Below, piece after piece: positions 1 to 64,000 of a stretch of 64,000 bases of DNA (positions within the stretch are counted from its first letter, which is position 1; each line of letters begins with the position of its first letter). Source of the stretch: Candidatus Latescibacterota bacterium (GTDB taxonomy: Bacteria; Latescibacterota; UBA2968); contig OZ242195.1 in assembly GCA_965205975.1 (NCBI GenBank), forward strand, positions 192,001-256,000, written 5' to 3'. The translations under genes and the position numbers were made by a program. The notes beneath the pieces were generated by a model. The model was not told where the DNA came from. It saw only the letters and a program-made list of their open reading frames with translations, and did no database searches.

Positions 1-342
1 ATTATGGGCGGTGATTTTAATATCGCGCATACCGAACGCGATATTTATTATGCTAAGAGCAATGAAAAAAATTCGGGTTTTTTGCCGCATGAACGCGCGT
101 GGATGGGCGATTTCATCGCTTCTGGCTGGCGCGATTTTACGCGAGAACACTACGGCGATATTCAGGGTCCGTATTCCTGGTGGTCCAATCGGGGAAGAGC
201 CAGGGAATTGGACCGAGGTTGGCGCATCGACTATTTGTTGGGTAATGCAGCCGCCGCAAAGCGCGTTCAATCTGCCCGTGTTGACCGCGAAGGCGGTTTG
301 ACCATATCTGATCACGCACCGGTTGTTGTAGATTTGAAATAG
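1..342 (+). CDS. xth: Exodeoxyribonuclease III, C-terminal part (5' end outside window)
   Basis: Motifs GDFNIAH, YSWWSNR, GWRIDY, SDHAP. Confidence 0.92.
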   Translation: MMGGDFNIAHTERDIYYAKSNEKNSGFLPHERAWMGDFIASGWRDFTREHYGDIQGPYSWWSNRGRARELDRGWRIDYLLGNAAAAKRVQSARVDREGGLTISDHAPVVVDLK

Positions 343-364
343 CTAATATACACAGGAGATTTCT

Positions 365-1795
365 ATGCACACTCTTGAAACACATCCTTTTGCAGCGTTA
401 TTTGGCATTGATGAAAGTGTGTCCGCGCAGGCATTGTCCGAAGCGATGTGCCGAGGTGCCGAATTTGCCGATCTGTATTTTCAGTATGTGCGTACGACGT
501 CTCTCAGTTTAGAAGATGGCATTATTTCCAGTGCCAATACAGGTATTGATCAAGGCGTGGGGATTCGCGCGGTGATTGGAGATCAGGTTGGCTATGCTTT
601 TTCCGAGAGTTTAGAAGCAGATGCGATTTATAAGGCTGCTCGGATAGCTGCTGCAATAGCAGAGGGCACAAAGAATATGCCGCCACAACACTTGCAGAGT
701 AGTGAGGTTGATAATTATTACGAGATTGATCGCGATTGGGATGAGGTCAATATTACCGAACGTCTGCCATTGGTGCAAAGTGCAGAGACGATGACTCGCG
801 CAATGGATCCCTCAATAGAAAAAGTGTCTGTGGGATGGATGGACAGGGATGAGCGCGTGCTCATTGTGACCAGCGATGGTGTTTTCAGTACGGATCGGCG
901 GCCTATGGCGACGCTGTATTGCTCGGTGACTGCGAACAAGAATGGCGTGCGGCAGAGCAATGGGGCTTCGGTCTCCCGGCGCGAGGGGATTGGCTATTTT
1001 ACCGAAGAGAATATCAGGGCGGTCTGTCAAAAGGCAGTTGATCGCACGATGATTCTCTTTGAGGCGCAGCGCCCGCCCGCAGGTGAAATGCCGGTGGTGC
1101 TTGCAGCAGGTGCTTCGGGTATTTTGCTCCACGAAGCGATAGGGCACGGCCTGGAAGCGGATTTCAACCGCAAGGGTACGTCCATTTATGCGACGATGAT
1201 GAATGAAAAAGTCGCCCCGGATTTTGTAACGATCGTCGATGATGGTTTGCAGGAAAATGATCGTGGGGCTCTCAATGTAGATGACGAGGGTCAGGCTACT
1301 GCGTGTACGACGCTTATTGAAAACGGCGTCTTAAAAAGCTATCTGCACGACCGTATTTCGGCAAAACACTACGGGGTCTCACCCACGGGATCGGGGCGCC
1401 GCGAAAGTTTTCGGCATGTTCCTATGCCGCGTATGCGATCTACGTATATGCTCGACGGACCCCACTCCCGAGACGAGATTATTCGCGCTGTCGATTACGG
1501 CATTATTGCCGATACGTTTACCAATGGACAGGTGCAAATAGGCGCGGGAGATTTTACTTTTTATATCAAGAATGGATGGCTTATCGAAGGCGGCAAAATC
1601 ACTGCGCCGATCAAGGATGTCAATATTATCGGCAATGGTCCCGAGGCTTTGAAAAATGTGGTTATGGCAGCAGGCGATGCCGTGTTGGACGATGGTAGCT
1701 GGACGTGTGGAAAAAATGGACAGGGCGTGCCCGTTTCGATGGGTGTTCCGACGATGCTGGTGGAAAAGAGTATGACTGTGGGTGGGGTGAACTAA
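365..1795 (+). CDS. tldD: TldD metalloprotease
   Basis: LLHEAIGHGLEADF, PMPRM, C-terminal CGK-GQ-VPV motifs. Confidence 0.93.
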   Translation: MHTLETHPFAALFGIDESVSAQALSEAMCRGAEFADLYFQYVRTTSLSLEDGIISSANTGIDQGVGIRAVIGDQVGYAFSESLEADAIYKAARIAAAIAEGTKNMPPQHLQSSEVDNYYEIDRDWDEVNITERLPLVQSAETMTRAMDPSIEKVSVGWMDRDERVLIVTSDGVFSTDRRPMATLYCSVTANKNGVRQSNGASVSRREGIGYFTEENIRAVCQKAVDRTMILFEAQRPPAGEMPVVLAAGASGILLHEAIGHGLEADFNRKGTSIYATMMNEKVAPDFVTIVDDGLQENDRGALNVDDEGQATACTTLIENGVLKSYLHDRISAKHYGVSPTGSGRRESFRHVPMPRMRSTYMLDGPHSRDEIIRAVDYGIIADTFTNGQVQIGAGDFTFYIKNGWLIEGGKITAPIKDVNIIGNGPEALKNVVMAAGDAVLDDGSWTCGKNGQGVPVSMGVPTMLVEKSMTVGGVN

Positions 1796-3112
1796 ATGGA
1801 ACGAGAACTTTTCGAACAAGCCGAGCAGGCGATTGCGCAAGCGCGCAGAGCAGGTGCGAATGATGCGATAGCGCGGGTGCGGGATGAAAACAGCACGGAG
1901 TACACGTATCGCGATGGTAATATTGAGCAGGTTCAACAAAGTGCTACCCGCGGCTTGAGCATTCAATTGTATGTCAATGGGCGGTATTCAACACACCAGA
2001 CCTCGGATTTGCGCGCGACATCAGTTGCCCGATTTGTCGAAGATGCGGTTGCGCTGACGCAGCATCTGGCCGAAGATCCGCATCGCGTTATTCCCGATGC
2101 CGCGCTGTATGAAAATCGGCCGGATACCGATCTTCAATCCGACGATGTTGTGGTGCGCGATTTGCCCCGCGAGGCGTGTATTGATTGGCTAAAAAAAATG
2201 GATGCTATCACCCATACAGATGACCGCGTGGTGAGTGCTACCGCTGATGTTTATTATGGTTGGCATACGTCGGCTCGGGTGAGTTCAAATGGATTTTCGG
2301 GGATACAGAGCGGGACTTCGATAGGCTATGGCGCGAGTGTGACGCTAAAAGAGGGCGAGCATGGGCGTCCCGAAGATCATCGCTATGTGCGGGCGCATCA
2401 TTTGTCGGATTTGCCCAATCCTGAGACGGTTGCGCGCGAAGGGCTCGACCGCGCGATTTCCCGATTGGGCAGCGAAAAAGCGCCGAGCGGGCGGGCGACT
2501 ATGGTGGTTGATCCCGAAGCGGGCGGGCGTTTGATTGGCGCGATATGGGGCGCATTGCAGGCGCGTAGCATTCAGCAGAACCGGTCTTTTCTCGCTGATA
2601 AAAAGGACGCGCAAATTGCCAGTTCGCTCCTGACGGTGACAGATGATCCTCTGATGGTACGCGGTCTCGCATCTCGGCATTACGATGGCGAGGGAATTTC
2701 GGCAAAGCGCAGGTGCGTCGTTGATCAGGGCGTCTTGCAAATGTATTATGTCGATACGTATTACGGGCGCAAACTCGGCTGGGATCCTACAACTGGAATG
2801 TCGTCTAATCTCGTTTTTGTGCCGGGTGAGAAAGATCTCAATGGTCTGATTGCAGAGATTAAAGAAGGCTTTCACGTCACGTCTTGGCTCGGTGGCAATG
2901 CCGATACGACGACTGGGGATTTTTCTTATGGTTTTCGCGGCTTTCGCATTGCCAATGGGCAGAAAATGGGTGCGGTATCGGAAATGAATATCGCCGGCAA
3001 TTTTCTCGATTTGTTGCAAAATCTCGTCGCCGTGGGCAATGATCCCAATGTCTATTCCAGCATGCAAACACCTACTCTAATTTTTGACAATGTGGCGTTT
3101 AGCGGGAAGTAA
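1796..3112 (+). CDS. pmbA: TldE/PmbA non-catalytic partner
   Basis: Abuts tldD; YDGEG and TTGDFS motifs; no HExxH. Confidence 0.88.
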   Translation: MERELFEQAEQAIAQARRAGANDAIARVRDENSTEYTYRDGNIEQVQQSATRGLSIQLYVNGRYSTHQTSDLRATSVARFVEDAVALTQHLAEDPHRVIPDAALYENRPDTDLQSDDVVVRDLPREACIDWLKKMDAITHTDDRVVSATADVYYGWHTSARVSSNGFSGIQSGTSIGYGASVTLKEGEHGRPEDHRYVRAHHLSDLPNPETVAREGLDRAISRLGSEKAPSGRATMVVDPEAGGRLIGAIWGALQARSIQQNRSFLADKKDAQIASSLLTVTDDPLMVRGLASRHYDGEGISAKRRCVVDQGVLQMYYVDTYYGRKLGWDPTTGMSSNLVFVPGEKDLNGLIAEIKEGFHVTSWLGGNADTTTGDFSYGFRGFRIANGQKMGAVSEMNIAGNFLDLLQNLVAVGNDPNVYSSMQTPTLIFDNVAFSGK

Positions 3113-3139
3113 AAAGAGTGGCGTTAGAGAGGGAAAATA

Positions 3140-4426
3140 ATGTCTGCCGCGTCAAAAACGCCGCGCCATATTGCATTGGATATCCTCTGTCGCGTTGAAC
3201 GGGGCGCTTATCTCGACCGTTTGCTCGACGCGCAGCGCGAACATATTCGCGGTCCCGATGGCGATTTGCTTCAGCATCTCGTTCGGGGTACGCTGACCAA
3301 TCGGGCGCGGCTTGATCATATCTTGACGCCCTATCTCAAAAAACCCCTGTCCAGACAGCACGCCAAACTCCGCAATCTCCTGCGCCTCGGTGTTTATCAA
3401 CTCCAGTATCTCGACCGCGTGCCATCTTATGCGGTTGTTTCTGAAGCTGTTATTCTCGCTCGTCATATTCTCGGGGAGCCGATTGCGAAATTGGTCAATG
3501 CTGTGTTGCGCGGTGTGGCCGAAGATCGCAAGCCTGTTGTTTTTCCCGATTTTGATAGCGATCCCGTCGAATATCTCGCCATTGCGACATCACATCCCCA
3601 ATGGCTCGTCACGCGGTGGATCAAACGCTATGGCATAGATGAGACACGCGCCCTGTGTGAATTTGACAATGCCCAACCCGCCCTCACTATTCGTCCCAAT
3701 GCGTTGCGAACGACGCCCGATGCCCTGCGCGAGCAACTCGCTATTGAGGGGATTGACACTGAATTTGCAACATCCGATCTCCTCGCCGTATCCCATGTGG
3801 GCCACCTTTTTCAGAGCAGGGCTTATTGCGCTGGTCTCTTTAGCGTTCAAGGCGCGGGGGCTGCAATGGTTGTTCCACTGCTCGATCCGCAACCCGGCGA
3901 GGCTGTTCTCGATTTGTGTAGTGCGCCCGGCGGCAAAACCACTGCTATGGCGGAGCGCATGAAGAATCGGGGTTTTATTCTTGCTACAGATCTCTATCCG
4001 CGCCGTCTCGAAATAGTAAAACAAAACACGCATCGGCTCGGAGTTTCATGTGTTTATCCACTCGCTGCCGATGCGTGTTATTTGGCTGTCAACCGCTTAT
4101 TTGATCGGGTTCTGGTCGATGTGCCCTGTTCCTCGCTGGGTATTCTGAATCACCATCCCGACCTGCGCTGGCGGAAGTGTGATATTCAGGACCTTGCGCG
4201 CTTGCAACGCGCCCTTATCGAACGCGCTGCCGATTACGTCTGTCCAGGTGGTGTTCTCGTCTATAGTACTTGTACCCTCGAACCCGAAGAAAATGAGCGC
4301 GTTGTCGAAGCTTTTTTAAGCGATCATCCGGGCTTTCGAGTTACCCATCCCTATCTGCAATTGCTACCCCATCAAACTGGTAATGACGGTGTTTTTGCCG
4401 CGCGGTTGCATAAGACGGCTTCTTAG
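3140..4426 (+). CDS. rsmB: 16S rRNA m5C967 methyltransferase RsmB
   Basis: NusB-like N-terminus; DLCSAPGGKT, DVPCS, YSTCT. Confidence 0.9.
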   Translation: MSAASKTPRHIALDILCRVERGAYLDRLLDAQREHIRGPDGDLLQHLVRGTLTNRARLDHILTPYLKKPLSRQHAKLRNLLRLGVYQLQYLDRVPSYAVVSEAVILARHILGEPIAKLVNAVLRGVAEDRKPVVFPDFDSDPVEYLAIATSHPQWLVTRWIKRYGIDETRALCEFDNAQPALTIRPNALRTTPDALREQLAIEGIDTEFATSDLLAVSHVGHLFQSRAYCAGLFSVQGAGAAMVVPLLDPQPGEAVLDLCSAPGGKTTAMAERMKNRGFILATDLYPRRLEIVKQNTHRLGVSCVYPLAADACYLAVNRLFDRVLVDVPCSSLGILNHHPDLRWRKCDIQDLARLQRALIERAADYVCPGGVLVYSTCTLEPEENERVVEAFLSDHPGFRVTHPYLQLLPHQTGNDGVFAARLHKTAS

Positions 4427-5922
4427 GCCAACTCGTAGTGCCTGCGGTCAGGCTGAGGCACTGGCCGGGCATCTTCGGTGTTTATGCTCCAGTCGGCGAG
4501 TCGCAGTCGCATGTCGGCGAGGGCGTCGCGATGTTGTTCTTCGTCGATCACATTGACCAACTCGCCTGGGTCGGCGACGAGGTCGTAGAGTTCGTCGCGA
4601 TCTCCCATGGGGTCGTGGACGTACTTCCACTGGCGGGTGCGGACCATCTTGCACCGACCGGCTGCCTCGCGCCACTGCAAGGTGTCAATCAGGGTCTTGC
4701 GGCCCCAGGGTTGAGGTAGCTTTTCCAGGTCGGACATGGTAAAGAGCGGTCCTCCACTTCCGTATTCGGAAAAAGTCGCGTCCCGAGGTGCGGCTGCAGT
4801 CACAGTGGGCAGTGGTATTCCGTGCATGGAATTCGGTTGGGCCATTCCTTGCAAGTGCAACAGCGTGGGTACCACGTCGATCAGATTGGCCATGCTTTGA
4901 TCGCGCACCCCGGCGGTGACCTGCCCGGGCCAGGAGACGATCAGCGGCACCCGAGTCAGGCTGTCGTAGAAGACTCCGCCTTTGCACTGCATGGCGTGTT
5001 CCCCCATAAAGTCGCCGTGGTCCGAACAAAAGACGACAATCGTCTGCTCTCGCAGCCCCAGTGCATCGAGTTTGTCGAGTATTTGGCCGAGTGCGTCGTC
5101 GATAAAGCGCACCATACCAAAATACGAGGCCATAACGCCATAGAGATCTTCAGTCGAATCGCGGCGCATTCCCAGCATCTGGTAGAGCGCGCGGTTGCGC
5201 TCGGGGGCGCGTTCGTCGTCAAATTCGTCGTCGCGCCAGGGGGGAAGGTCAATGTTTTCGGGCGGAAACAAGGCTGCATACTCGGCCGGGCACAGCCACG
5301 GTTCGTGTGGATCGGGAAAAGAAACCCACAGGGCAAAGGGCTGGTCCTGGTGCTTTTCGATAAAGCGCGTCGTCTGTCCAGCGATCAGGCCGGTGGAGTG
5401 GTCCTCTAAGGGTAGTTCGGAGGTGCCGTAGCTGAAGCGGGGGTTCTGATGGGCGAGCTGGCGATTTTCGGCGGCGACCTTGCGGCGGCCTTCTGCCGGG
5501 CGGAACCAGTCCATGCCCCGCGTCTCTTCGCCGCTACCGCCGTGGGTACCGGGGTTCCACACATCGAAGAGGGCCAAATCCTCTTCCTGTTCGAAGCAGT
5601 GGTTTTTGCCGATCAGGCCCGTGGCGTAGCCCGCCGCTTTCCAGAGTTGCCAGGCGTGTTCGGCACCGGCTGGCATCAAGGTCTGGTTGCGTCGGCCCCC
5701 GTGCGAGTGGGGAAACTGCGAGGTCCAAAATGAGATGCGTGCTGGCACACAGAGTGGGTGCGGGGTGATGGCGTTTTCAAAGAGGACTCCGCTGGCGGCC
5801 AGGCGTTCCATCGACGGGGTTTGGCAAAAGGTGTTGCCGTAGAGATGGCTGGCTGTGGCGCGCTGTTGGTCAGTCATGATTACGAGGATGTTGGGGCGGT
5901 CAGTCATGGTGTTTTTGCTCAT
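4423..5922 (-). CDS. Formylglycine-dependent sulfatase family protein
   Basis: MTDQQR, CVPAR (CxPxR), GKNH, SDHG, ELYDL..DP.E motifs. Confidence 0.9.
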   Translation of the reverse strand: MSKNTMTDRPNILVIMTDQQRATASHLYGNTFCQTPSMERLAASGVLFENAITPHPLCVPARISFWTSQFPHSHGGRRNQTLMPAGAEHAWQLWKAAGYATGLIGKNHCFEQEEDLALFDVWNPGTHGGSGEETRGMDWFRPAEGRRKVAAENRQLAHQNPRFSYGTSELPLEDHSTGLIAGQTTRFIEKHQDQPFALWVSFPDPHEPWLCPAEYAALFPPENIDLPPWRDDEFDDERAPERNRALYQMLGMRRDSTEDLYGVMASYFGMVRFIDDALGQILDKLDALGLREQTIVVFCSDHGDFMGEHAMQCKGGVFYDSLTRVPLIVSWPGQVTAGVRDQSMANLIDVVPTLLHLQGMAQPNSMHGIPLPTVTAAAPRDATFSEYGSGGPLFTMSDLEKLPQPWGRKTLIDTLQWREAAGRCKMVRTRQWKYVHDPMGDRDELYDLVADPGELVNVIDEEQHRDALADMRLRLADWSINTEDARPVPQPDRRHYELA

Positions 5923-5926
5923 TTCT

Positions 5927-7189
5927 TTATGCGGTTGCCGACATGGCTTTGCTCAATATTTCCGATGTGCTCGGGCGCATGATGCGGGGATCGACTTGTT
6001 CTCCGGCGCTGAGTGTGTCGCGCACTTGAGAGCCTGAAATAAAGACCGGTTGTTCATCGGGGTGATGTTCCATTAAATCCACGCGTCCAAGTGATTCGTA
6101 ATAGGCGGCAAACCCAACGTTCACGGGCTGAATTTGGAGGTCGCCATTTAGATTTTCAAAAATCTCCTGTGCATCGAAGTCCCCCCAGATCGCGCTGCCG
6201 TCGTGATAGGGGGCATCGGCGTGTTTGCGGCCGATGATGATGTCGGTGAATCCAAAGTTCTGGCGGTAAATGGCGTGCATGACGGCTTCTTTGGGTCCGG
6301 CGTAAAACATTTTGATATCCAGTCCGAGCAAAATGACTCTGTCCGGTACAGATTCTCCGCGTTTTTGCCACAGGTCCGCGTCGCTATCCCCTTCGCCCAG
6401 TCCCCGAGATGCGATGAGTGCTTCGTAAGTTTGCATGCGAATTTCTGCGCGCACGTCGTCCGATTTGGTTTCGCCCACGAGGGGATTTAAGCACGCGCCT
6501 GCGTTGTGTCCCTGGCGCAGGAGGGTTTCCAAGCCATATACCAGTGCATATTCGTGTGCGCGATGCAGGGCATTGCGCGTTTGAAATGCCACAACGCGGT
6601 TCCAGCCTTTTTGGACCAGGAGGGGCCTGACTTCTCGCGGGCTGAGTACGTATTGTCCAAAATGTGGATTTTTGGGTTGGGGTAGTACTTGTATTTCACC
6701 GCCTATGAGATGGGTTTTGTCGCCGTCGCCATTGAGGACCATATCGGCACCGGGGTGGTCTGTACGATCCGTTAAATATACGCGCTGGAGGTATTGGGTT
6801 TTATCCCATTCAAAGATGTCGCTGATGTCCAGCACCGCCACTATTTCGCCAGATGTGTTTTCCAATGCGACTTTCTGGCCAATCGAAAGTGTTTGGGCAA
6901 GATTGGGACTCACGGGTAGTGATATTGGGATCGTCCAGGCATAGCGCTTGCCATCTACTTTGATGACGGATTCGTCGAGCACTCGATGATATGTTTGTGC
7001 ATCCATCGGTCCTGTAAGCGGACTCAATCCGCCGTCGCCAAAACGATAGACCGAGGATAGATCTGCATCGCTGACCGGGACGCGCGTCAGTCCGTTTGCT
7101 CTGGATAAAAATGTTTCAACATCTGCTACCATGCGATTGACCGGTTCGGATAGACCACCGTGGGGTGCAATCAGGGGTGTATCGGACAT
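5927..7189 (-). CDS. sat: Sulfate adenylyltransferase (ATP sulfurylase)
   Basis: [36 protein letters not shown]. Confidence 0.9.
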
Positions 7190-7308
7190 TTGGGTAAACC
7201 TCCTATTATTATGATATTCTTGATTTACTAAGTAATGAATATATATTTGACCTGTTTTCTGTCAAGAAAGAAAGCGGTTTTGGGCCTTGACCTTTTTAAG
7301 CTGGCTTC

Positions 7309-7641
7309 TCATCGCGTTTTTTGCGCTTCCATATATGCCCGTAGGACCGCATTCATTCGAGTTTGATATCCCCTGCCGAACGATTGAAAAAAGTCAACAA
7401 CATCGTTATCAATTCGCAGCGAGATTTGTTTCTTTCTTTTTGGCATTACAACCCGTAGTTGTGTCAGGTCGCAGTCTTCTAAGCGCAGTGAGTCGGGGTC
7501 TTCGCGGGCGTTGCGCTCAATTTCCTCTTCGGTCATTGTGTCCAACCGATGCCAATCGGTTTTGTCTTTCTTGCTGCCTACTGGCACACCTTGGGAAACA
7601 GAAGTTATTTTGTCTTTCTTTTTGTTTGTGATCCTGCTCAT
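7309..7641 (-). CDS. BrnA-family antitoxin
   Basis: TDW.RL, ISLRID.DV..FF..G.GYQTRMNAVLR signature; follows brnT. Confidence 0.88.
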   Translation of the reverse strand: MSRITNKKKDKITSVSQGVPVGSKKDKTDWHRLDTMTEEEIERNAREDPDSLRLEDCDLTQLRVVMPKRKKQISLRIDNDVVDFFQSFGRGYQTRMNAVLRAYMEAQKTR

Positions 7642-7651
7642 TATCGCCTCC

Positions 7652-7915
7652 TCATGTGTTTAACTCAAACACGTTCCTCTCTTTTCTACTCGCTTTTCGT
7701 GCCGAAATGATCCTCCGGGCCTCGTCACGCCAGGTATAAACAACGGCAATTACGTGATTGTTGAGCATGCCAAGTGCAAGTATCCGAGCTTCGCCATGTC
7801 GCCTTTGGGGAATCTCTACAACTGTATTTTCAAAGATGTTTATAGCGACTCGAAAGTCGTAGCCGTGTTTCTCAATATTGGCAAGCCGCTTATTTATATC
7901 CCATTCAAATTTCAC
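7652..7915 (-). CDS. BrnT-family ribonuclease toxin (GTG start at 7915)
   Basis: KFEWD..K...N..KHG.DF and RIISARKA motifs. Confidence 0.88.
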   Translation of the reverse strand: MKFEWDINKRLANIEKHGYDFRVAINIFENTVVEIPQRRHGEARILALGMLNNHVIAVVYTWRDEARRIISARKASRKERNVFELNT

Positions 7916-7921
7916 ATAATG

Positions 7922-7950
7922 AATATACAAAATGTAGATACATTTATCAA
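7922..7950 (-). promoter_or_regulatory. sigma70 promoter of brnTA with palindromic operator
   Basis: TTGATA-17 bp-TATATT; perfect inverted repeat AAATGTA-GA-TACATTT at 7930-7945. Confidence 0.7.
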
Positions 7951-7969
7951 TACAAACAATACAAAATAA

Positions 7970-8004
7970 AACAGGCACTTGCGAGAAGTACGTAAGTGCC
8001 TGTT
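7970..8004 (-). terminator. Hairpin terminator after tRNA-Lys
   Basis: AACAGGCACTT ... AAGTGCCTGTT stem followed by a T-rich tract on the minus strand. Confidence 0.65.
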
Positions 8005-8011
8005 CGGATTA

Positions 8012-8087
<76 letters not shown>

Positions 8088-8131
8088 GTTTTTTCAGGTG
8101 ATTGGAAATGTAAAGAAGCCTTTGCGCGATG

Positions 8132-8605
8132 TCAAGTCTTGCGAATATAAGTTCCGCTGCGTCCACCGCTTTTTTGCAAGAGACAGATTTCTCCGATGAC
8201 CATGCCGCGATCTACTGCTTTGCACATGTCGTAAATGGTCAACAGAGCGACACTGACCGCGGTGAGGGCTTCCATTTCGACACCTGTGCGGTCGGGTACG
8301 CGCACAGTTGCACGCGCTGTAATGCTCGTATTTTCGGCTTCAAAATTGAGTTCAACGCCCGTAATGCCCAGCGGGTGACACATTGGGATGAGGTCAGATG
8401 TGCGTTTGGTGGCCATGATGCCCGCAATGCGCGCTGTTTCCAGCACGTTGCCTTTGGGCATATTTCCTCTGGTGACGAGTTGCAGGGTTTCGGGCTGCAT
8501 TTCAATTTTGCCCGATGCGATTGCCTCGCGGTCTGTCACGTCTTTGTCTGTGACATCCACCATCTTCACGGATCCCTGTTCGTCAATATGTGTCAATTTT
8601 GCCAT
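8132..8605 (-). CDS. moaC: Cyclic pyranopterin monophosphate synthase MoaC
   Basis: LTH.D..G...MVDV..K, LIPMCHPL, TGVEMEALT, YDMCKAVD. Confidence 0.96.
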   Translation of the reverse strand: MAKLTHIDEQGSVKMVDVTDKDVTDREAIASGKIEMQPETLQLVTRGNMPKGNVLETARIAGIMATKRTSDLIPMCHPLGITGVELNFEAENTSITARATVRVPDRTGVEMEALTAVSVALLTIYDMCKAVDRGMVIGEICLLQKSGGRSGTYIRKT

Positions 8606-8611
8606 GATCTT

Positions 8612-9835
8612 TTACCAGCTATTTAATAAAATGAGGTCCAATTCGGTTCCCGCAGGTACATGGGCATCTTCGGCGTTGACTACGAATAAGCTGTTTGCGC
8701 GGGCCATTGAAAACAGATCAGCCGAGCCGTGGTGCCCGACCCAGGTGCTTTCCCAAATGCCTTTTTTGTCCTGAACACTGTGCGCGGGTACAAATTGCTT
8801 TCGCCCGGGCGTTTGTCGAAAATCTGCACTGAGTACTGTGCGGACGGTGGGGAGATGCAAATCCGTCATGCACTGCATTTTTCTGATTGCAGGACGCATG
8901 AGCAATTCCAGGCCGACTACAGAAGATACCGGATTGCCGGGCAATCCAAAGACCTGTCGCGCGCCTTTTACGCCAAATGTCAGGGGTTTGCCGGGTTTCA
9001 TGCGGATGCGGTCAAATAGTACTTCGACACCCAGATCTCGCATGCCGTCTTGTACCAGATCGTATTCGCCAGCAGAGACACCACCAGATAGGGCGACGAT
9101 ATCACAGGTCTCCAGACCTTCGCCGATGGTTTGTATCAAGGCATGGATGTCGTCTTCTACAATGCCGAAATAACGCGCTTGCGCCCCTGAGCGCAAGACT
9201 TGAGCCATCATTGAGTATCCATTGCTGTTTCGTATTTGCCCGGGTTTGGGTTTGTTGTGTGGTTCAACAACTTCGCTGCCGGTTGCCACAATGCCAACTA
9301 CTGGTTGGCGATAGACCTCGACATGGATATGTCCCACAGCGGCGAGAATGCCAACTTCGAGGGGGCGTATGACTGTGTTGGCTTGCAATACGACCTGATT
9401 GACGCGCACATCTTCGCCGAGGCGGGCGATATTTCTGCCTGTTTCCGTGGTGTCGAGTACCTGCACTTTTTGGGCGTCTGTATGTGGTAAGGTATCTTCT
9501 ACCATAATTACCGTGTCTGCGCCATCGGGTACGGGTGCGCCCGTCATAATTTGAGAGGCTTGCCCACATTCCACGCGCTTTTGCGGCACGGTGCCCGCTG
9601 GAATTTCTTCGATCACATCGAGTATGACCGGTGTATTTTGGGATGCGGATGCGATATCTGCTCCCTGAAGGGCATAACCATCCATGAGGGCTTTGTCAAA
9701 GGGTGGCATGTCGATATCCGAATGCACATCTTCGGATAAAACGCGCCCGAGTACATCGTCCAATCCAACGCGAATTTTGTCAATTTTCTGTGTGTTTTCC
9801 ATTACTATGCGAATGGCATCATCCATTTCAATCAT
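8612..9835 (-). CDS. moeA: Molybdopterin molybdotransferase MoeA
   Basis: PPFD...MDGYA, TGAPVP, SGGVSAG, MKPGKP, GLPGNP. Confidence 0.95.
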   Translation of the reverse strand: MIEMDDAIRIVMENTQKIDKIRVGLDDVLGRVLSEDVHSDIDMPPFDKALMDGYALQGADIASASQNTPVILDVIEEIPAGTVPQKRVECGQASQIMTGAPVPDGADTVIMVEDTLPHTDAQKVQVLDTTETGRNIARLGEDVRVNQVVLQANTVIRPLEVGILAAVGHIHVEVYRQPVVGIVATGSEVVEPHNKPKPGQIRNSNGYSMMAQVLRSGAQARYFGIVEDDIHALIQTIGEGLETCDIVALSGGVSAGEYDLVQDGMRDLGVEVLFDRIRMKPGKPLTFGVKGARQVFGLPGNPVSSVVGLELLMRPAIRKMQCMTDLHLPTVRTVLSADFRQTPGRKQFVPAHSVQDKKGIWESTWVGHHGSADLFSMARANSLFVVNAEDAHVPAGTELDLILLNSW

Positions 9836-9966
9836 AACTTTACTCCTTGTTTTATTTTCATTAATCGCGCATAATATACGTAAACTTGCCCGAAGTATCT
9901 GAGATTTTTTTTGTATTTTTTATGGGAAAGATCGCGATAGAGCGTATTTTAACTATAAGGAGTAAT

Positions 9967-10686
9967 ATGTCCAAAACAGCAATTATTACTGGCGCAGGTA
10001 CCGGAATTGGTGCGAGTATTGCCATTGCATTTGCCGAAGCGGGCTATAATCTGGTGCTCGCGGGGCGGCGCGTAGAACCTTTGGAAGAGACAGCACGGCA
10101 ATGCGGCACTGCCAATATCGAGATCTGTGCTACCGATGTTGCCGACCGCGAGGCGGTTCAAGTGCTCGCCGAACAGACGGTCGCGGTTTTTGGGCGCATT
10201 GATATTTTGGTGAACAACGCGGGTATCAATAGTAAAAAACGCCACTTGATCGATATTGCGGATGAGGACTGGGATCGCGTTATGGAGATCAATCTCACGG
10301 GTGCTTTTAATGCGTTTCGCGCTGTTTTGCCGCAAATGAAAGTGCAAAATGACGGTCTGGTTATCAATATCTCATCTATGGCTGGCAAAAGAGCGGGTAT
10401 GATCAGTGGTGTGGCTTATAGCGCGTCCAAATTTGGCATGGCCGCGCTGAATCAATCGATCAATGTTGAGTTTCGAGAGGCGGGCATTCGCGCCTGCTGT
10501 ATTTATCCCGGTGAAGTCGATACACCTATCTTAGATCACCGTCCCAATCCCGTCTCAGATGAAAAACGCGCCGCTGCACTTTTGCCCGAAGATATTGCTG
10601 CCGCCGCACTTATGGTCGCTCAGATGCCGGACCGCGTCATTGTCGAAGAAATTACCATTTTTCCACGCCGGGTGGTTGGGAGATAG
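9967..10686 (+). CDS. SDR-family oxidoreductase
   Basis: TGAGTGIG, NNAG, YSASK; start at ATG 9967 with AGGAG RBS. Confidence 0.9.
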   Translation: MSKTAIITGAGTGIGASIAIAFAEAGYNLVLAGRRVEPLEETARQCGTANIEICATDVADREAVQVLAEQTVAVFGRIDILVNNAGINSKKRHLIDIADEDWDRVMEINLTGAFNAFRAVLPQMKVQNDGLVINISSMAGKRAGMISGVAYSASKFGMAALNQSINVEFREAGIRACCIYPGEVDTPILDHRPNPVSDEKRAAALLPEDIAAAALMVAQMPDRVIVEEITIFPRRVVGR

Positions 10687-10743
10687 TATGTCCGTGATAT
10701 CCACTTATGTGCGTGCATTAGAATTAGTAAGGATAAAAATAAA

Positions 10744-12285
10744 ATGAAAACGGAAATCATTATCAATGTCGCGTCACACGAGTCGAGAATTGCCATTCTC
10801 GAAGATGGTCGGCTTGCAGAAATTCTCGTTGAACGCGCTGAAAAAGAACGCATGGTTGGCGATATTTACCAGGGGGTTGTAACCGCTGTTTTGCCTGGCT
10901 TACAGGCAGGTTTTGTCGATATAGGACAGGAAAAAGCGGCTTTTTTACACGTTTCTGATATGCCTGGCTCGCCCGGCTCAATGGTCGAACTCGATTCGGA
11001 AATTCTCGAGGATATCCGGGATCAGACCAATGGGCAGGGCAAATTCTCTATTGATGAGCTGTTGCACAAAGGCCAGGAGATCATTGTGCAGATTAAAAAA
11101 GAGTCCATCAATACAAAAGGACCGCGCATTACTGCCGTGCCATCACTCGCCGGTCGGTTTATGGTGCTGGTACCCGATGGCGATAAAGTGGGGGTGTCGC
11201 GCAAAATTACCAATTGGCGCGAAAAGCGGCGTCTTCGGGATATCGGGGGCAATATCAAGCCCGAGGGTTTTGGCCTTATTGTGCGTACCGAAGCCCGTGG
11301 CAAGGGCGAGCGGGAACTCAGGCGCGATCTCAAGCAGCTTTTGACAACGTGGAGACGAATTCAGAAACAAGGGATGAAAAATAGTGGTCCCAAATTGCTG
11401 CACAAAGAAGTGGGCATGACATCTGGCCTTATCCGCGATTTGTTCACGGAGGATGTTCATCGTCTCGTCGTTGATTCGAAACGCGAATACAAGGAAATCC
11501 AGGCATATCTCAAAGGGGTCTCGCCAGAGTTGCGCCAGACTGTCGAATACTACGGCGATACGCGACCAATTTTTGACGCTTTTGGCATTGAAGCCGAAAT
11601 TGAAAAATTCACCGAACGCAAAATCTGGTTCAGGGGTGGTGGTTATCTGGTTATTGATCCGACAGAAGCGCTGGTTGCCATCGATGTCAACAGTGGGCGC
11701 AGCGTGGGTAAAGGACGCGCCAAACAGGATGAGACCGTGCTTAAGACCAATTTGGAAGCCGCTCGAGAAGTTGCTCGTCAACTTCGCTTACGCGATATGG
11801 GCGGGCTTGTGGTTGTCGATTTTATCGATATGGACCATGCGCGAGACCGCAAGCGCGTTGAAGAAGAAATGCGTCAGGCTATTCGCCGCGACCGGTCCAG
11901 GATCCGGTATTCGCGCATTACACAGTTTGGTCTAATGGAGATGACCCGCCAGCGGGTGCGTCCCAGTTTGATGTCCACTTATTCTGCGCCCTGTCCGCAA
12001 TGCCATGGTACGGGTCATATCCCGAGCCAGGAAACCGTGCTGTCGCGCATCGAACGCTGGCTCAAACGATCTCGCGCAGCCGCGCTCGAACGACGTCTCA
12101 CTGTGCAGGTTCACCCCACGCTCGGGTTTTATTTGCTCGAGAATCGCAGAGAACGCCTCAAAGCCATTCGCAAATCTACCCGGGTTTGGCTCGATGTTGA
12201 ATCGGCTCCGGATTTGCGCGAAGAAGATTATCGCGTTTTTTCTCGGAAGCGAAAGATCGATGTGACAAATGAAGTTCAAACTTGA
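10744..12285 (+). CDS. Rne/Rng family ribonuclease (RNase G-like)
   Basis: S1 domain, IDVNSG, LRLRDMGG..VVDFIDM, CPQC.G.G. Confidence 0.93.
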   Translation: MKTEIIINVASHESRIAILEDGRLAEILVERAEKERMVGDIYQGVVTAVLPGLQAGFVDIGQEKAAFLHVSDMPGSPGSMVELDSEILEDIRDQTNGQGKFSIDELLHKGQEIIVQIKKESINTKGPRITAVPSLAGRFMVLVPDGDKVGVSRKITNWREKRRLRDIGGNIKPEGFGLIVRTEARGKGERELRRDLKQLLTTWRRIQKQGMKNSGPKLLHKEVGMTSGLIRDLFTEDVHRLVVDSKREYKEIQAYLKGVSPELRQTVEYYGDTRPIFDAFGIEAEIEKFTERKIWFRGGGYLVIDPTEALVAIDVNSGRSVGKGRAKQDETVLKTNLEAAREVARQLRLRDMGGLVVVDFIDMDHARDRKRVEEEMRQAIRRDRSRIRYSRITQFGLMEMTRQRVRPSLMSTYSAPCPQCHGTGHIPSQETVLSRIERWLKRSRAAALERRLTVQVHPTLGFYLLENRRERLKAIRKSTRVWLDVESAPDLREEDYRVFSRKRKIDVTNEVQT

Positions 12286-12310
12286 CATAAAGTGATACTT
12301 CGGATACATT
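12282..12310 (+). promoter_or_regulatory. Putative sigma70 promoter for rplU-rpmA
   Basis: TTGACA-17 bp-TACATT overlapping the rng stop codon. Confidence 0.6.
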
Positions 12311-12422
12311 CTGTGTTCTTTGATTTCCCGGCCACACCGGGTCGGGAAGTCTGTTTGTAAATGGCAAATGTGGGGCTGGGGACTGGAGGTTGAGGACTGG
12401 GACAGTTTCTGGAGGTTTAAAT

Positions 12423-12734
12423 ATGTATGCAGTAGTCGATATCGCTGGCAGCCAATATAAGGTGGAAGCGGGCGATAATATCCGCGTTGCTCGGCTCGAT
12501 GCCGAGGAGGGGGATTCACTTACTTTGCCCGATGTGTTGCTCGTAGGTGGCAGCGATGAAATCAAAGTGGGCACGCCCCAGGTTGAAGGGGCTGTTGTCG
12601 AAGCTCTTGTCAAAGGACATGGTCGCGCAGATAAAATTACGGTTTTTAAGATGAAGCGCCGAAAAAATTATCGCCGAAAAAATGGGCATCGGCAATCTTA
12701 TACCGAACTTCAGATTGAAAAAATTGTAGCGTGA
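12423..12734 (+). CDS. rplU: 50S ribosomal protein L21
   Basis: MYAVV..AGSQYKV, FKMKRRKNYRRK.GHRQ. Confidence 0.97.
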   Translation: MYAVVDIAGSQYKVEAGDNIRVARLDAEEGDSLTLPDVLLVGGSDEIKVGTPQVEGAVVEALVKGHGRADKITVFKMKRRKNYRRKNGHRQSYTELQIEKIVA

Positions 12735-12758
12735 GAGCTAAAATCAAGGAGGCTTTTC

Positions 12759-13947
<1,189 letters not shown>

Positions 13948-14113
13948 AATAGAATTATGATTGTCATTGCGGCATGATTTTGAGCCGCAATCCAGTGGTT
14001 TTGAGCCGCCATACGCGTATAGCGGTTCCTGAGTCAGCCCGTTCAATCTCCCCAATAGAAGGGTAGTTGGACGGGCTGATTATCTTATGTGTAAAAAATG
14101 GGAGGACGGTCAA

Positions 14114-16249
14114 ATGCAAGATAGCCAGGTCAATCGCATTCCCAGATTTATATGGGGCATTGCCGACGATGTGTTGCGCGACCTGTACGTGCGGGGCAAG
14201 TACCGCGATATTATTCTGCCGATGACGGTGATTCGGCGGCTGGATGCGGCGCTTGAGCCGACCAAGCAAGCTGTTCTCGCTATGCGAACCAGACTCGACG
14301 AGGATGGCGTGATTGAACAGGAAGCCGCTTTGAAGCAGGCCGCCGGGCACGCTTTTTACAATGCTTCGCCATTCACGTTGCGCGATCTTCGCGCCCGCGC
14401 CAACCGGCAGCAACTTCGGGCTGATTTTGAGGCGTACCTGGATGGGTTTTCGGCCAATGTGCAGGATATTTTGAAGAATTTTGAGTTTCGCAACCAGATT
14501 CCGCGTTTGTCCGATGCCGATGCGCTCGGCGCGCTGATTGAAAAATTTCTGTCGCCGGATATCAATTTAAGTCCCTATCCGGTGGAGAATGGCGATGGCT
14601 CTGTGCGGTTTTCCGGTCTGGACAATCACGCAATGGGTACGATTTTCGAGGAATTGGTGCGGCGATTTAACGAAGAGAATAACGAGGAGGCTGGCGAGCA
14701 CTGGACGCCGCGCGACGCGGTCAAGTTGATGGCGAATCTCATTTTTCTACCGGTTGCTGACGAGATTGAGTCGAGTACCTATTTGCTCTACGATGGTGCT
14801 TGCGGCACGGGTGGCATGCTGACTGTCGCAGAGGAGACGCTTCGAGATCTCGCCCAGGAGCGTGACAAGCAGGTTTCCACGCATCTTTACGGTCAGGAGA
14901 TCAATGCCGAGACCTATGCGATTTGCAAGGCGGACCTGTTGCTGAAGGGCGAGGGCAGCGCGGCGGATAATATTGTCGGGGGACCGGAGTATTCGACGCT
15001 TTCCAATGATGCTTTTCCATCCCACAAGTTTGACTTTATGCTGAGTAATCCGCCTTATGGCAAGAGTTGGAAGAACGATCTGGCACGCCTGGGTGGCAAG
15101 AGCGGCTTATCTGATCCGCGATTTCTTATTGCTCATGACGGCGATGCGGAGTATTCCCTGCTCACCCGCTCCAGCGATGGGCAGATGCTGTTCCTCGCCA
15201 ATCTGCTTTCCAAGATGAAGCGCGATACCACGCTGGGTAGCCGCATTGCCGAGGTTCACAATGGGAGTTCTTTGTTCACGGGCGATGCCGGGCAGGGGGA
15301 GAGCAATATCCGCCGCTGGATTATCGAAAACGACTATCTGGAGGCGATTGTCGCGCTGCCGCTTAATATGTTCTACAATACCGGTATCGCTACGTACATC
15401 TGGGTGTTGACCAATCGCAAGCCAGCGCACCGGCAGGGCAAGGTGCAACTCATCGATGCGACCGAGTGGTATAATCCCTTGCGTAAGAATCTGGGTGCCA
15501 AGAACTGCGAGTTGTCCAATGACGACATCCGCCGCATCTGCGACGCTTTTCTGGCGTTTGAGGAGACGGAGCAGTCGAAGATTTTTCCCAATAAAGCATT
15601 CGGATACTATAAGGTGACGGTTGAGCGACCACTGCGGCTCGCTGTGGATTTGTCGCCAGAGCAACGGACGCGATTTCGGGATGCCTGTCGAGAAGCAGAT
15701 GAAGAGCCGCTCGCCGATGTGGTTGATCGGATGGCGGAGACTATCGGTAATGGTCTCCATCTCGATTTCAACAGTTTCATGGATGTAGTTGCAGCAGAGG
15801 CGTCTGAACAGGGCGTCAAGCTGATCGCCAAACGAAAAAAGCTGTTGCAAACGTCGCTGGCATTTCGGGACGAAGCCGCCGAACCTGTGATTAAAAGGGT
15901 CCACAAATTGGGCAATAGGGAGCCAGATCCGATTCGCGGTCCGGTAGAGGCGACTGTGAACGGCCAGTGCGTTATCGTCGAATATGAGCCAGACAGCGAG
16001 TTGCGCGATACCGAACAGGTGCTCCTGCTTGAAGAGGGCGGTATTGAGGGTTTCTTGAGACGCGAGGTGCTGCCCTACTCTCCCGACGCCTGGTACGTCC
16101 CGACGAGTGTTAAAATCGGCTATGAGATCAGCTTTACTCGCCATTTCTACAAGCCACAACCCATGCGTTCACGAGAAGAAATCCGCGCTGATATAATGGC
16201 GTTAGAGCGAGAGAGTGAAGGGGTGTTGGCGGAGATTATGGGGGAGTAA
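14114..16249 (+). CDS. hsdM: Type I R-M methyltransferase subunit
   Basis: GEHWTPR, YDGACGTGGML, NPPY. Confidence 0.95.
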   Translation: MQDSQVNRIPRFIWGIADDVLRDLYVRGKYRDIILPMTVIRRLDAALEPTKQAVLAMRTRLDEDGVIEQEAALKQAAGHAFYNASPFTLRDLRARANRQQLRADFEAYLDGFSANVQDILKNFEFRNQIPRLSDADALGALIEKFLSPDINLSPYPVENGDGSVRFSGLDNHAMGTIFEELVRRFNEENNEEAGEHWTPRDAVKLMANLIFLPVADEIESSTYLLYDGACGTGGMLTVAEETLRDLAQERDKQVSTHLYGQEINAETYAICKADLLLKGEGSAADNIVGGPEYSTLSNDAFPSHKFDFMLSNPPYGKSWKNDLARLGGKSGLSDPRFLIAHDGDAEYSLLTRSSDGQMLFLANLLSKMKRDTTLGSRIAEVHNGSSLFTGDAGQGESNIRRWIIENDYLEAIVALPLNMFYNTGIATYIWVLTNRKPAHRQGKVQLIDATEWYNPLRKNLGAKNCELSNDDIRRICDAFLAFEETEQSKIFPNKAFGYYKVTVERPLRLAVDLSPEQRTRFRDACREADEEPLADVVDRMAETIGNGLHLDFNSFMDVVAAEASEQGVKLIAKRKKLLQTSLAFRDEAAEPVIKRVHKLGNREPDPIRGPVEATVNGQCVIVEYEPDSELRDTEQVLLLEEGGIEGFLRREVLPYSPDAWYVPTSVKIGYEISFTRHFYKPQPMRSREEIRADIMALERESEGVLAEIMGE

Positions 16250-16408
16250 ATACCGTGCCAACCTTGAAGATATGACTAAAGTTAGCTATACTAAATATGC
16301 CAATTGGTAATCGTCACGCCTGCATGCCTGAAGCAGGCGTCTAGGATGGGTGGTGTTTTAACTCTTAGGGAGTGAAACGCGCTACCGAAATCCGAGGGTG
16401 AGAGGACA

Positions 16409-16711
16409 ATGAAATCTTTAGATGACCATATTGAGATTACCCCCGGTATATGCAGCGGAAAGCCTCGTATTGCTGGCCGTCGCATTACCGTGGCACACAT
16501 CGCCATCTGGCATGAACGCCTGGGCAAATGTGCAGATGAAATCGCCACAGAATACGATTTGACACTGGCCGATGTGTATGCAGCATTGGCCTACTATTTT
16601 GATCACCGCGAGGAGATTGACCAATCGATTCAAGAGGGTGAAGAATTTGTGAAGGCCTTCCGCCAACAGACCTTCTCAAAGCTGGCTGAAAAGCTGCAAG
16701 AAAAGAGATAA
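16409..16711 (+). CDS. DUF433-family putative antitoxin
   Basis: IEITPGIC.GKP.I.G.RITV, YDLT.ADV.AAL.YY. Confidence 0.88.
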   Translation: MKSLDDHIEITPGICSGKPRIAGRRITVAHIAIWHERLGKCADEIATEYDLTLADVYAALAYYFDHREEIDQSIQEGEEFVKAFRQQTFSKLAEKLQEKR

Positions 16712-16712
16712 T

Positions 16713-16802
16713 GTGGCGAAGATTAAGTTCTACACGGATGAGCATATCTCAAACGCTGTGGGGATGGGCTTCGTCGAAGAGGCGAGGATTTATGAGCGAT
16801 AA
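16713..16802 (+). pseudogene. Truncated DUF5615-like PIN toxin (29 codons)
   Basis: GTG frame VAKIKFYTDEHISNAV... directly after DUF433, then a stop; resembles the PIN N-terminal strand with DE motif. Confidence 0.6.
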
Positions 16803-17343
16803 TTCAATTATATCAGTAAGAAATGGGGTAATATCCGCAGTATTAGCAGGTATTATTTTGATGATAGTTCCTGCCGTCAGAGAGCATGCTGTCAGATTTC
16901 TCACATGGCTATGGCTTGGTGTGCTATGGTGTTGGGATGCTTTTATATCATCGTATTCTCTTCCTGGTTGGGCTTGGAGCATCGTTTTTCTATTCGCCAT
17001 TGTCGGAGTCATAACTATCTTTCAAGCCTTAAGGCCCGTTGAAAAACCTGATTATGTATTATATGTCGAAGACGACATACGTGGGGCAAAATGGCGTTGG
17101 AGATGGATCGGAAATCGCTTATTTAATTTGTGGTGTTATTGCCCTGATTGTGATGCAGTTCTTGTTTACCATTATGACTCAATACTTGGTGAAACTCGCT
17201 TTTTATGCGAAAATTGCGGTCACTCTGTTGTAGCTATTATTAAAGGAGGAGACAAAGATTATGCGATTAGAGCGGTTGAGCGTGAAATTGATAGAAGGAT
17301 TAGGACAGGCGAGTACAAGAGGCAACTGAATAACAGCAATTAA
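16792..17343 (+). CDS. Hypothetical membrane protein with CxxC..CxxC zinc ribbon
   Basis: Hydrophobic N-terminal segments; CPDC and CENC; AT-rich. Confidence 0.7.
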   Translation: MSDNSIISVRNGVISAVLAGIILMIVPAVREHAVRFLTWLWLGVLWCWDAFISSYSLPGWAWSIVFLFAIVGVITIFQALRPVEKPDYVLYVEDDIRGAKWRWRWIGNRLFNLWCYCPDCDAVLVYHYDSILGETRFLCENCGHSVVAIIKGGDKDYAIRAVEREIDRRIRTGEYKRQLNNSN

Positions 17344-17356
17344 TTTAAGAATATAC

Positions 17357-18685
17357 ATGACTACCCATCTCAAATCCTATCCTGACTACAAGCCCTCTGG
17401 CGTCGAGTGGCTCGGTGATGTGCCTGCCCATTGGGAGGTGAGGCGGCTACGGTCTCTTACTAACATCACAACAGGTGGACAGGACACAATCAATCAACAA
17501 GACGATGGCAAGTATCCTTTTTTCGTACGGTCTCAGACTGTTGAGAAAATAGACACTTGGTCTTTCGATGGTGAAGCAGTTTTGACAGCCGGAGATGGAG
17601 TGGGTGTTGGGAAGGTATTCCATTATATCAACGGAAAGTTCGATTATCATCAACGTGTGTACAAGTTCAGTGATTTTAGTGCCGTTTCGGGAAAGTTTTT
17701 TTTTCACTACTTTAGGGCACTACTTCGCTTTGAAGTGTTGCAGGGGACTGCGAAATCCACGGTAGATTCCTTGAGACTCCCAATGTTGCAGAACTTTCCT
17801 GTAGCTCTCCCACCCCTCTCCGAACAAACAGCCATCGTCCGCTATCTCGACCAGGCCGACGAGCGCATTCGCCGCTACGTCAGAAACAGGGAGCGGCTCA
17901 TCGAACTGTTGGAGGAATATCGACAGGCTATCATCCACCACGCGGTCACGCGCGGCCTTGATCCCGATGTGCGCCTCATGCCCACTGGCGTCGAGTGGCT
18001 TGGAGATGTGCCAGCGCATTGGGAAGTGAGGCGGTTGCAACACGTTGTCACTATGAAAGTGAGTAACGTCGATAAGCATATCAAAGAGGGCGAACTTCCT
18101 GTTCGACTTTGCAATTATGTTGACGTTTATAAGAACGACCGTATTACTGAGAGCGTGTCGTTTATGCGGGCCACCGCTACTACGGACGAAATTGAGCGTT
18201 TTCGGTTAGAATCTGGAGATGTTTTGATTACGAAAGATTCGGAAGTATGGAACGACATCGGGGTGCCTGCATTAGTCGAATATTCAGCAAGAGACTTGGT
18301 TTGCGGTTACCATTTGGCCCTGCTGCGTCCAATTAAGGCTGTGTTAAACGGTGCTTATCTCTTTCGTTCTCTACAAAGTTCGACCATTGCTTATCAGTTC
18401 CACATATCAGCCAACGGAGTAACTCGTTACGGACTGTCGCGTGGTGGAATTAAATCTGCTTTGTTGCCTATCCCCCCTCTCTCTGAGCAAGCTGCTATCG
18501 TCGCATATCTCGATAAGGCGACTGCCGAAATTGACGTCGCTATTGATCGCGCTCGGCGAGAAATTGAGTTGCTGGGCGAATACCGCACGCGGTTGATTGC
18601 CGATGTGGTTACGGGCAAAGTAGATGTGCGCGAAGCAGCGGTCGGTCTGTCCGATGATGGGGATGTATCGTCGCTTGATTTTTGA
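17357..18685 (+). CDS. hsdS: Type I R-M specificity subunit
   Basis: Two GVEWLGDVPAHWEVRRL and PPLSEQ.AIV.YLD repeats flanking two TRDs. Confidence 0.95.
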   Translation: MTTHLKSYPDYKPSGVEWLGDVPAHWEVRRLRSLTNITTGGQDTINQQDDGKYPFFVRSQTVEKIDTWSFDGEAVLTAGDGVGVGKVFHYINGKFDYHQRVYKFSDFSAVSGKFFFHYFRALLRFEVLQGTAKSTVDSLRLPMLQNFPVALPPLSEQTAIVRYLDQADERIRRYVRNRERLIELLEEYRQAIIHHAVTRGLDPDVRLMPTGVEWLGDVPAHWEVRRLQHVVTMKVSNVDKHIKEGELPVRLCNYVDVYKNDRITESVSFMRATATTDEIERFRLESGDVLITKDSEVWNDIGVPALVEYSARDLVCGYHLALLRPIKAVLNGAYLFRSLQSSTIAYQFHISANGVTRYGLSRGGIKSALLPIPPLSEQAAIVAYLDKATAEIDVAIDRARREIELLGEYRTRLIADVVTGKVDVREAAVGLSDDGDVSSLDF

Positions 18686-18764
18686 CGAAATTGAGCGCGT
18701 TTGACGCCTGTTGCACAGTGTCCCGATATTGGATATATACTCATCGAAACGGAGTATGCTAAAC

Positions 18765-20261
18765 ATGACCAACAACCGAGATCATGATTATCTCCTTGGC
18801 TTGGTACGAGAATTGTGCAACCTGCCGCATGAGACCGATTGGGTTGAGTTCAAAGTCAACTATCGTAAGCCACACACCATCGGGGAGTACATCTCTGCGC
18901 TTGCTAATGCAGCGGCTCTCCATGGCAAAGCCCACGCGTACATGCTTTGGGGAGTAGAGAACGGAACGCATGTCGTTGCTGGTACAAAATTTTCGCCAGC
19001 GACCGCGAAAAAGGGCAACGAGCCGCTTGAGACTTGGCTGTTGCGACTTCTAAACCCCCGCATCGACTTTCGTTTTCACGAAGTTATGGTTGATGACCTT
19101 CGCGTCGTTCTCTTAGAGATTGAACGTGCGTCACGGCATCCGGTCGCGTTCAATGGCATCGAGTACATCCGAGTGGGTAGTACTAAGAGAAAGCTCAAAG
19201 ACTATCCCGAAAAGGAACGGACACTTTGGCGTGTGTTTGATCGGGTGAGCTTTGAAGAAGGCATCGCCAACGAACGCCTGAGCAGCGAGGACATTTTGCT
19301 CCTGCTTGACTATCCAAAGTACTTCGATCTGCTCAATGTACCACTGCCCGATGGTCGCGTAGCCATCCTTGACGCACTCCGGCGAGACCGACTGATTGCG
19401 CCCTGCGAGGCAGGCGGCTTCAATATCACAAACCTGGGGGCGATTCTCTTTGCGAAAAATCTTGGCGACTTTCCACGGCTGAAGCGCAAGGCCATTCGGA
19501 TTATCCAGTACGTCGGTACGGGACGCATTGAGACTTTGAGAGAATACGAAGACACAAAAGGCTATGCCGCTGGTTTTGATGAACTGATCGGTTATATTGA
19601 CGCGCAACTGCCAGCAAATGAAGTTATCGGACAAGCACTACGCAAGACGGTACGGGCATTTCCCGAGGTGGCGGTGCGAGAACTGGTGGCGAATGCGCTC
19701 ATCCATCAGGACTTTTTCGCAACGGGAGCCGGGCCTATGGTGGAGATATTTGAAGGCCGCATCGAGATTACGAATCCCGGCGAGCCGTTGGTGGATACTC
19801 AGCGTTTCCTCGATAGCCCTCCGACATCTCGCAATGAAGTACTCGCCTCGCTCATGCGTCGCTTTCAGATTTGTGAGGAGCGCGGCAGTGGGATCGACAA
19901 AGTCGCGATAGAGGTTGAGCGTTACCGGTTACCTGCCCCGCTTTTTGAAGTGCCAAAAGGTTTCACGCGCACTACCCTGTTTGCCCATAAGTCTTTGGTC
20001 GATATGAGTAAAGTAGAGCGGATGCGAGCATGCTACCTGCATGCTTGCCTACAATACGTGACTCGTCAGCGAATGACCAATGCGTCACTACGCGAACGCT
20101 TCGGGATTGCCGAAAAAAACGCTTCGATGGTTTCACGATTCCTCAATGAAACTATGGAAGCAAACCTTATCGTTGTGGCAGATCCCGACGCTGGCCCACG
20201 AAATCGTCACTATCTGCCCTTCTGGACGGCCCTTGAACCGAATGCAGGAGAAATGGTTTGA
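18765..20261 (+). CDS. Schlafen/AlbA_2 + HATPase_c_4 (RecG-like) ATP-binding protein #1
   Basis: ETDWVEFK, ISALAN, RELVANALIHQD, NPG, ERGSGI; C-terminal wHTH-like region; start could be 18756. Confidence 0.85.
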   Translation: MTNNRDHDYLLGLVRELCNLPHETDWVEFKVNYRKPHTIGEYISALANAAALHGKAHAYMLWGVENGTHVVAGTKFSPATAKKGNEPLETWLLRLLNPRIDFRFHEVMVDDLRVVLLEIERASRHPVAFNGIEYIRVGSTKRKLKDYPEKERTLWRVFDRVSFEEGIANERLSSEDILLLLDYPKYFDLLNVPLPDGRVAILDALRRDRLIAPCEAGGFNITNLGAILFAKNLGDFPRLKRKAIRIIQYVGTGRIETLREYEDTKGYAAGFDELIGYIDAQLPANEVIGQALRKTVRAFPEVAVRELVANALIHQDFFATGAGPMVEIFEGRIEITNPGEPLVDTQRFLDSPPTSRNEVLASLMRRFQICEERGSGIDKVAIEVERYRLPAPLFEVPKGFTRTTLFAHKSLVDMSKVERMRACYLHACLQYVTRQRMTNASLRERFGIAEKNASMVSRFLNETMEANLIVVADPDAGPRNRHYLPFWTALEPNAGEMV

Positions 20262-20424
20262 TGAATCTCCCAAAATGACCCAATGGAAGCTGTATAGAAT
20301 CATAAATGACCGGTTTTTTTCTTGATTGAAAGCCCTAAAATGACCCAATAGAAATATTTTAAAATCTCTAATTTATTTTTTTTCAAATACTTATGAGAAA
20401 TTATTTTTCTTGACTGTTATTTGA

Positions 20425-20658
20425 TTGGTCATAGAAATGAATCCGCGATGCAGTGAAGGGTTCGAGTCGCCATTTGGCCTGGAATTGCTCTCTACGGTGC
20501 ATTGGATCGCCAGCGAGGAGAAGATATTGGACTTTGACGACATCGTGAATCATACTTACGCCTGGAGCGAGAGAAAGAAGCAGTTTTCACAGCGTCAGAT
20601 TAAGATTGCATTTGATGTTTTGTCGGAGAAGAGTTGGATTGAGCATCCCGTAAGATGA
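20425..20658 (+). pseudogene. C-terminal fragment of a DarG-like antitoxin
   Basis: EGFESPFGLELLSTVHW...W..RK..F...QI..A...L...W matches the DarG C-terminus; macrodomain absent. Confidence 0.7.
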
Positions 20659-21035
20659 AGAACTATTTGCTCTTTTGGATCTGAGTTGCCATTCGGTAAT
20701 TGACGGGTAATTGATAGGTAATTGACGCAAAGCGGGCCGATAAGTTGTAAATTTCACTTAACTTATTTATTTTATTAAAATTATGTTAATTGATGGTCAT
20801 TTGCTTGATGGTTGTTTGACGGTTGTTTGATAGAAAACCCTAAAAATGACTCGACAGGGCAGGTTCAATTTTTTAACTTATTGTTATACAAACACTTACG
20901 GTTTTGAAATTTGCTTGATGGTTGTTTGATAGAAAACCAAACGATGACCGATACTACCGGGCGCGGTTTGGAAGTTTGTATCGGCGATATGAGGATGTAG
21001 AGCAGCCTGATTTTGACGAAAGCGAGCACGTTAAC

Positions 21036-22724
21036 ATGGGTGAAAGCCAGGACATCGCGCTCATTGACGAGTTGCGCGGTCTGCCGACAGAAACCGAATG
21101 GTTGGAGTTCAAGCGCAATCGCTATGAATCTGAACAGATTGGAGAATATCTGTCCGCGCTTGCAAATTCGGCCTGCATCGCTTCCAAGACGGCTGGCTAT
21201 CTTGTCTTTGGTATTGACGATGAGACACATGAGGTCGTCGGCACAGATTTTGATCCCTATAATACCAAAGCGAAGGGCAATCAAGACCTGCTGCCCTGGG
21301 TTGGGGCGGGGTTGCATCCGAATGCAGGATTCGAGCCACGTATTGTCAATCATCCGGATGGTCGGGTCGTTGTCTTCGAGGTTGGCCCCGCGAGAGATCA
21401 ACCGGTTAGCTTTTACGGAAAAGCTTATGTCCGCGTAGGTTCCAGCAAGACCGAACTTAGCAAGTATCCCGAGAAGGCTCGCGTGATTTGGACGCGCGGG
21501 AGCGACTGGTCTGCAGAGGTGTGTGAACAGGCGCGGCTTGATGATCTTGACCCCAATGCCCTGGTCAAGGCGCGCGAGCAGTTCGTCATCAAGCATCCGG
21601 CGCAGGCGGATGAGGTCAAGGAGTGGGACGATGCGACGTTTCTCAACAAAGCCCGGGTTCTAAGACAGGGTGCTGTGACGAATACCGCACTGCTGTTGTT
21701 GGGACGGCCGGAATCGTCGGCTCTACTCTCGCCGATGGTGGCTAAAATTTCCTGGATACTCAAGGACGATCACAATATCGAGTTAGATTACGAGCATATT
21801 GGACCGCCGTTCTTGCTTGCAGGGGACCGCCTTCTGAAGCGCGTCCGCAACCTCACTGTGCGCGCCCTGCCGAGTGGGACACTGTTCCCTCAAGAAATTA
21901 CTCAGTACGACCCCTGGGTAATCCGCGAAGCCCTGCACAACAGCATTGCACATCAGGACTATCGTCTGCACGGACGGATTGTTGTCGTCGAATTTCCCGA
22001 CCGCATTTTGCTGACCAATGTCGGGGATTTTCTGCCCGGCGATGTTGAGACGGTCATTCAACAGGACGCCCCCCAGGCTATCTACCGCAATCCATTCCTT
22101 GCTGATGCCATGGTTGAATTGAATCTGATTGATACTCAGGGTGGCGGCATTAAGCGCATGTTCGATACACAGAGGAAGCGTTTCTTTGCGCTTCCTGACT
22201 ACGATTTGACGCGGACAAATAGTGTGGCTGTAAGCATCCACGGCCGCATTCTTGATGAGCGCTATACTCGGCTCCTGATGGAACGAACTGATCTGAACCT
22301 CAGTCAGGTTATGCTTCTTGACCAGATGCAGAAGGGAATGCGTATCAGCCGGGAAGATCATCGCGATCTGAAGGCCAGTGGCCTTGTTGAAGGCCGTTAC
22401 CCTAACTTAATGGTCGCTGAATCGATTGCTAAGGTGACGGATGACACTGACCGTTACCTCATAGAACGCGGATTCGACAAGCAGTACTACCTGGATATGA
22501 TTTTAACCTTGATCCGCGAACATGGTTCGGTCAGTCGCAAAGAGATCGATCAAGCCCTGATTTCGCAGCTTCCTGATCGGCTGACAGAGGAGCAGAAGCG
22601 GTGGAGAGCTCAGAATCTCATACAGGATCTGCGTCGCTCCGGTTTGATCGTCAACCAGGGGACCCGTGCCCAACCTGCCTGGATGCTCTCAGACGCACAT
22701 CAGGGAAGGACATTTCATACATAA
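21036..22724 (+). CDS. Schlafen/AlbA_2 + HATPase_c_4 ATP-binding protein #2
   Basis: ETEWLEFK, LSALAN, REALHNSIAHQDY, YRNP, GGGI. Confidence 0.85.
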   Translation: MGESQDIALIDELRGLPTETEWLEFKRNRYESEQIGEYLSALANSACIASKTAGYLVFGIDDETHEVVGTDFDPYNTKAKGNQDLLPWVGAGLHPNAGFEPRIVNHPDGRVVVFEVGPARDQPVSFYGKAYVRVGSSKTELSKYPEKARVIWTRGSDWSAEVCEQARLDDLDPNALVKAREQFVIKHPAQADEVKEWDDATFLNKARVLRQGAVTNTALLLLGRPESSALLSPMVAKISWILKDDHNIELDYEHIGPPFLLAGDRLLKRVRNLTVRALPSGTLFPQEITQYDPWVIREALHNSIAHQDYRLHGRIVVVEFPDRILLTNVGDFLPGDVETVIQQDAPQAIYRNPFLADAMVELNLIDTQGGGIKRMFDTQRKRFFALPDYDLTRTNSVAVSIHGRILDERYTRLLMERTDLNLSQVMLLDQMQKGMRISREDHRDLKASGLVEGRYPNLMVAESIAKVTDDTDRYLIERGFDKQYYLDMILTLIREHGSVSRKEIDQALISQLPDRLTEEQKRWRAQNLIQDLRRSGLIVNQGTRAQPAWMLSDAHQGRTFHT

Positions 22725-23250
22725 AAATTAAAGAAAACGAGTCTAAAAAAGGGTAGTATATAAAAGAAGAAATATATAAATATTTGTTTTAAAAAGATTT
22801 GTCCTTTAATAAATTTTAGAATATTTTGAGAGTTTATTAAAGGATTTATTAAAGGATTTAGCAAAGCCGCGTTGTTTTTCAAGCTCTCAATTGACTATGA
22901 GCCTGAATCTTTTAACTTTGTTTGACGGTTGTTTGATGGTTGTTTGATGGAAAACCCGAAAAATGATTCAGAAAAGCAGATTCGATTCTGTAACTTATTG
23001 TTATACAAATATTTACTGTTTTGTAATTTGCTTGATGGTTGTTTGATGGAAAACCAAATGATCACTGGCACAACCGAGCACGTTTGACACCTATTGCACA
23101 GCATCGCGATATTGGATATACTCTCACAGACTTGAAGAACCATAGTGAGGCCACGCGAAATAATTTGAGGGTGGAGGTCTTTGAAGGGGCTATGGAAGAA
23201 TTGGGTGATGTGACGATTGTAGCAGAGGTTAATGATAGAGGTTGTAACCC

Positions 23251-24423
23251 ATGAGTAGCCGACGTATGCAAATAACATTGCAGCCTGCTGTGTTGCGGTG
23301 GGCGCGGGAGCGGGCGCGCATTGATGCCGAGCAACTGGCGGATAAGATGCAGGTGAAGCCAGAGCGCGTGTTGGCGTGGGAACGCGATGGCAGGATCAGC
23401 ATTGCCCAGGCAGATAAACTTGCCCAGCGTACGCATACCGCTCTGGGCTTACTATACTTAACAGAGCCGCCCAAAGATCTCTTGCCAATACCCGATTTTC
23501 GTACCCGAGACGATGATCTGCAGCCGAGTGTCAATCTCCTCGATACTATTTATCTGATGCAGCGTCGTCAAGCCTGGATGCGCGACGAGTTAATCGGGGA
23601 GGGTGCACGACCGCTGAACTTCATTGGAAGCTATGAGATAGGTGGCGATCCCCTGCAGGTCGCTCATGCGATGCGCGATGCGCTTCAACTTGCTGACGAT
23701 TGGGCAGCATCTGTATCTACCTGGTCTAATGCACTTGGGTATTTGCGGAGTAGAGCCGAGGATGCCGGTGTGCTGGTGGTTTTCAATGGTGTGGTGGAAA
23801 ATAATACAAGCCGCAAACTCGATCCGGATGAATTTCAGGGTTTTGCTCTCGTAGATGAGTATGCCCCATTGGTCTTTGTGAACAATGCCGACTTCAAAGC
23901 CGCGCAGATGTTCACCCTGGCTCACGAACTCGCACATCTTTTTGTTGGAGAGACTGGGGTGTCCAGTTTTGAACATCTAAAGTTCGATTCTAATACCACA
24001 GAGAGATTTTGTGACCAGGTATCGGCGGAGTTTTTAGTGCCGGCAGCAGAGTTGCGAGCCTTCTGGCCTACAACTACGAGGGCAAGTGATCCGTATCAGT
24101 CTATTGCACACCAGTTTAAAGTAAGCTCTCTCGTAGCCGCACGCCGAGCACGCGATCTCGGCTTGATTCAACCGATTGCCTTTTTCAAATTCTATGACGA
24201 ATATATGGAGAGGGAATGGCATAGTAGCCAGCAGACTCAAGCAAGTGGTGGAAATTTCTGGAATACTCAGAAATGGCGCATCGGCACCCGCTTTGGCACG
24301 GCAATCTTCCGTGCAGTGAAGGAGGGTCGTCTGCTCTATCGCGAGGCGTATAATCTCACCGGTCTTAAGGGGGAAACTTTTGAAAATATGCGAGAAAAGA
24401 TGGGGATACTGCCCGGTACTTGA
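23251..24423 (+). CDS. XRE HTH + ImmA/IrrE metallopeptidase
   Basis: N-terminal HTH (LRWARER..LA.K..V.....AWE); FTLAHELAH. Confidence 0.88.
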   Translation: MSSRRMQITLQPAVLRWARERARIDAEQLADKMQVKPERVLAWERDGRISIAQADKLAQRTHTALGLLYLTEPPKDLLPIPDFRTRDDDLQPSVNLLDTIYLMQRRQAWMRDELIGEGARPLNFIGSYEIGGDPLQVAHAMRDALQLADDWAASVSTWSNALGYLRSRAEDAGVLVVFNGVVENNTSRKLDPDEFQGFALVDEYAPLVFVNNADFKAAQMFTLAHELAHLFVGETGVSSFEHLKFDSNTTERFCDQVSAEFLVPAAELRAFWPTTTRASDPYQSIAHQFKVSSLVAARRARDLGLIQPIAFFKFYDEYMEREWHSSQQTQASGGNFWNTQKWRIGTRFGTAIFRAVKEGRLLYREAYNLTGLKGETFENMREKMGILPGT

Positions 24424-24656
24424 CTGTTACTTGACTGGTAACTGGCGATGCGAGATCATATTTCTTATAACTTATTGAATATACGACGTTTGCTTTATTT
24501 GACTGTTATTTGACTGACAATCGACAATATGAGATCGCATTTTTCATAAATTATTGAAAATGAGACATTTATTTTATTTGACTGTTATTTGACTGAAAAG
24601 CGTTTGGAACGATATATTTCCGTGCCCAAAAGCAACCCGATGCGAGAGAGTAAGGT

Positions 24657-27600
24657 ATGAAGAGTCCGGATACTGAACCAACGCAATCTCAAAAAGAAGA
24701 GTTGGATGCGCTTGCGGCTCTGTCCGATGACGAGATAGATACTTCTGAGATTCCGGAGGTTCTTGAGGGGGCAAATTCTGTACGCGGGCTGTTTCATAAG
24801 TCCGCCAGCGAGCGGAGCAAGGCGATAGGTGAACTCAGAGGCAAACGCCCGTCGGTTACGGATACCTCTGAACTCGGTTTGGAAGATCGCATTTGCGAGG
24901 TGCTGGCTGGTAGGGGGGGTAAATCGGATACGGGTGATGTAGGGGAGCGTCCGGCTGCCTATAGCGCGGGTTGGCGTTATGGGGAGCGCGAGGATTACGA
25001 CCGCGAGTATTGTGTGGATCTGGCGCAGTTGACTGCTTTTCTGGTGGCGACGCAGCCGAAGGTTGCTGACGCGCTGTCTCTGGAGAGTGATAATCCGACG
25101 CGACGCCGGTTTCTCGCCCGGTTGAAGAGTGAGGTTGGCAGGCGCGGTATTGTGGATGCGCTTCGCAATGGTGTTAAGCACGGACCGCATGATATTACGC
25201 TTTTTTATGGTGCGCCATCGCCGGGCAACCGACGGGCAGCGATGCTTTACGAGCAGAATCTTTTTTCGGTTACGCGCCAGTTGTCGTATAGCAATGCCAA
25301 TAAGCGGCTTGCACTTGATCTCGCGCTGTTTATCAATGGTCTGCCAGTGGCGACTTTTGAGTTGAAAAATAGTCTTACGAAGCAGACGGTGGCAGATGCG
25401 GTTGAGCAATACAAACGCGACCGCGATCCGAGGGAGGAACTTTTCCGCATTGGTCGTTGTTTGGCTCACTTTGCTGTGGATGAACACGAGGTAATGTTTT
25501 GTACGCATCTCAGGGGCAAGTCGTCCTGGTTTCTGCCTTTTAATAGGGGTTGGAATGATGGTGCGGGTAATCCGCCTAATCCCAATGGTCTTAAGACCGA
25601 TTATTTGTGGCAGGAGGTTCTGACCCGGCAGAGTTTGACGGATATTATCGAGAATTACGCTCTGCTGGTGGAGTCTGCTGACGTGCAGACCGGACGCAAG
25701 GCGCGGACGCAAATCTGGCCTCGCTATCACCAGTTGGATGTGGTGCGGAAATTGCTGGCTGATGCTGTAGAGAGGGGGGCGGGGCAGCGCTATCTCATTC
25801 AGCATTCGGCGGGTAGTGGGAAGTCCAATTCTATCGCCTGGTTGGCGCACCGCCTGATTGGGTTGGAAAAGGGCGGTGAGACGGTTTTTGATTCGATTAT
25901 TGTTGTGACTGATCGGATTATTCTGGATCGGCAGATCAACGATACGATTCGGCAGTTCGCGCAGGTGGGGGCGACTGTTGGGCACGCCGAAAGATCTGGC
26001 GATTTGCGGCGCTTTATTGTTGAGGGAAAGAAAATCATTATCTCTACTGTGCAGAAGTTTCCGTTTATCCTGGATGAGATTGGTACAGAACATCGGGGGA
26101 ATCGCTTTGCGATTATCATTGATGAAGCGCATTCCAGTCAGGGTGGGCGTACGTCTTCGGCGATGGCGCAGGCATTGGGCGATCATGAGGACGGAGATGA
26201 AGAAGATACTTTTGAAGATCAGATTAACCGGATTATTGAGCAGAAGCGTCTGTTGACCAATGCGAGCTATTTTGCCTTTACTGCCACGCCGAAGAATAAG
26301 ACGCTTGAGTTATTTGGCACGCCAGTGCCGCAGCCCGATGGCACGACAAAGCATCGGTCCTTCCACGGCTATGCGATGAAACAGGCGATTGAGGAGGGGT
26401 TTATTCTGGATGTGCTGGGTAATTATACGCCGGTAAAGAGCTACTACCATCTCGCGAAGACGGTAACGGATGATCCGGAATTTGATACAATAAAGGCGAA
26501 GAAGAAACTCATCCGCTATGTGGAAACGCACAGTCATGCGATTCGTCTCAAAGCGGAGATTATGGTTGACCATTTCCACGAGCAGGTGCTGGCACCGCGC
26601 AAAATTGGCGGACAGGCGCGGGCGATGGTCGTAACGGGTGGTATTCAGATGGCGATTACCTACTATCACGCCATTCGCAATTACCTGAATGAGCGCAATA
26701 GCCCGCACAAAGCTATTGTCGCTTTTTCTGGTGAGGTGGATTACGGTGGTGAGAGGGTGAGTGAGGCGTCGTTGAACGGTTTTCCGTCATCGCAAATTGC
26801 CAGTAAGATTCAGGAAGATCCCTATCGGTTGCTGGTCTGTGCGGATAAGTTCCAGACGGGGTATGATGAGCCTTTATTGCATGTGATGTACGTGGATAAG
26901 GTGCTTTCTGGCATTAAGGCCGTGCAAACGCTCTCTCGTCTCAACCGCGCCCATCCGGATAAGCGCGATACGTTTGTGCTGGATTTCTACAATGACGCTG
27001 ACATGATAAAGGACGCTTTTGCTGATTACTACCGCACGACTATTTTGGCGGATGAAACCGATCCCAACAAGTTGCACGATCTCAAGGCCGCGCTGGATGG
27101 CCGGCAGGTTTATTCCGATGAGCAAGTCCGCGCTCTGGTGGCGTCGTATTTGAAGGGCGATGACCGCAGTGCTCTTGATCCCATTCTGGACGCGTGTGTG
27201 GCGATTTATCGCAGTGAACTGGATGAGGATGGGCAGGTTGAGTTTAAGGGCAATGCCAAAGCCTTTGTGCGCGCATACAACTTCTTGTCTCAGGTGCTTC
27301 CCTACGCGAATGTGGATTGGGAGAAGCTTTCCATTTTTCTGAATTTTCTCGTTCCCAAGTTGCCGACGCCCGCTACTGAAGATTTGTCGGTGGGTATTGA
27401 GGGTGCTATTGATATGGATAGCTATCGCGCCGAGAAACAGGCGACGATGCAAATTCTGCTGTCCGATGAGGATGCCGAGATCGAGCCGGTGCCCACGGGT
27501 GGTGGCGGTCATAAGCCAGAGCCGGAAATGGACCGGCTTTCCAATATTCTCCGGTCGTTCAACGATCTTTTTGGCGATATTCCGTGGACCAATGAAGACC

Positions 27601-27836
27601 GCATTCGCAGGATGATTACCGAGGATGTTCCGAAGATGGTTGATGAGGATAGTGCTTATCGCAATGCGCGGGAACATTCAGATGAGCAGAATACGCGCAT
27701 TGAACACGATAAGGCGCTGGAGAAGGCGATTATGGCTCTGCTCTCTGACGATACGGAACTTTACAAGCAGTATTCCCAGAATGAAGCGTTTAAGCGCTGG
27801 CTGGAGAATAGCGTGTTTGAACTGACCAATCGCTAA
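24657..27836 (+). CDS. hsdR: Type I R-M restriction subunit with BrnA-like N-terminal extension
   Basis: ELK nuclease motif, HSAGSGKS, DEAH, TATP, KFQTGYD, QTLSRLNR. Confidence 0.95.
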   Translation: MKSPDTEPTQSQKEELDALAALSDDEIDTSEIPEVLEGANSVRGLFHKSASERSKAIGELRGKRPSVTDTSELGLEDRICEVLAGRGGKSDTGDVGERPAAYSAGWRYGEREDYDREYCVDLAQLTAFLVATQPKVADALSLESDNPTRRRFLARLKSEVGRRGIVDALRNGVKHGPHDITLFYGAPSPGNRRAAMLYEQNLFSVTRQLSYSNANKRLALDLALFINGLPVATFELKNSLTKQTVADAVEQYKRDRDPREELFRIGRCLAHFAVDEHEVMFCTHLRGKSSWFLPFNRGWNDGAGNPPNPNGLKTDYLWQEVLTRQSLTDIIENYALLVESADVQTGRKARTQIWPRYHQLDVVRKLLADAVERGAGQRYLIQHSAGSGKSNSIAWLAHRLIGLEKGGETVFDSIIVVTDRIILDRQINDTIRQFAQVGATVGHAERSGDLRRFIVEGKKIIISTVQKFPFILDEIGTEHRGNRFAIIIDEAHSSQGGRTSSAMAQALGDHEDGDEEDTFEDQINRIIEQKRLLTNASYFAFTATPKNKTLELFGTPVPQPDGTTKHRSFHGYAMKQAIEEGFILDVLGNYTPVKSYYHLAKTVTDDPEFDTIKAKKKLIRYVETHSHAIRLKAEIMVDHFHEQVLAPRKIGGQARAMVVTGGIQMAITYYHAIRNYLNERNSPHKAIVAFSGEVDYGGERVSEASLNGFPSSQIASKIQEDPYRLLVCADKFQTGYDEPLLHVMYVDKVLSGIKAVQTLSRLNRAHPDKRDTFVLDFYNDADMIKDAFADYYRTTILADETDPNKLHDLKAALDGRQVYSDEQVRALVASYLKGDDRSALDPILDACVAIYRSELDEDGQVEFKGNAKAFVRAYNFLSQVLPYANVDWEKLSIFLNFLVPKLPTPATEDLSVGIEGAIDMDSYRAEKQATMQILLSDEDAEIEPVPTGGGGHKPEPEMDRLSNILRSFNDLFGDIPWTNEDRIRRMITEDVPKMVDEDSAYRNAREHSDEQNTRIEHDKALEKAIMALLSDDTELYKQYSQNEAFKRWLENSVFELTNR

Positions 27837-27855
27837 CGTCAGGTACGTTGCGTAG

Positions 27856-27896
27856 CAAAAAACAGCCCGTCCAAAAAGTTGGATGGGCTATTTTTT
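27856..27896. terminator. Bidirectional hairpin terminator
   Basis: AAAAAACAGCCCGTCC-loop-GGATGGGCTATTTTTT. Confidence 0.75.
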
Positions 27897-28018
27897 ATTC
27901 TCAGTCTTGAATATGTGGATAAAGTTGGCTATACTAAATGCGGCATTGAACATGCGTTCTCCGAGTGTCTGGGCGGGAGTAATGGGCTATTGAGCCAAAT
28001 TATCACAGGCGATTTATA

Positions 28019-29890
28019 ATGGCAGAACTACGATTCGACATCACGCCGTTTCTGGATCAAGACGAAGGCCAGCACTTTGATCGCAAGTCGTTGTATGAGG
28101 GAGAAGATGGTGCCAAACGGTCACGTAACCGCCGCGTCGTACGGGATCAGGTTGCGGAATATGTGGCGGGCTTTGCCAATGCCGAAGGTGGCGTGCTTGT
28201 CCTGGGCATAGAGGATGACCGCACCATTACTGGACACCAGCTTCCTCAGGATGCCTTGAACAGTATCCTGAAGACCCCGAGCACTCGCTTGAAGCCCGTA
28301 CAGCCCGATGGCTTTGTTATGAATGTTCAAGGGTGCGAACTGATTGTTTTTGATGTGCCAGCTTCAGATGTTCCCGTTCAGGTAATCGGGGATGGCTTCC
28401 CGCTGCGAATGGGCGACCAGACAGTGCAATCCAGCGAGAGCCAAATCAATACGCTCAAGTTTGAAGGTATGGCGGAGAGTTGGGAAAGCCGACGATCATC
28501 AATGACTTTGGCTGATCTGGATGAACGACTGTTAGAACGCGCAAAACAAGGGGCGGGCTTATCCGCTTTGACTGATGAAGAATATTTGCTCAAGCGCAAA
28601 TTGGCTGATCGCCGAGGGCGAGGAATCGTGCTTCGAAATGCTGCGGCGTTGCTCTTTGCCCGTTATGGTCCGGACCATCCCAATGCTGGCGTTCGTCTAT
28701 TTCGTGTTATCGGCACCGAGCGCTATACCGGCCCCGAACACAATGTCGAAGAACGCCCGCGCTGCGAAGGCAACTTGCCTGCGGTCATATCGGAAATCCG
28801 CACGGTTATCAGCAGTCTGTTGCGACGCCCTATGCGGCTCGTGGGGAGTCGCTTTCAGGAATCCGCCGAATACCCGGATTTCGCATGGCTGGAGGCGTTG
28901 CTTAATGCCATTGCACACCGCGATTACAGGATTGAAGGCACCTGCATAGAGGTCTGGTTATTCGATGATCGCATGGAAGTGGTCAGCCCGGGCGGACTGG
29001 TCGGCAATTTGACCACAGAAGCGTTGCTCACGCTCAAGCGCGTCCATCACAGCCGCAATCCCCGCCTGATCCGGGTGCTTGTAGATCTCGGTCTCGCACG
29101 CGACCAGGGCGAGGGTATCCCTCGGATGTTTGCAGAGATGGAAGACGCTTTTTTGCCAAGGCCAGATATAGATGCGACCAACCGTAGCGTCACGGTCACG
29201 CTTCGGAACACGCTTACTCTGAACGCCAGTGATAGAGAATTTATCTCGGCACTCGGTGATATTGAGCTTTCTCGCAATGAGTTTCGGGCATTGCTTTACA
29301 CTTATCGTCATGATCAGATAGACAATGCCAGGCTGCGTGCTTTATCCGGTCTTGATACCTTGAGTGCCAGTTATCTTTTACGCGGTCTCCGCGACCGAGA
29401 TTTGCTAAAACTTTATTCTCATGGTCCCAACAGCTACTATACATTGACTTCTGTACTGACATCGCAAGTTGGGAAGTACAAATCAGAAACTGGAGAGTCC
29501 AGAACAAATGATGGAAAGTTCCACACGGATGGGAGGGAGTTCAGTGCGGATACCGGGGAGTTCAGTGCGGATACCGGGGAGTTCAGTGCGGATACCGGGG
29601 AGTTCAGTGCGGATACCGGGGAGCTTCCTGATGACATCAAGGCCGCTATTGATCGACTTGGTCGGCGACCGCGTCGAGAAAATCTACGCCCTGTCATTCG
29701 CGCGATATGCGATCAAGGGAGATGGGTAACTGCCGCTACACTCGCCCGCTACCTGAGCTTAAAACAAGAGAATCTAATAGCAGGGCATCTCGGGGAAATG
29801 GTGCAAAGTAAAGAACTTGAGCGACGCTTTCCGGATAAGCCCAACCATCCTCGTCAAGCTTACCGAGCTGTTGCTTCCCAACGCCCGTAG
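28019..29890 (+). CDS. Schlafen/AlbA_2 + HATPase_c_4 ATP-binding protein #3
   Basis: EGQHFDRK, GFANAEGG.LVLG, EALLNAIAHRDY, SRNP, GEGI; C-terminal P.KPNHP.Q.Y wHTH motif. Confidence 0.87.
   Translation: MAELRFDITPFLDQDEGQHFDRKSLYEGEDGAKRSRNRRVVRDQVAEYVAGFANAEGGVLVLGIEDDRTITGHQLPQDALNSILKTPSTRLKPVQPDGFVMNVQGCELIVFDVPASDVPVQVIGDGFPLRMGDQTVQSSESQINTLKFEGMAESWESRRSSMTLADLDERLLERAKQGAGLSALTDEEYLLKRKLADRRGRGIVLRNAAALLFARYGPDHPNAGVRLFRVIGTERYTGPEHNVEERPRCEGNLPAVISEIRTVISSLLRRPMRLVGSRFQESAEYPDFAWLEALLNAIAHRDYRIEGTCIEVWLFDDRMEVVSPGGLVGNLTTEALLTLKRVHHSRNPRLIRVLVDLGLARDQGEGIPRMFAEMEDAFLPRPDIDATNRSVTVTLRNTLTLNASDREFISALGDIELSRNEFRALLYTYRHDQIDNARLRALSGLDTLSASYLLRGLRDRDLLKLYSHGPNSYYTLTSVLTSQVGKYKSETGESRTNDGKFHTDGREFSADTGEFSADTGEFSADTGEFSADTGELPDDIKAAIDRLGRRPRRENLRPVIRAICDQGRWVTAATLARYLSLKQENLIAGHLGEMVQSKELERRFPDKPNHPRQAYRAVASQRP
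29535..29623 (+). repeat. 21-bp in-frame tandem repeat (4 perfect copies plus a partial)
   Basis: Unit GGGAGTTCAGTGCGGATACCG encodes (G/R)EFSADT. Confidence 0.97.
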
Positions 29891-29954
29891 CCCTTAGTTT
29901 TTTTCCTCGGCTGTAAAGTAGCATGTTTGAACTAAGCCAGGTACTCAGCGTACT

Positions 29955-29994
29955 AAAAAAACAGCCCGTCCTGAAAATGGATGGGCTATTTTTT
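29955..29994. terminator. Bidirectional hairpin terminator (near copy of 27856-27896)
   Basis: AAAAAAACAGCCCGTCC-loop-GGATGGGCTATTTTTT overlapping the stop of the minus-strand gene. Confidence 0.75.
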
Positions 29995-30384
29995 GTCAAA
30001 TCCGCCTTCACGCGCCTGGCGGGTCATTTCCTGGATGAGTTTGGGGGCGGGATCTTCCCATCCTTCGGGTTTGAGTATTTTGCCGTCTTCTCGGCGAATG
30101 ACTTTTCCGTTTACGACTTTTTGCATGTTTGCATTGTGGACGATGTCGAAGAGGGGGTCGAGGTTGATGCCGTTGCGTACGGCGAAGTCGCAGATGTAGT
30201 AAATTGCATCCACGAGCGCGTCAGCCTGTTCTGTGACGGTCTGTGCGGCCATTAACTCGTCCATTTCATCGTTGACCATTTGTCTTATGAATGCAATGCC
30301 TTCTGCTGTCATGTTTTGCGGATGCGCTGGCAGGTGGTCGTTACAGGCCATTGTAAATTCGCGCACTTGAGCCGTGTATCCCAT
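29986..30384 (-). CDS. PRA-PH/MazG-like nucleotide pyrophosphohydrolase
   Basis: DEMDEL, DALVD..YY, FD.VH.ANM.K, REDGKILKPEGW. Confidence 0.78.
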   Translation of the reverse strand: MGYTAQVREFTMACNDHLPAHPQNMTAEGIAFIRQMVNDEMDELMAAQTVTEQADALVDAIYYICDFAVRNGINLDPLFDIVHNANMQKVVNGKVIRREDGKILKPEGWEDPAPKLIQEMTRQAREGGFDKK

Positions 30385-30612
30385 GCGTACTCCAGTTTGA
30401 AGTGTGAAGTGTGAAGTTTGAAAACCCCGTCCAACCAACCCCTATCCTCCAGCCTCTATTATGCGTTAGAAATTACTAAAGTACACGATCAAAAACAAAT
30501 GCAATGGTTCGTCTATTCGTTTTTGGTCTTTGACTTTTGGGCGTTGCGTCTATATTTTTTTGCGCGATATGTTGTTGATTGGTGAACTATGACGCGAAAG
30601 GATTTAGATTAT

Positions 30613-31839
30613 ATGGCGAGTATTAATGCAAATTACGACAAATTGGCTGCGGGATATTTGTTTCCCGAGATTGCGCGGCGGACACAGGTTTTTCTCGATG
30701 CACATCCAGAAGTGTCCGTGATGCGGTTGGGCATTGGCAATACGACCGAGCCGCTGACGAGGAGCGTGATTGCCGGTTTGCACGATGCGGTGGATCAGAT
30801 GGCGCGTGTGGAGACGTATCGCGGCTATGCCGATGGTGGAGAGGGCGAGCCTGAGATGCGGGAGGCTCTGGCGAAGCGCTATGCAAAGTACGGGGTTGAT
30901 CTCGATGCGTCTGAGGTTTTTGTGAGCGATGGCGCCAAGTCAGATTCGGCGAATATCCAGTCGATTTTTGGTATGGATAATGTGATTGCTGTGCAGGATC
31001 CGGCATATCCGGTATATGTCGATAGCAATGTGATTTCCGGACGGACGGGCGAGGCGGTGAACGATCAGTATGCAGGACTGGTTTATATGCCGTGTACAGA
31101 AGAGAGTGGTTTTATGCCCGAGGTGCCAGATGAAAAAGTGGATTTGATCTATATTTGCAGCCCGAATAATCCGACAGGTGCTGTGGCAACCCGGGCGCAG
31201 CTTCAGGCGTTTGTAGATTATGCGAGGGAATGCAAGGCGGTGATTATTTACGATGCGGCTTATGCCGGGTATATCTCCGATGCGGATTTACCGCGGAGTA
31301 TTTACGAGGTTGAGGGGGCAAAGTCCTGTGCGATTGAGATCAATAGTTTTTCCAAAGATACCGGGTTTACGGGTGTGCGCCTGGGGTGGACAGTTGTGCC
31401 GATGGATCTGGTAGTAGAAGACGCGGAGGCGGGCAAATTGAATACGCTGTGGGGCAGGCGTCAAAATACGTTTTTTAATGGTGCTTCGAATATTGTGCAA
31501 TTGGGTGCTTTGTCGGTGTTTACAGAAGAAGGCGAGCGCGAATGCCAGGAGATGATTGCGTATTATATGGAAAATGCGCGCATTATTCGAGCGGGGCTGA
31601 GGCGTGTTGGGCTGACTGTTTTTGGCGGTGTACACGCGCCCTATTTGTGGCTTAAGACGCCGAACGGCCTGTCCTCGTGGGACTTTTTTGACAAGTTGTT
31701 GTCAGAAGCCCATGTCGTGGGTACGCCGGGTTCGGGTTTTGGTCCTGCTGGCGAAGGTTATTTTCGCTTGAGTTCGTTTGGACATCGCGAAGATGTCGAG
31801 CGGGCAGTGGCGAGTATTCAGGCGAATTTGAAGATTTGA
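30613..31839 (+). CDS. dapL: LL-diaminopimelate aminotransferase
   Basis: YLFPEIARR, CSPNNPTG, SFSK..GFTGVR, GEGYFRLS. Confidence 0.93.
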   Translation: MASINANYDKLAAGYLFPEIARRTQVFLDAHPEVSVMRLGIGNTTEPLTRSVIAGLHDAVDQMARVETYRGYADGGEGEPEMREALAKRYAKYGVDLDASEVFVSDGAKSDSANIQSIFGMDNVIAVQDPAYPVYVDSNVISGRTGEAVNDQYAGLVYMPCTEESGFMPEVPDEKVDLIYICSPNNPTGAVATRAQLQAFVDYARECKAVIIYDAAYAGYISDADLPRSIYEVEGAKSCAIEINSFSKDTGFTGVRLGWTVVPMDLVVEDAEAGKLNTLWGRRQNTFFNGASNIVQLGALSVFTEEGERECQEMIAYYMENARIIRAGLRRVGLTVFGGVHAPYLWLKTPNGLSSWDFFDKLLSEAHVVGTPGSGFGPAGEGYFRLSSFGHREDVERAVASIQANLKI

Positions 31840-31848
31840 GGTGAACAG

Positions 31849-33294
31849 ATGAAGCAGTCCAATCCGAACATCATTTTTATTCTGGCTGATGATATGGGCT
31901 ATGGGGATCTGGCGTGCCAGAATCCAGAGTCTAAAATTCCAACGCCCAATCTGGACCGGCTGGCGTCGCAGGGGATGCGTTTTACCGATGCCCACGCGCC
32001 GTCCAGCGTTTGTACGCCGTCGCGCTATGCGATTCTTACGGGGCGATATTCGTGGCGTACCCGGTTGCAAGGCGGCGTGTTGTGGCCCTGGGATCCGCCT
32101 TTGATTGATCCGGGGCGAACGACGGTGGCGACATTGCTGCGCGATCAGGGATATCGCACGGCCTGTATTGGGAAGTGGCATTTGGGATGGCACTGGGAGA
32201 CAAAGGATGGGCGTGCGGCTTATGAAGGCGCGGAATACGGGGTGTTGGGTAGAGATCATCGGTATGAATTGGGCAAGAATATCGATTTTAGTAAGCCGGT
32301 TACTGGCGGTCCTGTAGAATGTGGATTTGATTATTATTTTGGCGATGATGTGCCCAATTTTCCGCCCTATACCTGGTTTGAAAATGATCGTTTGGTGGAT
32401 GCGCCTGTTGAGGAGAAGCCCGAGGAGATGTTTGGATCGCCCGGGCCAATGGCGCCGGGATGGTCTCTCGAAGCGGTGATGCCCGAGTTGACCCAGCGCG
32501 CAGTTCAATATATTGAGGCGGCGGATGAGCAACCGTTTTTTTTGTATTTTCCGCTGACTGCGCCGCATACGCCGATTGTGCCAATAGATGAGTTTAAGGG
32601 TATGAGCGAGGCTGGTGAATACGGAGATTTTGTGTGCGAAGTGGATTGGACTGTGGGCGAGGTGATGGCGGCTCTTGATCGAAAAGGGATTGCCGAGAAT
32701 ACGCTGATTATTTTTACCAGTGATAATGGGCCGGAAAATTTTGCGTATAGACGAATCCAGGAATACGGGCATTACAGTATGGATGGCTTGCGGGGGTTGA
32801 AACGCGATGTGTGGGAAGGTGGGCACCGGGTTCCGTTTGTTGCCAGATGGCCCGGTCAGATTGAGGGGGGCAGGGTTTGCGATGAGGTGATTTGTATGTC
32901 CGATTTTATGGCTACGGCAGCGGCGATAACTGGCGTGTCTTTGTCGGAAGATATGGGTGAAGATAGTTATAATATACTACCCGCGCTTTTGGATGAGGCT
33001 TTTGATACGCCCATCCGAGAGGCGACTGTGCATCACAGCATTCGGGGAAAGTTCGCCATTCGGAAGGGCCGCTGGGTGTTGATTGATGCACCGAGTGGGG
33101 ATGATAATAAAGAGCCGGATTGGTTTGTGGAAGAACGCGGGTATGTACCCCACGATCATCCGGGAGAACTCTTTGATCTCGAACGCGATCGGATTGAGCG
33201 GTTTAACCGTTATGCAGAATATCCCGAGATTGTTGAAGAACTCAAGACTTTGCTCGAAAAGTATAAGCGAGAGGGCCGAAGTGTTTCGCGCTGA
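31849..33294 (+). CDS. Arylsulfatase
   Basis: LADDMGYGD, CTPSR, GKWHLG, SDNG. Confidence 0.92.
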   Translation: MKQSNPNIIFILADDMGYGDLACQNPESKIPTPNLDRLASQGMRFTDAHAPSSVCTPSRYAILTGRYSWRTRLQGGVLWPWDPPLIDPGRTTVATLLRDQGYRTACIGKWHLGWHWETKDGRAAYEGAEYGVLGRDHRYELGKNIDFSKPVTGGPVECGFDYYFGDDVPNFPPYTWFENDRLVDAPVEEKPEEMFGSPGPMAPGWSLEAVMPELTQRAVQYIEAADEQPFFLYFPLTAPHTPIVPIDEFKGMSEAGEYGDFVCEVDWTVGEVMAALDRKGIAENTLIIFTSDNGPENFAYRRIQEYGHYSMDGLRGLKRDVWEGGHRVPFVARWPGQIEGGRVCDEVICMSDFMATAAAITGVSLSEDMGEDSYNILPALLDEAFDTPIREATVHHSIRGKFAIRKGRWVLIDAPSGDDNKEPDWFVEERGYVPHDHPGELFDLERDRIERFNRYAEYPEIVEELKTLLEKYKREGRSVSR

Positions 33295-33300
33295 TCTGGG

Positions 33301-34251
33301 ATGAGGGATGATTTTATGGGACGTATTTTTTGCATCCTGATTGTATTTGTATGGGTTGGCACAGCCGGGGCAGAGGTGCAGGTCGAGTTCCGCTTTGAGG
33401 CTGTTTTTGGGGAAATAGGGGGTGGCGATGGGCAGTTTCTCGATCCGGAGGGATTGACCCTGGATACGTCGGGCAATGTGTTTGTGGTGGATACGGGAAA
33501 TGATCGCGTCCAAAAATTATCTCCAACGGGTACTTTTTTGAGGGCGGTGGGTGGACCGGGCTGGGAAGATGGGCAATTTAATAAACCGGGGGGTATTGCC
33601 GCGAGCAAGGGGCTGGAGATTTATGTGGCCGATGGTCGAAATCGCCGCATTCAGGTGTTTAATCTCAATTTGCGTCTTCTGGCGGTGATTGGTGGTGCGG
33701 ATGCTGGTGGTTCTATGGATCTGGGTACGCTCAGTGGTATTGCCGTGTCGGATGCAGATGAGATTTTGGTGAGCGATATCGATGCCGATCAACTGGTGCA
33801 GATCGATACGTATAGCCGCGTTGATCGCAGTTTTGGCGGTTTTGGATATGGGGCTGGCAATTTGCGGCGTCCTTTGGGGATTGCAATAGAAGGGCGCGAG
33901 AAGGTTTATGTTTGCGATAGCGAGAATGATCGGATCGCGGTGTTCGACAGGTTTGGCAATTTTCAAAAGACAATGGGCGAAGATATTTTGTTGCAGCCTT
34001 CGGCACTTTGCGTGGGGCCTGAGCGGACGTTGATTGTGGCGGATACAGGCCACCATCGCATTGTGGTTTTTGATCTCGATTCTGGCGGTGTTGTTGGCTC
34101 TTTGGGCGGTCCCGATCCGGGAAGGGGTGCGATGGCGTTCCAATTTCCCCGGGGTGTCGCACTTGGACGCGCTGGCAGGTTGTTCGTTCTGGATTCGGGC
34201 AATGGGCGCATTCAGAAGTTGCAATTGCAAGTTTCAAGGATCCGCAGATGA
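33301..34251 (+). CDS. Secreted NHL-repeat beta-propeller protein
   Basis: Signal peptide; repeated F..P.G.....G..VVD.GN.R.Q. Confidence 0.85.
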   Translation: MRDDFMGRIFCILIVFVWVGTAGAEVQVEFRFEAVFGEIGGGDGQFLDPEGLTLDTSGNVFVVDTGNDRVQKLSPTGTFLRAVGGPGWEDGQFNKPGGIAASKGLEIYVADGRNRRIQVFNLNLRLLAVIGGADAGGSMDLGTLSGIAVSDADEILVSDIDADQLVQIDTYSRVDRSFGGFGYGAGNLRRPLGIAIEGREKVYVCDSENDRIAVFDRFGNFQKTMGEDILLQPSALCVGPERTLIVADTGHHRIVVFDLDSGGVVGSLGGPDPGRGAMAFQFPRGVALGRAGRLFVLDSGNGRIQKLQLQVSRIRR

Positions 34252-34366
34252 ACGCAGATGAACGCAGATGAAAAGAGGGGCTGTGAATCAGGAAGGATGA
34301 AGTGAGACGTAGGGGCGAAAAATTTTTCGCCCGGCCATAATGTAGGGGCAACCCTCGTGGTTGCCC
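34241..34366. repeat. 10-bp AACGCAGATG tandem plus two GTAG REP-like palindromes
   Basis: Three CGCAGATG units; GTAGGGGCG..CGCCC and GTAGGGGCAACC..GGTTGCCC. Confidence 0.75.
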
Positions 34367-34456
34367 GTATTCATGGGCAGACCGCATTAACACAACAGGC
34401 CGGGATGTTCCGCGGGGGCGGGATGTCCTATTTTTTTTAGAAGCGAGACATGAGAG

Positions 34457-37400
34457 ATGAGTTTTAGCACCCTTCGTATTGCTCAGGGTATTGTATTTTT
34501 TTTCGTCTGTGTTGTGTCGGCACAGGCACAGGTTCCCGTGCCAGAGCAGTTTACGCTATTTGATGGGGAACGGATGTTTCAAGCGGATGGAAGCCGCGGG
34601 CCTTTTTCGATTTCCAATCGCGCCATTGATGAGGGGAGTGAACGGGTTTGGGTGGATGGGGTGTTGCTCATTCGGGACCGGGATTATGTGGTGGATGTCG
34701 ATCGCGCGTTGCTGACGCTTTTGCAGGATGTTGCGCGGGGGGTGGAGATTGTGGTGCGTTTTAGACAGCGTCCTCTGGTAACCGCACCTGTGGTTCAGCG
34801 TCGTCAGTTCCAACCGGGGGAAGGCGGTGGAGATCAACCGATTGTGCGTGTGTTTGCTCCACCTGTTGTGCGAGATAGGGATGAAGAGCAGAAGTTGACG
34901 ATTGGTGGTCATAAGAGTATTTCCGTAACTGCGGGATCTCAACACGCGGTTCATCAGGCTTTGCAGTTGCGTATTTCGGGCGAGGTTGCCGAGGGGGTCA
35001 ATTTGTTGGCTGTGCTGTCTGATCGCAATTTGCCAATAGGCGAGCAGGGCGGGTCGAAGCGGTTGCAGGAATTGGATCGCGTGTTTTTTCAGGTTAATGC
35101 CAATCAGGTATCGGCTACGCTCGGCGATCTCGATGTGGCGTTTGATGGGACTGTGTTTGGGCGCTATCGGAGGCAGTTGCAGGGCGCGCGCGTGTTGGCC
35201 CATCAGCAGAATGGGCAAGTTGCGGCTTTTGGGGCAGTGTCGCGGGGGCGTTGGGAAACGCGGCGGCTGGTGACGGTTGAGGGGTTTCAGGGACCTTATT
35301 CATTGTCGGGTGGTGGCTTGAGAGGGCAGATAGTGCCAGAGTCTGAGCGCGTGTATCTCAACGGGCGGTTGCTCAGACGCGGGGATGGGGCAGATTATAC
35401 GATTGATTACGAGCGCGGGCATGTGGCGTTTACGCCTGAGATACCGATTGGAATGGAGAGCCGCGTTACAGTGGAGTATCAGGTGATTGATGCCGGTATG
35501 AGAAGCCGGCTGATGGGTATGGAGTCCCGCGTGTCACTCGGTGAGGGGATGTCTGTGGGGACAACGCTGATTCGAGAGTCTGATCGTTCTGCATTGTCGC
35601 ATGGGATAGCTTCAGTGCATCGACAGTTGGGGGTGGTGTACGCGACGTACACGCCATGGTCAAATGCGCGTATTTCTGGGGAGTTCGCCTTGAGTGATCG
35701 GGATTTGGGAAGTGGACGCGGGTTTCGCATGGATGGCGCGTGGAATGCGCGCAATTTTGAAGTCACGGGCCGGTTTCGTCAGGTTGGGGCCAATTTTGAA
35801 GCATTTGAGAGATTGGATAGAGGGCGGGCTGCCGGGCGATGGGGATGGCAAGCCGATACTGCGCGAACCGCCCAACGCGAGGGCGAGATGGCTGTGCGTT
35901 GGGATTTGGGCAAGGCGTTTTTTGTTACTGGGGAATACGGACAGCATTTGGGTGCTGTGCTAACGGATCGGAAAAGTGTGGGGATTCACGCGCCTGTAGG
36001 GATGTACCGCTACGAGTCGCTCGGGCGCGGTAGCGGCGAGATGCGCCGGCACGAGGGGCAAGTTGAAGTGTCGATGGGAGGTGTTGTGCCGGGGTTTCGT
36101 TTTTCGCTGGAAAATGGGATGGGTGATGGGGTGGGTAGCAGTTCGCTTTTTTATGCCACACGTCCGCGTGTTTTGCCCCAGGGTGTTGACAAACAGGAGT
36201 TGGTGTGGCACATAGGTGTTGGCGAAGGGCGAAATTGGTCGTGGGTATCGGAGTTGAAATATCGGAAGTTCAGGCAGCGAGAAGCGGTGTGGCAGGATAG
36301 TTTGCGCGGGTGGTTGCACACCCACAGGGCGCAGATGACAAATTGGAAGGGTTGGATTTTTGCGGGTTCTTATACGCACGGAGAAATTCATATCGGGCGT
36401 GAACGTCAGCAGACGACGACGCATCTGGGGCGCGTGCGGTTGGGACATAATCGTCCTGGCTCATCACATCAGATAACGTATCGCGTTTCGAGTACGCGGG
36501 TCAGCCAGCCCATTTTTATCGAGGTGGCATCCGGGCTGGGGGAATATATCTGGGAGGATGCCAATGGCGATGGTTTGCGCGATGCGGAAGAGTTTGTACC
36601 CGATGTCGATGGCAATTATGTGCGGGTTTATGATTACGGGCAGTTTGCACCTGCTCGCGATGGCGCGCTGGGCATGCGCGTGGAGATTGATTTTCGGCGT
36701 TTGATTGGCGATGAGCACTTTTTGTCCGCTGTTGCGCTGGATGCATCGTTTCGTGCGGAGCGGCAGATTGCGACTGGGGCGAAGCAGGCAGCTCCCTGGG
36801 ATTTGTTGGGTTTTGATGCGGATGCCGGGATTTTGGGTGCTCGCAGAGATGGGCTGATGCGTCTTTATTTGTTTCGGTATCACAGGCGAGGATCATTGCG
36901 TTTGACTGCGCGCGTGCGCGATCTGGTTAATCGGGCGTTTTACGGGGGGGCTGCCGAATTTTTTGTGCAGGGTGGCGTGTTGGGGAAATTGAGGCCTGTC
37001 AATCGTCTTGAACTGGAGACGGAATTTGATCTGGGGCATAGGGTGCGCGAGGGTGCAGGTGCTTTTGCCTATCGCATTGATGGGGCGAGTGGTGCGCTGC
37101 GTTGTGCGTTCAGGTCTGCACATAAATGGTATTTGCGGTTGGGCATTTTGGGGGGGCGAGATTGGGAAGGTATCCGGACGTTGCGCGTGTGGCATATCGG
37201 TGTTCAGCCAGAGGTGATTTACGCTTTGCCCGGTCGCGGGCGATTGCGCGGGCGGGTGGATTGGACGCGGGTTTGGGCGACGGATACAGTGCCCTTATTT
37301 TTAGGGTTGGCAAGGGGTAATCGTCAGGGGCAGAACTGGGGGTGGCGATTGGGGATGGATTACCGTTTTGGCAAATATGTATCGGCGCGGGTGATGTACG

Positions 37401-37468
37401 ATGGTCGTGTAAGGCCTGCTCGTCAGACGATACATCTCGGGCGCGTGGAGATGCGGGCGGTGTTTTGA
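34457..37468 (+). CDS. Large hypothetical outer-membrane protein
   Basis: Signal peptide; SERV..NG..L.RG...DY.IDY motif; amphipathic strands; C-terminal F. Confidence 0.65.
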   Translation: MSFSTLRIAQGIVFFFVCVVSAQAQVPVPEQFTLFDGERMFQADGSRGPFSISNRAIDEGSERVWVDGVLLIRDRDYVVDVDRALLTLLQDVARGVEIVVRFRQRPLVTAPVVQRRQFQPGEGGGDQPIVRVFAPPVVRDRDEEQKLTIGGHKSISVTAGSQHAVHQALQLRISGEVAEGVNLLAVLSDRNLPIGEQGGSKRLQELDRVFFQVNANQVSATLGDLDVAFDGTVFGRYRRQLQGARVLAHQQNGQVAAFGAVSRGRWETRRLVTVEGFQGPYSLSGGGLRGQIVPESERVYLNGRLLRRGDGADYTIDYERGHVAFTPEIPIGMESRVTVEYQVIDAGMRSRLMGMESRVSLGEGMSVGTTLIRESDRSALSHGIASVHRQLGVVYATYTPWSNARISGEFALSDRDLGSGRGFRMDGAWNARNFEVTGRFRQVGANFEAFERLDRGRAAGRWGWQADTARTAQREGEMAVRWDLGKAFFVTGEYGQHLGAVLTDRKSVGIHAPVGMYRYESLGRGSGEMRRHEGQVEVSMGGVVPGFRFSLENGMGDGVGSSSLFYATRPRVLPQGVDKQELVWHIGVGEGRNWSWVSELKYRKFRQREAVWQDSLRGWLHTHRAQMTNWKGWIFAGSYTHGEIHIGRERQQTTTHLGRVRLGHNRPGSSHQITYRVSSTRVSQPIFIEVASGLGEYIWEDANGDGLRDAEEFVPDVDGNYVRVYDYGQFAPARDGALGMRVEIDFRRLIGDEHFLSAVALDASFRAERQIATGAKQAAPWDLLGFDADAGILGARRDGLMRLYLFRYHRRGSLRLTARVRDLVNRAFYGGAAEFFVQGGVLGKLRPVNRLELETEFDLGHRVREGAGAFAYRIDGASGALRCAFRSAHKWYLRLGILGGRDWEGIRTLRVWHIGVQPEVIYALPGRGRLRGRVDWTRVWATDTVPLFLGLARGNRQGQNWGWRLGMDYRFGKYVSARVMYDGRVRPARQTIHLGRVEMRAVF

Positions 37469-37565
37469 TCCGCAGATGGACGCAGATGGACGCAGATGAA
37501 AAATCAAATGTAGGGGCGGTGCCCCTGTGCCCGCCCGTCGTGCAAAGGTGCAGATGAATACGGAT
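37469..37565. repeat. CGCAGATG tandem plus GTAG REP-like palindrome
   Basis: Same family as 34241-34366. Confidence 0.7.
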
Positions 37566-37577
37566 CAATACATAAAA

Positions 37578-39215
37578 ATGTGGCGATATTTGCTTTTTGC
37601 GGTGTGGATGGTCTGTGTCGCGTCCAGCGCGGGGGGAGAGGTGCGTGCGATTGTGAAGCGCGTGCAGGTTGAAGGTGCACGGTCTGTAAGTGTGCGCGAT
37701 GTGCGGGAGTGGCTGATTACGCGGGCGGGGATTGCAGTGGATTCGGCGTTGTTGCGAAAGGATGTTCACCGCATTTTGAAGGGGTATCAGGCGCGTGGAT
37801 TCTGGCATGTGGCGGTGGCTTTTCCCAGGATTGTTATGCGCGGTGGCGACGCGGTGGTGACTTTTGCGATTGTTGAGGGGGTGCGAACGCGGGTTGCGTC
37901 TGTGGAGGTGCGCGGTGATTTGATTTTTGAGCCATCGGAGGCTTTTGGCCTCACGCGGGGTATGGTGTTGCTCGAAAGTGATTTGGAACAGCGGTTGGAT
38001 CGTTTGTTGCGTTTTTATGAAGATCGGGGCTATCCATTTTGCGCGTTGCGTCCAGATGTGCAATTTGATAGGAATAGTGCGCGCGTGCAGGTGGTGGTGT
38101 CGCCCGGTCCTCTGGTGCATGTCGATGCGGTGCGTTTTGAGGGCAATGAAACGACGCGGGAAGATGTTTTGTTGCGGCATATTTCGTTTGTTGCGGGGGA
38201 GGTCTATGACCAGCGTCGCGTGGATGCTTTTGTGCGGCAGTTGCAAAATTTGCCGTTTATCGACCGGGTTTATACGCCTGAACTCGTATCTACCGGTGAT
38301 GAGATGGCTCTTGTGATTGATTTGGAGGAGTCGCGTCACACGCGCATTGAAGGGGTGCTCGGTGTGGGATCTGGACAGGGTTTGACCGGAGAGATCGCGC
38401 TCGATATTTTGAATTTTTCCGGCGGGGGTCGAGAGGGGTACGCGTTGTGGTCTCGGCAGGGGGTGGGGGTGTCGAATTTGCGCGTTTCGTATCGCGAACC
38501 CTATGTGTTAAATAGTCCGCTTTCCGGTTGGGGTGCGGTAGAAATGGTTGCGCGCACGGGGTATGTGACGCATAAGTTTGGGGGAGGCGCAGATGTGTCT
38601 GTGGGAGAGGGCGCGCGCTTTTTTGGCGGTGTTGCACACAGGCGCGTTTTGCCCGATTCTACGGGGTTGGGATTTTTCGAGGCTGAGAGGATGTGGTCTC
38701 TCGCGTCGGGTGTTCGGTTTGATCGGCGAGGGCGTGATATGAGCGGCTGGCAGGCGGAGGTCAGGGGAGAGATCGGTGAGGTTTCAGATGGGATCAGGCG
38801 CGTGCAGTGGGAGGTTGATGGACAGGTGTTTTTGCCTGTGGGCAGGCAGTCTATTATTGCGGGACGGGCGCGCGTTTTATGGGTGGGGCAGAAAGGGGAT
38901 GTGCCGCAGTCTGCCGGTATCTGGCTGGGGGGCGCACAATCGCTGCGGGGCTATCGGGAAGAGATGTTCTGGGGGACAAATGCGGGGTGGATCAATGTGG
39001 AGTGGCGGTGGTTGCTGGGACTAAAAACGCGGCTTTTTGCCTTTGTCGATGCGGGAAGGATTGAAGGGGCAGGGTCGCGTTCGTGGCCCGTGTCCTATGG
39101 CATTGGGCTTCTGGCAAATGGACGGATGGGCGCGGTTGGGATAGATTATGGTTTGCCACGGGGCGAGAGCCTGGGGCAGGGGATGGTGCATGTGCGGATG
39201 GTCAGTGCGTTTTAA
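37578..39215 (+). CDS. BamA/TamA-family outer-membrane protein with POTRA domains
   Basis: POTRA motifs (V.FEGN..TRE), LGG..SLRGY, C-terminal F. Confidence 0.82.
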   Translation: MWRYLLFAVWMVCVASSAGGEVRAIVKRVQVEGARSVSVRDVREWLITRAGIAVDSALLRKDVHRILKGYQARGFWHVAVAFPRIVMRGGDAVVTFAIVEGVRTRVASVEVRGDLIFEPSEAFGLTRGMVLLESDLEQRLDRLLRFYEDRGYPFCALRPDVQFDRNSARVQVVVSPGPLVHVDAVRFEGNETTREDVLLRHISFVAGEVYDQRRVDAFVRQLQNLPFIDRVYTPELVSTGDEMALVIDLEESRHTRIEGVLGVGSGQGLTGEIALDILNFSGGGREGYALWSRQGVGVSNLRVSYREPYVLNSPLSGWGAVEMVARTGYVTHKFGGGADVSVGEGARFFGGVAHRRVLPDSTGLGFFEAERMWSLASGVRFDRRGRDMSGWQAEVRGEIGEVSDGIRRVQWEVDGQVFLPVGRQSIIAGRARVLWVGQKGDVPQSAGIWLGGAQSLRGYREEMFWGTNAGWINVEWRWLLGLKTRLFAFVDAGRIEGAGSRSWPVSYGIGLLANGRMGAVGIDYGLPRGESLGQGMVHVRMVSAF

Positions 39216-39294
39216 TTTGTGTGACATTTGCGCGTAGAGTATATTCTGAGGCGCACGAAATTCGTATGCAATTATCATTCACGAGGAGAGTTTT

Positions 39295-41226
39295 ATGTTG
39301 AGCAGGATTCGCAGTGTTATGGTGGTCGCACTTGTCGCTGGTCTCATGTGGGGCTGTGGCGGCGAGCGCGGGATGGAGCCTTCCGGGGTAGATGAGCAGA
39401 TTGGGCGTCCGCTGAGCAAATTAGCTGTAGCGGATGGGAGTGTGTCTCAAGCGACGGTGGTGGCGACGGTGTCGCAAGATGACGCGCCTGTGGCAGGTGC
39501 GCTGGTCGAGTTTGCGCGTTCTATTGCCGGGCAGGCACCGGATTATCAGTGGTCGGGTATGACCGATGATATGGGGCGCGTTACGGTGGAGATATCCGGC
39601 CAGACGAGTGGATATTATCAGGCGCGCGCTTCTCGATATGGCTCTGTGATAGGGCGCTGGTCGAGTATCCCGATTAACGGGGGCTATACGTCGATGGTTG
39701 CGTTACCCATTGGTGGGAAGGCACAGGTGACGGGTACGTCTCGACCTATATCAGTTGGCCTGGTCGTGTCCAAAACGGGGCGATTATCCGAGATTGGACA
39801 GGGGTTTATCAATGGCTTTGAAATGGCTCTTGAAGAGGTGAATGCCTCACTGAGCGATGCGAGTTTGAGGTTTATTGTCGAGGATGATCAGAGCACCATA
39901 GAAGGCGCTACTGCGGCGTATAATAAACTCATTCATGAAGATGGTGTGCCAGCCATTCTCGGTGTTTATACTTCTACTATGGTGCGTGCGGTATTTCCCA
40001 TTGCACAGGAAAATGAGGTTGTGGCGATTAGCCCCACTTCGGCTGCACGCGGTCTCAGCGCGATTGGCGATTTTGTCTTTCGCGTCGCCCTTACCGTTGA
40101 TGAGTTAATTCCGGGTAGTGTAAAATTGACTCGGGAAAAATTGGGCTATGAGCGCGTGGCCACAATGTATCAAAGCATGGATGTTTTTTCGCAGAGTAGC
40201 GATGAGGTGTTGAAAAGTGCCTTTAGTGAGAACGGGGTCGAGGTTCTGGCTACTGAGACTTTTGAAACCGGCGCTATGGATCTTTCCGAGCAATTTTCCA
40301 GGATTGTGGCACTGAATCCAGATGCGATTTTTGTTTCGGCTATATCAGTAGGGCGGACACAGGCTCTGATCGATGGGGGACAACACGGTATTCCTATCCT
40401 GATGCCCCTGCTCACTATGGATGAGGTAGAACGCGCCGGGGAGGCAGCCGAGGGGGCAATTAGTTTTACGTATTGGAGCAGTACGGGTAATGTACCGGCC
40501 AATCGCGTCTTTGTTGAGAATTATATGGCGAAATACGGTGTCGAGCCGGGCCGATTCGCCGCTGTATCCTACGCGACGGTTCATATTCTGGCAAAGGCTA
40601 TTGCTGATGCCCCGTCCTCCGATCCGCGCGCGATTCGGGACGCGTTGGCTCAGATCGAGAATTTGGACACGATTTTGGGTGCGTTTTCGTTTGACGCCAA
40701 TGGCGATGCGGTTTACGATCCGGCTGTTCTGATTGTTAAGGATGGGAAATTTGAAGTGTTTGATACACAAACTGCCATGATTGCGACTGCGACAATCGGC
40801 GAGACGAACGAAAGCGGTGTGGCTGGAAAAGCGGTTTTCACGCAAGTCGGCGATAATATCAGGCTCGTCGTCTCGCTCGCTAATGCGTCCGCAGGCGAAC
40901 ACGCTGTCCATATCCACGCAACCGGCGATTGCAGTGCGCCAGACGGGACATCGGCTGGCGGGCATTGGAATCCCACTGGCGTTGCACACGGAAAATGGGG
41001 AGAAGGTGAGTTTCACCTCGGCGACATTGGCAATCTGATGGTTGATGATCAAGGCATGGGGAAAATTGCACTGACGACAAATCTTTGGGAGATGAACACT
41101 GGCTCAGACATAGATATTGTTGGAAAAGCGATCATCGTCCATGCGGGTGCTGATGATTTTGTCTCACAACCTTCGGGCAATGCTGGCGCACGCATCGGTT
41201 GCGGTGTGATTGAGTTAGGGCAGTAA
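39295..41226 (+). CDS. Lipoprotein: N-terminal beta domain + branched-chain amino-acid ABC substrate-binding domain + Cu/Zn superoxide dismutase
   Basis: Lipobox LMWGC; LivJ-like EDDQS/G..TS/FRV; SOD HAVHIH, GGHWNP, HLGD, IIVH, RIGCG. Confidence 0.85.
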   Translation: MLSRIRSVMVVALVAGLMWGCGGERGMEPSGVDEQIGRPLSKLAVADGSVSQATVVATVSQDDAPVAGALVEFARSIAGQAPDYQWSGMTDDMGRVTVEISGQTSGYYQARASRYGSVIGRWSSIPINGGYTSMVALPIGGKAQVTGTSRPISVGLVVSKTGRLSEIGQGFINGFEMALEEVNASLSDASLRFIVEDDQSTIEGATAAYNKLIHEDGVPAILGVYTSTMVRAVFPIAQENEVVAISPTSAARGLSAIGDFVFRVALTVDELIPGSVKLTREKLGYERVATMYQSMDVFSQSSDEVLKSAFSENGVEVLATETFETGAMDLSEQFSRIVALNPDAIFVSAISVGRTQALIDGGQHGIPILMPLLTMDEVERAGEAAEGAISFTYWSSTGNVPANRVFVENYMAKYGVEPGRFAAVSYATVHILAKAIADAPSSDPRAIRDALAQIENLDTILGAFSFDANGDAVYDPAVLIVKDGKFEVFDTQTAMIATATIGETNESGVAGKAVFTQVGDNIRLVVSLANASAGEHAVHIHATGDCSAPDGTSAGGHWNPTGVAHGKWGEGEFHLGDIGNLMVDDQGMGKIALTTNLWEMNTGSDIDIVGKAIIVHAGADDFVSQPSGNAGARIGCGVIELGQ

Positions 41227-41258
41227 TAGGAGACAGAAAGTTTTGTTAAACGGTGTGA

Positions 41259-41290
41259 AAGGGCGCGTTCAAAACGCGCCCTTATTTTTA
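41259..41290. terminator. Hairpin between convergent genes
   Basis: AAGGGCGCGTT..AACGCGCCCTT followed by a T tract. Confidence 0.7.
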
Positions 41291-41299
41291 TCCGTGGAT

Positions 41300-42118
41300 T
41301 TAAAAAAAGGGGAAAAGTTTTGGGATGTTGTCATTTGTGAGCGCGCTGCCGTATTCACAGCCTTCATAAGCTTCGGCATATCGGACTTTTGAACCGCGTT
41401 CTTGTCCGTAGTATTTGATCAGTAGGTCGCGATACCGATCCGCTACGGTGCGAAATTGAGTAAGGCGATGCCGCAACCATTTGCGGCGGTTTTGTGGCGA
41501 TTCGGGTACCTGGTTGAGGTGGCCCGCGTTAAAGGGTAGCCATTCGTACATTTGCGATGTGTGGCAGTGTAGCATGTCGAGTTTTTTGTCGATGACATCG
41601 TCTATGGCTATGACGACATGGGGAGAGAAAGGTTGAGGCTTTTGGAAGTTGTCGCTCAGGTACGCAATGACGGGGTTGTACGACAGGGCGGGTGTGTCTG
41701 TGCAGATGTTGGGCACGGTGACCATGTATGCCGAGTCTTGCACGAGGATGGATGTGTAGCGGTGGTCGGGGTGGTAATCGTTGGGGCGATGGGTCAGGAT
41801 GAGGTCCGGCGTATAGTTGCGAATCTGGCGGATGATTTTTTTGCGATTTTCAAGGGTGGGTTCAAGTTCGCCGTCGTGGTTGTCGAGTACGTGGTATTCG
41901 ATGCCCGCGACTGCACCTGCTGCCTGAGCTTCGGCGCGGCGGCGACGGGCGAGTTCAACGCCGCCAATTTCGTGATGGCCCGCGTCGCCATTGGTGACAG
42001 AGACAAATTTTACCTCGTGCCCGAGGTTTGCGTATTTGATGGCGATGCCGCCCGCTTTGATATCACAATCGTCGGGATGGGCGCCAAAGACGATGATTTT
42101 CAGGGAATGGTCGTTCAT
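41300..42118 (-). CDS. PIG-L family deacetylase
   Basis: AHPDD, R..EA, DYHPDH. Confidence 0.9.
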   Translation of the reverse strand: MNDHSLKIIVFGAHPDDCDIKAGGIAIKYANLGHEVKFVSVTNGDAGHHEIGGVELARRRRAEAQAAGAVAGIEYHVLDNHDGELEPTLENRKKIIRQIRNYTPDLILTHRPNDYHPDHRYTSILVQDSAYMVTVPNICTDTPALSYNPVIAYLSDNFQKPQPFSPHVVIAIDDVIDKKLDMLHCHTSQMYEWLPFNAGHLNQVPESPQNRRKWLRHRLTQFRTVADRYRDLLIKYYGQERGSKVRYAEAYEGCEYGSALTNDNIPKLFPFF

Positions 42119-42127
42119 AGTGGCTCC

Positions 42128-43312
42128 TCAATTCAATGGGTTTTCGTTTTTTCCATGCAGGCGATAGAGGCCCACACCGCAGGCGAGTGCGCCGAGGCAA
42201 AATAAGACGGAGATGCCAAAGGGCCAGACGGGACCCCAGTCGATGAGTTTTCCGCCGCCGAGGCTGCCGGAGAGCATGCCCAGGCTCCAGGCGAGGTGGG
42301 CTGCGCCCACGATGCGGCCTTTTTCGTTTTCGCGGGCGATCAATTGTATGAGGCCCGGCATGGTGGTTGAGAGAGACCATGCCGAGGCGGTTGCGAGAAT
42401 GCCAAAGACGTAGATGCCAGTAAGGGTATGCGCGGTCAGGGCGAGGCCGAGCGCGCTGATGGCGACGAGCGATGCGGATACGAGGATGGGACGCCAGCGC
42501 CCAATGCGGTCGCAAAGCCGGCCGGTGAGTACCTGAAAACAAGCTGCGATGATCAGGCTGATGGCAGTATAATTCGTGGCTTCGGTGCTGGTGCCCGCGA
42601 TGCGAAAGATGAGCAGGGGCAAAAGCAGGGTGACGGCGCCCCAATAGCTGGTGGGCAGGTAGCGAATGCCCAGCAGGAGGCACACGTCGAGACGGCGGAA
42701 TAGTTGAATGAGTGCGGACAGGTTGCGACCATTGTCGGCAGATTTTGGCGAGGGAATCGCAGGGAGGATCAGGATGCTCATCAGGACGAGCAATACCCCT
42801 GCGAGTGTGATGCAAAAACCGAGGGTTTGAAATCCGAATGCATCGGCGATAGGGCCAGAGAGAAAGTTTCCCGAAGCAGAGCCGAGGGTGTTGCCGAGGA
42901 AATAACCTGCTGATGCGATGCCGATGACAGAGGATGGGGCTGCGCTGATCAAATAGCTTTGTCCTCCAGCGCTGTTAAATCCAGATGAGATGCCGATGCC
43001 GGTACACAGGGCGGTCAGGAGGAGAGGGTCACCGCTGTAAAAAATAACTCCGGCGAGAATAGGTCCCAGGGTGCCGAGGACGTAAACGGGTTTGACGCCC
43101 CAGGTATCGGCAAGGCGGCCTGCAGGCACGGCAAAGACACCGCCTAAAATGAGAAATGCTGCGCGTAATCCTCCGGAAAAGAGGGGCGTGCCGAGCAGGT
43201 CTGCTTCGACATATACGGGGAGGAGTGTGTTGAGGGGAGCAGAGACAAAGCTGCTAAAAAAAGAGACAACGAGCAGGGCGATGAAACGGCGATTGAGGAG
43301 TTCGGAGTACAT
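42128..43312 (-). CDS. MFS transporter
   Basis: About 12 hydrophobic segments; GRLAD.WG and GRLCDRIGR motifs. Confidence 0.9.
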   Translation of the reverse strand: MYSELLNRRFIALLVVSFFSSFVSAPLNTLLPVYVEADLLGTPLFSGGLRAAFLILGGVFAVPAGRLADTWGVKPVYVLGTLGPILAGVIFYSGDPLLLTALCTGIGISSGFNSAGGQSYLISAAPSSVIGIASAGYFLGNTLGSASGNFLSGPIADAFGFQTLGFCITLAGVLLVLMSILILPAIPSPKSADNGRNLSALIQLFRRLDVCLLLGIRYLPTSYWGAVTLLLPLLIFRIAGTSTEATNYTAISLIIAACFQVLTGRLCDRIGRWRPILVSASLVAISALGLALTAHTLTGIYVFGILATASAWSLSTTMPGLIQLIARENEKGRIVGAAHLAWSLGMLSGSLGGGKLIDWGPVWPFGISVLFCLGALACGVGLYRLHGKNENPLN

Positions 43313-43337
43313 TTTTTAATTTTTTTTGTTTTCGCCC

Positions 43338-43368
43338 TTGACTCTCCAGTTACTGGAAGGTGTATATT
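43338..43368 (+). promoter_or_regulatory. MerR-type promoter and operator
   Basis: TTGACT-19 bp-TATATT with dyad TCCAGT-T-ACTGGA in the spacer. Confidence 0.8.
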
Positions 43369-43411
43369 GTCCTTTGAAGGCCTTCAAACACCCGTTACAT
43401 GGAGAAAACCC

Positions 43412-44224
43412 ATGCTCAAAATTGGAGAATTTTCCAGGCTTGTCAACGTGCCGGTCAAGACGTTGCGCTACTACGACGAGATCGGTTTGTTCAAATCCGA
43501 TTACATCGATGAGCAAACCGGCTACCGCTTTTACTCATTCGAGCAACTCCCACGGCTCAATCGCCTGCTGGCGCTCAAAGATCTGGGTATGTCGCTGAGC
43601 CAGATTGATCAAATGCTGCGAGAAGACCTTTCGGCTGATCAACTTCGCGGTATGCTCTTGCTGAAACAGGTCGAACTCGAAGATCTTGCCAGGGATATCC
43701 GGGAACGCATTGCCCGCGTGGGTGCTCGATTAAGTCTTATCGAAATGGAGGATAAAATGCCAGATTATGAAGTTGTCATCAAAACAGTTGATCCGGTTCT
43801 GGTCGCTTCCAAACAAGAGGCCATTCCCAACGTTGAAACCATCGGTCCTGTGATGGACCGCCTGTACAATGGGGTTGTCGCCCATATTGTGAAACAGAAG
43901 GGACAGTTTGCAGGACCGGGCCTGACCTTGTGGCACGAATGGGGCGAAAATTTGCAAGCCGAGGCGACTTTGCCGATTAAAAAATCTATCCCAGAAGGCG
44001 ATGGCGTCAAGGTCCAAGAGTTGCCAAGTGATCAAATGGCGTGCCTGGTGCATCACGGAGATTTTGAGGGGTTTCCGCGAGCCTATCAATCGATCATTCA
44101 ATGGATTGAGGCCAATGGCTATGAGATCACCGGGCCGAATCGGCAAGTGCATTTGCAATTTAGTCCCGATGGCAATCCGAAGGATTATGTGACGGAAATA
44201 CAGTTCCCCGTGGCAAAAGTATAA
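43412..44224 (+). CDS. MerR-family regulator with GyrI-like effector domain (BmrR-like)
   Basis: IGEFSRL..V..KTLRYYDEIGL, TGYR.Y; C-terminal H.G......AY....WI...GY. Confidence 0.92.
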   Translation: MLKIGEFSRLVNVPVKTLRYYDEIGLFKSDYIDEQTGYRFYSFEQLPRLNRLLALKDLGMSLSQIDQMLREDLSADQLRGMLLLKQVELEDLARDIRERIARVGARLSLIEMEDKMPDYEVVIKTVDPVLVASKQEAIPNVETIGPVMDRLYNGVVAHIVKQKGQFAGPGLTLWHEWGENLQAEATLPIKKSIPEGDGVKVQELPSDQMACLVHHGDFEGFPRAYQSIIQWIEANGYEITGPNRQVHLQFSPDGNPKDYVTEIQFPVAKV

Positions 44225-44244
44225 GTTTGAGCGTCCGACAAGAG

Positions 44245-44280
44245 AAATACCGGGATGGTTTTGTGTCCCGGTATTTTTTT
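44245..44280. terminator. Hairpin terminator
   Basis: AAATACCGGGA..TCCCGGTATTT plus T tract. Confidence 0.7.
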
Positions 44281-45007
44281 AGTACAGGAAGTCTGGTTTG
44301 AATTTTTCGATGCAGTCGTGGCGCGTGCCTTCAAAGAGGTAGATTTTGCCGCGTATCGTCGCGGTTTCTTCGGGTGCGAGAGCACCTGCGCGAATCGATT
44401 GGTGCATGCAGCGCCAGGGGTTGTGACCTTGAACAGAGAGAAAGTCTGCCCAGGCTATGCCCGCCACCCAGGTGCGGTCTGTGGATTCGCGTATCAGAAT
44501 GCCGCCTGTGGCATTGATGGGCGATGTGGGCCATTTATCGGACCAGATGGTTTCGGTCTCTATTGCGCTGCGAAATGTGTGGTTGTAGTGAATGTCACGG
44601 CGGATGAGGGGGATCAGGCCTTCTTCGGCGAGGAAATAGGTGCGCTCGTGGTCGTCGTCAAAAAATGCTGGAGTTTCGGAGACTTCGGGCTGTTTGCCGG
44701 GGTTAAAGCAGGGGATAATCGCGGCAATTTCGGGCCAGGTACGATCGGTTTTGTTGGTGATAGAGAGCAGCAGATCAGCTCCATTTTCACACCCCGCGAC
44801 ATTGAGCCGCAGACCGAGGTCGGGGTGTTCGAGGACACCTGCATTGTCGTCCAGTGTTTTTTGCGGTACATGATCCCCGCCCGTGTGCTGACCCGGGTGT
44901 ACGGCTTCAAACATGTTCCACTCGTAGAACCAGAGGTACATGGTTAAATCATTTCGCCCTTCGGGCGCGAATGAAAATCCGCGTCGCCATTTATCCAATG
45001 TGATCAT
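44279..45007 (-). CDS. Hypothetical protein
   Basis: 242-aa ORF with protein-like composition; no recognised motif. Confidence 0.6.
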   Translation of the reverse strand: MITLDKWRRGFSFAPEGRNDLTMYLWFYEWNMFEAVHPGQHTGGDHVPQKTLDDNAGVLEHPDLGLRLNVAGCENGADLLLSITNKTDRTWPEIAAIIPCFNPGKQPEVSETPAFFDDDHERTYFLAEEGLIPLIRRDIHYNHTFRSAIETETIWSDKWPTSPINATGGILIRESTDRTWVAGIAWADFLSVQGHNPWRCMHQSIRAGALAPEETATIRGKIYLFEGTRHDCIEKFKPDFLY

Positions 45008-45086
45008 TTTTTAGCTCTCAGCGGGTCAGTCCCCGCTCAATTCCTCCGCCCTGTGGGTTTTTATCGCTCTCCAGTGCAGACTCTGC

Positions 45087-45890
45087 TTATCCTTCAATCC
45101 TGATTATCCTAATTGATCCTGATTTAGATATTTTTGCCATACCATTGGGCATGAAGATTTCGTGGCGCTCGGGGTCGGAGTAGCCTTCGATTTCCATGTG
45201 GGTGACGCCGGGGCTTTCGATAGCGGCTTTGACTATGTGTTTGTTAAATGTGCTGACAATTTCGCTGGAGAGGTACTCTGTGACGGGCAGCCAGAGGCAT
45301 TCTTCGATTTCTTCGGCCTGTATGGAAATATTTTCGCTCAAGGGTGAGAGGCGGCAGACAAAGTAGATGTCCGATTTGTTGTAGCGATAGCCGTGCCAGT
45401 GCCGGAAGCAGACCAATTTTTCAAATTTTGTACGCACACCGGTTTCTTCGAAGACTTCGCGCTGGACGCAGGCGGCAATGTGTTCGCCCGGGTGTAGAGC
45501 ACCTCCAGGGAGTTTGTAATAGGGCGATTCAGAGCGACGGTGCAATTCGCTGACAACCAATAGTTCTTCGCGGTCGTTGATGACGACTCCGCCCGCGCCT
45601 ATGTAATGCGTGGCGTATTCGGGGATGAGGGCATTGGGTTCGAGGCGTTTGGTGAGCAAGAGGTAGTCGGTTCCCGAGTGGTGGAATGAAAATCCCGCTT
45701 GTGTTGCTACCGGAATGAGTGTTGCCCGTTCAATGGGGATGTTGATCCAGACGACCTTAAATGCCTCGCGTTTCCACTCCTGGAGAGATGCTGAAAGGCG
45801 CGTGTGAAATTCTTCGGGATCGTGCGGTAGTGCTGCTGGATCGAGTTCAATGCCCTGAAAGCGGTTTGGTGTGGCTTCGAGTATTTGCAT
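45087..45890 (-). CDS. NUDIX hydrolase
   Basis: Nudix box LPGG....GE.......REVFEETG. Confidence 0.9.
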   Translation of the reverse strand: MQILEATPNRFQGIELDPAALPHDPEEFHTRLSASLQEWKREAFKVVWINIPIERATLIPVATQAGFSFHHSGTDYLLLTKRLEPNALIPEYATHYIGAGGVVINDREELLVVSELHRRSESPYYKLPGGALHPGEHIAACVQREVFEETGVRTKFEKLVCFRHWHGYRYNKSDIYFVCRLSPLSENISIQAEEIEECLWLPVTEYLSSEIVSTFNKHIVKAAIESPGVTHMEIEGYSDPERHEIFMPNGMAKISKSGSIRIIRIEG

Positions 45891-46071
45891 ATATTACCTC
45901 GTTCATAGTATGGTTATGACCGGCACATGGTAAGGAACATCACAAAATTGAGCAAGGGGTTTGCGGTGGGTAGTTCTACTTGACAGCGGTTATGAGGACA
46001 ATCATATTTGATAAAGTGAAGTGGTTGAAACAGTTGATGGGGTGGAGGCGTTAAATTGAGGGAGGGGTAAT

Positions 46072-47268
46072 ATGGCGTCTATTTTTGAACAGTTGGGCGT
46101 GCGCACGATTATCAATGCTGCCGGGCCAGTTACGCGTTTGAGCGGGGCGCGCATGGATGAGGATGTGATCAGTGCCATGTGCGAGGCGGCGCAGGTGTGC
46201 GTGGATATTGCAGAGCTACAGGCAGGTGCCGGGCAGTTGATTGCCGAAGCGACAGGTGCCGAAGCCGGATATGTGACATCGGGCGCTGCGGCGGGGCTGG
46301 TGCTCGCAACGGCGGCGTGTGTTACGGGTATGGATCCGGGCAAGATGAACCGTTTGCCCGATACATCGGGGATGAAAAATGAGGTGATTATGCCCCGGTC
46401 GCATCGCAACTTTTACGATCACGCGGTGCGTTCGGTAGGTGTGACACTCATTGAGGTGGGTATTCCCGATCGGTTTAGCGGCGCGGGGGTGCGCGATACA
46501 GAGGCATGGGAAATTGCCGATGCGATGACCGATCAGACCGCGGCGATTGTTTATGTGGCACAGTCTTTCGCGCAACCGCCTTTGCCACAGGTGACGGCTG
46601 TGGCGCACAAATGTGGGGTGCCCGTCATTGTCGATGCTGCTGGGCAGTTGCCTCCTGCGGCAAATTTGAGGCGGTTTATCAGCGAAGGTGCTGATGCGGT
46701 TTGTTTTAGCGGCGGTAAAACCATTGGCGGGCCTCAAGGGGCGGGCATTTTGTGCGGTCGTCGCGATCTGATTTCCTCGGCGGCATTGCAGCATCTGGAT
46801 CTGGATGTGCATTATGACCTTTGGAACCCACCCCCTGAATTGATCGATAAATCCGCATTGCCAGGTGCGCCGCAGCACGGGATTGGGCGGCCGTGCAAGG
46901 TGGGGAAAGAGCAGATTGCGGGGCTGATGGTTGCACTACAAAAGTTCGTCGCAGAAAGCGACGAGGCGCGACAGGCTCGCTGGTCGCAGTACCTTCATAG
47001 TTTGGCAGATGCGATAGGCGATTTGCCGGGGTGTGATATTCGCCTGGAAGCCTATCGCACAATACCTATTTTGCGGCTCGCGCTTTCTCCAGCAGAAAGA
47101 GGCGTGGAGGTGGCGCGGCAGTTAATGGAAGGTGATCCGAGTATTCATGTGAGCACATCGGGCGTTTACGATGGCGTGTTGACTTTTAATCCCGTATGTT
47201 TGTCAGAAGACATGATCAAACCGATTGCCGATCGGTTAAAAGTGTTAATTACGAATTGCGATTCGTGA
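46072..47268 (+). CDS. SelA-like/DgaE-family PLP-dependent enzyme
   Basis: INAAG..T.L.G, TSGAAAG, VDAA, FSGGK..GGPQ. Confidence 0.85.
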   Translation: MASIFEQLGVRTIINAAGPVTRLSGARMDEDVISAMCEAAQVCVDIAELQAGAGQLIAEATGAEAGYVTSGAAAGLVLATAACVTGMDPGKMNRLPDTSGMKNEVIMPRSHRNFYDHAVRSVGVTLIEVGIPDRFSGAGVRDTEAWEIADAMTDQTAAIVYVAQSFAQPPLPQVTAVAHKCGVPVIVDAAGQLPPAANLRRFISEGADAVCFSGGKTIGGPQGAGILCGRRDLISSAALQHLDLDVHYDLWNPPPELIDKSALPGAPQHGIGRPCKVGKEQIAGLMVALQKFVAESDEARQARWSQYLHSLADAIGDLPGCDIRLEAYRTIPILRLALSPAERGVEVARQLMEGDPSIHVSTSGVYDGVLTFNPVCLSEDMIKPIADRLKVLITNCDS

Positions 47269-47336
47269 GGTTCCCAACCATTGTACGCAGGCTTTGCCTG
47301 AGCACTAATTCCCCTATTTTACAGAGGAGGCGTGCC

Positions 47337-48023
47337 ATGGGTGTTATCACTATTTCAAGGGAATACGGCAGTGATGGCCGTACTGTTGCCCGGAAGGTTG
47401 CCGAGGCACTGTCCTATCACAATATAGATAAAGAATTGCTCGTGGAGGTGGCGCAAAAAGCCAAAGTGCCCGTGTCAGAAGTTGAACGCTATGACGAACT
47501 ACCCGAACATCCCGCACTGAGAATTTTGAGAAAATTTCTCACGCCTGGATATGCAGATACCTTGACGGGGTTGTCGGAATACGAGTGGTGGGCTGCGGCG
47601 ACCGTGCCCGAGTTGTCCGACCACAGAGATCAGGCACTGATAACCATGGATGAAGAGGTGTACGCGAAGTTGACCGCAGAGGTAGAGATGCAGATGGCCG
47701 ATCAGGGCGATGTGGTTATATTGGGGAGGGGTGGGCAGGCTGTCTTGAAGGGACGCGAAGATACGTTGCATGTGCGCGTGGTGGCGACGCAAGACTTTAA
47801 GCTGGATGTGGTGAAAGAGCGCGATCAGTTGACTAACGACGAGGATGCAATAAGGCGAATGAGAGAAGTGGATGATCGTCGCAGGACGTACATCAAACGC
47901 CATTACAGGGTGGACTGGGATAATCCACATCTATACTCTGCAATAGTGAATACCGGCTTTCTGGGCGTTGATGGAGCCGTAGATGCGATTGTTTGCGCTG
48001 CACAGAAGGTGATCCGCAGATGA
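47337..48023 (+). CDS. Cytidylate kinase-like family protein
   Basis: ITISREYGS.G, VILGRGG, D..R..Y. Confidence 0.85.
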   Translation: MGVITISREYGSDGRTVARKVAEALSYHNIDKELLVEVAQKAKVPVSEVERYDELPEHPALRILRKFLTPGYADTLTGLSEYEWWAAATVPELSDHRDQALITMDEEVYAKLTAEVEMQMADQGDVVILGRGGQAVLKGREDTLHVRVVATQDFKLDVVKERDQLTNDEDAIRRMREVDDRRRTYIKRHYRVDWDNPHLYSAIVNTGFLGVDGAVDAIVCAAQKVIRR

Positions 48024-48076
48024 ACGCAGATGAACGCAGATGAACACAGATTGTAGGGGCGAGGCATGCCTCGCCC
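48014..48076. repeat. AACGCAGATG tandem plus GTAG REP-like palindrome
   Basis: Same family; GTAGGGGCGAGGCATGCCTCGCCC. Confidence 0.72.
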
Positions 48077-48083
48077 TTCTTTT

Positions 48084-49496
48084 TTAAAGTCCCATTTCGA
48101 TATACGCCCGTGCGATTTTTTCTATGGCTATGACAAAAGCAGCGGTGCGTAAATCCGGCACGTTGTCGCGCGATTTGTGGATTTCACTCATGGTTTGATA
48201 GGCGATGCTCATGGTGTCTTCGAGGCCAGAGCGCACGAGGTCCAGTTCATCCGAGCCGTAAGAGAGTCTTGCCTTGAGATGGTCTGGAACGGGTTTGCCA
48301 ACCATTTCTTCCAGGGCGGTGATGATTTGCGCGCCGCGATGTGCTTCGTGGCGTCTGTCGAGGCGTCCGAACCGGATGTGCGAGAGGTTCTTGATCCATT
48401 CAAAATAAGAAACTGTGACGCCGCCCGCATTGAGGTAGGCGTCGGGTATGATGGTTTTTCCCGCTTTGCGCAATACGTTGTCTGCCATGTAAGTGATGGG
48501 ACCGTTGGCAGCTTCTGCAATTACTGGCGCTTTGATGCGTCTGGCATTTTCAAGTGTGATCTGGCCTTCAATGGCGGCTGGTATGAGCACGTCGCATTCT
48601 GCTTCGAGCAGGCTTTTGCCATTTGCGACATACGTGGCTCTCGGAAAGTGTTTTAATGAACCGCGTTCCGCGCGGTAAGCAGCGGCTTCTTCAACTGAAA
48701 ATCCCTTCTCTGACAGGATTGCTCCTTCGCGTTCAATAATGCCGATGATGCGCGCGCCACCTTCTTCTTCGAGATATTTGGTCGCGTGAAAGCCCACATT
48801 GCCCAATCCCTGCACGATAATGCGTTTGTCTTCCAAATTGCCTTCCAGTCCCGCGTTTTTGACGTCTTCCGGGTTATTAAAAAATTCTTTGATGCCGTAA
48901 AATACACCCCGTCCAGTTGCTTCGACGCGCCCCTGAATGCCACCCTGGGAAAAGGGTTTGCCCGTTGTGCAGGCAATGGCGTTGATGTCTTCGGGGTGCA
49001 GGCTGCGATACGTGTCTGCGATCCAGGCCATTTCTCGTTCTCCAGTTCCCATGTCGGGTGCTGGGACGTTGAGGGCTGGATTGATATATCCCTTTTTGAT
49101 CAATTCCTGTGCAAAACGTCGGGTAATGAGCTCGAGTTCATGTTCGTTGTATTCTCGGGGATCAATGCACAGGCCACCTTTGGCACCGCCAAAGGGCACA
49201 TCGACGATCGCGCATTTGTACGTCATGAGTGCGGCGAGCGCTTCTACGTCATCCTGGCTGACTGTGGGTGCGTAACGGATGCCTCCTTTGACGGGCAAGC
49301 GATGCTCGCTGTGAACAGAGCGCCATCCCGTGAAGATGCGATAGGTGTCGCGGAGTTTGACAAAGAAGCGCACCATGTAAATGTTGTTGTTGATTTTGAT
49401 CTGGTCGGCCAGTCCTGGGGGCAAATCGAGCGTTGCGATTGCGCGGTCAAACATGAGGTCAACGCTTTCTTTGAAGCTGAGTTCATGTGAGGCCAT
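48084..49496 (-). CDS. Glu/Leu/Phe/Val dehydrogenase (glutamate dehydrogenase)
   Basis: KGGIRY, PFGGAKGG, PAPDMGT, QGLGNVG, EAANGP, NAGGVTVSYFEW. Confidence 0.93.
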   Translation of the reverse strand: MASHELSFKESVDLMFDRAIATLDLPPGLADQIKINNNIYMVRFFVKLRDTYRIFTGWRSVHSEHRLPVKGGIRYAPTVSQDDVEALAALMTYKCAIVDVPFGGAKGGLCIDPREYNEHELELITRRFAQELIKKGYINPALNVPAPDMGTGEREMAWIADTYRSLHPEDINAIACTTGKPFSQGGIQGRVEATGRGVFYGIKEFFNNPEDVKNAGLEGNLEDKRIIVQGLGNVGFHATKYLEEEGGARIIGIIEREGAILSEKGFSVEEAAAYRAERGSLKHFPRATYVANGKSLLEAECDVLIPAAIEGQITLENARRIKAPVIAEAANGPITYMADNVLRKAGKTIIPDAYLNAGGVTVSYFEWIKNLSHIRFGRLDRRHEAHRGAQIITALEEMVGKPVPDHLKARLSYGSDELDLVRSGLEDTMSIAYQTMSEIHKSRDNVPDLRTAAFVIAIEKIARAYIEMGL

Positions 49497-49531
49497 AAGT
49501 GTTTCTCCGAAAATGGTGAGATGAAGTGTTC

Positions 49532-50431
49532 TTATCCCGTTTTTAACAGATGATGCAGAGCAGGCTCAAGGTGGGGATGGGCAAAGGAGAAGTTGGTGTT
49601 TTCGAGGCGCGAAGATATAACGCGGGTGCTTGCGAGCAGGAGGGCATCAGCCATTTCGCCCAGTGCGAGTTTGGCGGCAAATGCGGGTAGTGGAAAAATT
49701 GTCGGGCGAGATAAGACGCGACCGAGGGTTTTGGTAAATTCGCGATTGGTGACAGGTGTTGGAGATACGGCGTTGATTGCGCCGCTGACGGATTCGTTGT
49801 CTATTGCCAAGAGGAATAGAGAGACCAGGTCGTCAAGGGTGATCCAACTCATGTACTGATTGCCCGATCCGATGATGCCGCCCAATCCCAATTTGAAGGG
49901 CAAGAGCATTTTGCCGAGTGCTCCGCCTGTAGGGGATAGGACAATGCCGATGCGCGGATGAACGGTTCGTATGCCAGCTTCTGTGGCGGGTTTGGCGGCG
50001 TTTTCCCAGGCAATGGATACGTCGGGGAGAAAGCCGTCTCCAGGCTCGCTGTCTTCGGTGAGGATTTCGTCGTCGCGATGGCCGTAATAACCGATGGCAG
50101 AAGCGGAGATGAAGACTTTTGGCGGCGGAGATATAGATGTGAGTGTTTGGGCGAGCAATGCGGTGCCCTGTACGCGGCTGTCGCGGATGCGTGTCTTTTG
50201 AGCTGCTGTCCAGCGTCGAGAGGCGATATTTTCCCCGGCGAGGTGTATGACCCCATCTATGTTGGTGAGGCACGAGGGATCAAGGGTATTAGAAGATGGA
50301 TCCCAGGAGATTTCACTGTCGTTGCGGGCATTGCGCCGGGTGAGAGACAAGACGCGATCACCGCGCTTTCTCAGTGCGGTTTTGAGTGCCGAGCCGATGA
50401 GGCCAGAAGCACCGGATATCAGGATTTTCAT
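49532..50431 (-). CDS. TIGR01777-type NAD-dependent epimerase/oxidoreductase
   Basis: GASGLIG, HLAGENI...RW....K..I..SR, SASAIGYYG. Confidence 0.9.
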   Translation of the reverse strand: MKILISGASGLIGSALKTALRKRGDRVLSLTRRNARNDSEISWDPSSNTLDPSCLTNIDGVIHLAGENIASRRWTAAQKTRIRDSRVQGTALLAQTLTSISPPPKVFISASAIGYYGHRDDEILTEDSEPGDGFLPDVSIAWENAAKPATEAGIRTVHPRIGIVLSPTGGALGKMLLPFKLGLGGIIGSGNQYMSWITLDDLVSLFLLAIDNESVSGAINAVSPTPVTNREFTKTLGRVLSRPTIFPLPAFAAKLALGEMADALLLASTRVISSRLENTNFSFAHPHLEPALHHLLKTG

Positions 50432-50445
50432 AATTTTTAACTTTC

Positions 50446-50516
50446 GGGACGGCACAGGGGCCGTCCCCTACGGTGATATTGTGGTTTGTTGTAGGGACAA
50501 CCCCCTGTGGTTGTCC
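50446..50516. repeat. Pair of GTAG REP-like palindromes
   Basis: GGGACGGC..GCCGTCCCCTAC and GTAGGGACAACC..GGTTGTCC. Confidence 0.65.
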
Positions 50517-50521
50517 GCTGA

Positions 50522-50935
50522 CTACTGTTGATAGAGCATCAGATAGATGATGACGCCGGTAATTGAGACAAATATCCAACTGGGCCAAACCCACCGGGCC
50601 AGGCGGCGGTGGCGATCAAATTCGCCTTTGTAGGCTCGCCAGACAAGCGCGATGATAAAGGGCACGTTGACAGCGGCAAGGATGATGTGCGGAATGAGTA
50701 TGGCAAAGTAGATCGGGCGCGTCCAATCGCGGTGTGGATAGGGCACAGAACCGACCTGGCTGTGATAAATGAGGTATGAAGTCAGAAAGAGAGCCGACAA
50801 GATCAACGCTGTGACCATGCATTTCTGATGCGTTTTGATGTCGCCGCGTTTGATATAGATGAATCCCAACAGAAGAAATATGGTGCAAAGTCCGTTGAGA
50901 AAGGCGTTTGTCGCGGGTAAGTCTGTGATGGACAT
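50522..50935 (-). CDS. DUF420 membrane protein
   Basis: LP..NA.LN, FL.SYL.YH, YF.IL..HI.LA, HRRLAR. Confidence 0.85.
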   Translation of the reverse strand: MSITDLPATNAFLNGLCTIFLLLGFIYIKRGDIKTHQKCMVTALILSALFLTSYLIYHSQVGSVPYPHRDWTRPIYFAILIPHIILAAVNVPFIIALVWRAYKGEFDRHRRLARWVWPSWIFVSITGVIIYLMLYQQ

Positions 50936-50938
50936 AGT

Positions 50939-53518
50939 CTAACGTTTATCCAGTGCCTGTTCAATCAGGTGGAGGATATAGCCGGTGTGAGCTTCGGTGC
51001 TTGCATCGGTTGTTTTTTTTGTTTTGAGCATGTTTTGAATGGCTTTGAGGTTGTGCAAGGCGATGGCGCGAGATGCATGGATCCGCTTGCTTTCTGGGTC
51101 GATGATGTCGGTGAGTCGATTGACGTATTCAGCCTGCAAGTTCTGGCGGAAAGAATTGACCGTGCCTTTGGCGTCTGCCGCAAAGACGGCATCGGTCAAG
51201 TCGGCCATCATATCGGACAGGGCGTATTCGTTGCCATAGAGCGCGGTGTCGAGCAGGCGGGCCTGGACTGTGGGGTGTAAGAGATGGCTGAAGACGCGCT
51301 GTTGAATGCCGATTACGCGGTCGTGAATTTTTGGGTCCTCTGGGGCGCGAGAGAAGCCGAATCCGCGTCGTTGTTCCTGCAAATGGCTATAGAGCCCGGG
51401 CGGCATATCAAATGCTTTGGGCGATAAGACGTATTTGGCGAGTGCGTCCAGCGCGCGTTTCTGGTCTGCGAGAGCTACTGGCGTGAATGGCCGGGTTGCG
51501 CCGGGTTGGGCGATAACTGCGCGATCGACGTAAATGCCGCCGATATAACGGGAGAGTACGGTTGCGGCATTGCGATGCTGCGCCGTGAGAATGAGATAGG
51601 CCGTTTTCAGTTCGTGATAGGTGTTGCCCGGTGTGTTGTATTTTGCGAGGATTTTATTTTTGACGTCGTTTACCAGTTCAATCCGACCCGTGGCATGGGC
51701 AATGGCATCGTTGCTGAGGTCGTAGATCATCACGCGCGGGTCAATGCCGCGATTCGACGAGCGCATATCATCGGCGTCATTGCCAAACATGAGTTCGGGT
51801 TCTGTGGAGCGCGCGAGTATTTTTTCGAGGCGTTTTTGTTCATCTTTGATATTGTTCCGCCCTGGCGAATACCCAAATTCAATGGCCCAAATATCGTAGG
51901 GTCCTGGGCGTGTGGTGTAGTAATGCCCCTGTTTTTGACCGGGCAATGCGAGGTTGACGCCTGGATAGTCCATGACCGAACCCGTGAGGCCCATTTTACT
52001 GGTTCGGCTTTTGTCGTGGAGTTGTGCTGGGGTGTGCAGTTGGCTGGATTTCATGTTGTGGTTGAGACCGAGCGTGTGGCCGATTTCGTGCAGGATGAGA
52101 AAGTAGATGCTGTCTTTGAGCAGTGCGTCAACTTCAATTTTGGATGCGCCAGAAACGCGCAGGGTCTGGGCGCCAAAGAGGTTGGATACGTGTAGCTCGT
52201 GGCCCAGGGAACAGTATTGGGGCAGGTCTGAATCGGCATTGGGTGTCGCGTTGTCAAAGAGCTTGTCATAGCGCAGGCTGCTCGTGAGGAATGCAAATTC
52301 GAGCATGATGTCGGCACCCAATATTTGCCCGGTTCGCGGGTTGACAAAGCTCGGTCCATATCCCCCAAATGGTGGATTGGGCGACGAGGTCCAGCGCAGG
52401 ACATTGTATCGGATATCGCCGGCTTCCCAATCGGCATCATCGGGTTGTTCTTTGATATGTACGGCATTTTTGAATCCAGCGGCTTCGAAGGCGATATTCC
52501 AGGCGAGAGCCGCTTTTTTGATGGTTGGACGCAATTCTTTCGGGGTGGTGTTTTCGATCCAATAGGTGATTGGTACGATTGGTTCAGAGCGTTTGGCTTT
52601 GGGATCCCTTTTTTTTATGTGCCAGCGGTGAATTAAATCTCGATAAGGCGTCGCGCTTTTGGAGGTCAGGTCGGTCACTTGCGTGCTGAAGTAACCGACG
52701 CGCGGGTCGTCAAATCGCGGTTGATAATCATTTTTTGGCATTTCGATTAGTGTGTGTTGCAGGGTAATCGTGACATTGCGGGCATCGGTTATGCCATCGC
52801 CACCGCCTTTGGGGTTGGGATTTTCATAGGTGTAGGCAATGATGAAATCCGTGTTTTTGGGATAATTTTTGATGGATAGACATTTGGTTTTGGTTTTGCT
52901 GAGTCTGCCCAGTGAAAAGTTTTTGCGGTTCTGCGTTCGGTTGACGCGATGGAGTGCTTCTGTGAGGAAGATACCGTCGGCTTTGATGAGGATGTTGCCC
53001 GTGGAATCATTGCGTGCCGCGATTTTTTCCGATACGAGAATAGAAGGGCTGATGTTGGCTTCGGCTGCGCGACTCAAGGCGTTTTTGGGGTCGAAATAAT
53101 ACGCGGTGTTTTTAGAGATGATTTCGATTTTGTCAAAGTGCTTTTGAATGGAAAGCACGCGGCTGCCGCGATAGTTGCCCCTGTATGTTCCCGCCGATAC
53201 GGGGGCGTTAACGGTGTGGGTGAAGTAGATGTATTCTTTGCCGATTTGCGATTCGCGGATTTGCAATTGCAATGCGCCTGTGGTCGTGTCTTCATAAACG
53301 GTGAAGAGGCCGGGGTACTTGCGGCTGGATTTTGTAAGTTCGGCAATGGTTTTTTTGGGTGTGTCCTTTTTTTGTGTTCCCTTTTTTGGAGTTTTTGCGG
53401 AGTCTTGTTTGGCGACTTTTGTCGAATCCGCAGGTTGTTTTTCCTGCGCCTGAACGGAGAATGCGATTCCAAAGACGAGAGCGACTGCGATTAATAGGCG
53501 TTGAACATTCACGGTCAT
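50939..53518 (-). CDS. Secreted zinc-dependent metalloprotease (metzincin, DUF5117/DUF4953 type)
   Basis: Signal peptide; DPRVGYF, HEIGHTLGLNHN, SVMDY Met-turn. Confidence 0.88.
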   Translation of the reverse strand: MTVNVQRLLIAVALVFGIAFSVQAQEKQPADSTKVAKQDSAKTPKKGTQKKDTPKKTIAELTKSSRKYPGLFTVYEDTTTGALQLQIRESQIGKEYIYFTHTVNAPVSAGTYRGNYRGSRVLSIQKHFDKIEIISKNTAYYFDPKNALSRAAEANISPSILVSEKIAARNDSTGNILIKADGIFLTEALHRVNRTQNRKNFSLGRLSKTKTKCLSIKNYPKNTDFIIAYTYENPNPKGGGDGITDARNVTITLQHTLIEMPKNDYQPRFDDPRVGYFSTQVTDLTSKSATPYRDLIHRWHIKKRDPKAKRSEPIVPITYWIENTTPKELRPTIKKAALAWNIAFEAAGFKNAVHIKEQPDDADWEAGDIRYNVLRWTSSPNPPFGGYGPSFVNPRTGQILGADIMLEFAFLTSSLRYDKLFDNATPNADSDLPQYCSLGHELHVSNLFGAQTLRVSGASKIEVDALLKDSIYFLILHEIGHTLGLNHNMKSSQLHTPAQLHDKSRTSKMGLTGSVMDYPGVNLALPGQKQGHYYTTRPGPYDIWAIEFGYSPGRNNIKDEQKRLEKILARSTEPELMFGNDADDMRSSNRGIDPRVMIYDLSNDAIAHATGRIELVNDVKNKILAKYNTPGNTYHELKTAYLILTAQHRNAATVLSRYIGGIYVDRAVIAQPGATRPFTPVALADQKRALDALAKYVLSPKAFDMPPGLYSHLQEQRRGFGFSRAPEDPKIHDRVIGIQQRVFSHLLHPTVQARLLDTALYGNEYALSDMMADLTDAVFAADAKGTVNSFRQNLQAEYVNRLTDIIDPESKRIHASRAIALHNLKAIQNMLKTKKTTDASTEAHTGYILHLIEQALDKR

Positions 53519-53685
53519 ATCTCCTTTTGATTCTGATTATTAGAGGTAGCTTCTATACGAAATTACCTAATTGTTTTAAAATTTTCAAGTGTATATCGAC
53601 TATATGAGCTATCAATTGACTTTATGTTTTTTTTTCTTATCTTTTGCGTTCAATTTTTTGAAGGATTAGATCATTAGCACGAGGT

Positions 53686-53886
53686 ATGACAATGGCAGAG
53701 GCGGGAAGCGCGTGGTTGACGCCTAATGAGATCGCGGATCGGTTGAGTAGTCGAAAGGCGCGAGAAGTGCAGGAAGATTTGCTCTATGGGCGCCGAACAC
53801 GGCGTGAGATATTGGATCTGGTGATGGAAGCTGTGGGTTGCAATGAATATTCGGCGGAAGATTTTTTGCGTGAGATTGTAAAATAA
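53686..53886 (+). CDS. Small hypothetical protein
   Basis: GAGG RBS; 66 aa; isolated in an intergenic space. Confidence 0.6.
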   Translation: MTMAEAGSAWLTPNEIADRLSSRKAREVQEDLLYGRRTRREILDLVMEAVGCNEYSAEDFLREIVK

Positions 53887-54071
53887 AAAACAGCTTCTAA
53901 ATGTGAATAATTATCTCTCGTCTTGGACGCCTGCTTGAGGCATGTAGAGCCTTTGTCATCGCGGCAGGATTTTAGCCGCGATCCAGGAAGTTTTGCTGAC
54001 CGTTATTTATGTTTGCCGCGTATGGGATTTTCAATACGCGGCTCGATATTTTTTGACCTGTAGGGTACGCC

Positions 54072-55733
54072 ATGTCTGAGGTTTCTAAATCTGATTATCT
54101 GGTCATTGGCAGTGGTATTGCTGGCCTCTCATTTGCGCTTAAAGCGGCAGAGACCGGGTCTGTCACCCTGATTACAAAAAAAGAATTTCAGGAATCCAAT
54201 ACCAATTACGCACAGGGCGGTATTGCGTCTGTTTTGCATCCAGACGATTCGTTTGCGCTTCATAGGGAGGATACGATTCAGGCAGGCGCGGGGTTGTGTC
54301 GCGAAGATGTGGTGGATATGGTGGTGAGAGCAGGTCCCGATATGGTTAAGGCGCTCATTACCTGGGGGGCAGAGTTTACACGAGGGAGCGAGCAGCGTAC
54401 AACTGAGTCAGACATTCCAAATCTCGCGCTTGGGCGCGAGGGCGGGCATTCAAAAAATCGCATTGTGTATGCCGCCGACCTGACCGGGCGAGAGATTGAG
54501 CGGGCATTGACCGAAGCGGCGATAGCCCATCCCAATATCGCGTTGTATGAGCATCACATGGCGATTGATTTGATCACGGAACACCATGTATATGGTTCGA
54601 AGGTCTCAACGCCGGGGAAAATTCAGTGTTGGGGTGTTTACGCATTAGATGCCGTGCATGGACAGGTGAAGACTTTTTTGGCAAAATTTACGCTGTTGTG
54701 TAGCGGTGGGAGTGGTCAGATTTATTTGCATTCGACCAATCCGGCGATTGCTACGGGCGATGGTATTGCCATGGCGTATCGCGCGGGCGCAAGTGTGGGC
54801 AATTTGGAGTTTATGCAGTTTCATCCCACGACGCTTTATCACCGGGATGCAGATTCATTTTTGATTTCTGAAGCGGTGCGCGGGCATGGCGGCATTCTGG
54901 TGGATCGGGCGGGGCGGGCGTTTATGGCTGATTATCACGAGATGGGGCCGCTTGCACCCCGGGATGTGGTCGCGCGGGCGATTGATAGCGAGTTGAAAAA
55001 GAGCGGTGATCCCTGTGTGTTTCTCGATATTACGCATTGTCCTGGTGCAGAACTTCAGGAACGTTTTCCCACGATTTATGAGCGGTGTTTGCAATTTGGC
55101 ATTGATATAACACAGGAGCCTATTCCGGTTGTGCCCGCGGCGCACTATATGTGTGGTGGGGTGTTCACAGATACGCGGGGGCGCACGGATATCGAAAGGC
55201 TTTACGCTTCGGGTGAGGTCGCCTGTACGGGGTTACACGGTGCGAATCGCCTGGCGAGCAATTCGCTGTTAGAAGCGCTGGTTTTTTCAGATCGCGCGTT
55301 TTCCGATATCCAGCAGCACATAGATGCGCGGCTCGATTTTCCCGATGTGCCGACATGGCAAGACGACGATGTGTTTAATACAGAAGAATGGGTGTTGCTA
55401 TCACACGATCGGCAAGAAGTACAGCGTTTGATGTGGGATTATGTGGGGATTGTGCGGTCGGATTTTCGATTGAAGCGTGCAGCTCGTCGCATTGGCGTGA
55501 TTGTGCAGGAGGTCGAAGAATTTTATAAGCGCACACAAGTTACCGAGGCACTGTTGGAGTTGCGCAATATGACGACTGTTGCCGCGCTGACTGTGCGCTG
55601 TGCATTGTCCCGGCGCGAAAGCCGGGGGTTGCATTATACGCTCGATTGTCCCGCGCCATTCAAATCTGCAAAAGATACGGTGGTGTCTGCCTGGGAGACG
55701 TGGGGTGCGGGGCTGCCGGTGATTGAAGTGTGA
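54072..55733 (+). CDS. nadB: L-aspartate oxidase
   Basis: GSGIAG, YAQGGI, EGGHS..RI, QFHPT, LHGANRLASNSLLE. Confidence 0.95.
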   Translation: MSEVSKSDYLVIGSGIAGLSFALKAAETGSVTLITKKEFQESNTNYAQGGIASVLHPDDSFALHREDTIQAGAGLCREDVVDMVVRAGPDMVKALITWGAEFTRGSEQRTTESDIPNLALGREGGHSKNRIVYAADLTGREIERALTEAAIAHPNIALYEHHMAIDLITEHHVYGSKVSTPGKIQCWGVYALDAVHGQVKTFLAKFTLLCSGGSGQIYLHSTNPAIATGDGIAMAYRAGASVGNLEFMQFHPTTLYHRDADSFLISEAVRGHGGILVDRAGRAFMADYHEMGPLAPRDVVARAIDSELKKSGDPCVFLDITHCPGAELQERFPTIYERCLQFGIDITQEPIPVVPAAHYMCGGVFTDTRGRTDIERLYASGEVACTGLHGANRLASNSLLEALVFSDRAFSDIQQHIDARLDFPDVPTWQDDDVFNTEEWVLLSHDRQEVQRLMWDYVGIVRSDFRLKRAARRIGVIVQEVEEFYKRTQVTEALLELRNMTTVAALTVRCALSRRESRGLHYTLDCPAPFKSAKDTVVSAWETWGAGLPVIEV

Positions 55734-55744
55734 AGGGAGTTTTT

Positions 55745-57559
55745 ATGCGCGACGGCATTGCCGTGATTGATTTTGGCGGGCAATATGCCCATTTGATTGC
55801 CAATCGGATTCGCAGGTTGCGGGTTTATTCCGAGATTTTTCCACCGGATGTTGATCCTGCGGCATTGCGTGGCGTGTCGGGCATGGTTTTTTCGGGTGGT
55901 CCATCCAGTGTGTATGATCCCGATCCGCCTGCGTTTAATCCCGAGTTGCTGGATACGGATTTGCCCGTGCTTGGGCTGTGTTATGGACATCAGTTGTTGT
56001 GCATGCATCTGGGGGGTGAGGTGGTTGCTGGTGAGGTGCGAGAATACGGTTCTGCCAGGTTGAATATTGCAGGTGGGTCGGATTTATTTGCCGGGCTTGG
56101 GGATTCTCAGGTGGTGTGGATGAGCCACGGCGATGTGGTCGCAACGCTGCCAGAGGGCTTTGAAATTTTGGGGGCGACTGAGGATTGTCCTTCGGCTGCG
56201 GTGGGCGATGTCAAACGCAGAATTTATGGCTTGCAATTTCATCCCGAGGTGGCACACACGCCGCGCGGATTGGATATTCTCGATAATTTTCTGACGATAT
56301 GCGATGCGCCTCGCACCTGGACTATGGGCAATTATGCCGAGGTGGTTATGGCGGAGATGCGGGAGAAGGTGGGGGATCGCAATGTGTTTTTGCTGGTGTC
56401 GGGTGGGGTCGATTCTTCGGTGGCTTTTGTGCTGTTTAACAGGGCGCTGGGCGCAGACCGGGTGTTGGGGTTGCATATTGACAATGGTTTTATGCGAAAG
56501 GGCGAGACGGCTGCGGTGGAGGTTTTTCTGAAAGAGGAGGGGTTTGACAATCTGATGGTCGTGGATGCCAGTGACGATTTTTTGTTGGGTGTGGAGGGTC
56601 TGATCGATCCAGAAGCAAAGCGCGAGGCGATTGGACACACATTTTTGGAGGTGAAGGACGAGGTGATGGCGCACTTGCATCTGGATGCAGATCAATGGGT
56701 GCTGGGACAGGGTACGCTTTATCCCGATACCATAGAATCGGGAGGGACAGAGCACGCCGCGTTGATTAAGACGCACCACAATCGCATTGATTTGATCGAT
56801 GAGTTGATTGCACAGGGCAAGGTTGTCGAGCCTTTGGCACAGTTGTACAAGGATGAGGTGCGCGAGTTGGGGAGCGAGTTGGGGTTGCCCGATCATCTGG
56901 TGTGGCGACATCCGTTTCCCGGTCCCGGTCTGGCTGTGCGCTGTTTGTGCTCAGATGGTGCGGTGGATGGGGTTGATATTGCAGCATCGGAGAGGGCTGC
57001 TGCTGAGATCGCTTCTGAGGCGGGTTTGCAATTGCGGGTTTTGCCCGTTAGAAGTGTGGGGGTTCAGGGTGATTTTCGCACGTATTCGCATCCCGCGATT
57101 GTTTCGGGTTTCACAGCCGAGAGCAATGGCGATTGGCGCGTGCTCGAAGATATGTCAACGCGGATTACCAATAGCGTGTCGGGTATTAATCGCGTGGTTT
57201 GTCTTGTCGCGCCAGATGTGTTGCCCAGGGTGCGTCTCAAACGCGCATTTTTGACCTATCAGCGGCTCGATGTTTTGCGGGAGGCCGATGCCATTGCCAT
57301 GCGAATACTCGATCGCGCGGGTCTTATGTCCTCTGTGTCTCAGATGCCGACTGTGCTGGTGCCGTTGACGACAGATGGACAAGATGAGATTGTGATTTTG
57401 CGCCCGATTACGACGCCGGATTTTATGACTGCGCGATTTGCCGAATTGCCCCACAGTCTGGTGCGCGATATAGCGGACGAGATACTGAGTCTGTCCGGCG
57501 TCGCCGCCGTGGGGTACGATATTACACACAAACCGCCAGGGACTGTGGAATGGGAGTGA
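55745..57559 (+). CDS. guaA: GMP synthase (glutamine-hydrolysing)
   Basis: DFGGQY, GLCYG, QFHPEV, SGGVDS, IKTHHN, HPFPGPG, KPPGTVEWE. Confidence 0.96.
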   Translation: MRDGIAVIDFGGQYAHLIANRIRRLRVYSEIFPPDVDPAALRGVSGMVFSGGPSSVYDPDPPAFNPELLDTDLPVLGLCYGHQLLCMHLGGEVVAGEVREYGSARLNIAGGSDLFAGLGDSQVVWMSHGDVVATLPEGFEILGATEDCPSAAVGDVKRRIYGLQFHPEVAHTPRGLDILDNFLTICDAPRTWTMGNYAEVVMAEMREKVGDRNVFLLVSGGVDSSVAFVLFNRALGADRVLGLHIDNGFMRKGETAAVEVFLKEEGFDNLMVVDASDDFLLGVEGLIDPEAKREAIGHTFLEVKDEVMAHLHLDADQWVLGQGTLYPDTIESGGTEHAALIKTHHNRIDLIDELIAQGKVVEPLAQLYKDEVRELGSELGLPDHLVWRHPFPGPGLAVRCLCSDGAVDGVDIAASERAAAEIASEAGLQLRVLPVRSVGVQGDFRTYSHPAIVSGFTAESNGDWRVLEDMSTRITNSVSGINRVVCLVAPDVLPRVRLKRAFLTYQRLDVLREADAIAMRILDRAGLMSSVSQMPTVLVPLTTDGQDEIVILRPITTPDFMTARFAELPHSLVRDIADEILSLSGVAAVGYDITHKPPGTVEWE

Positions 57560-58182
57560 AAGACAAAAACGGAGGTTCTGATCTGGGACCTCAAAGGGAA
57601 TCCAATCACGACAAGGATCAGGAAATTCTTGAAGTCCGCGTGAATACAATTTCTATGAACCTTCTTTCACTCCTTATGTTTTTTTTCGCGTTTAAGATCG
57701 CCATTGTTGCCCAATTTCTATTTTCTTTTGAGATTGAGTTGCGTTTCCCAGGCATTGATAGCTGGAAGTTATTGGGGTCACTTATTTTGCTTATTATTTT
57801 TCACGAAGTGCTCCATGCTATTGCCGCGCTACTGTGGGGAAGAGTTTCATGGCGGTCAATACATTTCGGATTCAAATGGCGACAGCTCATATTTTATTGT
57901 CATTGTGATAAACCGCTAAAAGTGAATACATATCGCATTTTTGCTCTTTTTCCTCTCATTATCACCACACCCGCTGCTGGTCTTATCCTGTGGTTAGATC
58001 CATCTATCTGGTCACTATTGTTCTTTAGTTTCACAATAGCTTTTTGTGCCGGAGATGTCTTGCTGTTTTTTAAGACCGACCAGGTTGAAAATGACAAATG
58101 GATTCAAGATCATCCATCAGAACCCGGTTTCTATATCCTGCCAGACGCTATCGCTGCATCCCCTGAAGAACACCAAAGATAG
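57550..58182 (+). CDS. DUF3267-like membrane zinc metalloprotease
   Basis: Membrane HEVLH, FG......YCHC, AGD, DHP motifs; AT-rich. Confidence 0.75.
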   Translation: MGVKDKNGGSDLGPQRESNHDKDQEILEVRVNTISMNLLSLLMFFFAFKIAIVAQFLFSFEIELRFPGIDSWKLLGSLILLIIFHEVLHAIAALLWGRVSWRSIHFGFKWRQLIFYCHCDKPLKVNTYRIFALFPLIITTPAAGLILWLDPSIWSLLFFSFTIAFCAGDVLLFFKTDQVENDKWIQDHPSEPGFYILPDAIAASPEEHQR

Positions 58183-58346
58183 CTCAGATAGGGTTGTTTT
58201 TTTCACTTTTAAAAATTGAAATGGAACAAAATGAACACCTTTTTTTAAATAGTTAGTAAGCGTGGGTTTGCTGACGCAAATTATATATCCTTGTTTTTTA
58301 GTGCCTTAGAATATTCTGAGGCACTTTTTTTGTTTTTTTTGAAAAT

Positions 58347-58362
58347 GGGCACGGTATTTGCA
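58347..58362 (+). promoter_or_regulatory. sigma54 (-24/-12) promoter
   Basis: GGCACG-GTAT-TTGCA with correct GG-N10-GC spacing; AT-rich upstream tract. Confidence 0.65.
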
Positions 58363-58432
58363 GATATGCTGTGTGCAAATCGCACTCGTGTTAATGCGGC
58401 GGGGATGTCCGCGATGATAGAGGGGTGAAGTT

Positions 58433-59722
58433 TTGAAAAATACTACAGTTGCATTTTACAGCCAACATCTCATTGGCGTGGGGCACCATTTTCGCAATCG
58501 ACAGATTGTCAATGAACTGGTCAAAACATGCGATGTGTTTTTCATCGATGGCGGACGCCCTGTTCCCGAAGCCGATCTCGATGAAGGGGTAATGCGTATT
58601 TCTCTGCCGCCGCTTCGCACGGGACCACAGGGGCTTGAGTCTGTTGATACGGAGCGTGATTTGCAGGCTGTGATGCACGAGCGTCAGGCCAGGCTTTCCG
58701 AAGCGATGGAACAGATTTGTCCGGATGTGTTTTGTGTTGAGTTCTTCCCCTTTTCCAGATGGTCGCTCAAGGGCGAAATCCTCAATACTATTGTCAGGCT
58801 CAATGAGGTCAATTCCGACGCGAAGGTGTTGTGTTCACTGCGCGATATTCCCACACGGGCAAAAAGCAATGTGTTGCAACCGACTGTCACACCTGTCCAG
58901 AGACGCGATGGAGACGCGATGCGGTTTTATTCGGTGCCTTTTGGCGGGATACATCACGAGTATTTGGCTTTTAATCGGCGGTATTACGAGGAGGTCGTGC
59001 CCGTGTTGAATCAGTATTTCGATGCAGTGATGGTGCATGGCGATTCCCAACTATCCCGGTTGGAAGATCACTTTCCCTGGGTAGATGATATCGGTATTCC
59101 CGTGGTTTATACGGGGTTTGTTTCTGAGAAACTCGGTGACGCATCTCGGCCTGATGGTGCGCCTGATCGGTATGTGTTGGTCAGTGCTGGCGGTGGGGTT
59201 GAGGGACTTGCGCTTGTTGCGCCGTGTATTGAAGCGTGGAAACAATTAGCACAGTACAATGCGCACGGTGGGCGCGAGATGGTGATTTTTGCAGGTGCGT
59301 TTATCGATGAAACGCATTTTGACGCTTTGCGTGGGTTGTGCGGTGATGGTCCGTTTCTCATTGAACGCTTTACGTCCAATTTTTTGGCGTGGATGAAACA
59401 CGCGGATTTGTCGATTAGCCGCGCGGGCTACAATACGTGTATGAATGTGCTTGAGACAGGTATTCCATCGATTCTGGTGCCGAGTATTGCGATGGATGAT
59501 CAGGAATTTCGCGCACAGAAGTTGATGGGGTTGGGTATTGTACAGGTGATACATCCCGATCAACTCGGTGTGACAAAGATGGCAAAAGCTATTGCCGAAA
59601 TGCTCGAAAGTGCTGTGCCTGAATACCATCTATCCCTGGATGGTGCCGAGCAAACGCGAAAGTTTATAGACAGCGGTCAGCAGTTGGCAGTCAGCAAAAC
59701 AGAAATAGCGGTTAGCCGTTAG
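58433..59722 (+). CDS. GT-B glycosyltransferase (GT28-C-terminal / RedA-like)
   Basis: YSQH..G.GH..R, EFFPF, SLRDI, VSAGGG, SRAGYNT. Confidence 0.85.
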   Translation: MKNTTVAFYSQHLIGVGHHFRNRQIVNELVKTCDVFFIDGGRPVPEADLDEGVMRISLPPLRTGPQGLESVDTERDLQAVMHERQARLSEAMEQICPDVFCVEFFPFSRWSLKGEILNTIVRLNEVNSDAKVLCSLRDIPTRAKSNVLQPTVTPVQRRDGDAMRFYSVPFGGIHHEYLAFNRRYYEEVVPVLNQYFDAVMVHGDSQLSRLEDHFPWVDDIGIPVVYTGFVSEKLGDASRPDGAPDRYVLVSAGGGVEGLALVAPCIEAWKQLAQYNAHGGREMVIFAGAFIDETHFDALRGLCGDGPFLIERFTSNFLAWMKHADLSISRAGYNTCMNVLETGIPSILVPSIAMDDQEFRAQKLMGLGIVQVIHPDQLGVTKMAKAIAEMLESAVPEYHLSLDGAEQTRKFIDSGQQLAVSKTEIAVSR

Positions 59723-59884
59723 ATTCCCCCTCTCACCTCCCTCTGATGCCCTCATGGCAGATCTCCCTCCTGTTGCCGGGGTTGGGGTGCGAAAGGGAGG
59801 GGTTGACCGCATGGATGAGCTGACAAATGGTGGTTGGGTGGCTGGGTGGGCTAATTGCTGACCGCTAAATAGATGAGGTGAAAG

Positions 59885-61288
59885 ATGAAAATTTATGTGT
59901 CACATCAGTATCACTACCGCGAGAAAGTAATGGCGTCGAATAGCGGGGCAGTTCTTTCGGGGTTTAACCATGTACAGGCGTTATCGAAGTATTGCGAGGT
60001 GTATATGCCAACGTCTGAAGCGGTGGATTATGGTCCGAATTTGCACGGTATTCAACCCGCATTTGAAACGATTGATTCGTCTCGCCAGTGGTTTGCGCGG
60101 CAGGATTTTGATGGCGTGTTGATGTTTGAACCCAAAGCAGATGACCTGGCATTTTTTCGCCATGTGTGTCCTGCACCCATTGTGATTCGGCTGTCGTGTT
60201 CTTTTGGGCACAATCGGGATTTTGTCGATAAGGTGCTGAATTGTTATTCGCTGTTGCGGCCTTATGATGTCCTGTCGCCCAAATCGGCGTATGTCGCTGA
60301 CGAAGTGGGTAAGCTGGTGTTTGACAGATCGTATTTGCACGCGATTAACAATGGGGTAGATGCCGAGGTGTTCAGGCCGATGGATAAGTTGCAAGCGCGC
60401 AAAGAAGTCGCGGATAAGACGGGTGATCAACGTTTTTTAGAGATGCCAGTGGTGGGTTTTTGCGGGCGGTTTGAGCCGGGCAAGGGCGCATATCCGTTTT
60501 TGCGAATGGCGGACCTGAATCCCAATGTGTTGTTTGCTGTGATTGGCAAGCAGTTCAGTCCCGTGACACATGCGCCCAATGTGATCTTTTTGGGCGCGCA
60601 ACCCTATAGGGATATGCCGCTGTATTACAATATGCTCGATGTGTTGTGTGCGCTGTCGGTGTATTCGTATGAGTCGTGTCCCTCAACTGTGCTGGAGGGC
60701 ATGGCGTGTGGCCTTCCTGTTGTTGCGACAAATTTTGCGGGCGCGCCAGAGTTGTTGGGCGCTTGTGGGCGGTTGATTGAGATTGAGCGATTTGAAGACG
60801 AGCCATTAAATGTGACGGGGTATATCGCCCCTGAGGTGATTTCAGATGCTGTGCGCGATTTGTTGAATAGCAAAACGGAGCGCATAGAAATGGGTGAGGG
60901 TGCTCGCAAACGCGCACTAGAATTTTCCTGGGATTGTATGGCGCAGCAGCACATGGCACTGTTTGACAATTTGCGGATCAAACGCGATGTCCCCGCCTGT
61001 CCGATACCAATAACCGTGAGTTTTACACAGGGTTGTGATGTATCTGGTGTGCCGAAAAGTATGTCTAAGGGGTTTAACTATTTGGGAAGCGCGCAAGGCC
61101 CATTGCCGCGCATTTCGTTTTTGGGGCAAGACCTGTCCTTTCTTGAAGGTCTGGGTCTTCACTTGATGCAACATTTACATCCGAACGAAGTCGAAGCTGC
61201 TCTGATGGGCTTATGCGAGACGCGCGCTGGAGCTTATAAGACGCTTCGCAAAATTCGACACTTCAGCGATATGCTCACGGCTCCCTGA
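59885..61288 (+). CDS. GT4-family glycosyltransferase with ~100-aa C-terminal extension
   Basis: NGVD...F.P, GRF...KG, ESCPSTVLEGMACGLPVV (E-x7-E), FSW. Confidence 0.88.
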   Translation: MKIYVSHQYHYREKVMASNSGAVLSGFNHVQALSKYCEVYMPTSEAVDYGPNLHGIQPAFETIDSSRQWFARQDFDGVLMFEPKADDLAFFRHVCPAPIVIRLSCSFGHNRDFVDKVLNCYSLLRPYDVLSPKSAYVADEVGKLVFDRSYLHAINNGVDAEVFRPMDKLQARKEVADKTGDQRFLEMPVVGFCGRFEPGKGAYPFLRMADLNPNVLFAVIGKQFSPVTHAPNVIFLGAQPYRDMPLYYNMLDVLCALSVYSYESCPSTVLEGMACGLPVVATNFAGAPELLGACGRLIEIERFEDEPLNVTGYIAPEVISDAVRDLLNSKTERIEMGEGARKRALEFSWDCMAQQHMALFDNLRIKRDVPACPIPITVSFTQGCDVSGVPKSMSKGFNYLGSAQGPLPRISFLGQDLSFLEGLGLHLMQHLHPNEVEAALMGLCETRAGAYKTLRKIRHFSDMLTAP

Positions 61289-61341
61289 TTAGTAAAGGGG
61301 TACGGCTTATGTTGAGGTGGTAAAGAAAGGAGGTGAGAGAA

Positions 61342-61560
61342 ATGACTGAGCGCATTATATCAAGGCCAGCACAAGTTTCTGTTACCTGTGTTCAACTCCC
61401 CGGTCAAGAAATCGAACTGGCACGTGGTGAGATGGCGAATACATCAGGAGGATGCATTTTGCCAGGAGAAGATTTGTTTGAGCACGACCCACTTGAGCCT
61501 CTTGAAGATATTATTGATGATATCTGCGATACGGTGAGTGAATGGTGGGCTTCCTGGTAG
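61342..61560 (+). CDS. Putative RiPP/bacteriocin-like precursor 1 (double-glycine leader, 72 aa)
   Basis: AGGAGGT RBS; leader ending ELARGEMANTSGG; upstream of a C39 exporter. Confidence 0.75.
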   Translation: MTERIISRPAQVSVTCVQLPGQEIELARGEMANTSGGCILPGEDLFEHDPLEPLEDIIDDICDTVSEWWASW

Positions 61561-61662
61561 CAATCGCGCTACACTCCATAAGACGCTATTTCTGTTGCTC
61601 AGATGCTGGACGAAAACCATCTTTTTTGCTGGATCTTACAATTCATTTACCTGGAGGATATC

Positions 61663-62040
61663 ATGCATAATCGCGTAACTTCAGATTCAAATTCAGATGC
61701 TGTTTTTGCCTCTTGCACGATACTGCCTATCCATCAAACAACGCTCAATGTTGAAGAAATGGCGGGCATTGATGGCCTGGGAAGTGTGGCAGATGCTATT
61801 GATGCAGCGGTAGATTATATTTCTGATGTTGTTGATTCAGTAGGAGATTGTATTTCTGATTTTGTTGATTCGTTATATTTTTACCCCGAGGAGCCTGAGT
61901 ACCAATACAGGCCTGATCCATTTGCTCCTCCCCAACCTGATAGTACATTGAATATTATCACTCAGGAAATACATAAGTGTGACGGCCCGATTGTGTACAC
62001 ATCTTATGGGACTTGTTTGTGTCCGTCACAGGGGCCGTAG
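61663..62040 (+). CDS. Putative precursor 2 (homologous leader, 125 aa)
   Basis: GGAGG RBS; leader LNVEEMAGIDG aligns without gaps to precursor 1. Confidence 0.68.
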   Translation: MHNRVTSDSNSDAVFASCTILPIHQTTLNVEEMAGIDGLGSVADAIDAAVDYISDVVDSVGDCISDFVDSLYFYPEEPEYQYRPDPFAPPQPDSTLNIITQEIHKCDGPIVYTSYGTCLCPSQGP

Positions 62041-62179
62041 ATTCGTTGTGCATCAACCCGTCATTCCCGCACACGCACGCACAGTAATCCTGCTGTTCTT
62101 TTGGTACTTCTATGTGTCTGTGATGCTTGTGGCGTGTGCAGGAGTGGCGGCGTTATATGAGGCAGGACGGTTGGAGAAA

Positions 62180-64000
62180 ATGAATCTTTCGCTTTTTTTC
62201 GCCAAAAATTCAGTTCGGTCACAATCTGTTCGTTTTCCCTTTGGAAGTGTTGTTTTTCTACAGGGGCAAGCGGGAGAGGCGTTTTACATTGTGCAGTCTG
62301 GACGGTTGCGGGTGATGAAGCAGGATGCAAATGGCGATTCGGCCACTGTGGGCTATTTGTATGCGGGTGATCATTTTGGCGAAGGGGCATTGTTGCACAG
62401 GCAGGGACATCGGGCAACGGTACGAGCGGTTGAGGATGCTGATGTATTGCAAGTGCCGAAGGATGAGTTTTTTAAGGCTGTGAGAAAAAGTTCTGATGTC
62501 CGAACTTATCTTGAAGAGCAGATCGCGTGTATTGCGTATCGGGATTTTACGCGGTTTTTGAAAGGGGATGTTCCGGGCGAGGCGATGCGGGTGTTGTTCG
62601 CGCGGTTGAAGCGCGAGGCAGTTGGGGAGGGTGTGACCGTTGTTGAGCGAGGTCAGTTGGGGCAGCGATTTTATTTCATTGGCAGCGGTCAGTTGGAGGC
62701 TGTGTTAGAAAATGGGGATACGGTGGTTTTGCGCGCGGGTGATCATTTTGGCGATGGTAGAGATGATGAAGTGGTCATTCGCAGTCGGGGTGATAGCGTG
62801 CTTTTTTATATAGATAAAAGCGATTTTAATAAGTTAAAAGCTATGATACCGGGATTCGAGAAGGCGTTGGGGAGAGGCCGCATATCGCGTGGAGAACAGC
62901 GAACGAATGGAGCAGGGTTTAGACAGGCACGGGATGATCGGCAAGCCCTGTCCCCATCGGGGGGGCGAGAGGCTACACCGGTTGAGCAGTCTGTTATCCA
63001 AGAAGACACAGACGCCAATACGGCATCCAATTTGGTCAATATCAGAATAGACGGTGAAAAACCACAAGTGCCCACATGGTTTCGCTTCCCGTTTTTGAAG
63101 CAGCACGATCAATCGGATTGTGGCGCGGCGTGTTTGGGCATGATTTGCAAGTATTACAAGATGCCTATTGGATTGAACAGGCTGCGCGATATGTCCAATG
63201 TGTCGCGTTCTGGCACGTCGATGGCGGCGTTGGCCGAGGCTGCGGAAACCATAGGTTTTGTTACCCGCGGTGTGAGAACGGGGTATGAAGCTCTGATGCG
63301 TACAGAATTGCCGGCCATTCTCCATTGGGAAGGCAATCATTTTGTGGTCTTGTATCAGATTAATAAAAAGGAGGTGAAGATAGCAGATCCCGGCGTGGGT
63401 ATTCGCAAGTTGTCGCGGGCAGAGTTCGAGAAGGGCTGGACAAACAGGGCACTGTTGTTGGAATACACGGATCAGGTGGCAGAAAATGAACCGTCTCAGT
63501 CTTCTTTTAAGCGGTTTTTCCCGTTGGTAAGACCTTATACAGGCATTTTGATTGAGGTATTGCTGGCGTCTTTGGTGCTCAGTTTGTTCGGTCTGGCATC
63601 GCCCATTTTTATGCAGACGATTGTCGATCAGGTCTTAGTGCATCACGATAAGGATTTGTTGAATTTGATGCTGGTGGGTATGGTCGTTGTCGCGTTGTTC
63701 CAGATGGGCACATCGACGTTGCGCGTCTATTTAATCGGGTATATGAGTGCGCGGTTGAGCATTGCGATGTTGTCGCGTTTTTATCGGCATTTATTGGCGC
63801 TGTCCATGCAGTTTTTTGCTCTGCGGCGTACGGGCGATTTGACCACGCGGTTCAGAGAGAATGCAACGATTCAGCGTTTGTTGACGGGTGCGACGGTTTC
63901 TGCGGTTCTGGATTTTATCATGCTTTTTGTCTATCTGGGTCTGATGTTTTATTACAATGCGGAATTGACGCTGGTGATGCTGATATTTGTGCCGCTGTCT
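62180..64000 (+). CDS. Peptidase-containing ABC transporter: 2x cNMP-binding + C39 peptidase + ABC membrane domain (runs off window)
   Basis: Translated by hand (absent from ORF track, no stop seen): FYIVQSG..GDHFGE, FYFIGSG..GDHFGD, QHDQSDCGAAC, LHWEGNHFVVL, IADP, then TM helices. Confidence 0.92.
   Translation, partial: MNLSLFFAKNSVRSQSVRFPFGSVVFLQGQAGEAFYIVQSGRLRVMKQDANGDSATVGYLYAGDHFGEGALLHRQGHRATVRAVEDADVLQVPKDEFFKAVRKSSDVRTYLEEQIACIAYRDFTRFLKGDVPGEAMRVLFARLKREAVGEGVTVVERGQLGQRFYFIGSGQLEAVLENGDTVVLRAGDHFGDGRDDEVVIRSRGDSVLFYIDKSDFNKLKAMIPGFEKALGRGRISRGEQRTNGAGFRQARDDRQALSPSGGREATPVEQSVIQEDTDANTASNLVNIRIDGEKPQVPTWFRFPFLKQHDQSDCGAACLGMICKYYKMPIGLNRLRDMSNVSRSGTSMAALAEAAETIGFVTRGVRTGYEALMRTELPAILHWEGNHFVVLYQINKKEVKIADPGVGIRKLSRAEFEKGWTNRALLLEYTDQVAENEPSQSSFKRFFPLVRPYTGILIEVLLASLVLSLFGLASPIFMQTIVDQVLVHHDKDLLNLMLVGMVVVALFQMGTSTLRVYLIGYMSARLSIAMLSRFYRHLLALSMQFFALRRTGDLTTRFRENATIQRLLTGATVSAVLDFIMLFVYLGLMFYYNAELTLVMLIFVPLS

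Follow-up and report, generated by a model that had tools for sequence, protein, structure and literature searches.

Introduction

Glycosylation is rare in RiPPs. Peptidase-containing ABC transporters (PCATs) of the C39 type cleave G-G, G-A or G-S leaders in the course of export. The glycosyltransferase (GT) gene of the TIGR04157 GG-Bacteroidales system sits in clusters with GG-leader peptides, in a system that also has radical SAM maturases. GtfA/GtfB and SdgA/B O-GlcNAcylate peptides, acting on Ser-rich or Ser-Asp repeats via an add-on domain; their targets, large adhesins of the cell wall, leave the cell by way of accessory Sec.

Glycocins (sublancin, glycocin F, thermoglycocin/orniglycocin) are presented, in the accessible sections of a 2025 paper, as the only RiPP class defined by glycosylation, with GTs predicted to be GT2 enzymes (PMC11912497). 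A GT4, Cao24, is described in the RiPP cluster of cacaoidin, and AplG of NAI-112 as a case of Trp N-glycosylation (accessible sections of PMC8068269 and PMC11912497). Likewise in accessible text, G-K provides a precedent for cleavage by C39 at non-canonical G-x sites (PMC12457901), a cNMP domain stands ahead of C39 in HetC (PMC10986499), and a metagenome survey attributes high biosynthetic potential to Latescibacterota (PMC9426513).

The locus studied here lies at the end of a 64,000-nucleotide stretch of a Latescibacterota genome (the window). We found no description of this cluster in the main text of openly accessible papers. It resembles glycocin clusters in its leader-bearing precursor, C39 PCAT, co-encoded GT, and Cys as a possible acceptor. 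In contrast to the predicted GT2 enzymes of glycocins, both GTs are of GT-B fold (GT4 and GT28_C), with no GT2 match in Pfam or by structure. The cores are strongly acidic and do not show the nested disulfide pattern of glycocins (four or more Cys plus the glyco-acceptor); class A cores have 1-2 Cys, and precursor B has 4, 3 of them in its variable tail. Unlike glycocin clusters, the operon has no recognised thiol-disulfide oxidoreductase, its export is of a Gram-negative type with HlyD, and a sister genus does without the GTs. The system is not a glycocin.

Class II double-glycine bacteriocins and microcins (PCAT/HlyD/TolC) have in common with this locus the L-12/E-8/M-7/G-2 leader, exporter and adaptor scores over the TIGR01193 and TIGR01843 cut-offs, Gly-zipper cores, and CAAX/CPBP proteases nearby; the locus differs from them in its added GT-B pair and PpiC-like protein, its L-19/P-18/C-22 leader motif and its anionic cores. 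The HetC-like PCATs share the cNMP domain's position before C39. The TIGR04157 system also has a GT4 (NCBIfam model glyco_rSAM_CFB), but our GT4 (GT4x) scores only 28.9 bits against its cut-off of 400, and the operon is without a radical SAM maturase of its own. Cacaoidin and NAI-112 provide parallels for a GT4 in a RiPP cluster and for glycosylation of Tyr or Trp, although these are lanthipeptides that carry sugar on a cyclised scaffold, whereas the window's operon encodes no modifying enzymes other than the two GTs.

Organisation of the operon

The features of the locus are listed in Table 1. As originally predicted, the GT28-like gene, the GT4 gene, two small ORFs and the exporter gene are co-oriented, with all window genes of the cluster on the forward strand. 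The expected continuation past position 64000 was also found, comprising the remainder of the C39 exporter and then the operon's last genes, for the HlyD adaptor and the PpiC-like protein. The hairpin upstream of the GT28-like gene is a pattern match only, one of 17 found against 12.4 expected, and a promoter scan gave no more matches than chance would (12, with 12.3 expected).

Table 1. Features of the locus, with positions in the window unless a G000:C1 coordinate is given.
Feature	Position	Strand	Evidence
DUF3267 zincin-type membrane protein, 210 aa	57550..58182	+	PF11667, 62.6 bits
Terminator-like hairpin, gap between DUF3267 and GT28-like genes	58300..58325	+	11-pair stem and T run
GT28_C-domain GT-B glycosyltransferase (GT28-like), 429 aa, TTG start	58433..59722	+	PF04101, 47 bits
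GT4 glycosyltransferase (GT4x), 467 aa	59885..61288	+	PF00534, 65 bits
GT4x lineage-specific C-terminal domain, ~100 aa	60980-61285	+	
Precursor A, 72 aa	61342..61560	+	RBS AAGGAGGTG
Precursor B, 125 aa	61663..62040	+	RBS GGAGG
Peptidase-containing ABC transporter, 1016 aa, cNMP-cNMP-C39-TMD-NBD	62180..64000, on to G000:C1:257230	+	Pfam
HlyD membrane fusion protein, 460 aa	G000:C1:257342-258724 (past window)		TIGR01843, 221 against cut-off 208.65
PpiC/rotamase-type protein, 256 aa	G000:C1:258724-259494 (past window)		PF00639; TIGR04500, 81 against 180

Conservation of the cluster

This genome has three copies of the order GT28-like, GT4, precursor(s), exporter, and the cluster is found genus-wide at one to four copies per genome. 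Across 35 GT4x loci, a precursor lies directly downstream in 34, a GT28 upstream in 33 and a PCAT in 32; in the exception (L036), an intact GT4x is displaced by ~35 kb from a cluster without it. We additionally identified this order in two further genera, intact in one (L191) and truncated by an IS in the other (L192). Synteny of the two GTs, peptide and PCAT is thus conserved in most copies among relatives, and GT homologues elsewhere occur together with precursors and PCATs rather than apart from them. Trees were built with FastTree, and with a reduced IQ-TREE run on 18 of the 51 rows.

The preservation of gene order across genomes, and purifying selection on the GT genes and leaders, confirm that the cluster is real and not a product of chance. 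Values of dN/dS were 0.18 for GT4x overall (0.17 in its C-terminal extension), 0.24 for the GT28-like gene and 0.43 for precursor A; in precursor B the leader gave 0.29, and the two halves of the core 1.51 and 0.92. The values for the two GT genes argue against their being hitch-hikers, which would have entered by one insertion 5' of the precursors and persisted through linkage, with the core differences described below reflecting lineage drift or other targets. This improbable account would fit the repeated loss or breakage of the GTs (g6, L145, L155, L164, L035, L192) and a gene order common among kin. However, the linkage has outlived moves between chromosomal sites, paralogous duplication and GT4x divergence down to 51% identity, and the presence of WecB, on the far side of the exporter, tracks the fused GT4 domain (see below).

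An RNA-library run contained a small share of the sequence words (0.06). Over the GT and exporter genes its contigs are for the most part 85-95% alike, and such contigs cannot show transcription. Exact DNA contigs cover both precursor regions, and are not independent since they may derive from the source sample.

Exporter and adaptor

The predicted PCAT with an intact C39 Cys/His/Asp site was corroborated. Residues C314, H387 and D403 are in place, as are Q308 and the Walker A, LSGGQ, DEAT and H-loop motifs, giving the catalytic triad and intact NBD of double-glycine export systems; the protein scores 525.9 bits with TIGR01193 (cut-off 523.85). Such systems also have a membrane fusion protein together with an outer-membrane factor, here represented by the HlyD protein and by 18 OEP-domain matches genome-wide, none of them in the operon.

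Among NCBIfam models, the exporter scores highest with that for HlyB type I secretion (643 bits, under the cut-off of 726), as would fit a large RTX-type cargo with the small ORFs incidental. We consider this highly improbable, as the genes 3' of the PPIase are DNA methyltransferase-like and HNH genes with no RTX-like gene among them, the C39 Cys motif is present in 50 of 51 full-length exporters examined, and leader-bearing small ORFs precede the exporter in both GT-bearing and GT-less loci.

Precursor peptides

Precursor A has a 37-aa double-glycine leader and a predicted 35-aa core that opens with Cys (codon at 61453). The core has a net charge of -11, an amphipathic helix whose hydrophobic moment was matched by none of 2000 shuffles, and a C-terminal Trp/Ser motif; C38, S66, W68 and W69 are invariant in 16 homologues. 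Precursor B has a leader ending G38-L39 and a core of ~86 aa (net charge -13, cut site uncertain), formed of an acidic helix and a Pro/Tyr/Cys-rich tail.

Read in the canonical register (L-12, E-8, M-7, G-2), precursor A ends G-G|C and precursor B G-L, which is not a canonical double-glycine site. Thus, of the two double-glycine precursors originally proposed, only precursor A was upheld, pairing such a leader at sequence level with an intact C39 triad. An alignment of 70 peptides shows the consensus of double-glycine systems (L-12, E-8, hydrophobic -7, G-2, G/A/S-1), with G-2 in all 70, L-12 in 66, G or A at -1 in 45, and L at -1 in 19, precursor B included; it carries an additional upstream motif of L-19, P-18 and C-22. 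The homology of the two leaders, also part of the original prediction, is visible only in this alignment, and direct BLASTP of precursor A against B gave no alignment. A leader HMM found no precursors in this genome beyond its three GT clusters. GT-bearing clusters of other clades encode Ser/Thr/Gly-rich cores, one of which has a Thr-Gly-Lys repeat.

The two glycosyltransferases

GT4x has the features of a retaining GT4: a GT-B fold (AlphaFold pLDDT 89.6, best Z 27.8), an E-x7-E donor motif (E263, E271) and basic phosphate-binding residues (R195, K200). Across 30 aligned homologues both Glu residues are invariant, and R195 and K200 nearly so. Its family is sharply bounded, with 45 of 89 matches at E<=3e-98 and the next at 6e-10, and occurs in 25 of 168 Latescibacterota genomes. 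GtfA (4pqg, Z 18.6) and SdgB (7ec1, Z 18.8) share the GT4 fold, but rank below small-molecule GT4s, and so show no special kinship with GT4x.

The C-terminal extension is restricted to this family: a profile search of 1.84 billion representatives gave six matches, four to family members or fragments and two repeat-protein artefacts. In the full-length model it forms strands followed by three helices at 377-465, whereas modelled in isolation it is poor (pLDDT 64, strands disordered). With this isolated model, on which the fold searches rest, Foldseek gave no match at E<=0.001, and a wide VIA search gave unrelated helical bundles (best Z 5.0). An Atlas search gave no usable match, and profile comparison with the PqqD-like domain in the L004 radical SAM protein gave none. 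An RRE, a peptide-binding domain of three strands and three helices, was not established in the extension, and the absence of a match for a model of this quality does not prove a different fold. A complex prediction of GT4x with precursor A reached a median of 0.20, against a mark of 0.32, and counts neither for nor against an interaction.

The GT28-like enzyme shows weak, below cut-off matches to MurG and macrolide GTs. Its family is broad (1761 matches among 7998 scored), with paralogues in other GT clusters. It stands alone here, and in the paralogous clusters at 2.67 and 2.81 Mb of this genome is fused behind a further GT4 domain (~850 aa in total), which is nearest to TIGR04063, a PEP-CTERM/exopolysaccharide-associated model (333 bits, under the cut-off of 442).

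Clusters with and without glycosyltransferases

In the sister genus g6, the precursor and exporter operon is kept and both GTs are missing in all 13 genomes, indicating that the GT pair is an add-on and that glycosylation does not define the system. The pair is likely to be an optional tailoring module, lost in one sister lineage. Conservation of the leader extends to GT-less clusters, so the leader does not act as a recognition signal specific to the GTs.

The cores differ with GT presence when precursors are classed by leader, in a contrast that amounts to about one evolutionary event since it is largely between one genus and another. In class A, Cys+1 occurs in 16/16 cores with GTs versus 0/17 without, as does Trp within the last eight residues (16/16 versus 0/17); in class C the counts are 10/15 versus 0/13 for Cys+1 and 14/15 versus 0/13 for Trp. 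Median core charge is -11 with GTs versus -3 without in class A, and -7 versus 0 in class C. No acid shift matching that of the cores was seen in the exporter, membrane fusion protein or PPIase; leader charge also shifts (-2.25 versus +0.18), and GC differs between the compared sets (0.49 versus 0.56). Gly-zipper and other long cores are similar with and without GTs, and one locus (L049) shows that shuffling of leaders and cores can occur between classes.

Of 13 close clusters that carry the GT4-GT28 fusion, 11 have a WecB gene 3' of the operon, versus none of 10 judgeable clusters with GT28 alone, so that GT genes and sugar-donor gene flank the peptide genes.

These data bear on whether the GTs act instead on a non-peptide acceptor (envelope glycolipid, LPS or exopolysaccharide), the peptides being exported unmodified like class II bacteriocins. 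Co-transcription of the GTs would then serve self-protection, by masking the peptide target, or a co-regulated surface trait. The completeness of operons without GTs is consistent with this, as are the many cores like unmodified Gly-zipper peptides, the small-molecule, lipid and polysaccharide GT4s that are the nearest folds to GT4x, and WecB/WecC and the TIGR04063-like domain, which are typical of surface-polysaccharide pathways. We nonetheless hold it to be unlikely, both as to the acceptor and as to these roles: GT4x occurs essentially only beside precursors, in two precursor classes Cys+1 and the Trp motif go with the presence of GTs, the annotated genes of the operons include no recognised flippase, polymerase or Wzx/Wzy-type gene, and the same GT fusion, with WecB/WecC, has been recruited into a second, unrelated radical-SAM peptide cluster (two genomes).

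Proposed function

We favour, as moderately probable from gene content and comparison, a GT-B glyco-tailoring module acting on polymorphic anionic bacteriocin-like peptides; the peptides are likely to be glycosylated. The two GT-B enzymes would glycosylate the acidic cores prior to leader cleavage and secretion by the C39 exporter. GT4x, being family-specific and retaining, would place the first sugar, most plausibly onto Cys+1 or Ser/Thr, and the GT28-like enzyme would add a further sugar or modify Trp; in the fused copies, the third GT4 domain may add a ManNAc-type sugar from the linked WecB/WecC. Pro-rich cores would be chaperoned by the PpiC-like protein, and export would proceed via the PCAT, HlyD and an unlinked TolC-type channel. 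The products may be bacteriocin-like or signalling peptides, anionic and polymorphic, and immunity or processing may fall to the CAAX/CPBP, DUF3267 and small membrane proteins.

A more specific version, possible yet doubtful, is a second glycosylation-only RiPP class independent of glycocins. Here, a GT4 with a new acceptor-binding domain would S-glycosylate the Cys that is to be the N-terminus once the leader has been removed, and the GT28-like enzyme and optional ManNAc GT4 would lengthen the glycan or act on the C-terminal Trp motif. Secretion of the resulting library of polymorphic anionic amphipathic glycopeptides would be by a cNMP-gated C39 exporter. The unusual class of glycosylated peptide first proposed gains from the co-variation of core features and sugar-donor genes with the GTs, but is weakened by the GT-less operons of g6, by there being one canonical double-glycine precursor, and by the precedent of Cao24 for a GT4 in a RiPP cluster.

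If GT-B enzymes modify these cores, they would represent new glycosyltransferases for peptides that accept very diverse cores, and the product would be a kind of sugar-modified secreted peptide not described before, giving an uncultured phylum a genus-wide secreted product. The natural versions of the operon with and without GTs point to candidate acceptor residues, and the components are small, soluble and amenable to testing in E. coli.

Neighbouring genes and candidate immunity genes

Two neighbouring gene sets were considered as parts of the system. The radical SAM gene 5' of the 2.81-Mb paralogue was rejected, since a 59-aa ORF of its own lies upstream of it and the same kinase-radical SAM-methyltransferase cassette also precedes a GT-less exporter (L154). 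Many GT-less operons have a GT-C (TMEM260-like) gene divergent from them, which was considered as a replacement GT; it is more probably a chromosomal neighbour, since this genome has its 71% orthologue at an unlinked site.

For immunity, the CPBP, DUF3267 and small membrane genes are no more than candidates. The DUF3267 protein is likely to be an immunity protein or precursor-processing protease of the system. It weakly matches the YydH/LiaK RiPP protease model (16 bits, cut-off 225), and its homologues lie between precursors and exporter in many loci, both GT-bearing and GT-less.

Organization of the operon

The operon continues past the end of the window (Table). In the genome sequence beyond the window the exporter, a peptidase-containing ABC transporter, is 1016 aa long with the architecture cNMP-cNMP-C39-TMD-NBD, and scores barely above the cut-off of TIGR01193. 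Its C39 motifs are intact, as originally read (C314, H387 and D403), as are those of the NBD, and a Q-x5-C motif is present in 50/51 full-length exporters examined. The exporter is followed by an HlyD protein (MFP; TIGR01843, above cut-off), and a PpiC-type protein (PPIase), beyond which lie genes for a DNA methyltransferase-like and an HNH protein. An RTX-type protein encoded downstream had been named as the cargo that would refute the glyco-RiPP reading; none was found in the genes after the PpiC-type gene, and we regard an RTX cargo as very improbable. The DUF3267 zincin gene is probably a member of the system, as its homologues lie between the precursors and the exporter in many loci. Directly after the operon, the methyltransferase-like gene (of cytosine type) overlaps the HNH nuclease gene, and restriction-modification-like genes occupy the same spot in several relatives.

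Positions of the operon genes and of other features discussed. Plain numbers are positions in the window, which spans G000:C1:192001-256000; others are given as genome:contig or as locus positions.
Feature	Position	Strand	Remark
DUF3267 zincin gene	57550-58182		upstream of the glycosyltransferases
GT28_C-domain protein (GT28)	58433-59722	+	
GT4 (GT4x)	59885-61288	+	
Precursor A	61342-61560	+	small ORF, 72 aa; good ribosome-binding site
Precursor B	61663-62040	+	small ORF, 125 aa; good ribosome-binding site
ABC exporter	from 62180	+	completed beyond 64000
Methyltransferase-like and HNH genes	G000:C1:259601-260867		past window end
Class C leader with class A core	L049:7461-7673		
Gly/Lys/Thr-repeat precursor	L191:7248-7700		
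Radical SAM cluster L157/L177	G008:C1:1450000-1482000		RiPP-like, unrelated
Radical SAM cluster L158/L178	G020:C1:4421000-4454000		RiPP-like, unrelated
L005 and downstream region	G000:C1:2157083-2179603		75-aa ORF at 2171537
L004 radical SAM genes	G000:C1:2814781-2820117		just upstream of third GT cluster

The predicted fold of GT4x is GT-B (pLDDT 89.6), with the best structural matches to HepE and sucrose-phosphate synthase (Z 27.8) and intact donor-binding motifs. The roughly 100-aa extension at its C-terminus is conserved (dN/dS 0.17) and restricted to the GT4x family; in the full-length structure it is modelled as strands followed by three helices, and it is a possible RRE. Weak similarity to YjiC- and MurG-type enzymes was detected for the GT28-like protein, whose family is broad and uncharacterised.

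Distribution of the cluster

Full-length GT4x loci made up 17 of the best 80 matches in a GTDB-wide scan, all 17 labelled Latescibacterota, the remaining 63 being partial matches to ordinary GT4s. In a protein database, 45/89 matches formed a tight GT4x family, separated from the next match by about 88 orders of magnitude. Within the phylum the C-terminal domain was found in 25/168 genomes and 4/49 genera, and GT4x was present in 23/41 relatives, including 20/20 congeners. The synteny of glycosyltransferase, peptide and exporter genes on which the original prediction turned proved to be conserved: in the 35 GT4x loci fetched, a precursor lies immediately downstream in 34, GT28 upstream in 33, and the exporter is present in 32. 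A 36th match is a contig fragment, with two precursors and the start of an exporter.

The genome of the window, G000, contains three copies of the cluster, the window's included. In the two others an additional GT4 domain precedes GT28 in a fusion protein, and each has three precursors, CAAX/CPBP proteases before the exporter and WecB after the PPIase; one also encodes a nucleotide-sugar dehydrogenase and an epimerase. In another genome (G009; L036 and L147), a cluster with a GT28 fusion and precursors has no GT4x of its own; about 35 kb away, on the opposite strand, is an intact GT4x that may act in trans.

Leaders and cores of the precursors

Across 70 precursors (69 distinct) from 34 loci, the leader is conserved at L-19 (70/70), P-18 (60), C-22 (55), L-12 (66), E-8 (46), M-7 (49) and G-2 (70/70). 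At position -1, G is the commonest residue (41), ahead of L (19), A and Q (4 each), and T and E (1 each). Of the two double-Gly precursors originally claimed, A is canonical (G-G|C), but B falls into the G-L class, and its cut site is therefore uncertain; for one glycocin, cleavage by C39 has been demonstrated at G-K (PMC12457901). A leader HMM searched against 75,286 six-frame segments of G000 matched only the eight in-cluster precursors, which were part of its training set, the next match being at E 1.7.

The cores vary widely, and include acidic amphipathic helices, Gly-zippers, poly-Cys tails and Ser/Thr/Gly-rich stretches; 65/70 are net-negative. Each of the two window cores contains an amphipathic helix equalled by 0/2000 shuffles. 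Pairwise dN/dS against the window copy (Nei-Gojobori, 9-14 non-independent pairs) was 1.5 and 0.9 in the two halves of the B core, compared with 0.29 in the B leader, 0.43 in precursor A and 0.12-0.24 across the enzymes and MFP. One precursor (L049) joins a class C leader to a core of class A, which points to shuffling of leaders and cores, and pieces of the GT4x 3' end recur ahead of some precursor genes. In L191, a GT-bearing cluster from a different genus, one core starts with a long Gly/Lys/Thr repeat, an attractive candidate for O-glycosylation.

Accessory nature of the glycosyltransferases

The N-terminal half of the exporter was identified in 35/41 relatives, including all 13 genomes of a sister genus, g6, in which searches for GT28 and GT4x found neither (0/13). 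Precursors with the same leader stand beside the exporter in 15/15 g6 loci fetched (one by a weak match only), and 14/15 include its MFP and PPIase. These loci contained no gene for either glycosyltransferase, and one 45-aa ORF (L146) with a short GT28 match. On an exporter tree the g6 clade is nested among GT-bearing exporters; thus, the GT pair is accessory, and was probably lost in g6. A reduced version of this tree (18 of 51 rows) requires three changes, perhaps a single gain followed by two losses; on these rows, holding all GT-bearing exporters together was rejected (p-AU 1.4e-52). Further losses or breaks were identified in L035, L145, L155, L164 and L192. The cluster is a real, conserved variant of double-glycine peptide export systems in which the GT-B module is optional, and the peptide glycosylation that the original prediction proposed is likely. 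A distant clade of the cNMP-C39 exporter in congeners (L148-L154, L169-L172) has no GTs and usually an M16 peptidase pair ahead of it; the Gly-Gly ORFs of the four loci inspected are long (180-210 aa) and very acidic.

Core composition differs with the presence of the GTs. With classes assigned by leader, and leaving aside a class A ORF that escaped the pattern and a weak HMM match, Cys at +1 was found in 16/16 class A cores with GTs vs 0/17 without, and in class C in 10/15 vs 0/13; Trp within the last eight residues was found in 16/16 vs 0/17, and 14/15 vs 0/13, respectively. Median core charge was -11 vs -3 in class A and -7 vs 0 in class C, and no acid shift was detected between the two groups in the exporter, MFP or PPIase, although GC also differs (0.49 vs 0.56), and class A leader charge shifts too. 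Long Gly-zipper-type cores are similar in both groups. As this is one main phylogenetic contrast, observed in two precursor classes, it is a suggestive tie to the GTs rather than proof.

We consider it improbable that the GTs are linked to the operon with no function in it. That they modify the envelope for self-protection is unlikely. We favour, with moderate confidence, a model in which the GTs act in the cytoplasm and glycosylate Cys+1 or Ser/Thr of the cores, and possibly Trp. In this model the PpiC-like protein is a chaperone of the cores; it scores under the cut-off of TIGR04500, and one graspetide pathway depends on a TIGR04500 protein as a partner (PMC13097080). The exporter would then cut the leader, and the products, polymorphic anionic peptides that may be bacteriocin-like or signalling, would leave via HlyD and an outer-membrane factor, of which the genome encodes several at unlinked sites.

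The cluster works like those of glycocins, but lies outside them by GT family and disulfide pattern. GT4 enzymes have precedents in RiPP clusters, one being NCBIfam TIGR04157. Another is Cao24 of cacaoidin (PMC8068269), and RRE fusions are reported for enzymes of PF00535, the GT2 family (PMC12710340). The GT-B-equipped variant is apparently undescribed: literature searches found no description, though supplements could list such clusters; the accessible text of a Latescibacterota MAG study gives only generic antiSMASH RiPP-like and RRE clusters (PMC12993501), and the main text of a sponge BGC survey has no match for 'glycos' or 'C39' (PMC9426513).

Sugar-donor genes and related clusters

Among clusters of the close clade, WecB lies after the operon in 11/13 that have a GT4-GT28 fusion and in 0/10 judgeable ones with standalone GT28, a group that includes the window's (two more of the latter, ending at a contig edge, were excluded). 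The glycan of the window cluster may therefore be shorter than those of its paralogues, unless the enzymes of the latter are borrowed.

More distant GT4-GT28 fusions were identified in two genomes (G008 and G020), inside an unrelated radical SAM cluster. This encodes a radical SAM protein (568-586 aa), an acidic Cys-rich ORF of 78-82 aa, an ABC transporter, an ABC2/M1-peptidase protein, the fusion, a daptide-HExxH-like protease, GT4, WecB, WecC and a 333-aa protein that has an Asp-rich motif and by eye resembles a terpene synthase. In G000, the L005 region is a candidate second glycosylated-peptide cluster: besides a GT28 paralogue it contains GT2, GT4, a fusion of a subtilase with a TIGR04066-like domain, several repeated proteins that by eye resemble beta-propellers, and an acidic 75-aa ORF rich in Cys and Trp. 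Finally, L004 encodes a kinase-fused activator, a 59-aa ORF, a PqqD-containing radical SAM/SPASM protein and a methyltransferase-like protein just ahead of the third GT cluster, these genes probably representing a separate cassette.
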